Made by a program: the position numbers and the translations under genes
Source of the DNA: a virus
Taxonomy: Duplodnaviria; Heunggongvirae; Uroviricota; Caudoviricetes
DNA: 6,833 bases
Virus record (IMG/VR): IMGVR_UViG_2663762857_000020
Strand: one strand, 5' to 3'
Part shown: positions 1 to 6,833 of the stretch, piece after piece
How the letters are laid out: every line of letters begins with the position of its first letter
How positions within the stretch are numbered: position 1 is the first letter of the stretch
Notes under the pieces: generated by a model
Seen by the model: the letters and a program-made list of their open reading frames with translations, nothing else
The model's database searches: none
What the model was told of the DNA's origin: nothing

Positions 1-50
1 TGATTGACAGTGTGAAGGTGGAAGTGAACAACGCGGATGCCGCGGCATGA
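1..50 (+). CDS. 3' end of an upstream gene (C-terminus ...IDSVKVEVNNADAAA*); product unknown, position suggests the late antiterminator Q but this is unverified
   Basis: Only the frame starting at nt 3 is open through the window edge, ending at TGA 48-50; E. coli-like codon choice. Only 15 codons visible, so weak. Confidence 0.35.
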   Translation, partial: IDSVKVEVNNADAAA

Positions 51-88
51 TAAAAAAAGCCGCCAGCGGCAGGAATGGAAGCTGGCGG
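51..88 (-). terminator. Putative intrinsic-terminator-like hairpin, oriented for the minus strand
   Basis: 8-bp GC-rich stem (60-67 CCGCCAGC pairs with 81-88 GCTGGCGG), 13-nt loop, immediately flanked by an A7 run at 52-58 on the + strand, which is a U-run after the stem on the minus strand. No U-tract follows the stem on the + strand. Confidence 0.3.
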
Positions 89-185
89 AGGTAATCCCAA
101 TGGAGAATGTAAAGAAAAGATGCTTTCGTATATCGGTCTTTTAAATGAAAACAGTTCTCATTGTCAACCATAACGGTAATAAACT

Positions 186-380
186 ATGACATTTATTCAT
201 CAGGTGATGCTGTACTTCTGTACGGCGGTCTGTGTGCTGTATCTTCTTTCGGGTGGGTACAGGGCAGTGCGCGATTTCTGGCGCAGGCAGATTGATAAAA
301 GGGCCGCAGAGAAAATCAGCGCCAGTCAGTCAGCCGGAGCAAAAACAGAAGCCCCACTCATTCCGGAACAACCTTCTTAA
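186..380 (+). CDS. Hypothetical small protein (64 aa) with one predicted N-terminal transmembrane helix
   Basis: ORF from the six-frame track; hydrophobic stretch VMLYFCTAVCVLYLLSGGY followed by a charged tail. No clear Shine-Dalgarno; no homolog recognised. Confidence 0.3.
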   Translation: MTFIHQVMLYFCTAVCVLYLLSGGYRAVRDFWRRQIDKRAAEKISASQSAGAKTEAPLIPEQPS

Positions 381-405
381 TAACCCCTTTCAACGAGAAA
401 ATCCT

Positions 406-696
406 ATGTCAGAAATAAAATCGCTGGTCACTGCTGAGGCAGTGAAGGAAGTCCTGCGCTCTGAAGAAGTCCGGAGCGCACTGAAACAGCAACTTCGGCA
501 GAACCTTGAGGCGCGTCTTGATGCAGAAGTGGATTCAATTCTGGATGAATTGCTTGGTGCACAGCCGGAACCATCCCCGGAACTGCTTCCGGAACCACAG
601 GCGGAAGATGTCACCACGGAAAATGGTGATATTCAGCCGGAGCCACCGGTGACGGATATGACAGACACACAGCCAGAATCGGGCACAATGCTGTAA
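406..696 (+). CDS. Hypothetical acidic protein (96 aa), helical N-terminal half and Pro/Glu-rich C-terminal half
   Basis: ATG at 406 preceded by a weak SD (GAG ~9 nt upstream). The track ORF 232..696 is the same frame with an upstream ATG lacking an RBS and overlapping the 186..380 ORF, so the 406 start is preferred. About 22 D/E versus 7 K/R by hand count. Confidence 0.5.
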   Translation: MSEIKSLVTAEAVKEVLRSEEVRSALKQQLRQNLEARLDAEVDSILDELLGAQPEPSPELLPEPQAEDVTTENGDIQPEPPVTDMTDTQPESGTML

Positions 697-771
697 CGGT
701 GAGTCAGGGTCATCAGTAAAGAGCTGGTGGCCCTTTTGTTGTTGTGAGCTTCCGAGTACGGGAGACGGGGT

Positions 772-987
772 ATGTACCAGATGGAAAAAATCACAACAGG
801 TGTGTCATACACCACGTCAGCGGTGGGAACGGGCTACTGGTTCCTGCAGTTGCTGGACAGGGTTTCCCCGTCTCAGTGGGCGGCAATAGGCGTGCTGGGG
901 AGTCTGTTGTTTGGGCTGCTGACATATCTGACTAACCTGTATTTCAAAATCAGAGAGGACCGTCGTAAGGCGGCGCGGGGAGAGTAA
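772..987 (+). CDS. essQ: Class II holin / pinholin of the phage 21 S21 (EssD/EssQ) family, 71 aa, with dual-start motif
   Basis: Protein [71 protein letters not shown] matches recalled S21/EssD/EssQ sequence nearly residue for residue. Two transmembrane segments, charged C-terminus, Met1 and Met4 starts, strong SD GGGAGACGGGG at 760-770. Confidence 0.9.
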
Positions 988-991
988 AGCG

Positions 992-1336
992 ATGAAGAAA
1001 AAATACGAACTGGTTGTTAAAGGGATAAATAATTACCCGAATAAGATTACTGTTACTGTGGCACTGGAAATTGGTGGGTATCCGTCACTGTTGTTGCCAG
1101 ATGTGGCGATTAGTCTTGACCGTACTGAAGATGCCACGCTGGAGTTTTACGAAGCTGAGGCGAAAAAGCAGGCGAAGCAGTTTTTCATGGATGTTGCTGC
1201 CGGGTTATGTGAAGGGGATGGTCCGTTGCCGGAAAAGCGCCCCGTAATTTTAGAGGCGCAGGATGTGTTGATAACCTACAGAGGAAAACTACCGGGAATA
1301 ATTACTGGTTCTCTGAAGACTCCACCGCTGGCCTGA
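992..1336 (+). CDS. Small hypothetical protein (114 aa) between holin and endolysin; tentatively DUF1327/YdfR-like
   Basis: ORF starts 4 nt after the holin stop, with GGGGAGAG upstream (translational coupling likely). It occupies the position of ydfR between essQ and rrrQ in the E. coli Qin prophage. The family assignment is from memory of gene order, not sequence comparison. Confidence 0.6.
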   Translation: MKKKYELVVKGINNYPNKITVTVALEIGGYPSLLLPDVAISLDRTEDATLEFYEAEAKKQAKQFFMDVAAGLCEGDGPLPEKRPVILEAQDVLITYRGKLPGIITGSLKTPPLA

Positions 1337-1386
1337 AGACTTAACATATCCAGGGATTTGAAATCGATAAACCCTGATAAATATCC

Positions 1387-2424
1387 ATGAACACCAAAAT
1401 CAAATACGGCCTGTCGGCTGCCGTTCTGGCGCTGATTGCCGCAGGTGCGCCTGCGCCTGAAATCCTCGACCAGTTTCTGGATGAAAAGGAAGGTAACCAC
1501 ACCACGGCATACCGTGATGGCGCGGGTATCTGGACCATCTGCCGCGGTGCCATCCTGGTGGATAGTAAACCTGTCGTTCCGGGCATGAAGTTGTCGAAGG
1601 AAAAATGCGACCAGGTTAACGCCATTGAGCGTGATAAAGCGCTGGCGTGGGTGGAGAAAAACATCAGAGTGCCGCTGACCGAACCCCAGAAAGCGGGGAT
1701 CGCGTCATTCTGTCCGTACAACATTGGTCCCGGTAAGTGTTTCCCGTCGACGTTTTACAGACGAATTAATGCTGGTGATCGCAGGGGAGCATGCGAGGCG
1801 ATTCGCTGGTGGATTAAGGACGGTGAGCGGTATTTTTTCTGTAATGAGCTGAATGAAAAAGGGGAGCCGGTCACCTGGCAGGGGCGGCAATATCAGGCGT
1901 ACCCGATTGAGGGGAGTGGCTTTGAGATGAACGGAAAGGGCAGCAGTGCCCGCCCGTCGCTGACGGTGTCCAATCTTTTCGGCCTTGTCACCGGAATGGC
2001 GGAGGATTTGCAGAGCCTGGTGGGGGCCACGGTGGTCCGCCGCCGGGTGTATGCCCGTTTTCTGGATGCGGTGAATTTCGTTGCGGGCAATCCGGAAGCG
2101 GACCCGGAGCAGGAGCTGAGTGACCGCTGGGTGGTGGAGCAGATGTCGCAGCTGACAGCCATGACGGCCTCGTTTGTGCTGGCCACACCGACCGAGACGG
2201 ACGGGGCGCTGTTTCCCGGTCGTATCATGCTGGCGAACACCTGTATGTGGACCTACCGCTCTGATGAGTGTGGTTACACGGGCGGGGCTGTGGCGGATGA
2301 GTTCGATAAACCCACCACGGATATCCGTAAGGACAGATGCAGCAAGTGCATGCGCGGGTGTGAACTGCGCAGGAATGTCGGCAATTTTGGCGGTTTCCTT
2401 TCCATTAATAAACTTTCGCAGTAA
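1387..2424 (+). CDS. Chimeric ORF (345 aa): SAR-type lysozyme of the R21/RrrD family (T4-lysozyme-like, GH24), residues ~1-146, fused in frame to the C-terminal ~198 residues of lambda-type minor tail protein L
   Basis: N-terminus has a Gly/Ala-rich SAR segment (YGLSAAVLALIAAGAPAP) and the E-8aa-D-5aa-T catalytic spacing (E35, D44, T50 in EGNHTTAYRDGAGIWT). From ERYFFCNELNEKGEPVTWQGRQYQ to the C-terminal NVGNFGGFLSINKLSQ it matches recalled lambda L from about residue 33 onward, including the four C-terminal cysteines. Junction is at codons 146/147 (nt 1822-1827). The lysozyme C-terminus and the L N-terminus are both missing. Confidence 0.8.
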   Translation: MNTKIKYGLSAAVLALIAAGAPAPEILDQFLDEKEGNHTTAYRDGAGIWTICRGAILVDSKPVVPGMKLSKEKCDQVNAIERDKALAWVEKNIRVPLTEPQKAGIASFCPYNIGPGKCFPSTFYRRINAGDRRGACEAIRWWIKDGERYFFCNELNEKGEPVTWQGRQYQAYPIEGSGFEMNGKGSSARPSLTVSNLFGLVTGMAEDLQSLVGATVVRRRVYARFLDAVNFVAGNPEADPEQELSDRWVVEQMSQLTAMTASFVLATPTETDGALFPGRIMLANTCMWTYRSDECGYTGGAVADEFDKPTTDIRKDRCSKCMRGCELRRNVGNFGGFLSINKLSQ

Positions 2425-2434
2425 ATCCCGGTTT

Positions 2435-3178
2435 ATGACACAGACTGAATCAGCGATTCTGGCGCATGCCCGGCGGTGTGCGCCTGCGGAGTCGTGCGGC
2501 TTCGTGATAAGCACGCCGGAGGGCAACCAGTACCAGCCGTGCGTGAATATCTCTGCAGAGCCTGAGGCGTATTTTCGTATCGCACCGGAAGACTGGCTGC
2601 GGGCAGAGATGCAGGGGGAGATTGTGGCACTGGTCCACAGTCATCCCGGTGGTCTGCCCTGGCTGAGCGAGGCTGACCGGCGGCTGCAGATAAAAAGCGC
2701 ACTGCCCTGGTGGCTGGTCAGCCGGGGTGACATTCACAAATTCCGCTGTGTGCCACATCTGACAGGACGGCGCTTTGCGCACGGGGTGACGGACTGTTAC
2801 ACGCTGTTCCGGGATGCATACCATCTGGCAGGCATTGATATGCCGGATTTTCACCGTGAGGATGACTGGTGGTGCAACGGTCAGAACCTTTACCTGGACA
2901 ATATGGAGGAAACGGGCTTTTACCGGGTGCCCCTGTCCTCTGCACTGCCGGGCGATATCCTGCTGTGCTGCTTCGGCGCATCGGTGGCTAATCATGCCGC
3001 CATTTACTGCGGCAACGGTGAACTGCTTCACCATCTGCCTGAACAACTGAGTAAACGGGAGAGGTATTCCGAAAAATGGCAACGACGAACGCATTCTGTC
3101 TGGCGTCACCGCCACTGGCACGCATCTGCCTTCACGGGGATTTACAACGATTTGGCCGCCGCCTCAGCCTGTATGTGA
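2435..3178 (+). CDS. K: Tail tip assembly protein K (MPN/JAMM-like plus NlpC/P60-like domains), 247 aa
   Basis: Near-colinear match to recalled lambda K (MTQTESAILAHARRCAPAESCGFVISTPEG...). HSHPGGLPWLSEAD (HxH...S..D) JAMM-like motif, and NlpC/P60-type Cys (GVTDCYTLF) and His (NHAAIY). Starts 11 nt after the L-fusion stop. Confidence 0.9.
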   Translation: MTQTESAILAHARRCAPAESCGFVISTPEGNQYQPCVNISAEPEAYFRIAPEDWLRAEMQGEIVALVHSHPGGLPWLSEADRRLQIKSALPWWLVSRGDIHKFRCVPHLTGRRFAHGVTDCYTLFRDAYHLAGIDMPDFHREDDWWCNGQNLYLDNMEETGFYRVPLSSALPGDILLCCFGASVANHAAIYCGNGELLHHLPEQLSKRERYSEKWQRRTHSVWRHRHWHASAFTGIYNDLAAASACM

Positions 3179-3756
3179 ACACGGCAGCGGAAGCCATCCG
3201 CGCACTGTCGATGCAGGTGCCGGGCTTTCGCCGTCAGATGAACGAAGGCTGGTACCAGATACGCATTGCCGGTGAGGATACGGCACCGGAGGCGGTGTAT
3301 GCCCGCCTTCACGAACCACTGAGTGAGGGAACGGTTATCCATATTGTGCCGCGACTGGCCGGGGCCGGAAAGGGAGGACTGCAGATTGTGCTGGGGGCGG
3401 CAGCCATCGTGGGCTCTTTCCTCACTGCCGGTGCCTCGATGGCGTTATGGGGTACAGCCCTGAGTGCCGGCGGTTTTTCTGCCACCACGATGCTGTTTTC
3501 ACTGGGGGCCAGCATGATTCTGGGTGGTGTGGCCCAGATGCTGGCCCCGAAGGCAAAAACACCGGATTACCGCGCAACGGATAACGGCAGACAGAACACG
3601 TATTTTTCGTCACTGGACAACATGATTGCCCAGGGTAACCCGATGCCGGTGCCTTACGGGGAAATGCTGGTTGGCTCCCGCCGTATATCCCAGGACATCA
3701 GTACCCGTGATGAAGGCGGGTGCGGAAAGGTCGTGGTTATCGGGCGGCAGGGGTAA
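3076..3756 (+). CDS. I: Tail tip assembly protein I, 226 aa
   Basis: Matches recalled lambda I family (...LHGDLQRFGRRLSLYVNTAAEAIRALSMQVPGFRRQMNEGWYQIRIAGED...). Overlaps the 3' end of K by 103 nt in another frame, the same arrangement I recall for lambda K/I. SD GGGAGAGG at 3057-3064. Confidence 0.9.
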   Translation: MATTNAFCLASPPLARICLHGDLQRFGRRLSLYVNTAAEAIRALSMQVPGFRRQMNEGWYQIRIAGEDTAPEAVYARLHEPLSEGTVIHIVPRLAGAGKGGLQIVLGAAAIVGSFLTAGASMALWGTALSAGGFSATTMLFSLGASMILGGVAQMLAPKAKTPDYRATDNGRQNTYFSSLDNMIAQGNPMPVPYGEMLVGSRRISQDISTRDEGGCGKVVVIGRQG

Positions 3757-3760
3757 AAAG

Positions 3761-3798
3761 AATAAAAAAAATCCCGCAGTGATCGCGGAGCTGCGGGG
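3761..3798 (-). terminator. Rho-independent terminator, minus strand
   Basis: Minus-strand RNA reads CCCCGCAG-(11-nt loop)-CUGCGGG followed directly by UUUUUUUU (+ strand A-run 3763-3770). 7-bp GC-rich stem at 3773-3779 / 3791-3797. No U-tract follows the stem on the + strand. Confidence 0.7.
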
Positions 3799-3858
3799 AC
3801 AGACAAAGATTAGAGTTAAGGAGTTGTTTTTGTTACTCGGGCAAAAAAACACTAACGC
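3762..3858 (-). ncRNA. Candidate small RNA (~95 nt) in the I-J intergenic insert, antisense to the tail operon
   Basis: Bounded by the minus-strand promoter at 3865-3892 (predicted start near G at 3858) and the terminator at 3761-3798. No ATG in the transcribed segment. Predicted RNA has a 5' stem (GUUUUUU / AAAAAC), a single-stranded CA-rich and CU-rich region (AACAAAAACAACUCCUUAACUCUAAUCUUUGUCUGU) and a terminator with U-tail, the layout typical of Hfq-dependent sRNAs. Confidence 0.45.
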
Positions 3859-3864
3859 AGCGAA

Positions 3865-3892
3865 ATTATACGCGCCACAGTCAGTTTGTGAA
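3865..3892 (-). promoter_or_regulatory. Sigma70-type promoter, minus strand: -35 TTCACA, 16-bp spacer, -10 TATAAT
   Basis: Minus strand reads TTCACAaactgactgtggcgcgTATAAT. The -10 is a perfect consensus (+ strand 3865-3870), the -35 is 5/6 (+ strand 3887-3892), and a purine sits 7 nt downstream. Confidence 0.5.
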
Positions 3893-3964
3893 AATGTGAA
3901 GATATTCAGAATTTTTATGCCATTACCGGTTTTTACCAACAGGATTATCGGTGGACATGAAAGA

Positions 3965-3999
3965 AAACCCCGGTATCTGCTGATACCGGGGTTTCTCTT
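3965..3999. terminator. Strong GC-rich hairpin, terminator-like in both orientations
   Basis: Stem AAACCCCGGTATC (3965-3977) pairs with GATACCGGGGTTT (3982-3994) around a 4-nt loop TGCT. Followed on the + strand by TTTCTCTTT; on the minus strand the stem is followed by a U-rich stretch. A second short inverted repeat, AGCATG (4001-4006) / CATGCT (4021-4026), follows. Confidence 0.35.
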
Positions 4000-4097
4000 T
4001 AGCATGGCAGAAATGTGTTTCATGCTTTTCGGGCGAAGGATATCCGACTTCTGTACGGAATGGCAAGTGGCGGTTAATTTATTCAGGGGAAGGCTGT

Positions 4098-6833
4098 ATG
4101 GGAAAAGGTGGCGGTAAGGCACACACGCCTCGTGAGGCGAAGGATAATCTCAAATCCACGCAGATGATGAGCGTGATTGATGCGGTTGGTGAGGGACCGA
4201 TAGAAGGCCCGGTGAAGGGACTGCAGAGTATCCTGGTGAACAAAACCCCGCTGACGGACACGGACGGTAATCCCGTGATACACGGTGTGACGGCGGTCTG
4301 GCGCGCCGGGGAGCAGGAGCAGACACCACCGGAAGGCTTTGAGTCCTCCGGAGCTGAAACTGTACTGGGCGTGGAAGTGACGAAGGCAAAACCGGTGACG
4401 CGCACCATTACGTCCGCGAACATTGACCGCCTGCGGGTTACCTTCGGGGTGCAGTCACTGGTGCAGACCACGTCAAAGGGTGACCGAAACCCGACATCCG
4501 TCCGCCTGCTGATTCAGTTACAGCGTAACGGTAACTGGGTGACAGAAAAGGATGTCACCATTAACGGCAAGACCACCTCGCAGTTTCTGGCGTCGGTGAT
4601 TCTGGATAATCTGCCTCCCCGTCCTTTTAACATCCGGATGGTCCGGGAGACGGCGGACAGCACCACGGACCAGTTGCAGAACAGAACACTCTGGTCATCG
4701 TACACCGAAATCATCGATGTGAAACAGTGCTACCCGAACACGGCGATTGTGGGGCTGCAGGTGGATGCGGAGCAGTTCGGTGGTCAGCAGATGACGGTGA
4801 ACTACCATATCCGCGGTCGCATCATCCAGGTGCCGTCAAACTATGACCCGGAAAAACGCACCTACAGCGGTATCTGGGACGGCAGTCTGAAACCGGCATA
4901 CAGCAACAACCCGGCCTGGTGCCTGTGGGACATGCTGACTCACCCGCGCTACGGGATGGGAAAACGTCTGGGGGCGGCGGATGTGGACAAGTGGGCGCTG
5001 TATGCCATCGGGCAGTACTGCGACCAGACGGTCCCGGATGGTTTCGGGGGCACAGAGCCGCGGATGACCTTTAATGCGTACCTGGCACAACAGCGTAAGG
5101 CGTGGGACGTTCTCAGTGATTTCTGCTCGGCGATGCGCTGTATGCCGGTATGGAACGGCCAGACGCTGACGTTCGTTCAGGACCGCCCGTCGGATGTGGT
5201 GTGGCCGTACACCAACAGCGATGTGGTGGTGGATGATAACGGCGTGGGGTTCCGCTACAGCTTCAGTGCCCTGAAGGACCGGCACACGGCGGTGGAGGTG
5301 AATTACACCGACCCGCAGAACGGCTGGCAGACCTCCACGGAACTGGTGGAAGACCCGGAAGCCATACTGCGCTACGGACGCAACCTGCTGAAGATGGATG
5401 CGTTCGGCTGCACCAGTCGCGGTCAGGCCCACCGTGCCGGGCTGTGGGTGATAAAGACAGAACTGCTGGAAACGCAGACGGTGGATTTCACACTCGGGTC
5501 ACAGGGGCTGCGGCACACACCCGGTGACATCATTGAAATCTGTGATAACGACTATGCCGGAACCCTGACCGGCGGACGTGTCCTGTCCATTGATGCTGCC
5601 ACCCGCACCCTGACGCTGGACCGTGAAGTGACACTTCCGGGGACAGGTACATCGACGGTGAACCTGATTAACGGCAGCGGTAAGCCGGTGAGTGTGGACA
5701 TCACCGCACACCCCGCGCCGGACCGGATACAGGTCAGTACCCTGCCTGATGGTGTGGAGACATACGGGGTGTGGGGACTCTCCCTGCCGTCACTGCGCCG
5801 TCGCCTGTTCCGCTGTGTCTCCATCCGGGAAAACACGGACGGCACCTTTGCCATCACGGCGGTGCAGCACGTACCGGAAAAAGAAGCCATTGTGGATAAC
5901 GGAGCCCGCTTTGAGCCGCAGTCAGGCACCCTGAACAGCGTTATCCCACCGGCAGTACAGCACCTCACGGTGGAGGTGAGCGCAGCTGACAGCCAGTATC
6001 TGGCGCTGGCGAAATGGGACACGCCGAGGGTGGTGAAGGGCGTGCGCTTCAGTCTGCGCCTGACCAGTGGAAGCGATGAGAACAGCCGCCTGCTGACCAC
6101 CGCCATCACTGCCGATACGGAGCACCGTTTCAGTGGCCTGCCTCTCGGGGAATACACCCTGACGGTCAGGGCGATAAACAGCTACGGCCAGCAGGGCGAA
6201 CCGGCCACCACCACGTTCCGGATTAATGCGCCTGCAGCACCGGCCACCATTGAGCTGACGCCGGGGTATTTTCAGATAACGGCGGTACCGCGTCTTGCGG
6301 TGTATGACCCGACGGTGCAGTTTGAGTTCTGGTTTTCGGAGGCAAAAATTGCAGACGCCGCACAGGTGGAAACCTCTGCCCGTTATCTGGGGACCGGCAG
6401 TCAGTGGAGTGTCTCCGGTCCGCACATTAAGCCCGGAAAGGATTTCTGGTTTTATGTGCGCAGCGTCAACCTGGTGGGTAAATCTGCTTTTGTGGAAGCC
6501 AGTGGACGGGCGAGCAATGATGCTGCGGGCTATCTGGAACTTTTCCGGGAAAAGATAGGAAAAACGCATCTGGCAGAGGCGCTGTGGGCAGAGATTGACA
6601 ACAGTCAGCTGAAGGACGAGATGGCGGAAATGCAGACCACCATCACCGAAACCCGCAATGAAATCACACAGACGGTCAGTAAAACGCTGGAGGACCAGAG
6701 CGCCACCATACAGCAAATCCAGCGTGTGCAGACGGACACCCGTAATGACCTGAACAGCATGTGGGCGGTGAAGCTGCAGAAGATGCAGGACGGACGCCTT
6801 TATATTGCCGGTATTGGTGCAGGCATTGAGAAT
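4098..6833 (+). CDS. J: Tail tip / host specificity protein J, N-terminal 912 codons (3' end beyond the window)
   Basis: ATG at 4098 with SD AGGGGAAGG. Hand translation is open and in frame to the window end. Matches recalled lambda J from the N-terminus (MGKG..HTPREAKDNLKSTQ..) through conserved blocks (NPAWCLWDMLTHPRYGMGKRLGAADVDKWALY, RLFRCVSIRENTDGTFAITAVQHVPEKEAIVDNGA, VYDPTVQFEFWFSE). The last ~100 residues in the window diverge from lambda. Confidence 0.95.
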   Translation, partial: MGKGGGKAHTPREAKDNLKSTQMMSVIDAVGEGPIEGPVKGLQSILVNKTPLTDTDGNPVIHGVTAVWRAGEQEQTPPEGFESSGAETVLGVEVTKAKPVTRTITSANIDRLRVTFGVQSLVQTTSKGDRNPTSVRLLIQLQRNGNWVTEKDVTINGKTTSQFLASVILDNLPPRPFNIRMVRETADSTTDQLQNRTLWSSYTEIIDVKQCYPNTAIVGLQVDAEQFGGQQMTVNYHIRGRIIQVPSNYDPEKRTYSGIWDGSLKPAYSNNPAWCLWDMLTHPRYGMGKRLGAADVDKWALYAIGQYCDQTVPDGFGGTEPRMTFNAYLAQQRKAWDVLSDFCSAMRCMPVWNGQTLTFVQDRPSDVVWPYTNSDVVVDDNGVGFRYSFSALKDRHTAVEVNYTDPQNGWQTSTELVEDPEAILRYGRNLLKMDAFGCTSRGQAHRAGLWVIKTELLETQTVDFTLGSQGLRHTPGDIIEICDNDYAGTLTGGRVLSIDAATRTLTLDREVTLPGTGTSTVNLINGSGKPVSVDITAHPAPDRIQVSTLPDGVETYGVWGLSLPSLRRRLFRCVSIRENTDGTFAITAVQHVPEKEAIVDNGARFEPQSGTLNSVIPPAVQHLTVEVSAADSQYLALAKWDTPRVVKGVRFSLRLTSGSDENSRLLTTAITADTEHRFSGLPLGEYTLTVRAINSYGQQGEPATTTFRINAPAAPATIELTPGYFQITAVPRLAVYDPTVQFEFWFSEAKIADAAQVETSARYLGTGSQWSVSGPHIKPGKDFWFYVRSVNLVGKSAFVEASGRASNDAAGYLELFREKIGKTHLAEALWAEIDNSQLKDEMAEMQTTITETRNEITQTVSKTLEDQSATIQQIQRVQTDTRNDLNSMWAVKLQKMQDGRLYIAGIGAGIEN

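What the first reader, a model, noticed from the sequence alone, without database searches (positions are those of the whole stretch)
406..696. Strongly acidic 96-aa protein in the moron position between the upstream gene and the holin
The slot between Q and S in lambdoid phages often holds cargo (toxins, tRNAs, cold-shock genes). This ORF is highly acidic (roughly 22 D/E against 7 K/R), with a helical, possibly coiled-coil N-terminal half and a Pro/Glu-rich, probably disordered C-terminal half. That composition recalls DNA-mimic or anti-restriction proteins and other small phage inhibitors, but the resemblance is compositional only.
Basis: inference. Interest (0 to 1): 0.5.

Follow-up and report, generated by a model that had tools for sequence, protein, structure and literature searches.

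The report
Known DUF826 gene in esterase cassette
The acidic 96-residue ORF is a real, conserved gene of the already catalogued but uncharacterised DUF826 family of Shiga-toxin-type prophages, and it travels with a sialic-acid esterase and a tiny membrane protein; nothing supports a DNA-mimic role.

Summary
Window 406..696 (+) encodes a 96-aa protein with 22 D/E, 7 K/R and pI 4.05. AlphaFold2 gives a helical N-terminal half and an unstructured Pro/Glu-rich C-terminal half. It lies between a DUF1378 membrane-protein gene and a P21-type holin.

It is not new. It matches Pfam DUF826 (E=2e-28) and PHROG 311. Identical proteins are already in NCBI. It occurs in 307 phage records, mostly Stx-converting, and in about 19% of complete E. 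coli genomes. In phage 933W it is L0106. No function is published.

The gene is intact in 94/94 related loci, with dN/dS of 0.1-0.6.

The new point is its context. It is the last gene of a cassette: NanS-p-type sialate O-acetylesterase, DUF1378, DUF826, intrinsic terminator. The same cassette sits in Mu-like E. coli prophages between gin and com/mom, with no holin nearby. So the esterase and DUF1378 are its constant partners, not the holin.

The acidic tail varies in sequence but keeps its composition and a hydrophobic C-terminus (…TML/MML/MMM). A Salmonella clade without esterase and DUF1378 neighbours lacks this tail.

No fold, PDB or defence-family match supports a DNA mimic.

My best guess (inference) is a cytoplasmic partner of DUF1378 that serves the esterase cargo. 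This is a known family with moderate-to-low interest.

The parts
1..50 (+). 3' end of a NanS-p-type (SASA family) sialate O-acetylesterase gene; reads ...IDSVKVEVNNADAAA*
   Evidence: Sequence. E. coli hits that cover window 1-1400 are annotated 'SASA family carbohydrate esterase'. A SASA gene lies directly upstream of DUF1378 in every main-clade locus with enough upstream sequence; in three of them (L054, L063, L071) the match is split or truncated.
186..380 (+). DUF1378 gene: 64-aa single-pass membrane protein with an N-terminal TM segment (about residues 3-25), a basic juxtamembrane helix RAVRDFWRRQIDKRAAEKI, and a variable tail
   Evidence: Pfam PF07125 E=8.9e-35; phrog_494. Hydropathy and alignment across lineages. 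Found in 309 phage records against 307 for DUF826.
406..696 (+). The finding: DUF826 gene, 96 aa, pI 4.05. Conserved helical N-domain (residues 1-51) and an acidic, Pro-rich, disordered tail (52-96) that ends in the hydrophobic ...GTML
706..745 (+). Intrinsic-terminator-like element: 12-bp stem (AGGGTCATCAGT/GCTGGTGGCCCT), 5-nt loop, then TTTGTTGTTG. It closes the esterase-DUF1378-DUF826 unit ahead of the holin.
   Evidence: A hairpin lies at the same place in all lineages examined, with unrelated stem sequences. A clear T-run follows it in the lambdoid main clade, the Mu-like lineage and the Salmonella far clade, but is weak or absent in two Citrobacter lineages (L089, L090).
772..987 (+). 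P21-type class II holin S (71 aa, dual start MYQM...), the downstream neighbour. It is not part of the conserved cassette.
   Evidence: Pfam PF04971 E=9e-33. Absent next to DUF826 in Mu-like prophages.

Best explanation
Window 406..696 is a functional member of the DUF826 family. It is the last gene of a mobile three-gene cargo cassette that ends in an intrinsic terminator: NanS-p-type sialate O-acetylesterase, then DUF1378, then DUF826. In lambdoid and Stx phages the cassette sits in the late operon just upstream of the pinholin.

Shown here:
- The gene is conserved and under purifying selection.
- It co-occurs almost one-to-one with DUF1378.
- In the main clade it lies behind a SASA esterase in both lambdoid and Mu-like prophages.
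- It is followed by a terminator-like hairpin.
- Its product has no signal peptide or TM segment. It consists of a roughly 50-residue conserved helical domain and an acidic, lysine/arginine-free disordered tail of 28-50 residues with a conserved hydrophobic C-terminal tip.

Inferred mechanism: the protein is cytoplasmic and works as the soluble partner of DUF1378. Its mildly acidic helical domain docks on the conserved basic juxtamembrane helix of DUF1378 at the inner face of the membrane. The acidic tail then presents the hydrophobic C-terminal tip as a tethered short linear motif to a third partner. Together they serve the co-inherited esterase cargo, for example by handling it or by helping its timing or release at lysis. 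It is a dispensable accessory, not a DNA mimic and not a core lysis protein.
For: Family membership: Pfam DUF826 at 98.8 bits and phrog_311.

Real gene: 94/94 loci intact, with dN/dS of 0.1-0.3 in the N-domain and 0.3-0.6 in the tail.

Cassette in lambdoid phages: 80 IMG/VR loci plus 933W and PhiR5_1 show SASA, DUF1378, DUF826, then holin at 79-82 nt spacing.

Cassette without a holin: the same esterase-DUF1378-DUF826-terminator block lies between gin and com/mom of Mu-like E. coli prophages. Citrobacter lineages keep the SASA, DUF1378 and DUF826 order.

Co-occurrence across 50,697 phage records: DUF826 307, DUF1378 309, NanS-p 351, S21 holin 434.

Terminator: hairpins with unrelated stem sequences sit right after the stop in independent lineages.

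Tail: composition and hydrophobic tip are kept despite sequence turnover. The long tail is present only in the clade that has SASA and DUF1378 neighbours.

DUF1378: conserved TM segment and a basic helix with 7 K/R against 3 D/E in 20 residues.

Expression: nanS-p rises 1-2.4 log on mitomycin C induction, as late genes do (PMC10462455).
Against: - No direct evidence exists for any physical interaction. The DUF1378 docking and the link to the esterase are inferred only from gene linkage and charge complementarity.
- Tight linkage could reflect common descent of one DNA block rather than shared function.
- About 44 phage records with NanS-p, including Stx1a phages that also have the same holin, lack DUF1378 and DUF826. 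The esterase therefore does not need them.
- The Salmonella far clade of DUF826 stands without SASA or DUF1378, next to Rz and a different gene cluster. The N-domain must therefore have a role that does not depend on the esterase.
- The AlphaFold2 model has only moderate confidence (mean pLDDT 63).
Confidence: 0.4

Rival explanations
1. Lysis-timing modulator. DUF1378 in the membrane and DUF826 in the cytoplasm tune the P21-type pinholin or SAR-endolysin system. This would be loosely analogous to the T4 RI/RIII antiholin pair, for example through the acidic tail binding the basic cytoplasmic C-terminus of S21 (…[13 protein letters not shown]).
For: In every lambdoid locus the gene lies 79-82 nt upstream of a P21-type holin. 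It is co-transcribed late. The far-clade homologues also lie in the lysis region, after Rz. DUF1378 resembles small holin or antiholin-like membrane proteins: one TM segment and a charged C-tail.
Against: The cassette occurs in Mu-like prophages with no holin nearby. A terminator separates it from S. At least 127 phage records with S21-type holins lack DUF826. DUF826, DUF1378 and holin alleles reassort freely. The T4 RIII analogy comes from memory and no sequence comparison was made.
Confidence: 0.2
2. Small membrane toxin or exclusion protein (DUF1378) with a protein antidote or regulator (DUF826). The pair would be self-contained, for example superinfection exclusion or membrane perturbation, and only hitch-hikes with the esterase.
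For: DUF1378 and DUF826 co-occur almost one-to-one (309 against 307 phage records). A basic membrane-proximal helix faces an acidic soluble helix. The pair is present or absent as a unit.
Against: No match to any PADLOC defence model. No σ70-like promoter of its own was found in window 1-405. In the main clade the pair is never seen without an esterase upstream.
Confidence: 0.12
3. One reading: an acidic DNA mimic, anti-restriction protein or other small inhibitor of a host defence or repair protein.
For: Strongly acidic overall (22 D/E against 7 K/R, pI 4.05). Small helical acidic phage inhibitors do exist (own knowledge). A tethered acidic tail with a hydrophobic tip could in principle mimic a host protein tail.
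Against: The folded domain has a net charge of only about -4, and the rest of the charge is in a disordered, sequence-variable tail. No PDB, Pfam or BFVD similarity to any known mimic. It sits in the late operon, is terminator-bounded behind an esterase, and is kept in defective prophages such as this window. A Salmonella clade lacks the long acidic tail altogether.
Confidence: 0.06
4. Virion or head-completion factor, as a few GenBank records annotate it.
For: It is labelled 'head completion protein' in PhiR5_1, phiSTEC1589-Stx1c, phiSTEC801-Stx1a and phiXuzhou21-Stx2a.
Against: PHROG 311 is 'unknown function'. The gene lies outside the morphogenesis block. It occurs in lambdoid and Mu-like prophages and in 933W, a Sepvirinae phage, whose virion modules differ (own knowledge). 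It is retained in this window's prophage, which has lost its head genes.
Confidence: 0.02

Closest known systems
Pfam PF05696 (DUF826) / PHROG 311; gene L0106 of Stx2 phage 933W
   Same: Full-length match: 98.8 bits to Pfam and E=5e-37 to PHROG. Proteins identical over all 96 residues, called as 134 aa, are in NCBI. Same position behind nanS-p and DUF1378 and before S as in 933W.
   Different: Nothing essential. This allele has the 96-aa '...GTML' tail, whereas 933W has the 90-aa '...VMML' tail. It sits in a defective prophage. The family has no assigned function.
Lambdoid 'moron' cassettes (a cargo gene bounded by a terminator, inserted between conserved late genes, for example stx, bor, lom)
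   Same: It is an optional insertion between Q and S. It is closed by an intrinsic terminator that Q-modified polymerase would read through (the Q mechanism is established knowledge). It also moves into an unrelated (Mu-like) phage type.
   Different: No σ70-like promoter of its own was detected in the window. It is one gene of a three-gene unit, not a single-gene moron.
Tethered C-terminal-motif proteins such as SSB (oligomerising domain, Pro/Gly/Gln-rich disordered linker, acidic-hydrophobic tip)
   Same: The architectural logic is shared: a conserved folded N-domain, a low-complexity linker of variable length, and a conserved acidic stretch that ends in hydrophobic residues.
   Different: No sequence similarity. 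The tip is ...TML/MML/MMM and not ...DDDIPF. The N-domain is a helix and not an OB fold. This is a resemblance from memory and was not tested.
DNA-mimic / anti-restriction proteins (Ocr, ArdA, T7 gp5.9 and similar)
   Same: Small size and low pI.
   Different: No sequence or fold similarity. The acidic charge is largely in a disordered tail. The gene is in a late-operon location.

Membership tests
DUF826 (Pfam PF05696 / PHROG 311) | Score above the curated Pfam gathering threshold over the N-terminal domain | tested here: met
   98.8 bits against a cut-off of 25, E=1.9e-28, residues 1-57 on model positions 1-59. phrog_311 E=5.2e-37 over residues 1-96.
DUF826 (Pfam PF05696 / PHROG 311) | Conserved N-domain residues (T9, V13, K14, L17, K27, V42, G51 invariant across distant members) | tested here: met
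   All are present in the window protein (alignments A1 and A2).
DUF826 (Pfam PF05696 / PHROG 311) | Typical genomic context: directly downstream of DUF1378 and of a SASA/NanS-p esterase | tested here: met
   Window genes at 1-50, 186-380 and 406-696. The order SASA, DUF1378, DUF826 holds in all main-clade loci with enough upstream sequence; in three the SASA match is split or truncated.
Moron (autonomous cargo cassette in a lambdoid late operon) | Optional presence between conserved phage genes | tested here: met
   Stx1a phage LC567823 has nanS-p and an S21 holin but only 450 nt of non-coding DNA in place of DUF1378 and DUF826. Record counts are 307 for DUF826 against 351 for NanS-p and 434 for the holin.
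Moron (autonomous cargo cassette in a lambdoid late operon) | Terminator at the 3' end | tested here: met
   12-bp stem with a T-run at 706-745. Equivalent hairpins sit at the same place in other lineages, with a clear T-run in the lambdoid, Mu-like and Salmonella ones.
Moron (autonomous cargo cassette in a lambdoid late operon) | Own promoter | tested here: inconclusive
   No σ70-like site on the + strand in window 1-1500. The start of the cassette, upstream of nanS-p, lies outside the window.
DNA-mimic / anti-restriction proteins | Sequence or profile similarity to a known family (ArdA, Ocr, etc.) | tested here: not met
   Pfam lists only DUF826 above threshold; the other hits have E≥0.08. 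Best PDB E=0.86. NCBIfam gives nothing significant.
DNA-mimic / anti-restriction proteins | Compact fold that displays a DNA-like array of carboxylates | tested here: not met
   The AlphaFold2 model is one short and one long helix plus a 46-residue disordered tail. No Foldseek hit in BFVD with E≤0.001. Oligomeric states could not be modelled.
DNA-mimic / anti-restriction proteins | Inhibition of restriction enzymes or DNA-binding enzymes | not testable with these tools
   Requires an experiment.
Antiholin / lysis-inhibition accessory (T4 RI/RIII-like logic) | Obligate association with a holin gene | tested here: not met
   Mu-like prophages carry esterase-DUF1378-DUF826 between gin and com/mom with no holin adjacent.
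Antiholin / lysis-inhibition accessory (T4 RI/RIII-like logic) | Binding to the holin and a change in lysis timing | not testable with these tools
   Requires genetics or biochemistry.

The most novel reading that the evidence does not exclude
DUF1378 and DUF826 form a previously unrecognised two-protein, membrane-tethered device dedicated to the phage-borne sialate O-acetylesterase NanS-p. It might dock the signal-peptide-less enzyme at the inner membrane, or gate its activity or release around the time of lysis, using the acidic tail and its hydrophobic C-terminal tip as the docking motif. This would be a new kind of cargo-handling accessory in Shiga-toxin phages and would bear on how NanS-p, which is abundant in EHEC supernatants independently of T1SS, T2SS and T3SS (PMC12962677), reaches the outside.
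Probability: 0.15. Interest if true: 0.6.

Novelty: already known. Interest (0 to 1): 0.3.

Why it matters
DUF826 and DUF1378 are among the most widespread uncharacterised genes of Shiga-toxin-converting phages. DUF826 is in 307 phage records and in about one in five complete E. coli genomes, with up to 7 copies per genome. The pair lies between the toxin/esterase cargo and the lysis genes that release them.

Showing that the pair is tied to the NanS-p esterase cassette, and not to the holin or to anti-restriction, narrows the experiments needed to assign a function. If the pair affects esterase handling or lysis timing, it would be relevant to toxin and enzyme release by EHEC. As it stands, the finding is an ordinary member of a known family of unknown function.

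Tried and rejected
- PDB sequence search: nothing (best E=0.86).
- PADLOC and NCBIfam: nothing significant.
- Foldseek of the AlphaFold2 model against BFVD: no hit with E≤0.001. The model is a helix plus a disordered tail, so the other fold libraries were not tried.
- Rfam and tRNA scans of the window: nothing in or near the ORF.
- Two scans of GTDB species-representative genomes found no relative. The patterns were narrow, so this shows only that the family is rare among representative genomes.
- Literature: 'DUF826' appears in one paper, as unknown function. 'DUF1378' in a second paper is a typo for DUF1738. 'L0106'+'933W' gave nothing, and a locus-tag search gave nothing on this gene.
- Programmed frameshift joining DUF1378 to DUF826: considered because database 'fusion' proteins exist (P0032, P0068, phrog_8301) and the +1 frame is open for 58-66 codons upstream of the ATG. 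Rejected as a general feature. The open frame shrinks to 8 codons in a Citrobacter lineage and 22 in the far clade, and each lineage has its own Shine-Dalgarno sequence and ATG. The fusions look like 1-nt differences in the AAAA run at window 297-300.
- 'Head completion protein' annotation: rejected; see the rival explanations.
- A pseudo-complex AlphaFold run on a natural fusion protein was considered but not run, because the tool returns no contact or PAE information.

Full report
**1. What is in the window**

ATG 406 to TAA 696 on the + strand encodes 96 aa: MSEIKSLVTAEAVKEVLRSEEVRSALKQQLRQNLEARLDAEVDSILDELLGAQPEPSPELLPEPQAEDVTTENGDIQPEPPVTDMTDTQPESGTML. The protein has 22 D/E, 7 K/R, no His, and pI 4.05. 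The first 50 residues carry 11 D/E, 7 K/R and no proline. The last 46 carry 11 D/E, no K/R and 9 Pro.

The neighbours are as follows:
- 186..380 is a DUF1378 protein.
- 772..987 is a P21-type class II holin with the dual start MYQM.
- 992..1336 is DUF1327/YdfR.
- 1387..2424 is a lysozyme fused in frame to tail protein L. This is a deletion scar, so the window comes from a defective lambdoid prophage. Tail genes K, I and J follow.
- Bases 1-50 are the end of a NanS-p-type SASA esterase gene.

**2. It is a known family**

The protein matches Pfam DUF826 (PF05696) at 98.8 bits against a cut-off of 25, and PHROG 311, which is 'unknown function'. Proteins identical over all 96 residues are already in NCBI as 'DUF826 domain-containing protein'.

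DNA or protein relatives occur in 307 of 50,697 phage records, overwhelmingly Stx1- and Stx2-converting phages. They also occur in 1052 of 5426 complete E. coli genomes, with a median of 2 and up to 7 copies. In phage 933W the gene is L0106.

An exhaustive profile search of 1.84 billion representative proteins found only 54 clusters. The hosts are E. coli/Shigella, Citrobacter and Salmonella.

Only one paper in the library names DUF826, and it calls it a protein of unknown function lying between nanS-p and S (PMC10462455).

**3. It is a real gene with a clear two-part design**

In 94 of 94 fetched loci the ORF is intact and starts at the same ATG. dN/dS is about 0.1-0.3 for codons 1-51 and about 0.3-0.6 for the tail.

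The N-terminal 51 residues are nearly invariant within the main clade. They keep T9, V13, K14, L17, K27, V42 and G51 even in members only 37-48% identical to P0114, the reference of alignment A2.

AlphaFold2 predicts helices at 10-17 and 20-49 (pLDDT 81-89 over residues 21-50) and no structure beyond residue 50.

The tail varies in length (28-50 aa) and in sequence. Its composition is kept: 4-12 D/E, 0-1 K/R with one exception, and 4-10 Pro. Its end is always hydrophobic: GTML, VMML, DMMM, EMMM, ATLL, ATTL, SAMM, TILP. This is the signature of a disordered linker that presents a short C-terminal motif.

The start codon at 406 is supported by the Pfam model and by good Shine-Dalgarno sequences in diverged lineages. 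The longer database calls of 134 and 148 aa run into a frame overlapping DUF1378 and are probably over-extensions.

**4. Context is the informative part**

In 80 IMG/VR loci, 933W and PhiR5_1 the order is always SASA esterase, DUF1378, DUF826, a 79-82-nt spacer, then the P21-type holin.

A diverged but abundant member, P0114, lies in Mu-like E. coli prophages. The order there is baseplate and tail-fibre genes, Gin invertase, SASA/DUF6645 esterase, DUF1378, DUF826, terminator, then Com and Mom, with no holin nearby. Citrobacter lineages keep the SASA, DUF1378, DUF826, holin order.

Counts across complete phage records are DUF826 307, DUF1378 309, NanS-p-like 351 and S21-type holin 434. From these:
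- DUF826 and DUF1378 are essentially inseparable.
- In the main clade both always follow an esterase.
- Neither the esterase nor the holin needs them. For example, Stx1a phage LC567823 has only non-coding DNA in their place.

A terminator-like hairpin follows the DUF826 stop codon. In the window it is a 12-bp stem at 706-734 followed by a T-run. The lambdoid, Mu-like and Salmonella lineages all have a hairpin plus T-run there, with unrelated stem sequences; in two Citrobacter lineages the T-run is weak or absent. The conserved unit is therefore esterase-DUF1378-DUF826-terminator, and the holin is only the next neighbour in lambdoid genomes.

A far clade in Salmonella has just the N-domain with a 9-11-aa tail. 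It stands after Rz and in front of an MptE-like gene (a PHROG annotated 'sialyltransferase'), an unknown gene and a methyltransferase, without SASA or DUF1378. The long acidic tail is thus seen only where SASA and DUF1378 are neighbours. This rests on a comparison of just two clades.

**5. How it probably works (inference)**

DUF826 has no signal peptide or hydrophobic segment: its maximum 19-residue hydropathy is 0.34. It is therefore cytoplasmic.

DUF1378 has one conserved TM segment, MLYFCTxVCxLYLLSGGY. It is followed by a conserved basic amphipathic helix, (K/R)xxRxxxRxxIDxAAxEK, with 7 K/R against 3 D/E. By the positive-inside rule this helix faces the cytoplasm.

The simplest model is that the mildly acidic DUF826 helix docks on this basic helix at the inner face of the membrane. 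The acidic tail would then present its hydrophobic tip to a third partner, in the service of the co-inherited esterase. No interaction was tested.

Expression is expected to be late, because nanS-p rises 1-2.4 log on mitomycin C induction (PMC10462455). NanS-p paralogues lack classical signal peptides yet are abundant in EHEC supernatants independently of T1SS, T2SS and T3SS (PMC12962677). This leaves room for an accessory role, although release through phage lysis also explains it.

**6. Rivals**

- *Lysis-timing role.* This fits the lambdoid position. It is weakened by the holin-free Mu-like context, the intervening terminator and the many S21 holins that lack DUF826.
- *Self-contained membrane-toxin/antidote or exclusion pair.* This is possible but has no support from PADLOC.
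- *DNA mimic or anti-restriction protein.* This has only the low pI in its favour. The folded part is weakly charged, the charge is mostly in a variable disordered tail, and there is no PDB, Pfam or BFVD similarity. The gene also lies in the late operon and is retained in defective prophages.
- *'Head completion protein'.* This label in a few records has no support.

**7. Verdict**

The gene is an ordinary member of an already catalogued family of unknown function. The useful additions from this work are the definition of the esterase-DUF1378-DUF826-terminator cassette, its occurrence in Mu-like prophages, and the conserved hydrophobic C-terminal tip on a compositionally conserved acidic tail.

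Noticed in passing
window 1387..2424: A single 345-aa ORF joins a SAR-type phage lysozyme (residues 33-147) in frame to tail protein L (residues 146-343). This is a deletion scar that removed Rz, the terminase, the head genes and most tail genes, so the prophage is defective. E. coli CEA601S has a similar scar at a different junction.
   Followed up: partly
window 3757..4098: A spacer of about 340 nt lies between tail genes I (ends 3756) and J (ATG 4099). It has no convincing ORF and two strong hairpins (about 3766-3797, and about 3958-3990 followed by a T-rich run). The only Rfam hit is weak (Hrs1, 3764-3835, E=0.7, far below threshold). It is conserved in other E. coli prophages.
   Followed up: no
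window 232..405 (frame of the DUF826 ORF, overlapping DUF1378 186..380): The DUF826 reading frame is open for 58 codons upstream of ATG 406, and for 62-70 codons in most lambdoid relatives. NCBI therefore calls a 134-aa protein from TTG 292. Database 'fusion' proteins (P0032, P0068, phrog_8301) join DUF1378 to this frame at the AAAA run at 297-300. The open frame is not conserved in Citrobacter (8 codons) or the far clade (22 codons), so a programmed frameshift seems unlikely.
   Followed up: partly
window 752..771, just 5' of the holin start: A conserved small hairpin (CTTCCGAGTACGGGAG) lies immediately upstream of the dual-start MYQM of the P21-type holin and is present in nearly all related loci. 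It is probably the known translational-control structure of the S21 dual-start motif.
   Followed up: no
L092 4001-6944, L093, L094 (Salmonella enterica prophages): A short-tailed DUF826 homologue heads a cluster: an MptE-like protein (phrog_4603, annotated 'alpha-2,3-sialyltransferase'), phrog_6804 (unknown), a methyltransferase and a 'minor tail'-like protein, between Rz and the terminase. This is a second neighbour with a sialic-acid-related annotation for the DUF826 N-domain. The PHROG annotation was not verified.
   Followed up: partly
L097 (E. coli STEC2018-607, NZ_CP075697.1 2928470-2945170): A Mu-like prophage is inserted in the cellulose synthase gene bcsA. It carries the esterase-DUF1378-DUF826 cassette between its gin invertase and com/mom. 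The esterase there lacks the N-terminal DUF1737 domain found in the lambdoid NanS-p proteins.
   Followed up: partly
window 51..100: Directly after the esterase stop codon lies an A-run followed by a GC-rich hairpin (GCCGCCAGC...GCTGGCGG). It reads as a terminator only on the minus strand (hairpin plus T7) and has no T-run on the + strand. Its role is unknown.
   Followed up: no

Follow-up and report, generated by a model that had tools for sequence, protein, structure and literature searches.

In phage 21 and DLP12, the lysozyme gene lies directly 3′ of the holin gene. The arrangement in which a ydfR gene separates the two is already known and routine in E. coli lambdoid prophages, where it is annotated in thousands of genomes: the order holin-ydfR-lysozyme is annotated in K-12 Qin (essQ-ydfR-rrrQ), H-19B, mEp460, PhiR42_1, and the E. 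coli genomes inspected, and proteins identical to the one described here carry the PGAP label "YdfR family protein." Of 5426 complete E. coli genomes, 3006, or more than half, contain a match to the ydfR of the window. The K-12 protein binds the N-terminal half of RNase E, as seen by two-hybrid and pull-down, and co-purifies with DNase-resistant nucleic acid, for which the authors do not exclude a contaminant as the source of the RNA signal; few transcripts are altered upon ydfR overexpression, growth arrest is reported for overproduction of YegJ only and not of YdfR, and hardly any RNA-seq reads map to K-12 ydfR in standard growth conditions (PMC13232886). As far as the study is cited there, ydfR is also among the envelope-integrity hits of a Keio-collection screen (Paradis-Bleau 2014, cited in PMC13232886), a result that could be explained by a polar effect on the downstream SAR lysozyme.

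We analyzed a locus of this type in the virus record IMGVR_UViG_2663762857_000020 from IMG/VR; the window refers to the whole stretch of 6,833 nucleotides. Positions 772–1389 cover the promoter-proximal portion of the lysis cassette of a lambdoid (Stx-phage-like) prophage, in which a class II holin of the phage 21 family is followed by a DUF1327/YdfR gene and then by an R21/RrrQ-type SAR lysozyme. A preliminary description of this DNA had likened the order to essQ-ydfR-rrrQ of K-12 Qin, and our comparison confirmed that the arrangement is the same.

Gene content of the window and the lysozyme::L chimera

The following features were assigned in the window:

186–380, + strand: DUF1378 small ORF, 64 aa (PF07125, E=8.9e-35)
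406–696, + strand: DUF826 ORF, 96 aa (PF05696, E=1.9e-28; phrog_311)
706–745, + strand: terminator-like hairpin with a 12-bp stem and a T-rich tail, between DUF826 and the holin (consensus scan)
749–764, + strand: small predicted hairpin CUUCCG-AGUA-CGGGAG in which the GGAG preceding Met1 of the holin is sequestered (RNA folding)
772–987, + strand: class II holin (phage 21 S family), 71 aa when counted from Met1 and 68 aa from Met4 at 781 (PF04971)
975–991, + strand: coupling junction, with GGGGAGAG in the last holin codons, the stop TAA (985–987), and the 4-nt spacer AGCG (sequence)
992–1336, + strand: YdfR-family (DUF1327) gene, 114 aa (PF07041, E=2.4e-45; phrog_406)
1337–1386, + strand: 50-nt spacer upstream of the lysozyme start, without a purine-rich Shine-Dalgarno sequence (sequence comparison)
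1387–1824, + strand: RrrQ/R21-type SAR lysozyme, 5′ 146 codons, with the C-terminal ~31 codons missing (PF00959; RrrQ identity)
1817–1825, no strand: deletion junction AGGACGGTG, where similarity to lysis cassettes ends and similarity to tail genes begins
1825–2424, + strand: lambda-type minor tail protein L, 3′ ~199 codons, in frame with the lysozyme fragment (PF05100)
2435–3178, + strand: tail tip protein K (JAB/MPN and NlpC/P60; PF14464, PF00877)
3076–3756, + strand: tail assembly protein I (PF06805)
4099–6833, + strand: tip attachment/host specificity protein J, 5′ part, running off the window (phage matches, sequence read)

The three-gene pattern at 772–1389 is more than a run of chance ORFs. 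The DUF1378 ORF is a typical upstream neighbor of this type of lysis cassette, and both this ORF and the DUF826 ORF are also present in E. coli CEA601S and Stx2a_F451; neither was matched by the PADLOC defence models. The hairpin at 706–745 may represent the 3′ end of an sRNA, and an Rfam scan of the window returned nothing at gathering thresholds. At the other end, the protein J region shows contiguous matches of 91–95% that are annotated as protein J in many phages.

The lysozyme is 88% identical to RrrQ over RrrQ residues 1–148 of 177, where the similarity ends, and its match to PF00959 (residues 33–147, E=3.7e-21) stops at profile position 112 of 125. Its catalytic triad reads E35-x8-D44-x5-T50. 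Residues 7–24 (YGLSAAVLALIAAGAPAP), which come after Lys4 and Lys6, form a weakly hydrophobic SAR-like segment composed of 56% Gly/Ala/Ser/Thr. Full-length RrrQ aligns to the SAR endolysin R21 (PDB 3HDE), residue 9 of 177 to residue 5 of 165, and also to R21 3HDF and RrrD 4ZPU; the start of the alignment with R21 presumably runs through the SAR segment of that protein. The SAR N-terminus that the preliminary description had assigned to this enzyme is thus supported both by its own residues 7–24 and by the RrrQ-R21 alignment, with release from the membrane as a prediction. The catalytic domain is incomplete, with tail protein L sequence from residue 146 onward.

Indeed, the lysozyme ORF continues to position 2424 as an in-frame lysozyme::minor tail protein L chimera, in which lysozyme codons 1–146 precede residues (146–343) that match PF05100 (E=1.4e-91; phrog_18/phrog_4199). 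Matches to E. coli lysis cassettes end at window position 1825, and matches to phage tail regions start at 1817 or 1822. The chimera would have arisen by a deletion, involving microhomology of up to 9 nt, that joined lysozyme codon ~146 to codon ~34 of L. This event cost the prophage the C-terminal end of its lysozyme, its spanins, and every gene for packaging, head, and tail shaft. Intact relatives carry Rz 0.3–1 kb downstream of the endolysin; here, no spanin genes (Rz/Rz1 or equivalent) were found, and the lysozyme frame leading into L and then K, I, and J leaves no room for them. Since the deletion fused the lysozyme to tail gene L, the lysis cassette is broken, and the loss of spanin, packaging, head, and tail-shaft genes makes the locus a defective prophage remnant; from its gene content, the cassette in the window is predicted to be one that cannot work as a whole. 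The same junction is present in another IMG/VR locus (L017), which is 99.24% identical over 5287 nt; among IMG taxa, it is carried by 2660238352. It was absent in one piece from all complete E. coli genomes searched, and E. coli CEA601S has a different deletion, Rz::L.

Holin start codons and the junction with ydfR

The holin (MYQMEK...) matches the Pfam profile PF04971, "Bacteriophage P21 holin S," with E=9e-33 and 112.5 bits (cut-off 26) over profile positions 1–63 of 64, is assigned as a holin to phrog_9876/phrog_20, and shares 79% identity with K-12 EssQ. What the preliminary description had called a pinholin does belong to the phage 21 S family. In terms of composition only, the protein displays the two-TMD pattern predicted for a class II holin, with a first segment rich in G/A/S/T (TMD1, residues 7–28, 50%) and a strongly hydrophobic second one (TMD2, residues 35–57) that is the most hydrophobic stretch and contains the highest Kyte-Doolittle window (1.99). 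From its family membership only, the holin would be predicted to form small heptameric pinholes, which depolarize the membrane, as opposed to large holes.

The same description had read the start of this gene as a dual start yielding antiholin and holin, a reading borne out for the two codons only. Both ATG codons are present, at 772 (Met1) and 781 (Met4), and the M-x-x-M start is common to EssQ (MKSM), mEp460, phi80, and L113 (MYRM in the last two); MDQM also occurs, and Met1 is absent altogether in one holin lineage of at least 11 related loci. What defines the antiholins S21-71 and S107 is one additional residue with positive charge at the N-terminus (review PMC9636201). The extension between Met1 and Met4, Met-Tyr-Gln, adds no positive charge, so that production of antiholin and holin from one gene is undemonstrated for the MYQM allele. 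The uncharged extension thereby constitutes a natural test of whether class II antiholin behavior needs charge. The hairpin at 749–764 is a possible, weakly indicated start-choice element: folding of positions 735–800 gives z=-2.2, and nine diverse holin leaders share a consensus hairpin of five pairs, three of which show compensatory changes.

The ydfR ATG begins 4 nt past the holin stop, and a Shine-Dalgarno-like GGAG lies inside the terminal holin codons. The holin stop was followed by 3–4 nt and the ydfR ATG in 152 of 152 assessable loci, the spacer measuring 4 nt in 127 and 3 nt in 25. Spacer, GGAG, and the invariance of the pattern all agree with the apparent translational coupling of the 114-aa gene to the holin that had been proposed earlier. 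RNA structure at this junction was no better than that of shuffled sequences (z=+0.8), and a crude consensus scan found neither a promoter before ydfR nor a terminator after it. Natural read-through fusions of holin and YdfR also occur (P0010 and P0067).

In phages without ydfR, the stop + 4 nt + ATG arrangement serves the lysozyme instead. Shigella phage POCJ13, whose holin is 100% identical to that of the window, and Stx2a_F451 (98.6%) both lack ydfR and have the lysozyme 4 nt past the holin stop. Relatives without ydfR use this ATG as the lysozyme start, whereas here and in Qin it opens ydfR; ydfR has therefore been inserted precisely at the S-R junction, where it has taken over the holin-embedded coupling site. 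The insertion is optional, given that direct coupling of the lysozyme is seen in phages whose holin is 100% identical. Among 436 phage records with this holin type, 101 (about 23%) have ydfR. The 3′ side of the insertion is variable, with the ATG codons of ydfR and the lysozyme 308 to 1596 nt apart, and in E. coli-type loci an RrrQ-type SAR lysozyme always comes after ydfR. The 50-nt spacer of the window is homologous to the spacer in phage Evi and contains no stable RNA structure beyond shuffles (z=-0.18). As a side effect, the insertion would probably lower or uncouple lysozyme translation.

The YdfR domain and its distant homologues

The Pfam search that had been suggested for the 114-aa protein matched DUF1327 with 153.1 bits (cut-off 25). 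The protein is 47% identical to K-12 YdfR across residues 1–74 (E=5e-23), which, together with the coupling observed in all assessable loci, bears out the suspicion that the interposed gene is homologous to Qin ydfR and kept in lysis cassettes. YdfR consists of a conserved N-terminal domain (residues 1–73) and a conserved but low-confidence C-terminal segment (residues 74–114). The AF2 model is a beta-beta-beta-helix with pLDDT of 73–91 for residues 1–70 (means per 10-residue block) and below 50 for residues 74–114. No strongly hydrophobic segment was found, the best 17-residue Kyte-Doolittle mean being 1.47 versus 1.99 for holin TMD2; given the lack of a membrane segment, YdfR is likely to stay in the cytoplasm. 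Among 29 different 114-codon ydfR alleles, the ORF is intact in all and dN/dS is ~0.5, indicating purifying selection that is only moderate; the ORF is also kept intact in thousands of genomes. The N-terminal domain is conserved across Enterobacterales down to ~30% identity and is all that YdfR-family proteins of 103, 114, 176, 183, 206, and 287 aa have in common.

Fold searches returned no match supporting any YdfR activity. Foldseek of the AF2 model against PDB and BFVD gave nothing at E≤0.001, and the PADLOC defence models did not match YdfR. Comparison of the YdfR profile with PDB chains produced chance matches only (E>1), and a likeness of the beta-beta-beta-helix to ADAR1 dsRBD3 and Mgm101 was set aside, as E values of about 0.3–0.4 are not evidence. 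Similarity to any known antiholin was likewise absent from phrog, Pfam, PDB-sequence, and Foldseek searches.

Homologues consisting of the DUF1327 core only, 72–76 aa long, were found in Yersinia, Pantoea, Sodalis, and Enterobacter prophages. With the related gene of phage Evi, they occupy the following positions:

Between I and J: L093, L095, L111, L090
Between M and L: L094
Between the tape measure gene (H) and the next tail gene (M): L120, L091
After Rz/Rz1: L113
Between Q and a class I holin: L092
Between holin and lysozyme (S-R junction): phage Evi

In 10 of 10 of these loci (the nine L loci and phage Evi, with L090 and L094 assigned by eye only), a convergent ORF of 79–110 aa lies directly 3′ of the DUF1327 core. 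The partner ORFs belong to two recurrent phage families, phrog_25324 (as in phage Evi) or phrog_10490 (as in a Yersinia prophage); a Pfam search assigned them to no family, and PADLOC defence models did not match them. The tail-operon copies of DUF1327 are preceded by a conserved leader, GCCGAAAGGC-GGAG, upstream of the start. An Rfam search of the I-J spacer gave sub-threshold hits only (best E=0.046), and a contig scan with a narrower DUF1327 alignment returned a single locus, in Pantoea.

Possible roles of YdfR and relation to known systems

Since its distant homologues lie between tail genes next to a convergent ORF, YdfR looks like a mobile late-operon passenger and not a lysis protein. 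We consider it quite probable that the anatomy of the cassette is as laid out above and that YdfR is an optional passenger ("moron") rather than a core lysis factor. A lysis role for the interposed gene appears weakened by the occurrence of the same holin without ydfR in phages and of distant homologues in tail operons. As a passenger, YdfR would be produced from late mRNA more or less in parallel with the holin, and its conserved 72-aa core would elsewhere occupy tail-gene junctions together with a convergent small ORF. Its most likely activity, which we put forward tentatively, would be to bind RNase E, RNA, or both in the late phase of infection. This proposal is extrapolated from the Qin protein, whose identity to the window YdfR is limited to 47% across 74 residues and whose C-terminus differs.

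A function linked to the holin would also be compatible with the strict adjacency and coupling of holin and ydfR, which hold for every E. coli-type locus. YdfR could be a cytoplasmic lysis-timing factor, kept at a fixed ratio to the holin by translational coupling, that binds the basic C-terminal tail of the holin or the SAR lysozyme before export and so delays or sharpens triggering. T4 RIII and P1 LydB are models for such action. We regard this role as quite improbable. It accounts for the spacing that recurs in 152 of 152 assessable loci, for the RrrQ-type SAR lysozyme that always comes next in E. coli-type loci, and for the three coupled genes of Qin, where ydfR overlaps the lysozyme start (ATGA), but not for the absence of ydfR from phages that share the identical holin and the lysozyme family, for a presence limited to about 23% of the phage records having this holin type, or for core homologues that lie ahead of a class I holin or among tail genes. 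Furthermore, YdfR has neither a membrane segment nor similarity to a known antiholin. The envelope-integrity hit, insofar as that screen is cited in PMC13232886 (Paradis-Bleau 2014), is in line with lysis timing, and the growth arrest seen upon overproduction of YegJ only, not YdfR, is not (PMC13232886).

The convergent ORF raises a different prospect, namely, that the DUF1327 core and phrog_25324 or phrog_10490 make up a two-gene unit, possibly a prophage-expressed effector on the opposite strand and its late-expressed neutralizer, and that the window gene is derived or vestigial, the E. coli S-R version having lost its partner and gained C-terminal extensions. Neither the window nor the other 114-aa-type loci contain a partner ORF, the partners match no defence-system family, and convergent orientation by itself is no proof of functional linkage, so this scenario seems doubtful to us even with a partner next to the core in 10 of 10 core-only loci, its recurrence in two phage families, the leader GCCGAAAGGC-GGAG in the tail-operon copies, and the pair at the S-R junction of phage Evi, which bridges both contexts. 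A broader version, which we also judge unlikely, would have the core and the convergent ORF (phrog_25324/phrog_10490) form a mobile two-gene module whose late product binds RNase E or RNA and of which E. coli YdfR is a partner-less derivative. Such a module would insert at S-R, I-J, M-L, H-M, post-Rz, and Q-S boundaries in siphophage late operons of Enterobacterales, its late-strand product would alter RNA decay late in infection or counteract the partner, and the E. coli lysis-cassette YdfR would ride on holin translation. Finally, the YdfR protein might have no function of its own here, the insertion acting in cis by breaking the translational link between holin and lysozyme, so that less SAR lysozyme is made, or being neutral DNA that hitch-hikes in a recombination hot spot. 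The lysozyme start of the window, which lacks a Shine-Dalgarno sequence while the holin-embedded one is occupied by ydfR, the highly variable 3′ side of ydfR, and the moderate constraint (dN/dS about 0.5) can be read in this way; this is nevertheless highly improbable in light of an ORF intact in 29 different 114-codon alleles and thousands of genomes, an N-terminal domain conserved to about 30% identity across Enterobacterales, a confident in silico fold, and the specific binding partners of the K-12 protein (PMC13232886).

With its standard annotated gene order in a broken remnant, the window copy itself matters little. Of possible interest to phage biologists is that so common a gene, with matches in over half of the complete E. 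coli genomes, sits on the coupling site of the holin and that the first biochemical lead (RNase E, RNA) points away from lysis. In addition, a core domain that travels with a convergent partner between tail genes offers a concrete, testable candidate for a small mobile late-operon module.

As a passenger, ydfR resembles morons such as lambda bor and lom in being an optional small gene between genes that are adjacent in related phages, and in occurring at several different boundaries. Classical morons, which are expressed from the prophage, bring along a promoter and a terminator of their own, whereas ydfR is on the late strand, is apparently translated by coupling, and showed no promoter or terminator in the crude consensus scan. 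The term moron thus applies in a loose sense only. A close likeness is with Stx1/Stx2 phages: YdfR of H-19B, BP-4795, YYZ-2008, and Stx2 phage 86 is 93–97% identical to that of the window, and the holin is 91.5% identical in H-19B and 100% in Stx2 phage 86. H-19B has an identical layout, including the ~50-nt spacer, but with a complete lysozyme and Rz, the window being a deletion derivative.

Qin essQ-ydfR-rrrQ-rzpQ/rzoQ comprises the same three families (holin 79%, lysozyme 88%, and YdfR 47% identical, the last over the N-terminal 74 residues) and the same 4-nt holin-ydfR spacer. Its YdfR, however, is a 103-aa protein with an unrelated C-terminus whose gene overlaps the lysozyme start (ATGA), so that all three lysis genes are coupled, whereas the window has a 114-aa protein and a 50-nt gap. 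EssQ begins with MKSM, including Lys2, instead of MYQM, and Qin retains a full-length lysozyme and spanin genes, in contrast to the truncated lysozyme fused to L. The S21/R21 system of phage 21, found also in DLP12 (essD-rrrD), Stx2a phages, and POCJ13, shares with the window the holin family PF04971, the lysozyme fold, the SAR-type N-terminus, and the E-D-T triad, and in both the 3′ end of the holin gene holds the ribosome-binding site of the next gene. They differ in the extra positive charge of S21-71 (Lys2), which the window holin lacks, and in the gene that follows: in POCJ13 and Stx2a_F451 the lysozyme comes directly after the holin, whereas in the window ydfR is interposed.

The lysis cassette and its prophage

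The gene map below rests on all ORFs of the window, each compared with the Pfam and PHROGs profiles.

Genes of the window (coordinates, strand, identity)
186-380, +, DUF1378 (ORF reading and Pfam/PHROGs)
406-696, +, DUF826 (ORF reading and Pfam/PHROGs)
772-987, +, 71-aa holin (PF04971, "Bacteriophage P21 holin S", E=9e-33)
992-1336, +, 114-aa DUF1327/YdfR protein (PF07041, E=2.4e-45)
1387-2424, +, 345-aa ORF, lysozyme and tail protein L (PF00959 and PF05100)
2435-3178, +, tail tip gene K
3076-3756, +, tail tip gene I
from 4099 and off the window end, +, tail tip gene J

The feature singled out in the preliminary description, a 114-aa gene between a dual-start holin and a signal-arrest-release (SAR) lysozyme, is real, correctly placed and mostly correctly named. 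The order holin, ydfR, lysozyme is a known, very common and routine arrangement, annotated by PGAP in listed E. coli genomes as class II holin family protein, YdfR family protein and lysozyme. Of the 5426 complete E. coli genomes, 3006 gave a megablast match to this ydfR (coverage of at least 80% in 1258), and 101 phage records carry the gene, including H-19B, BP-4795, YYZ-2008, Stx2 phage 86 and mEp460.

The lysozyme has the SAR N-terminus ascribed to it, with two lysines followed by YGLSAAVLALIAAGAPAP (56% Gly/Ala/Ser/Thr) and then E35-x8-D-x5-T. In its full-length relative RrrQ, the region aligned with R21 from residue 9 presumably includes the SAR segment; the alignment from this residue holds for both the crystallised SAR endolysin R21 (3HDE) and RrrD (4ZPU).

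In the 345-aa ORF, parts of two proteins share a reading frame. Lysozyme sequence, 88% identical to residues 1-148 of K-12 RrrQ, makes up residues 1-146, and lambda-type minor tail protein L (E=1.4e-91) makes up residues 146-343, so that lysozyme codons 1-146 are joined in frame to L codons ~34-232 at 1817-1825. Since matches to E. coli lysis cassettes end at 1825 and matches to phage tail regions begin at 1817 or 1822, a deletion joined both genes, with at most 9 nt (AGGACGGTG) shared at the junction. Lost to this deletion were ~31 codons at the lysozyme 3' end, the spanins and the whole stretch from terminase to tail gene M, and thereby the genes for packaging, head and tail shaft. The identical junction occurs in IMG/VR contig L017 (99.24% identity over 5287 nt), and the deletion is therefore real and inherited rather than an assembly accident of one record. 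Among complete E. coli genomes in our collection, none held the lysozyme::L junction in one piece. In E. coli CEA601S (L001, NZ_CP166713.1), a partial Rz gene ("lysis protein") is joined to the last ~49 L codons at 6519-6826. This deletion, in another strain, is independent of that in the window, so the region from lysis cassette to L was lost at least twice, with K-I-J kept. The cassette copy in the window belongs to a defective prophage, and the lysozyme::L chimera is one of three modest novelties of this analysis.

Start codons of the holin

Both start codons reported for the holin, Met1 and Met4, are present (772 and 781) and are kept across most of the family; the N-terminus reads MKSM in EssQ and mEp460, MYRM in phi80 and the collected locus L113, and MYQM in the window. 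S21-71 and lambda S107 owe their antiholin property to one added positive charge in an N-terminal residue (PMC9636201). The Met-Tyr-Gln extension of the window holin adds zero positive charge, position 2 is Asp in one allele, and in one lineage, represented by at least 11 loci, codon 1 is ATA instead of ATG. Because of this missing charge and these variants, the proposal that one gene yields both antiholin and holin is unproven for the window allele. This long holin form lacking a charged residue is the second novelty. A small hairpin is predicted to sequester the GGAG upstream of the holin start (z=-2.2) and recurs in nine diverse holin leaders, with compensatory changes in 3 of 5 pairs, weakly suggesting a regulated choice of start.

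The DUF1327 core at other gene boundaries

The DUF1327/YdfR family is small: only 94 clusters were recovered when 1.84 billion representative proteins were searched with its profile. They include 72-76 aa proteins made of the N-terminal domain alone (core-only), from Yersinia, Pantoea, Sodalis and Enterobacter, whose neighbours were named by tblastn and Pfam.

Positions of short DUF1327 genes, by collected locus (convergent partner ORF coordinates in brackets)
I-J tail gene boundary: L093 (5244-5576), L095 (3882-4163), L111 (5249-5548), L090
M-L boundary: L094
directly after the tape measure gene: L120 (5227-5514), L091
after Rz/Rz1: L113 (5015-5299)
between the antiterminator gene Q and a class I holin of lambda S type: L092
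between holin and lysozyme, short form: phage Evi, L006 (2744-3040)

Directly after the short gene, in nine core-only loci and phage Evi, lies a convergent ORF of 79-110 aa. These partners, assigned by PHROG match in eight of the ten loci and by eye only in L090 and L094, belong to phrog_25324 or phrog_10490, two phage families of unassigned function. They are small and helical, and had no match in Pfam or PADLOC. The DUF1327 core and its convergent partner move among late-operon gene boundaries of Enterobacterales, which is the third modest novelty.

Tail-operon copies have a leader in common, GCCGAAAGGC-GGAG, ahead of their start codon. In L090, L091, L093, L094, L111 and L120 it takes the form (TTAATTAA)-GCCGAAAGGC-(A/G)GGAG-...ATG and lies ~25 nt ahead of the DUF1327 gene, with a GCC-GAAA-GGC tetraloop-like hairpin adjoining the ribosome-binding site; it is common to copies at different tail-gene boundaries.

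The I-J boundary, where other phages carry the DUF1327 module, is occupied in the window by a spacer (3757-4098) with signals of its own, and others lie between the esterase 3' end and the holin.

Candidate small RNA signals in the window
3892 to 3865, -, promoter-like near-consensus site TTCACA-16-TATAAT
3789 to 3773, -, terminator-like hairpin with a T8 run, downstream of that site
3964-3995, strong 14-bp hairpin
706-745, +, terminator-like hairpin just past the DUF826 stop
72-60, -, terminator-like hairpin

Judged by sequence, the minus-strand signals of the spacer could mark a gene for a small RNA (~70-90 nt); the spacer had no Rfam match at threshold. A 2026 preprint (10.64898/2026.05.13.724894) places the prophage sRNA PasB within phage structural operons, and the pasA/pasC sRNA genes between the gene for a sialic-acid esterase and the operon of holin and lysozyme. 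The latter interval corresponds to window ~50-771, from the esterase 3' end to the holin, where the hairpin at 706-745 is a candidate sRNA 3' end and that at 72-60 an alternative.

YdfR at the holin-lysozyme boundary

The signs of the suggested coupling of the 114-aa gene to the holin are present: a 4-nt gap after the holin stop and a GGAG within the last holin codons. We collected 159 E. coli-type ydfR loci from IMG/VR and GenBank; in all 152 that were assessable the holin lies directly upstream, with a gap of 4 nt in 127 and 3 nt in 25. The distance from the ydfR ATG to the lysozyme start is unstable (308-1596 nt), and the proteins are alike only over their first ~74 residues, differing tails giving lengths of 103, 114, 176, 183, 206 or 287 aa. 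Holin-YdfR read-through fusions of 184-187 aa (PF04971 and PF07041; P0010, P0067, P0085 and P0089), one cluster having 13 members, occur in the protein database; holin and ydfR do not share a reading frame, so these fusions need a frameshift, and they are probably sequencing or assembly artefacts.

Shigella phage POCJ13 and Stx2a_F451 have holins 100% and 98.6% identical to that of the window, and their lysozyme begins 4 nt after the holin stop, where ydfR starts in the window. Given this, and since ydfR occurs in only 101 of the 436 phage records that have a holin of this type, the gene is an insertion at the boundary between holin (S) and lysozyme (R) that took the coupling site. YdfR has no strongly hydrophobic segment in its 114 residues and looks cytoplasmic; together with its optional presence and the occurrence of its core elsewhere, this argues that it is not lysis machinery. 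As cited in PMC13232886, a Keio-collection screen placed ydfR among envelope-integrity hits, which in our view could reflect polarity on the SAR lysozyme gene that follows. That 2026 paper holds the only experimental information on YdfR that we found. Two-hybrid libraries yielded K-12 YdfR as a fragment of its first 72 residues; the protein co-purified RNase E 1-598 and eluted with DNase-resistant nucleic acid. According to the authors, YdfR binds RNase G and has a preference for the N-terminal half of RNase E. Its overproduction changed few transcripts, growth arrest was reported only for YegJ, another of the candidates, and the authors call its function unknown (PMC13232886). Our best guess, a tentative one, is a late-expressed RNase E- or RNA-binding passenger protein; that YdfR is an optional passenger and not a core lysis factor is much better supported.

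The AlphaFold model has three strands and a long helix over residues 1-73 (mean pLDDT per 10-residue block 73-91 over residues 1-70), with low confidence over 74-114. No match was found among solved and predicted viral structures (E<=0.001), PDB sequences or defence-system models. Pairwise dN/dS is ~0.5 (29 alleles), so ydfR is constrained, although not strongly. Residues 75-114 (PEKRPVILEAQDVLITYRGKLPGIITGSLKTPP) are near-invariant in family members of 114 to 183 aa, with dN/dS of 0.35 versus 0.62 for the N-terminal domain and pLDDT <50, are absent from K-12 YdfR, and may be a partner-binding motif.

As anticipated, the arrangement is that of the K-12 Qin prophage (essQ-ydfR-rrrQ-rzpQ), with identities of 79% to EssQ, 47% to YdfR (N-terminal 74 residues) and 88% to RrrQ. 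The two differ downstream of ydfR: the insertion leaves the window lysozyme behind a 50-nt spacer, which holds no purine-rich ribosome-binding site, whereas in Qin the lysozyme is re-coupled to ydfR through an ATGA overlap.

Follow-up and report, generated by a model that had tools for sequence, protein, structure and literature searches.

The window was the entire 6,833-bp contig CDQW01002556.1 (NCBI assembly GCA_000936715.1), and all genes assigned in it lie on the plus strand. The 3' end of a SASA-family (nanS-p-like) esterase gene (1..50) was assigned from colinearity with an intact prophage of E. coli EC2 (L007), as window position 1 aligned to L007 position 2699, within an annotated esterase CDS (787-2748). 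We take a nanS-p-like esterase gene to be the gene ahead of the lysis cassette. Two small late-region genes (DUF1378, 186..380, PF07125, E 9e-35; DUF826, 406..696, PF05696, E 2e-28) were followed by an intact P21-type class II holin gene of the pinholin family (772..987; 71 aa; PF04971, E 9e-33), a YdfR/DUF1327 gene lying between holin and endolysin (992..1336; PF07041, E 2e-45) and a chimeric R'-'L open reading frame (1387..2424; 345 codons). Downstream of the chimera were the tail-tip gene K (2435..3178; JAB + NlpC/P60, PF14464 and PF00877; intact, 247 aa), the tail assembly gene I (3175..3756; PF06805; intact, 193 aa) and the first 912 codons of the tail-tip/host-specificity gene J (4098..6833; PF24801, PF13550, PF24421, PF24489 and PF09327), which runs off the contig and was complete on the sister contig L004 (1176 aa). 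The holin and K were equal in length to those of intact relatives. The setting of L was atypical relative to the order M-L-K-I-J: K, I and J were found downstream, but a lysis cassette replaced M, H and the remaining genes upstream.

The chimeric ORF began with ATG and was read through 345 codons without an internal stop or frameshift (ORF translation). Pfam assigned PF00959 (Phage_lysozyme) to residues 33-147 (profile 2-112 of 125; 76.2 bits against a cut-off of 22.3) and PF05100 (Phage_tail_L) to residues 146-343 (profile 5-206 of 206; 305.9 bits against a cut-off of 25), and PHROGs returned an endolysin (phrog_7, E 2e-50) and a minor tail protein. Among solved structures, residues 30-148 matched the SAR endolysins R21 (3hde) and RrrD (4zpu) at E ~2e-13, with the alignment stopping at chain residue 144 of chains 165-175 residues long, and residues 145-345 matched residues 32-232 of lambda gpL (8iyk_L, E 7e-112). 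Alignment to intact lysozyme genes identified 1387..1825 as codons 1-146 of the 177 codons of a SAR-type endolysin, so that 31 C-terminal codons are gone relative to intact 177-aa lysozymes; alignment to intact L identified 1826..2424 as codons 34-232 of the minor tail (tail-tip) protein, the N-terminal residues 1-33 being absent and homology starting at L nt 96-101. The sequence-only reading had described an in-frame lysozyme'-'L fusion at 1387-2424, broken at about lysozyme residue 146 and L residue 33 and followed by K, I and J in normal order. Pfam, PHROGs and the uninterrupted ORF establish that the fusion is real, the DNA alignments put its breakpoints at residue 146 of 177 and residue 33/34 of 232, and K (2435-3178), I (3175-3756) and J (from 4098) follow in that order. 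The two halves matched the lysozyme and gpL families, both with truncated coverage.

The lysozyme moiety retained E35, D44 and T50 in the fusion translation, with the Glu-8aa-Asp-5aa-Thr spacing that defines the catalytic triad of T4-type lysozymes and R21. Residues 8-24 form an Ala/Gly-rich N-terminal segment, GLSAAVLALIAAGAPAP, which is SAR-like by eye, and a P21-type holin (PF04971) lies upstream. The lysozyme is of RrrQ/RrrD type: one E. coli record is named rrrQ, and the RrrD structure 4zpu was matched. In the L moiety every cysteine of the C-terminal region aligned with a cysteine of lambda gpL (8iyk_L alignment); the C-terminal cysteines of gpL reportedly coordinate an Fe-S cluster. Two antisense ORFs on the minus strand beneath the fusion (1705-2526 and 1341-1724) had no Pfam match and were treated as spurious.

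Aligned to lysozyme genes, the window was identical or nearly identical up to position 1825 and unrelated beyond it. Aligned to intact L, it was perfectly matched from position 1821 and, with one mismatch, back to 1817. The crossover was thus assigned to the microhomology CGGTG (1821..1825), within a stretch with 8 of 9 matches over 1817-1825 (AGGnCGGTG). Both parental sites carry CGGTG in EC2 and KY204; the R parent reads ...AAGGACGGTG/GCAG... and the L parent reads ...CAGGGCGGTG/AGCGG..., where the slash marks the join. The junction product consists of R nt 1-439 and L nt 101-699 and is 1,038 nt long, in frame. A microhomology-mediated crossover at a Gly codon had been proposed from the letters of the window, and the perfect 5-nt repeat CGGTG does span a Gly codon; the search for parental sequences on each side, suggested at the same time, recovered intact R and L genes and fixed the breakpoint at 1821-1825. 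Enumeration of 258,502 distinct R x L junction products gave microhomology of at least 5 nt in 0.15% (P = 0.0015). Because junctions of this kind are so few, a short-homology-mediated event is favoured over a random join.

Against the EC2 prophage the window was colinear apart from one gap: window 1-1825 corresponded to L007 2699-4955 and window 1817-6832 to L007 20001-24914. Identity of the window to E. coli prophages was 92-99%. The missing stretch measured ~15.05-15.12 kb in intact relatives, a size inferred from relatives at 92-98% identity and not from the true parent. Within the L007 gap lay, at the lysis end, the 3' end of R, two small ORFs and Rz/Rz1 (Rz-type lysis protein); the packaging and head genes for TerS, TerL, W (head-tail joining), the portal, the S49 protease, decoration protein D, the major capsid protein E, FI and FII; and the tail genes Z, U, V, chaperones G and T, tape measure H, M and the 5' end of L. 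The best matches on the lysis side (97.0%) and on the L side (98.0%) came from JE86-ST05, JE86-ST02, UCPROB-001 and UCPROB-002, in which the two matches lay in one prophage, on one strand, 15,122 bp apart. Since both halves are 15,122 bp apart in one intact prophage, a single intra-prophage deletion of ~15.1 kb is the simplest account. The proposal that one deletion had removed Rz/Rz1 together with the packaging, head and tail-shaft genes was therefore borne out by a single gap of ~15.05-15.12 kb with those genes inside it. The loss of terminase, portal and capsid is sufficient by itself to make the prophage defective.

The identical 345-aa fusion protein was recovered from three contigs belonging to three NCBI assemblies (GCA_000936715.1, GCA_000944435.1 and GCA_001373195.1). 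These contigs were 98.6-99.0% identical overall, with flanks differing by 1-1.5%, and were 100% identical at the nucleotide level over window 908-2440. Differences were clustered in K (2441-3046), in J and in the upstream part, with a 5-nt indel at 2430-2434. That three assemblies with different flanks have exactly the same junction indicates that different strains share one inherited junction. The junction was found in 0 of 5,426 complete E. coli genomes and in 0 of 50,697 phage records; the exact junction 34-mer had no match in GTDB species representatives or in metagenome contigs, and its sole IMG/VR match was a copy of one of the three contigs (L005). Judged by these sequence searches, the scar is rare and lineage-restricted. 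In one further lysozyme/L pair, from E. coli SRCC 1675 (H1), a truncated L comes first and an intact, separate lysozyme second, close to the record start/end; this order is opposite to that of the window, and the pair was rejected as a different junction.

We interpret the locus as the scar left when a lambdoid prophage lost ~15.1 kb in one internal deletion, through CGGTG-mediated illegitimate recombination between R and L, and assign this reading a probability of about 0.9. By sequence similarity the prophage is lambda-like, of Escherichia/Shigella, and kin to the ompW-integrated and Stx-type phages of E. coli. RecA-independent short-homology recombination would have taken place between CGGTG in the 3' part of R and CGGTG in the 5' part of L, linking R nt 1-439 to L nt 101-699. 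The deletion would have taken the end of R, the spanins, the packaging, head, connector, tail tube, chaperone and tape measure genes, M and the start of L. The join would be in frame by chance (one in three), with the consequence that gene callers report a 345-aa lysozyme'-'L chimera. In the resulting prophage DNA packaging and the building of heads and tails should be impossible, and spanin and intact endolysin are absent; the holin gene is still intact, as are K, I and J of the tail tip. Such a scar resembles the products of short-homology illegitimate recombination in E. coli, in which a large deletion has a few shared bases at its endpoints and one copy of them is kept, and the 5-nt repeat CGGTG fits that class; the mechanism here is read from the scar. 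The scar fits replication slippage, single-strand annealing or end-joining of a break alike, and the three cannot be told apart.

It is quite improbable that R came from one resident lambdoid prophage and L from another, brought together by a deletion or inversion of the chromosome between the two, although several features of the contigs have that flavour. The host genome evidently carries several lambdoid prophages that are related, at both contig ends (1-51 and 6740-6833) the sequence departs from that of the sister contigs as it would at repeat boundaries, the clustered K and J differences across the three contigs resemble exchange with paralogous copies, and K'-'L and J'-'L chimeras found elsewhere have a gene order impossible by simple deletion. 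Both halves nevertheless lie within single intact prophages at 97-98% identity, with a spacing exact for one internal deletion, and on both sides of the junction the genes have the order and strand of a single late operon. An assembly or scaffolding chimera of reads from an intact R and an intact L, which had been named as an alternative at the outset, is very improbable. The assemblies are short-read drafts of >2,500 contigs, and lambdoid prophage genes are repeated within genomes; but the same junction was present in three separate assemblies with flanks differing by 1-1.5%, and the parents share just 5 identical bases at the join, far below any assembler overlap or k-mer. The common junction and the 5-nt overlap were taken to exclude that alternative, and comparable scars occur in closed chromosomes and in independent assemblies of one sample.

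A native two-domain protein, in which a functional tail-tip protein carries a peptidoglycan hydrolase domain as a virion-associated lysin, was also considered. Tail-associated muralytic domains are common in phages, and the ORF is intact, in frame and in possession of the catalytic residues E35/D44/T50. Such a protein is scarcely credible here. Each domain is cut short by comparison with its family, and the N-terminus resembles the SAR export segment of a lysis endolysin and lies within a holin-endolysin cassette. The head and tail-shaft genes on which a virion protein would depend are gone, and the exact protein occurs on only 3 contigs. The sequence-only reading had noted that a family with this architecture would count against a deletion. 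In a search of 5.8 billion protein clusters, none of the 120 matches listed combined PF00959 and PF05100 in one protein, and none of the matches listed had query coverage >63%; no native two-domain family was among them.

With the single internal deletion as the preferred reading, the fusion is most likely a non-functional relic, in frame by chance and with no selected function. If the late operon is still transcribed and the chimera translated, the putative SAR segment would carry the L moiety to the periplasm, where it could neither join the assembly of the tail tip in the cytoplasm nor be loaded with an Fe-S cluster. An element lacking spanin, intact endolysin, terminase, portal and capsid would be expected to give no normal lysis and no particles. 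Selection for an in-frame join was considered and found unsupported: 1/3 of joins are in frame by chance, 5'-truncated L ORFs starting from internal methionines are also common, and in-frame cases are preferentially noticed both by a reader of the sequence and by protein databases. For annotation, the 345-aa product is to be regarded as a pseudogene chimera and not as a new lysozyme-tail architecture.

A recent event is indicated by the absence of lesions in the holin, K, I and J genes together with the nucleotide identity of the fusion ORF in three strains. The absence of lesions in K, I, J and the holin fits a recent deletion and is compatible also with selection on the remainder. Across the three strains K and J vary in patches, as would fit exchange with other lambdoid prophages residing in the host. 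Prophage remnants are known to supply other lambdoid phages in the cell with tail and host-range alleles, and the patchy K/J differences of the three scar-bearing strains fit such a role. The locus is a clean, base-level case of one-step lambdoid prophage inactivation, of modest importance, in which a prophage loses its packaging, head, tail-shaft and spanin genes and retains its holin along with K, I and J, the tail-tip/host-range genes.

As a deletion scar the junction is ordinary, a fresh instance of well-known prophage decay. Incomplete prophages preferentially lose terminase, portal and lysis genes, and tail genes are retained (PMC7744054); PMC6379469, citing Bobay et al. 2014, likewise describes terminase, portal and lysis loss with tail retention. 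The prophage of E. coli CEA601S (NZ_CP166713.1, btsS/yehS) resembles that of the window in phage type and in the order DUF1378, DUF826, holin, YdfR, lysozyme and K-I-J, and its deletion too spans from the lysis cassette to L, with all morphogenesis genes gone. It differs in that the scar is Rz'-'L, with the left end in the spanin gene and the lysozyme intact, and in that the right end lies deep in L, with the last ~49 codons left; PGAP calls both remnants pseudogenes. In JNEC-KY204 an IS1 lies between Rz and an intact L, and the packaging-to-M genes are absent. The defective lambdoid prophages DLP12, Qin and Rac of E. coli K-12 and those of O157 have likewise lost packaging and head genes by internal deletions. 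DLP12 presumably retains essD-rrrD-rzpD and Qin essQ-ydfR-rrrQ, and some K-12/O157 cryptic prophages presumably keep tail-fibre genes. Their breakpoints differ from the present one, which is a clean in-frame R'-'L join with K, I and J intact. The clean join and the intact K, I and J suggest that the window's scar is a much younger event than those of the K-12/O157 cryptic prophages.

Joins of other late-operon genes to the 3' part of L (X'-'L) were also collected. In common with the window's ORF, they consist of an in-frame late-operon gene and the 3' part of L, with K (usually I and J) next, and arose through deletions within lambda-like prophages. They differ in their left partners, none of which is a lysozyme, and in their L endpoints, which fall at codons 2-4, 17-18, 25-26 and 68-164. 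Singletons in public assemblies joined Nu1, TerL, the portal, capsid E, gpG, gpT, a tail tube protein or gpM to L; named cases are Nu1'-'L (P0088), E'-'L (P0070), B'-'L (P0073), G'-'L (P0069) and esterase'-'L (P0178). Further partners included the tape measure, the S49 protease, TerL, the tail tube, a nanS-p-like esterase and rearranged K and J. When 1.84 billion representatives were searched exhaustively with a profile, the L starts of X'-'L chimeras fell at residues 3, 4, 23, 68-110, 123-132, 139, 147, 159 and 164, and L'-X chimeras were listed as well. The genomic contexts of Nu1'-'L, E'-'L, G'-'L and B'-'L (4 checked) were genuine prophage deletions followed by tail-tip/tail-fibre genes, and X'-'L junctions in other prophages had 2-6 nt of microhomology.

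Fourteen independent in-frame X'-'L chimeras had an L start before codon 34: nine at codons 2-4, four at codons 25-26 and one at codons 17-18. Their left endpoints were 14 different positions, in Nu1, A, B, E, V, G, T, an H-like protein, M and a chromosomal treR-like gene. Codons 2-4 of L lie within an 8-bp palindrome, GGATATCC, and codons 25-26 lie directly 5' of a hairpin, CGACCTgacagAGGTCG. The E'-'L and B'-'L junctions both map to lambda 13435-13441, inside GGATATCC, with microhomology of 6 and 2 nt, respectively; the Nu1'-'L junction maps to ~lambda 13502, just 5' of CGACCTgacagAGGTCG; and the window's own junction (codon 33/34) lies ~20 nt downstream of the codon 25-26 cluster. These positions raise the tentative and rather doubtful idea that the 5' ~100 nt of L are a preferred landing zone for prophage-inactivating deletions and not a random endpoint. 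If that were true, structure-directed breakage or template switching would occur there, or selection would keep L-K-I-J translated. Endpoints elsewhere in L are plentiful, so that a local hotspot is possible, not a rule.

Outside the deletion event, I and J are separated by an AT-rich non-coding insert of 341 nt (3757..4097), which is absent from lambda; this separation was missing from the sequence-only reading. Two long ORFs across the gap had no Pfam match and were treated as spurious. Nothing in the whole window reached Rfam gathering thresholds, and matches in 3700-4150 were at chance level only; the predicted fold of the insert was unremarkable (z = -1.5). On the minus strand the insert carries a near-consensus sigma-70 promoter-like site, TTCACA-16-TATAAT (3892->3865), followed after ~75 nt by a T-run terminator hairpin (3789->3773), and there is a second hairpin of 14 bp (3995->3964). 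In divergent relatives the promoter hexamers and the terminator stem were invariant and the stretch between them variable. The core of the insert was present in 53 phage records, mostly unannotated, with a few labelling a hypothetical protein there, and the insert is thus a conserved, mostly unannotated, predicted promoter-terminator unit.

Right-hand endpoints were compared among deletion chimeras of other prophages in which the front of a different gene is fused in frame to L (X'-'L), using proteins P0062-P0089 and the loci L008 10001-11131, L009 10001-10876, L012 4308-5159 and L013 5313-6557, with lambda (L011) 13429-13530 as the reference stretch. In these independent fusions the L endpoints were clustered even though the left endpoints were 14 different ones. 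Nine L endpoints fell at codons 2-4, within the palindrome GGATATCC, four at codons 25-26, immediately 5' of the hairpin CGACCTgacagAGGTCG, and one at codons 17-18. Microhomology at the junctions examined as DNA was 2-6 nt. A hotspot for deletions may exist at the 5' end of L.

Directly 3' of the fusion ORF, the window carries 5 bases more (GGTTT, 2430-2434) than the two sister contigs L004 and L005, between the ORF stop and the start of K. Differences from both contigs are then densely packed across K (2441-3046), and L004 and L005 share the same base at all of these positions in K. Both spacer lengths are also known from intact relatives (10 nt in JNEC-KY204, 5 nt in CEA601S). The sequence comparison suggests a mosaic recombination boundary directly 3' of L.

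Tail genes I and J are separated in the window by an AT-rich, non-coding insert of 341 nt (3757-4097; core 3765-3918), which lambda lacks. A near-consensus sigma-70 promoter (TTCACA-16-TATAAT, 3892->3865) and a terminator hairpin with T-run (3789->3773) were predicted from sequence on its minus strand, with a second hairpin, of 14 bp, at 3964-3995. Among divergent relatives, neither the promoter hexamers nor the terminator stem varies. Since the promoter stands ~75 nt upstream of the terminator hairpin, a small minus-strand transcript of ~95 nt is suggested, which would bear a C/U-rich unpaired stretch. The insert had no match in Rfam. Among phage records, 53 contain its core (those of PPompW and Stx phages); most leave it unannotated or label it 'hypothetical protein'.

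The defective prophage with the G'-'L fusion (L012) carries, 3' of its tail-fibre genes, a minus-strand gene of 534 aa with reverse-transcriptase (RVT_1) and TIR domains (12725-14329), which looks like defence-type cargo. The defective Nu1'-'L prophage (L008) has two IS3-family insertions of equal length in the nin region (783-1996 and 4272-5485). It is at a more advanced stage of decay, as judged by the loss of I and a J shortened to 882 aa (12145-14793).

Apparent tandem duplications of 30-90 residues were seen in singleton database proteins, inside L (P0016-P0018, P0022, P0044 and P0045) and inside lysozyme (P0020, P0085 and P0090); these are either genuine or assembly artefacts at repeats.

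At both ends (1-51 and 6740-6833) the window departs abruptly from the sequence of the sister contigs. Such ends are expected at branch points of an assembly graph that lead into paralogous copies of lambdoid prophages; several related prophages are probably present in the genome.

Follow-up and report, generated by a model that had tools for sequence, protein, structure and literature searches.

Does an open reading frame (ORF) that joins a phage lysozyme to a tail tip protein encode a working two-domain enzyme, or does it mark the place where a prophage lost the genes that once lay between them? The question is raised by a 345-codon ORF (plus stop, with an ATG start) within a window of 6833 bases, the whole stretch of DNA analysed here, which is the entire contig CDQW01002556.1 of assembly GCA_000936715.1. 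Residues 1–146 of the predicted product are residues 1–146 of a lysozyme, and residues 147–345 are residues 34–232 of tail tip protein L. An initial annotation had described this ORF as an in-frame lysozyme::L chimera, a description borne out by the ORF list and by a two-domain Pfam match within a single frame: Phage_lysozyme at amino acids 33–147 (76.2 bits against a cut-off of 22.3; profile 2–112 of 125) and Phage_tail_L at amino acids 146–343 (305.9 bits; profile 5–206 of 206). It had also hinted that the in-frame junction was noteworthy; the prior for an in-frame join is, however, one in three and the frame is evidence of nothing.

Its sequence marks the window as the late region of a prophage of the lambdoid, Stx-phage-like type, most closely related to E. 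coli prophages, at 96–99.8% identity, and to Stx-converting phages; this level of identity to E. coli prophages points to Escherichia/Shigella as the probable host. All of the listed genes are on the + strand (Table 1). Retention of the holin had been claimed as well, and it is indeed intact, being identical over 71 of 71 residues to the holin of the intact prophage JE86-ST05 (L007). Only the first 912 codons of J lie in the window, the full 1176-amino-acid protein being encoded on a sister contig (L004). A search of Rfam at E ≤ 0.1 gave no match anywhere in the window. For a candidate small RNA in the spacer between I and J, identity with AgvB was considered and rejected, as AgvB and AsxR sit at the pR' moron site (PMC4104026). 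The + strand between positions 1 and 4200 yielded no sigma-70-like promoter; expression of the fusion would therefore need an upstream late promoter, and its transcription would rely on a Q-dependent late promoter located upstream of the contig.

Table 1. Features of the 6833-base window, with positions counted from its first base.
Feature	Position	Strand	Basis
nanS-p-type esterase gene, final codons only	window start	+	
DUF1378	186–380	+	
DUF826	406–696	+	
Class II (P21 S-type) holin, 71 aa, intact, Met1/Met4 dual start	772–987	+	Pfam PF04971, 112.5 bits
YdfR/DUF1327, between holin and lysozyme	992–1336	+	Pfam PF07041; position matches relatives
Chimeric lysozyme::L ORF	1387–2424	+	ORF list, Pfam two-domain match, NCBIfam TIGR01600
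Lysozyme part, aa 1–146 of a 177-aa P21-R/RrrQ-type GH24 SAR endolysin	1387–1824	+	Pfam PF00959, structure alignment
SAR-like N-terminal segment Y7–P24, YGLSAAVLALIAAGAPAP	1405–1458	+	composition, hydropathy; SAR criteria PMC9239132
Catalytic motif E35-x8-D44-x5-T50	codons 1489–1491, 1516–1518, 1534–1536 (1489–1536)	+	
Deletion junction, AGGACGGTG	1817–1825	+	three-way alignment, BLAST end points
L part, lambda gpL residues 34–232, iron-binding C-terminal domain complete	1825–2424	+	8IYK_L alignment, TIGR01600
Predicted Fe–S ligand cysteines C286, C295, C318, C325	2242–2244, 2269–2271, 2338–2340, 2359–2361	+	offset-113 mapping
Non-ligand C321 (lambda C208)	2347–2349	+	
Tail assembly protein K (JAB/MPN + NlpC/P60), intact	2435–3178	+	Pfam; 247 aa, equal to reference
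Tail assembly protein I, intact	3175–3756	+	Pfam PF06805; gene call
I–J spacer, 341 bp	between 3756 and 4098		
Tail tip/host specificity protein J, cut by contig end	4098–6833	+	gene calls, Pfam, relatives' annotations

Taken alone, the lysozyme part of the ORF scores 77.2 bits against the Phage_lysozyme profile. The E-8-D-5-T spacing attributed to it is present, with E35, D44 and T50 arranged as in the canonical lysozyme triad motif, E-x8-D-x5-T (PMC9239132). The claim of a SAR segment also stands on composition and hydropathy: K4 and K6 precede an uncharged, Ala/Gly/Ser-rich stretch (Y7–P24) in which G, A, S and T make up 59% of residues 8–24 and the best 17-residue Kyte–Doolittle mean is 1.77, and this fits the published description of a SAR domain, in which basic residues at the N-terminus precede a transmembrane segment that is weakly hydrophobic and G/A/S-rich (PMC9239132). 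The definitive test of such a segment is membrane release via a pinholin or depolarisation (PMC9239132).

The C-terminus of the enzyme is where the fusion departs from its intact relatives. About 88% of the Pfam lysozyme profile is kept (PF00959 positions 2–110/112 of 125, by comparison with 2–125 of 125 in an intact relative), but the C-terminal 31 of 177 residues, GRDCRIRSNNCYGQVSRRDQESALACWGIDR, are deleted along with the end of the Pfam domain and a conserved C-terminal helix, such that the domain is incomplete. The intact relative aligns over residues 12–174 with 3HDE (the P21 SAR endolysin) and with 4ZPU; the 31 lost residues align with P21 R residues 143–163, and among them the stretch GQVSRRDQES aligns with GLMTRREIER (GLMTRREIER...W) of the P21 R C-terminal helix. 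In T4 lysozyme the equivalent helix bears Arg145, which forms a salt bridge to the catalytic Glu11. Because the corresponding helix is deleted, the fusion enzyme would be expected to be destabilised or inactive, and enzyme activity has probably been lost through this truncation. AlphaFold2 modelling of the fusion with a 20-sequence alignment gave a mean pLDDT of 40.6 and a pTM of 0.29, values too poor to judge the folding of the truncated domains.

The L part aligns without gaps to residues 32–232 of lambda gpL (chain 8IYK_L; E = 7e-112, ~80% identity, offset 113) and is 99.8% identical to intact L genes at the DNA level. Its PF05100 match of 305.9 bits places it in the L family, and TIGR01600 matches with 330.6 bits against a cut-off of 70.75, covering profile positions 22–224 of 224 by comparison with 1–224 in intact L. 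The N-terminal HDI beta-sandwich of lambda gpL is formed by residues 1–166 (PMC10721106); with residues 1–33 of L deleted, about one-fifth of this beta-sandwich is gone and the domain is again incomplete. Further along the protein, cryo-EM of the lambda tail located [4Fe-4S] density in gpL ringed by Cys173, Cys182, Cys205 and Cys212 (PMC10721106). All four predicted ligand positions are kept in the fusion, with the cysteines invariant or nearly so in 20 L homologues. The reading of four C-terminal cysteines as an Fe–S motif can be upheld in that the strings CGYTGG and CSKCMRGC are present and the ligands are kept, but the four that were named need revision: the C-terminal cysteines of the L part number five (286, 295, 318, 321 and 325), of which C286 had been omitted and the non-ligand C321 had been counted.

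The manner in which the two halves came together can be read from their arrangement in other genomes. When the ORF was compared by megablast with 5426 complete E. coli genomes it split cleanly, the L-side match starting at 1817 and the lysis-side DNA homology stopping at 1825; in several of these genomes both halves are present in one prophage, ~15–17 kb apart. In the intact relative JE86-ST05, the lysozyme gene is at 9355–9888 and the L gene at 24824–25522, and the window is collinear with both flanks, minus 15,130 bp. The interval in JE86-ST05 comprises two small ORFs, an Rz-type lysis protein and both terminase subunits; the portal, protease, decoration, capsid, FI and head–tail joining proteins; and the tail proteins Z, U, V, G, T, H and M. 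Since the last five of these genes, V to M, fall inside the missing interval, L in the window has none of them in cis.

A three-way alignment set the window against lysozyme and L as they occur in JE86-ST05 (L007) and JNEC-KY204 (L003). At the junction the parental lysozyme sequence reads AAGGACGGTG up to the break and GCAGAGAC beyond it, the parental L sequence reads CAGGGCGGTG and then AGCGGTAT, and the window reads AAGGACGGTGAGCGGTAT. Exact microhomology is limited to the 5 bp CGGTG (1821–1825), with eight of nine bases shared across AGGNCGGTG (1817–1825). Within it, GGT is a glycine codon in equal phase in both parental genes, and as a consequence the product is in frame. An intact relative is thus collinear and short microhomology alone is found at the junction, as in a deletion scar, and a single RecA-independent, microhomology-mediated deletion is the probable origin of the ORF. 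By comparison with the intact JE86-ST05 codons, the lysozyme part has 16 synonymous and 6 non-synonymous differences and the L part 9 and 1, respectively; these represent divergence of the intact lineages and not evolution following the fusion.

The junction is very rare. Among ~15 billion proteins the exact protein was found on three contigs only (L004, L005 and the window), all of them from draft assemblies, namely GCA_000936715.1, GCA_000944435.1 and GCA_001373195.1. No match with ≥ 80% coverage of the ORF was found in the 5426 complete E. coli genomes or in 50,697 phage records, and the junction-spanning 32-mer GGTGGATTAAGGACGGTGAGCGGTATTTTTTC was absent from the GTDB species representatives and JGI metagenomes; its one match in IMG/VR was the sister contig L005. 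A HMMER scan of 1.84 billion cluster representatives returned lysozyme-only or L-only matches, with none of the best 150 spanning both halves. Two sets of apparent exceptions were rejected. An apparent 72% coverage of the ORF in SRCC 1675 (H1) is not the junction: an N-terminal piece of L is followed there by a complete lysozyme gene that is separate from it. The odd-length top protein matches (P0001, P0002, P0003, P0005, P0070 and P0075) are internal-duplication artefacts and not fusions. The SRCC 1675 match sits at the end of a frameshift-rich record.

Between 908 and 2440 no base differs among the three carrier contigs, whose overall divergence is 1–1.4%, with the differences clustered in K, J and the upstream region; these clusters have the look of recombination with other lambdoid prophages, or of effects of the assembly consensus, rather than of point mutation. 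Given that the flanks differ to this extent, the carriers are not one assembly repeated, and the junction has either persisted through some diversification or been transferred. As there is no substitution in the ORF among its three copies, dN/dS is not computable and has no power here.

Deletions of the same interval have also occurred independently in two complete genomes, as an Rz::L fusion in CEA601S and as an IS1-associated event in JNEC-KY204. At least a dozen singleton in-frame chimeras were present in the best 120 L-related clusters, the partners of L being terminase, capsid E, T, M, Nu1, a LacI-type regulator, K and I; and the representative set contained lysozymes of the same type cut at 137, 148 and 158 and followed by unrelated sequence (P0144, P0138 and P0136, respectively). 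In-frame scars are thus an expected and frequent by-product of prophage decay, and the one-in-three prior for the frame provides no argument for function.

Topology is a further consideration for any product of this ORF. [4Fe-4S] clusters are inserted in the cytoplasm and not in the periplasm, and proteins pass through Sec as unfolded chains. For SAR endolysins, export is by Sec and places the catalytic domain in the periplasm (PMC9239132), and the L moiety, being C-terminal to the lysozyme domain, would be exported as well. Given where clusters are inserted and the unfolded state of Sec substrates, the kept cysteines are unlikely to bind a cluster in this protein; with Sec taking the L moiety out of the cytoplasm, their retention would have no obvious consequence. 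The exported L domain would also sit apart from cytoplasmic tail assembly.

The initial annotation had proposed that the product could be a membrane-tethered muralytic protein carrying a tail domain, a proposal left unsupported by the truncation of both domains, the lack of any variation on which dN/dS could draw, a near-unique junction that belongs to no conserved architecture, the commonness of singleton chimeras and the predicted export of the L moiety. We consider it unlikely that the chimera is expressed as a tethered and then released muralytic enzyme with a tail domain that, with the intact pinholin, lyses or weakens the host. In its favour are an intact native start, SAR-like segment and E35/D44/T50 triad, a holin that is the same as in intact prophages, and the retention of most of the lysozyme profile (~88%). 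Against it, the last 31 residues are gone, including the segment matching the P21 R C-terminal helix, a 199-residue cytoplasmic Fe–S domain would need to cross the membrane by way of Sec, no Rz/Rz1 spanin genes are left after the deletion, and there is neither conservation of the fusion nor variation with which to test for selection. A narrower form, in which a chimera made from the late transcript has some muralytic activity and together with the intact pinholin brings about residual, spanin-less lysis or envelope weakening that the carriers have kept, is quite improbable; the periplasmic, cluster-free gpL domain would then be a mere bulky tail.

The identical junction in three separately assembled genomes with differing flanks, a shared sequence at the junction of 5–9 bp, which is far below any assembler k-mer, and the analogous real deletions in complete genomes together make it very unlikely that the ORF is an assembly artefact joining two prophage regions in fragmented short-read assemblies. 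This is despite the state of the three source assemblies, each with > 2300 contigs according to contig numbering, the frequent mis-assembly of lambdoid prophage repeats, and the obvious internal-duplication artefacts among database relatives (P0001, P0005, P0070 and P0075). We also give very little credence, the least of all, to retention of the remnant as an interference module, in which defective gpL with K, I and J would disrupt the assembly of tail tips by other lambdoid phages, whether resident in the same cell or superinfecting it. In lambda, gpL and gpJ together make up the last tail ring, and gpL also contacts gpM (PMC10721106); a faulty gpL subunit in this ring could in principle be dominant-negative, and open reading frames survive for L (minus 33 residues), K, I and J. 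L is placed behind a SAR export signal, however, and would go to the periplasm, away from tail assembly (PMC9239132); in addition, the junction is nearly unique and there is no evidence of selection.

We conclude, with a probability of about 0.87, that the ORF is a recent in-frame deletion scar in a defective lambdoid prophage, a reading for which the observed anatomy of the ORF, the parental arrangement, the junction, its rarity and its lack of variation all argue. The ancestor would have had the late gene order nanS-p, DUF1378, DUF826, holin S, ydfR, lysozyme R, Rz, terminase and head genes, continuing with tail genes Z through M and ending with L, K, I and J. A recombination event joining the CGGTG of lysozyme codons 145–147 to that of L codons 32–34 would have removed ~15.1 kb, and with it Rz, terminase, the whole set of head genes and the tail genes from Z to M. 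The lysozyme frame would then have run on into the L frame to end at the stop codon of L, its predicted product consisting of a SAR anchor, a GH24 domain minus its last helix and gpL minus its first 33 residues. The resulting element would be unable to make heads, tail tubes or spanins, with L, K, I and J as leftovers.

The ORF itself carries no disabling change: its start, triad, SAR-like segment and predicted Fe–S cysteines are intact, as is the upstream holin, and K, I and J are open. That the fusion and L, K, I and J are still open would be due to the recency of the event and not to selection. If the late transcript is made, the protein would most likely end up exported by Sec as a chimera that is misfolded, weakly active or inactive. 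There is no sign of a selected function and we infer that the ORF has none. Were the fusion nevertheless active, it would mean that a GH24 SAR endolysin can do without its last helix and can carry a large passenger at its C-terminus, which would be of modest interest for endolysin engineering.

Features of this kind are familiar, and the novelty is confined to the individual junction. Its biological importance is little; it is a clean worked case of one microhomology-mediated deletion mimicking a designed two-domain protein, and as such a caution for annotation and for the mining of domain architectures. The conserved catalytic and metal-binding residues in this chimera would point only to a recent event and are no proof that its product works.

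Virion-associated peptidoglycan hydrolases are genuine fusions of tail proteins and lysins that occur in many tailed phages with conserved architectures and functional tails. The present ORF resembles them in combining tail structural and muralytic modules in one polypeptide, but differs in being confined to three assemblies, in the truncation of both modules and in the deletion of the tail module set; and with no match to both halves among the best 150 of 1.84 billion representatives, its architecture is not a conserved one. By comparison with the SAR endolysins P21 R and E. coli RrrD–RrrQ (GH24; 3HDE, 3HDF and 4ZPU), the fusion has the same basic N-terminus and weakly hydrophobic segment, E-x8-D-x5-T at 35/44/50 and a class II (P21 S-type) holin upstream; unlike them, it has 199 foreign residues in place of the C-terminal 31 (profile ~111–125 and beyond) and is not followed by Rz/Rz1. 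With lambda gpL (8IYK chain L; PF05100, TIGR01600) it shares an intact iron-binding domain, the four ligand positions and the K, I and J genes that follow, whereas residues 1–33 are missing, a lysozyme with its export signal precedes L, and the genes V, G, T, H and M are not in cis.

The decay of cryptic lambdoid prophages, such as DLP12, Rac and Qin of E. coli K-12, has likewise involved the internal loss of the morphogenesis genes that separate the lysis cassette from the genes of the distal tail. The remnants in the window, S–ydfR–R with L/K/I/J, are as in such decayed prophages, and were compared directly with those of CEA601S and JNEC-KY204. By comparison with the deletions in these two strains, the one described here is an event of its own, in which CGGTG links lysozyme codon 146 with L codon 34; it happens to preserve both native frames, so that the scar has the look of a clean two-domain protein instead of being annotated as a pseudogene.

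The three contigs that carry the lysozyme::L junction (the window and its sister contigs L004 and L005) show no differences at all across positions 908-2440, and the differences that do separate them are tightly clustered, with clusters in K (2441-3046) and in J (5522-5655 and 6203-6302). In K, for example, L004 and L005 have in common 29 substitutions by comparison with the window. Two readings fit this clustering: co-resident lambdoid prophages may have exchanged sequence by gene conversion, or repeats may have been collapsed into a consensus in short-read assemblies. Upstream of the junction, the interval from ydfR to the lysozyme gene is longer in relatives by 300-570 bp (8735-9302 in the intact prophage of JE86-ST05; 4095-4404 in the locus from JNEC-KY204), and this extra segment holds a small minus-strand hypothetical ORF; it is absent from the window, where the corresponding site is at 1327-1343.

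The reverse order, an L fragment followed by lysozyme, was found in E. coli SRCC 1675 at the end of record NZ_CP015023.1 (5910-6903 of that locus). The fragment is N-terminal and lacks the C-terminus of L, and a complete lysozyme gene begins 55 bp further on. Most of the tail genes beside it are flagged as frameshifted in this record. The reversed order may reflect a rearrangement or an assembly problem. Protein databases also hold many singleton chimeras with lambda-type L (among them P0047, P0049, P0050, P0051, P0055, P0066 and P0074), in which the lambda partner varies (terminase A, T, capsid E or M) and the joining point stays the same, at L codons 3-5 (...D|IRQETL). In lambda L, this point coincides with an EcoRV site (GATATC). 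Rather than natural deletions, these chimeras may represent laboratory constructs or artefacts of assembling lambda control DNA.

Predicted transcription signals in the window are listed in the table.

Predicted transcription signals and the I-J spacer (arrows run 5' to 3' on the minus strand)
Feature	Position	Strand	Detail
Terminator-like hairpin	72->60	minus	Followed by T7; immediately past the esterase (nanS-p) stop codon
Terminator-like hairpin	706-734	plus	T-run; DUF826-holin gap, within late operon
Tail-gene I-J spacer	3757-4097		Non-coding; 341 bp
Near-consensus sigma-70 promoter	3892->3865	minus	TTCACA-16-TATAAT; 11/12 consensus match
Intrinsic terminator	3789->3773	minus	Hairpin + T8; downstream of spacer promoter
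Strong 14-bp hairpin	3995->3964	minus	In I-J spacer

The hairpin past nanS-p falls in the gap from the nanS-p stop to DUF1378 (51-185), and with its T7 tract it points to a transcript running leftward here, between two genes of the late operon. The plus-strand hairpin is presumably read through by Q-modified polymerase.

Together, the promoter and terminator of the I-J spacer would yield a predicted minus-strand small RNA of approximately 90 nt. The fold z-score is only -1.5, and an Rfam search of the whole window (E <= 0.1) gave no match in the spacer. AgvB and AsxR were considered and rejected as its identity, because these are located at the pR' moron site (PMC4104026). Among 5,426 complete E. 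coli genomes, 1,445 (O157:H7 and ST131 strains among them) carry the spacer at >=80% coverage, and none of the 12 E. coli records listed annotates it. It has no counterpart in lambda, since genes I and J abut there; in the window they stand 341 bp apart.

Follow-up and report, generated by a model that had tools for sequence, protein, structure and literature searches.

Five prophage sRNAs have been found by Hfq RIL-seq in EPEC E2348/69 (Pearl Mizrahi et al., Sci Adv 2021, PMC8550237). One of them, PasB (pathogenicity-associated sRNA B, E2348CN_0006), belongs to the O127:H6 strain E2348/69 (PMC8550237) and is encoded in prophage PP6 on the minus strand of NC_011601.1, between coordinates 1466343 and 1466261 (83 nt), with AATCCCGCAGTGATCGCGGAGCT as its Northern probe (PMC8550237, table S6). 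On Northern blots PasB of E2348/69 has been seen at the predicted size of ~83 nt, its stability requires Hfq, as judged from an hfq deletion, and its level is higher in the non-activating growth condition (PMC8550237). The RIL-seq experiments were carried out on uninduced lysogens; PasB was present in 258 chimeric fragments under activating and in 1,820 under non-activating conditions, and was the second RNA in 100% and 98.7% of them, respectively (PMC8550237). The 37 partners comprise 30 located in CDS or 5′UTRs, four in 3′UTRs or intergenic regions and no sRNAs (PMC8550237, table S5). Among the partners recorded in the non-activating condition are E2348C_2648, the 5′UTRs of napF and tolC, yhhX, hflX, fabR, ygeV, raiA, ftsZ, caiF and rplX as well as the virulence genes map, espC and bfpB (PMC8550237). 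We have found no publication that reports a regulatory effect of PasB on any of its targets. A survey of complete genomes has reported 1,158 PasB hits, restricted to Escherichia and Shigella, and has described PasB as the least diverse of the Pas RNAs, embedded in a phage structural-gene operon, often situated outside the prophage regions called by PHASTER and often the sole Pas gene in strains that are neither EPEC nor EHEC (Zhu, Shabalina & Storz, bioRxiv 2026, doi 10.64898/2026.05.13.724894).

Two further groups of elements are relevant for comparison. AgvB and AsxR, from EHEC prophages, are sRNAs of 51-60 nt with a conserved 3′ region, encoded as a convergent pair at the Q/stx moron site, downstream of PR′, and their partners are core sRNAs (GcvB and FnrS), whereas those of PasB are mRNAs (Tree et al., Mol Cell 2014, PMC4104026; PMC8550237). 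Lambdoid morons have been described, in the work of Juhala et al. (2000) as it is cited in PMC4104026, as autonomous promoter-gene-terminator units inserted in late operons.

In this work we have analyzed a stretch of 6,833 nucleotides of viral DNA (IMGVR_UViG_2663762857_000020), referred to below as the window. An earlier reading made without database searches (the sequence-only reading) had proposed that an AT-rich insert of ~340 bp between the tail genes I and J, where lambda has ~60 bp, harbors a small-RNA gene antisense to the tail operon, a moron-like unit with its own sigma70 promoter. The stretch pointed out in this way is a copy of the published Hfq-dependent sRNA PasB, an allelic variant and not a new gene; reading of the raw sequence alone had located a real sRNA gene, validated experimentally in E2348/69.

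According to Pfam, the plus strand of the window encodes the distal part of a lambdoid prophage tail operon (Table 1). Since the product of I is similar to that of lambda over the full length and has the same stop position, the gap which follows it is a true intergenic region. It was measured as 341 bp in comparison to 60 bp in lambda (I end 15444, J start 15505), with a GC content of 0.40-0.475 inside the gap and 0.55-0.62 in the flanking sequence, so both the size and the base composition ascribed to the insert have been confirmed. A deletion has removed genes of the surrounding prophage, from the lysis region as far as the tail gene L, and has left a lysozyme-L fusion. This deletion should leave the sigma70 promoter of pasB unaffected.

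Table 1 Features of the window (positions counted from its first nucleotide)
Feature	Position	Strand	Basis
L, C-terminal part	ORF 1387-2424	plus	Pfam
K	within 2174-3178	plus	Pfam
Tail assembly gene I	3076-3756	plus	Pfam Lambda_tail_I; 65% identity to lambda I end to end
pasB gene, window variant; predicted 95-nt primary transcript from G 3858 to the end of the U-tract	3764-3858	minus	probe match and alignment
Intrinsic terminator: CCCGCAG/CUGCGGG stem, 11-nt loop, A, U8	3764-3797	minus	scan and fold
Middle region CUCCUUAACUCUAAUCUUUGUCUGU, predicted single-stranded, putative seed	3799-3823	minus	alignment, duplex energies; E2348/69 has CUCCUUCACAUUGAUCUUCAUUUGUCUGU
(ARN)5 motif AGU-AAC-AAA-AAC-AAC, candidate Hfq distal-face site	3823-3837	minus	shuffles and family conservation
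-10 hexamer TATAAT	3865-3870	minus	promoter scan
-35 hexamer TTCACA	3887-3892	minus	promoter scan; also in E2348/69
Upstream block ATAAAAATTCTGAATATCTTCACATTTT	3891-3918	minus	nearly invariant over all lineages (35-variant alignment)
Very stable hairpin of >20 bp with U-rich flanks, resembling a terminator in either direction	3957-4003		fold z = -7.2 (minus), -5.1 (plus)
Tail tip / host specificity gene J, 5′ part, 912 codons	4098-6833, ATG 4098	plus	Pfam FNIII-A_GpJ, Phage-tail_3, Ig_J

The PasB Northern probe matches positions 3770-3792 of the window exactly and nowhere else in it. In E2348/69 pasB lies between the genes annotated as 'tail assembly protein' (end 1466255) and 'gpJ' (start 1466496), on the opposite strand, and the window has the same synteny and orientation; on the probe match and the I-J synteny the predicted antisense gene has been identified as pasB. 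Alignment of the two loci showed that the upstream block, the -35 and -10 hexamers and the first ~58 transcribed nucleotides, which include the (ARN)5 motif and CUCCUU, are identical, and that the spacer between the hexamers differs by one base. The terminator is also identical, with a U-tract one U longer in the window. The segment preceding the terminator reads CUCCUUAACUCUAAUC----UUUG in the window versus CUCCUUCACAUUGAUCUUCAUUUG in E2348/69, i.e. it has undergone a 4-nt deletion and five substitutions. Because the differences from E2348/69 are confined to this segment, the window element is to be regarded as an allele of the known gene. The part of the I-J spacer between the promoter and J is represented by a different sequence module in each of the two loci.

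PasB is not included in Rfam 15, so a search limited to this database would label the element as unknown: the whole window at the gathering threshold and the gap at E <= 10 gave no family, only sub-threshold chance matches, such as Hrs1 with 22 bits in relation to its threshold of 56 bits. Searching the texts of papers for literal PasB sequence strings gave no match.

The TTCACA-16-TATAAT promoter that had been proposed for the minus strand was found at 3892-3865, with 11 of the 12 positions matching the consensus and with G at 3858 as the canonical +1. The terminator, which the sequence-only reading had placed next to the I stop codon, consists of a 7-bp stem (arms 3797-3791 and 3779-3773) and U8 at 3771-3764, and ends 7 nt from this codon. 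Taken by itself, the window has promoter and terminator matches only ~3x more frequent than expected from shuffles; the strong evidence for both is that they have been conserved in 147 phage records and in ~1,650 genomes of E. coli. With its own promoter and terminator, at a site where the lambda gap has 60 bp, pasB does form the moron-like unit that had been suggested. It resembles morons as an extra autonomous unit inserted between adjacent genes of a late operon, and differs from the classic ones in its cargo, which is a non-coding RNA antisense to the operon and not a protein gene. It also resembles AgvB, AsxR and EcOnc03, being prophage-encoded, Hfq-associated, short, moron-like and equipped with its own promoter and terminator.

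No AUG is present in the 95-nt RNA, in agreement with the earlier statement that the predicted transcript lacks a start codon. The transcript length of ~95 nt suggested before is close to the published value but exceeds the 83 nt given for E2348/69, the published 5′ end of which corresponds to position 3843 of the window; the +1 predicted by the position of the -10 hexamer is 15 nt further upstream. The figure of 83 nt is an estimate based on read coverage and Northern size, and the discrepancy points either to imprecision of this estimate or to processing of the RNA. The sequence between 3858 and 3843, GCGUUA followed by a U-run, is kept across lineages. The fold of the 95-nt RNA is not unusually stable in comparison with shuffles (z = -1.35). 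In the minimum-energy structure the U-run at 3843-3849 pairs with the CA/A-rich stretch, so the latter is not clearly free, which qualifies its description as unstructured. A 5′ hairpin formed by the U-run and the A-run appears in most single-sequence folds; it is a low-complexity pairing with an unreliable alignment register and we do not claim it as a feature of the RNA.

Class II Hfq-dependent sRNAs, of the ChiX, MgrR and CyaR type, are strongly dependent on Hfq, and the ARN-repeat motif is the binding site for the distal face of this protein. The CA-rich stretch AGUAACAAAAACAAC (3837-3823) is composed of five consecutive A-R-N triplets; (ARN)5 was reached in none of 500 shuffles, and 21 of 22 family variants retain a run of at least three triplets although their sequences have changed. 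The U-tail of the terminator is presumed to be the proximal-face site. The presence of (ARN)5 together with the U8 tail suggests that the pasB RNA is a class II-type Hfq sRNA, and the CA-rich stretch is better read as a candidate Hfq-binding motif. Like ChiX, MgrR and CyaR, PasB has ARN repeats 5′ of a U-tailed terminator, its class being assigned here from sequence motifs.

The region of PasB involved in pairing was approached with 11 of the 37 partner sites, taken from the E2348/69 genome and compared with 100 mononucleotide shuffles per target. Duplex energies were calculated in windows of 12 nt of PasB and 16 nt of target; unrestricted RNAduplex gave meaningless full-length structures with large loops. 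Many of the 11 sites are located at start codons or gene junctions (caiF, tolC, ydbJ, napF, the fabR/yijD and smg/yrdD junctions and the end of E2348C_2648). For nine of the partners the best contact falls within nt 32-61 of E2348/69 PasB, in ACAACUCCUUCACAUUGAUCUUCAUUUG, and the best local duplexes cluster on the segment that precedes the terminator, with contiguous pairing of 12 bp for napF, 11 bp for each of fabR and tolC and 10 bp for ydbJ. It is in this region alone that the mean energy profile exceeds that of the shuffled targets, by 1-2 kcal/mol; the CA-rich stretch and the 5′ part of PasB gave no pairing gain over shuffled targets for these 11 partners. When the E2348/69 seed was subjected to the shuffle test, five of the 11 partners individually reached p <= 0.04 and the combined p was 6e-5. 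From these energies we infer that the seed of E2348/69 PasB lies in CUCCUUCACAUUGAUCUUCAUUUG. CUCCUU would then constitute the 5′ edge of the putative seed rather than a stand-alone anti-Shine-Dalgarno element. Its earlier interpretation as an anti-Shine-Dalgarno motif holds to the extent that it borders the best-pairing region and that several partners are contacted at ribosome-binding sites, but not as regards an element acting on its own.

The pairing region of the characterised allele is not shared by the window allele, and the identity of the gene is unaffected by this. The mean best duplex with the 11 partner sites was -9.4 kcal/mol for the window allele and -13.2 kcal/mol for the E2348/69 allele. 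Shuffled partners gave a mean of -10.3 kcal/mol, which places the pairing of the window allele at chance level, this baseline serving only as a rough guide for the window allele since the shuffled targets were tested against the E2348/69 seed. As the putative seed region is altered in relation to E2348/69, the target set of the window allele may differ; the allele probably does not share the target set of E2348/69, and from the seed substitutions and the 4-nt deletion we infer a partly different one. Variation in this part of the gene extends beyond the two alleles. The middle segment occurs in seven forms among 84 IMG/VR contigs with enough flanking sequence, and the proportion of polymorphic columns amounts to 33% in this segment, 3-17% in the remaining parts of pasB and 14% in the neighboring end of I, the figure for the terminator being distorted (its conservation inflated) by the choice of loci through an exact terminator match. 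Since PasB alleles vary mainly in the putative seed, lysogens may differ in the host mRNAs which are targeted.

The element at 3764-3858 on the minus strand is thus very probably a copy of pasB acting as a prophage-borne, Hfq-dependent, trans-acting base-pairing sRNA, carried as an I-J moron antisense to the late operon, with its own sigma70 promoter and U8 terminator and with the Hfq and seed arrangement outlined above. Host sigma70 RNA polymerase would transcribe pasB whether or not the phage late genes are transcribed, starting at the promoter of pasB itself, and the U8 intrinsic terminator would end the transcript. Hfq would bind the terminator U-tail and (ARN)5 in a class II-like manner, and the predicted single-stranded region CUCCUU...UUUGUCUG, located between the ARN motif and the terminator, would pair with mRNAs, often at or near their ribosome-binding sites.

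It is unlikely that PasB functions primarily as a cis-antisense regulator of its own tail operon, tuning J and the downstream genes at induction by cleavage of the late mRNA or by convergent-transcription interference, and an activity of this kind may add to the trans role. The geometry makes PasB a perfect complement of the I-J spacer in the polycistronic late mRNA, and in lytic growth an antisense effect in cis on this mRNA would, for geometrical reasons, be unavoidable. The position and antisense orientation of pasB are invariant in 8/8 annotated phage genomes and in E2348/69, in any lineage. This fixed synteny is, however, equally well explained by one ancient insertion carried along with tail-module recombination. 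The numerous trans partners of PasB also argue against the cis role, as does its persistence and expression in degraded prophages in which late transcription is not expected (the window; Zhu et al., doi 10.64898/2026.05.13.724894).

The window prophage lacks the genes from the lysis region to L, and the window allele differs in the putative seed and pairs with the known partners at chance level only. Such features would be expected of an inert relic, a seed-deleted and non-functional allele in a decaying prophage in which promoter-like and terminator-like sequences have simply been retained, but the -35 and -10 hexamers, the upstream block, (ARN)5 and the terminator are all intact and the same as in the expressed E2348/69 allele. 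Moreover, the window form of the middle region was found in nine of the 84 IMG/VR loci and also in intact prophages such as UPEC-245U, and is therefore to be taken as an established variant rather than as a lesion peculiar to this genome. We consider the relic quite improbable, and the functional trans-acting PasB remains the preferred reading.

The sequence-only reading had also suggested that the CA-rich stretch could pair with core sRNAs such as GcvB as a sponge-type anti-sRNA; PasB would then mimic GcvB targets and titrate GcvB or a different core sRNA in the manner of AgvB and AsxR. Prophage anti-sRNAs are known in EHEC, AACAAAAACAAC loosely resembles the CA-rich target sites of GcvB, and the best predicted contact of PasB on GcvB falls in the R1 region. 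In the EPEC RIL-seq data, however, PasB has no sRNA partners and the sole sRNA partner of GcvB is SroC (PMC8550237). PasB takes the second position in 99-100% of the chimeras that include it, which is the behavior of an sRNA and not of a target or sponge. Pairing was calculated with windowed duplex energies (14 nt by 18 nt) against gcvB of E2348/69. The best PasB-GcvB duplex, of -9.1 kcal/mol, is interrupted by an internal loop and is weaker than those of 60 out of 60 PasB shuffles; the 5′ region of AgvB, used as the positive control, gave -16.6 kcal/mol with 13 contiguous bp on R1, its own shuffles averaging -11.3 ± 2.1. The pasB element does not contain CACAACA, the consensus of GcvB R1 targets, occupies a different prophage site (I-J) than AgvB and AsxR, and has no match to them either in Rfam (RF02702/RF02703, E <= 10) or in the published sequences, including the ~42-nt 3′ region. 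The sponge proposal is largely refuted for the E2348/69 allele, and as an explanation of the window element it is very improbable. The likeness of PasB to AgvB and AsxR extends to the combination of a conserved scaffold with a variable pairing segment.

It is barely credible that the gap encodes a small protein (ORFs 3626-4117 on the plus strand, 3610-4122 or 3923-4066 on the minus strand), for although mechanical ORFs of 163, 170 and 47 aa run across it and the annotation of a few genome records includes a 'hypothetical protein' at this place, the gap-spanning ORFs have no Pfam match and are missing from E2348/69, so that no conserved plus-strand protein was found, and close variants carry 1-nt and 4-nt indels, which would disrupt the ORFs, and have whole spacer modules exchanged.

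The whole 342-bp I-J spacer was detected in 1,649 of the 5,426 complete E. coli genomes searched (median one copy each), and an exact search with the terminator identified 91 prophage contigs in IMG/VR, with 25 distinct promoter and gene sequences. A sensitive search revealed 147 phage records with a homologue over the whole 155-nt unit of promoter and gene (71-95% identity), the majority of them being Stx1a-, Stx2a- and Stx2c-converting phages; the diverged lineages, with 71-82% identity, include Stx1a, Stx2a, Stx2c and Stx2d phages, BP-4795, YYZ-2008 and CP-1639. Ten diverse phage genomes were examined. Seven have annotated I and J genes flanking the unit, which runs on the opposite strand; in Stx2a_WGPS2 it is bordered by the tail assembly gene and, in the place of J, by a transposase, and two records have no annotation at the site, so in all of the annotated ones the unit adjoins or separates tail genes on the opposite strand. 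Most long-tailed Stx phages have a diverged PasB relative at this position. Across four lineages the terminator stem does not vary, and its loop differs in sequence and length among the ten genomes. RNAalifold applied to 22 family members recovers only the terminator and detects no covariation, as the stem never varies. A contig search with the pattern CCCGCAG-N9-17-CTGCGGGATTTTTT returned at least 120 loci, which were unrelated, none with PasB homology among the matches listed; the pattern is that of a generic terminator and the search is therefore uninformative on host range.

Tentatively, the I-J gap of long-tailed lambdoid phages could be viewed as the site of one broad sRNA family extending beyond the near-identical PasB alleles, with a fixed scaffold and an exchangeable pairing segment, in which alleles such as that of the window would give each lysogen its own regulon. 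The scaffold would comprise the invariant, possibly CRP-responsive upstream block, the -10 hexamer, the ARN motif and the terminator stem.

A -10-like hexamer (TATAAT, AATAAT, GATAAT or TATCAT) is found at the same position in all four lineages. The block ATAAAA(A/T)TTCTGAAT(A/T)TCTTCACATTT, situated 5′ of the -35 hexamer, is almost invariant in these lineages, more so than the -35 itself. It contains a CRP-like sequence, TCTGA-N6-TCACA, at 3895-3910, with its centre at about -44.5 from the predicted +1, 3 bp off the classical class II position. This is the sole match of the window to TGTGA-N6-TCACA with at most one mismatch, and 41 of 200 shuffles also have one; as the pattern match by itself is not significant, the assignment as a CRP site is put forward only as a hypothesis, resting on the cross-lineage invariance. 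A CRP site in the upstream block would fit the higher level of PasB in the non-activating condition. The PasB gene being already known, the points that are left, allele variation in the putative seed and the wider family in Stx phages, are modest; together with the CRP-like block they provide modest leads, and the understanding of prophage sRNAs is not changed by them.

The spacer module of the window carries one more structure, the stable hairpin located between the pasB promoter and J, outside the pasB RNA (Table 1). It is present in 1,445 genomes, with a median of one copy, and it invariably accompanies this spacer.

The block upstream of the -35 hexamer of pasB, the gene of the Hfq-dependent prophage sRNA (3891-3918), is nearly invariant in all four lineages of PasB-like genes and is more conserved among them than the -35 hexamer itself. 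It includes a CRP-like motif, TCTGA-N6-TCACA, centred at about -44.5. Many Stx-converting phages and their relatives carry a PasB-like gene of 71-85% identity in the I-J gap; they are represented here by PhiR5_1, Stx2c_JNE072859, JLK-2012, CP-1639, Stx1_132418, BP-4795, YYZ-2008, Stx2d_112808, Stx2a_WGPS2 and Stx1a_10314 (L095-L104). Among these ten genes the scaffold is the same, and the middle segment and the loop of the terminator differ. Stx2a_WGPS2 has a transposase gene directly upstream of its PasB-like gene, at the position expected for J.

The pasB start predicted from the -10 hexamer is 3858, which lies 15 nt upstream of 3843, the equivalent of the published PasB 5′ end. If transcription started a few nucleotides further upstream of 3858, the 5′ GCUGCG of the RNA would be complementary to CGCAGC in the 5′ arm of the terminator. 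In that case the RNA could fold instead into a smaller second hairpin, UCCGCG/UGCGGG.

Every type of spacer seen in the I-J gap carries some hairpin between pasB and J. That of the window is of extreme stability (z = -7.2 on the minus strand and -5.1 on the plus strand) and is flanked on either side by U-rich runs, resembling a bidirectional terminator. It is present in 1,445 genomes, in each case together with the window's spacer, and it is no dispersed repeat. In L034, an IMG/VR prophage locus, exactly 47 nt including this hairpin are missing, and the missing piece is bounded by TTTCT repeats. Alternative spacer modules have at the equivalent place a different hairpin, CAGGCACC...GGTGCCTG, followed on the plus strand by TTGTTTTT, an arrangement resembling a terminator on the plus strand, shortly ahead of J.

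Features of the I-J spacers and of the lysis-tail junction
Feature	Location	Description
Hairpin, window spacer type	window 3957-4003	stem >20 bp, between pasB promoter and J
Alternative hairpin CAGGCACC...GGTGCCTG	L001 (E2348/69) 1880-1960	also in L007, L040 and other IMG/VR loci
DUF826 ORF	window 232-696	lysis-region gene upstream of the fusion ORF
DUF1327 ORF	window 992-1336	lysis-region gene upstream of the fusion ORF
Lysozyme-L fusion ORF	window 1387-2424	N-terminal Phage_lysozyme (aa 33-147) in frame with Phage_tail_L (aa 146-343)

Within positions 1-2424, the homology of the window to intact prophages starts at about 1817, and nothing before this point is aligned. The junction near 1817 seems to reflect a deletion of all that lay from the end of the lysis cassette to tail gene M, which would render the prophage defective; pasB, K, I and J are still intact despite this apparent loss. 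Antisense to the lysozyme-L fusion, an ORF of 127 aa with an ATG start is found on the minus strand (1341-1724); it has no Pfam match and is probably spurious.

Follow-up and report, generated by a model that had tools for sequence, protein, structure and literature searches.

The GC-rich hairpin at 3965–3994 of the window (the whole stretch of viral DNA analysed here, 6,833 nucleotides long) is probably a Rho-independent terminator, carried by an exchangeable 179-bp spacer between the small RNA gene PasB and the tail gene J of a lambdoid prophage. The hairpin, called hairpin 1 below, is an ordinary element of a well-known kind and not a new system. Its predicted capability to terminate on the − strand is an addition of the type of spacer found in the window (type L), which phage lambda and the other main type of spacer (type S) appear to be without.

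Results

The hairpin lies between I and J in a late operon

The window covers the 3′ part of the lambda-type tail operon of a lambdoid prophage, on the + strand, and its region is 100% identical to a prophage of E. coli UPEC-245U. The gene order on this strand is tape-measure/H (to ~1400), M, L, K, I (ending at 3756), a 341-bp gap and J, whose Shine–Dalgarno sequence GGGGAAGG and start codon ATG (4098–4100) together occupy 4086–4100; the identities of I and J are backed by PHROG matches. Read on the + strand, hairpin 1 falls within this late operon, in the gap that separates I from J. No transcription unit is annotated on the − strand, where the only promoter-like site upstream of hairpin 1 is a weak one at 4037–4066 (TTGCCA-18-TATCCT, 9/12 matches, a threshold-level match). 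An Rfam search of the whole window at E ≤ 1 gave no match within 3900–4097; the sole match was to Hrs1, over the PasB terminator region (3764–3835), and was sub-threshold (22 bits versus a 56-bit gathering score).

The first-pass annotation had placed the hairpin between a candidate sRNA promoter and the J ribosome-binding site. The location is right, between the end of I at 3756, a − strand promoter at 3892–3865 and the J ATG at 4098, and the candidate promoter is that of a known sRNA, PasB (TTCACA-16-TATAAT; 11/12 matches in a promoter scan). This Hfq-dependent sRNA was discovered by RIL-seq in EPEC E2348/69; the reported RNA is 83 nt long, comes from the minus strand and is encoded between the homologues of I and J in prophage PP6 (PMC8550237). 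It has been described by Pearl Mizrahi et al. (2021) and in a preprint (Zhu et al., 2026), the latter presenting it as embedded in a phage structural-gene operon and widespread in E. coli. EPEC expresses it strongly from a type S locus, and its levels are reportedly higher under non-activating conditions. In the window the gene occupies 3764–3858 on the − strand, with a transcript spanning ~3764–3843/3858 and its own terminator at 3789–3773, followed by a U-run; the published Northern probe AATCCCGCAGTGATCGCGGAGCT is identical to 3769–3791. PasB is present at the I–J junction in ~30% of complete E. coli genomes.

PasB adjoins the block that contains hairpin 1 and is not part of it. The PasB transcription start is over 100 nt away from hairpin 1, which lies upstream of it, outside the 83-nt transcript and its terminator, and is missing from the PasB type strain, E2348/69. 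Two further candidates involving RNA from this region were discarded. Pairing of PasB with the J 5′ UTR was no better than that of shuffled sequence, 196 of 500 shuffles being as good, and HnrS (EcOnc10-12), a 66-nt multicopy prophage sRNA, was rejected as the identity of a − strand RNA here since it maps elsewhere in Sp12 (2234239). Separately, the ~26 bp upstream of the PasB −35 element (3893–3918, AATGTGAAGATATTCAGAA.TTTTAT) are constant save for one variable base in every junction type that retains the PasB promoter, even where identity in the PasB body is 74–81%. This constancy suggests an UP element or a regulator-binding site.

Hairpin 1 has the form of a terminator on both strands

An inverted-repeat comparison of the window identified arms of 13 nt at 3965–3977 and 3982–3994 that are 100% complementary across a 4-nt gap (AAACCCCGGTATC TGCT GATACCGGGGTTT), as had been claimed from inspection. 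The GC-rich core comprises 10 bp (3968–3991), including seven G–C pairs, and the palindrome reaches out to CATGAAAGAAAACCCCGGTATC / GATACCGGGGTTTCTCTTTAGCATG. The predicted folding energies of 3955–4006 as RNA are −29.0 (+ strand) and −28.6 kcal/mol (− strand), with z-scores of −8.3 and −7.5, respectively; none of 200 shuffles was as stable. No perfect hairpin stem in the 6.8-kb window is longer, and in dinucleotide shuffles of the whole window (n = 100) the longest stems were of 6–11 bp, so that 13 bp was never reached.

U-rich tracts lie directly 3′ of the stem on each strand (UUUCUCUUU on +, UUUUCUUUC on −). The tail that would serve + strand termination, already noticed in the first-pass annotation, occupies 3992–4000 (TTTCTCTTT; T-score 3.43); that for the − strand occupies 3957–3967 and reads TTTTCTTTCAT on that strand (T-score 4.20), equalling or bettering its counterpart. 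Hairpin 1 therefore has what is expected of an intrinsic terminator, a GC-rich stem in the range of ~5–14 bp, a loop of 3–8 nt and a U-rich tract right after the stem, the last of these on both strands; it also has the 5′ A-tract mirroring the 3′ U-tract that marks bidirectional terminators. Because the A- and T-tracts mirror each other around the stem (AAAGAAAA ... TTTCTCTTT), it should terminate on the − strand no less well than on the + strand.

Bidirectional intrinsic terminators, in which a hairpin with an A-tract and a U-tract serves convergent transcription units, were reportedly found by SEnd-seq by Ju and colleagues in 2019. Hairpin 1 resembles them in its mirror tracts and in its positive scores on both strands, and differs in that no convergent pair of annotated transcription units ends at it.

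All simple hairpins on both strands were scored in the manner of d'Aubenton-Carafa, combining hairpin energy per nucleotide with a weighted T-tail. The score is only of this type and was paired with Turner energies, so the d-scores are used here as ranks only, the ranking being trustworthy and the threshold not. Ranked in this way, hairpin 1 comes first among the hairpins of the 6.8-kb window on each strand (d = +22.3 on + and +33.8 on −), which bears out the earlier suggestion that it could act on either; a simple terminator scan also flagged it, on the − strand, with 14 pairs. Its positional analogues rank as terminators on the + strand only: the hairpin of the lambda I–J gap scores +18.6 on + and −17.2 on −, that of mEp460 +19.3 and −17.2, and those of type S cassettes +12 to +36 and −21 to −38. 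The hairpin of sodC, a − strand gene found at some I–J junctions, scores −27.7 on + and +9.8 on −, the terminator of PasB itself +5.4 on − (the + strand being not applicable), and the I–J hairpin of Serratia phage Opt-169 is terminator-like on neither strand (−10.5 / −8.4). The + strand runner-up in the window is a hairpin at 707–733 (GGGTCATCAGTAAAGAGCTGGTGGCCC then TTTTGTTGTTG; d = +20.2) within the tape-measure coding sequence, so that high d-scores also arise where no terminator role is expected.

The first-pass annotation had described tandem hairpins. Its second member, an inverted repeat at 4002–4026 on the + strand (AGCATG ... CATGCT; a 6-bp stem formed by 4002–4007 and 4021–4026, with a 13-nt loop), is at chance level: the minimum free energy fold of 3996–4032 has −7.8 kcal/mol (z = −1.27), and 21 of 200 shuffles were equally stable. 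Its left arm could instead lengthen hairpin 1, which is the only one of the pair to hold.

The I–J gap is modular

Viral contigs gathered by similarity to the J N-terminus (80 in all) were sorted by their I–J junction. PasB junctions that keep the promoter share ...AAAATGTGAAGATATTCAGAA(N)TTTTAT, ending at window position 3918, and then diverge. The junction continues with 3919–4097 in ~45 of the 80; this is the type L cassette, a 179-bp exchangeable non-coding block on the + strand that contains hairpin 1 and the J ribosome-binding site. Its left edge is the point after TTTTAT at which types L and S diverge, and its right edge is the J start codon. Type S, in ~30 of the 80 contigs, including E2348/69 PP6, Sakai Sp9 and phage PhiR12_1, is an unrelated block of ~80 bp with the hairpin CAGGCACC-CGGTGA-GGTGCCTG followed by TTGTTTTTG. 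The type S stem, CAGGCA(C/T)C(C)-loop-(G)G(G/A)TGCCTG, has undergone one compensatory U–A to C–G exchange in two of seven sequences, and its T-run is largely conserved, with an invariant TTTTTG core. The two types are alike in having the PasB promoter to the left and J to the right, in their left boundary after TTTTAT, and in supplying a terminator-like hairpin and a J ribosome-binding site. They have no sequence similarity, however, and type S carries a T-run on the + strand only and exists as several diverged alleles, in contrast to the single near-invariant allele of type L.

A third type of junction holds a minus-strand sodC gene (Cu,Zn-superoxide dismutase) with its own hairpin, together with a promoterless PasB remnant. 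It was seen at seven loci (L053, L030, L047, L066, L070, L087 and L088; for example, 640–1500 of L053); the encoded protein has a lipoprotein-type signal peptide, the gene has its own terminator hairpin, and in the adjoining PasB-like remnant the −10/−35 region has been replaced. Every cassette supplies its own J ribosome-binding site. J is found with at least three alternative upstream cassettes, and the I–J junction is an insertion hotspot for minus-strand cargo.

The first-pass annotation had asked whether the whole gap of ~340 bp is present or absent as a unit. Sorting of the I–J junctions speaks against this: the PasB module (3757–3918) and the cassette (3919–4097) assort independently and the gap is therefore not one unit, the ~30 type S contigs, PP6 and Sp9 among them, combining PasB with the other, 80-bp cassette.

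Morons, in the concept of Juhala and Hendrix, are promoter–gene–terminator units inserted between conserved genes of lambdoid phages. The I–J junction resembles this arrangement in its minus-strand cargo with its own terminators (PasB, and sodC at the seven related loci). The type L cassette is absent from lambda and from type S prophages and has a terminator-like hairpin, but no credible cargo gene or promoter was seen in it. Nor is hairpin 1 the terminator of a PasB moron, since it lies upstream of the PasB promoter and not downstream of PasB.

Type L is common and nearly invariant

A search of 5426 complete E. coli genomes found the type L cassette in 1446, with at least 95% identity in every match. 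There is a median of one copy per genome, always beside J, so it is not a dispersed repeat of the REP/BIME, ERIC or MITE kind. Blastn searches (word size 11) of E. coli genomes, phages and plasmids for divergent relatives of the cassette, or for a different source of it, returned near-identical, J-adjoining copies only. An exact-pattern scan of IMG/VR for the hairpin found it in 112 contigs, all in the same J-adjoining context; since this set was chosen by exact match to the hairpin, the set selected by J (~45) is the fairer one for judging the integrity of the stem, and it contained one deletion of the hairpin and one degraded copy.

Among 68 distinct haplotypes, nucleotide diversity (pi) was 0.001–0.005 over 3961–4097, 0.013–0.07 in J (first 600 nt) and 0.18 in PasB, climbing gradually going into J. 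We did not adopt strong purifying selection as the explanation for the invariance of type L, the gradual rise into J fitting an insertion of single origin. Such an insertion has no homologous partner and varies by mutation only, which explains the invariance without selection; the flanks are more diverse because they recombine with other alleles.

Natural variants alter the tails of hairpin 1, TTTCTCTTT becoming TTTTCTTT (in Sakai Sp12 and L080) or, in a few contigs, TTTCTGTTT, and leave the GC core unbroken save in one contig with a probable assembly error. In Sakai Sp12 the hairpin occupies 2217495–2217524 of NC_002695.2, where the + strand of the window corresponds to the minus strand (window position x lies at 2217391 + (4098 − x)). 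In one prophage (L065) the hairpin has been removed by a clean 47-bp deletion between AGAAA direct repeats, and is therefore dispensable at least for persistence as a prophage. Two sequences came from unexpected hosts: a 3.4-kb contig in a 'Streptomyces flavalbus' assembly (L085, NZ_JBHTEB010000006.1), with homopolymer-type errors in the hairpin, and one in a 'Clostridiales' MAG (L088, SFGJ01000116.1). Both carry the E. coli prophage I–PasB–J region at 93–98% identity and are almost certainly contamination.

A hairpin before J occurs in lambda

Lambda has no PasB and an I–J gap of 60 bp, in which a hairpin (J02459, ~15465–15490; GAAACCGCC-TGCG-GGCGGTTTTGTC, also given as GAAACCGCC-TGCG-GGCGGTTTTGTCATTT) lies just upstream of the J ribosome-binding site. 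It matches hairpin 1 in its position between I and J, in its form (A-tract, GC stem, 4-nt loop and T-run) and in scoring as a terminator on the + strand. Its sequence is unrelated, however; its GC core is of 5 bp as against 10 bp in type L, it is terminator-like on the + strand only, it lies 20 nt from the J ribosome-binding site where hairpin 1 is ~90 nt away, and no sRNA gene adjoins it. The hairpin of mEp460 is that of lambda with a different loop base and that of Salmonella phage SPF_0923 is identical to it, both also in a 60-bp I–J gap without an sRNA. Serratia phage Opt-169 has a different GC hairpin, without a T-run, in an I–J gap of 45 bp, and in more distant J-bearing phages I and J are 2–14 bp apart with no hairpin between them. 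No named terminator between I and J of lambda emerged from a literature search, and we know of no name given to one at this site.

Since such hairpins precede J in lambda, mEp460, SPF_0923, type S and type L, a terminator-like hairpin right before J is a positional feature of long standing in the lambda-type operon. Upstream of this hairpin the PasB module has been inserted, and the spacer that holds the hairpin has undergone replacement more than once. The first-pass annotation had taken the hairpin block for an acquired regulatory cassette, foreign to the ancestral tail operon. The first part stands for the DNA itself, which is acquired and exchangeable since lambda and many relatives are without the sequence; the second needs qualifying, as lambda, mEp460 and SPF_0923 have a hairpin of this kind in the same position and only the sequence is new.

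Lambda also has a 22-codon ORF at 15442–15515 (J02459) whose ATG overlaps the I stop codon (TGATG) and which runs through the I–J hairpin to a TAA 4 nt after the J ATG (ATGGGTAA). It is kept in mEp460 with amino-acid changes and may be a translational-coupling bridge or a coincidence.

Discussion

We consider it fairly likely that hairpin 1 is a Rho-independent terminator within a replaceable spacer. In lambda, polymerase modified by the antiterminator Q ignores terminators within the late operon. Because hairpin 1 lies mid-operon and J is needed, a role on the + strand would exist only for polymerase unmodified by Q. We infer that hairpin 1 would stop such polymerase before J; its targets in a lysogen would be stray or read-through transcription, including transcripts antisense to PasB, while Q-modified late transcription would pass the hairpin into J. 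On the − strand it would keep antisense transcripts that arise at the 5′ end of J from running into the PasB promoter. Insulation of this kind is not needed for PasB expression as such, since PasB is well expressed in EPEC, where the cassette is without a − strand terminator.

There is a small but real chance that hairpin 1 acts instead in the late polycistronic RNA, as an intercistronic stabiliser or processing barrier and not as a terminator, guarding the Z–I mRNA segment at its 3′ end or the J segment at its 5′ end, and thereby setting the ratios of tail proteins. Lambda, type S, type L and Serratia phage Opt-169 each have a stable hairpin at this position, of unrelated sequence, and that the Serratia hairpin scores as a terminator on neither strand suggests that the hairpin, and not the U-tract, may be the conserved element. 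A terminator would also be silent under Q antitermination, whereas an RNA stabiliser would still be active. Nevertheless, a T-run, for which a pure stabiliser has no need, has been retained directly 3′ of the stem in each of lambda, type S and type L, and the close packing of I and J without a hairpin in the more distant J-bearing phages also speaks against this reading.

A second reading, which we regard as improbable, makes the type L cassette a second − strand sRNA gene, in tandem with PasB and upstream of it. Transcription from the promoter-like site at 4066–4037 would start near 4030 and yield an RNA of ~70 nt, consisting of a small 5′ hairpin, the A/G-rich single-stranded segment AAAGAGAAA, and hairpin 1 with UUUUCUUU as an Hfq-type terminator. 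The promoter-like site has an A/T-rich upstream tract, 3958–4032 on the − strand folds into just such a 5′ hairpin, linker and terminator (−31.9 kcal/mol), and the − strand has the better U-tract. More than 100 contigs are invariant over the stretch of the cassette that holds the putative promoter, body and terminator, and the other cargo of the junction, PasB and sodC, is likewise on the − strand. However, the promoter has only 9/12 matches, with TATCCT as its −10 element, and ~0.5 such threshold-level matches are expected by chance in the region scanned; the 5′ hairpin is at chance level, the invariance of the cassette is explained without selection, and there is no Rfam match.

Published RNA catalogues do not favour such an sRNA. 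The Hfq-CRAC catalogue for EHEC Sakai has only two Sp12 sRNAs, neither at the I–J junction. Searches of the supplements of Tree 2014 and Waters 2016 gave no entries for sRNAs or interactions at the Sp12 I–J junction, the old coordinates 22172xx–22173xx falling outside the interval searched owing to a 136-nt offset; the Tree 2014 table is still informative because it gives only two Sp12 sRNAs. A CLASH supplement gave no match at this junction over the part of the interval that the search covered. XECs209, a − strand ORF of Sakai Sp12 (NC_002695) whose window equivalent is 4078–3701, from an ATT at 4078 through the hairpin, was at one point taken as RNA-seq evidence for − strand transcription of the cassette. 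This was dropped, since the ORF includes all of PasB and the coordinates of the paper (NC_002695.1) are 136 nt below those of NC_002695.2 at the locus. The XECs209 signal is mostly PasB, to which its RNA-seq component is attributable, and its low ribosome coverage fits a non-coding RNA.

More generally, type L might be a functional unit, acting either through this ~70-nt sRNA or as an attenuator, sensed by translation or structure, that controls Q-independent entry into J; even taken jointly the two versions seem unlikely to us. The attenuator would draw on two features of the cassette. Positions 3924–3934 (TACCGGTTTTT) are 82% complementary to the left arm of hairpin 1 and could form an alternative structure with it. 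An 8-codon mini-ORF at 3957–3983 on the + strand (ATG AAA GAA AAC CCC GGT ATC TGC TGA) runs through the left arm, with its stop codon at the boundary of loop and right arm; its Shine–Dalgarno-like motif, GGTGGA, is too near the ATG.

It is similarly doubtful that the palindrome is non-regulatory, a neutral passenger or recombination scar that matters only as a hotspot of deletion and illegitimate recombination. It does resemble a deletion hotspot: in two independent degenerate prophages large deletions end within the right arm, one running from the portal gene to the hairpin (L074, ~1380–1400) and one from mid-I to the hairpin (L091, NZ_CP032791, ~2500–2515), and in a further prophage the hairpin was lost between the AGAAA repeats; the single recent origin of the cassette would also suit a passenger. 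Yet a perfect 13-bp stem between mirror A/T tracts corresponds to the canonical bidirectional terminator, unrelated cassettes hold terminator-like hairpins at the same position, and the stem is intact in 112 of the 112 contexts of the set selected by exact match, rare deletions apart.

That the region encodes a small protein is highly improbable: although the + strand 66-codon ORF 3917–4117 is annotated as hypothetical in phage ASU11 and XECs209 passed ribosome-profiling thresholds (Huecker et al., 2017; PMC5597208), Pfam and PHROG searches gave no match for the 66-codon ORF or for a − strand 47-codon ORF, the former lacks a Shine–Dalgarno sequence, holds a −29 kcal/mol hairpin and overlaps the J start, and XECs209 has a rare ATT start, runs over the PasB promoter and the whole PasB gene, has low ribosome-coverage values (0.34 / 0.12 / 0.10) and is open only in the ΔC3995 (Sakai) allele, the window allele having five stop codons in frame. 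Neither ORF that crosses hairpin 1 is credible, and the hairpin lies outside coding regions, as first supposed.

The practical value of these results is modest. They fix the anatomy of a very common prophage I–J locus, in which PasB and the hairpin block are separate modules, and the corrected anatomy is of use for mapping PasB transcription and for designing PasB deletions that spare J. They also help to interpret Term-seq peaks and small-ORF calls such as XECs209, here reinterpreted, in the prophages of EHEC, EPEC and UPEC, and they link the locus to lambda's own I–J hairpin. Were type L a functional unit after all, more than a quarter of sequenced E. coli would carry an undescribed prophage regulatory element. 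If hairpin 1 does terminate on both strands, a single element would limit Q-independent expression of the host-range protein and at the same time shield the promoter of a prophage sRNA.
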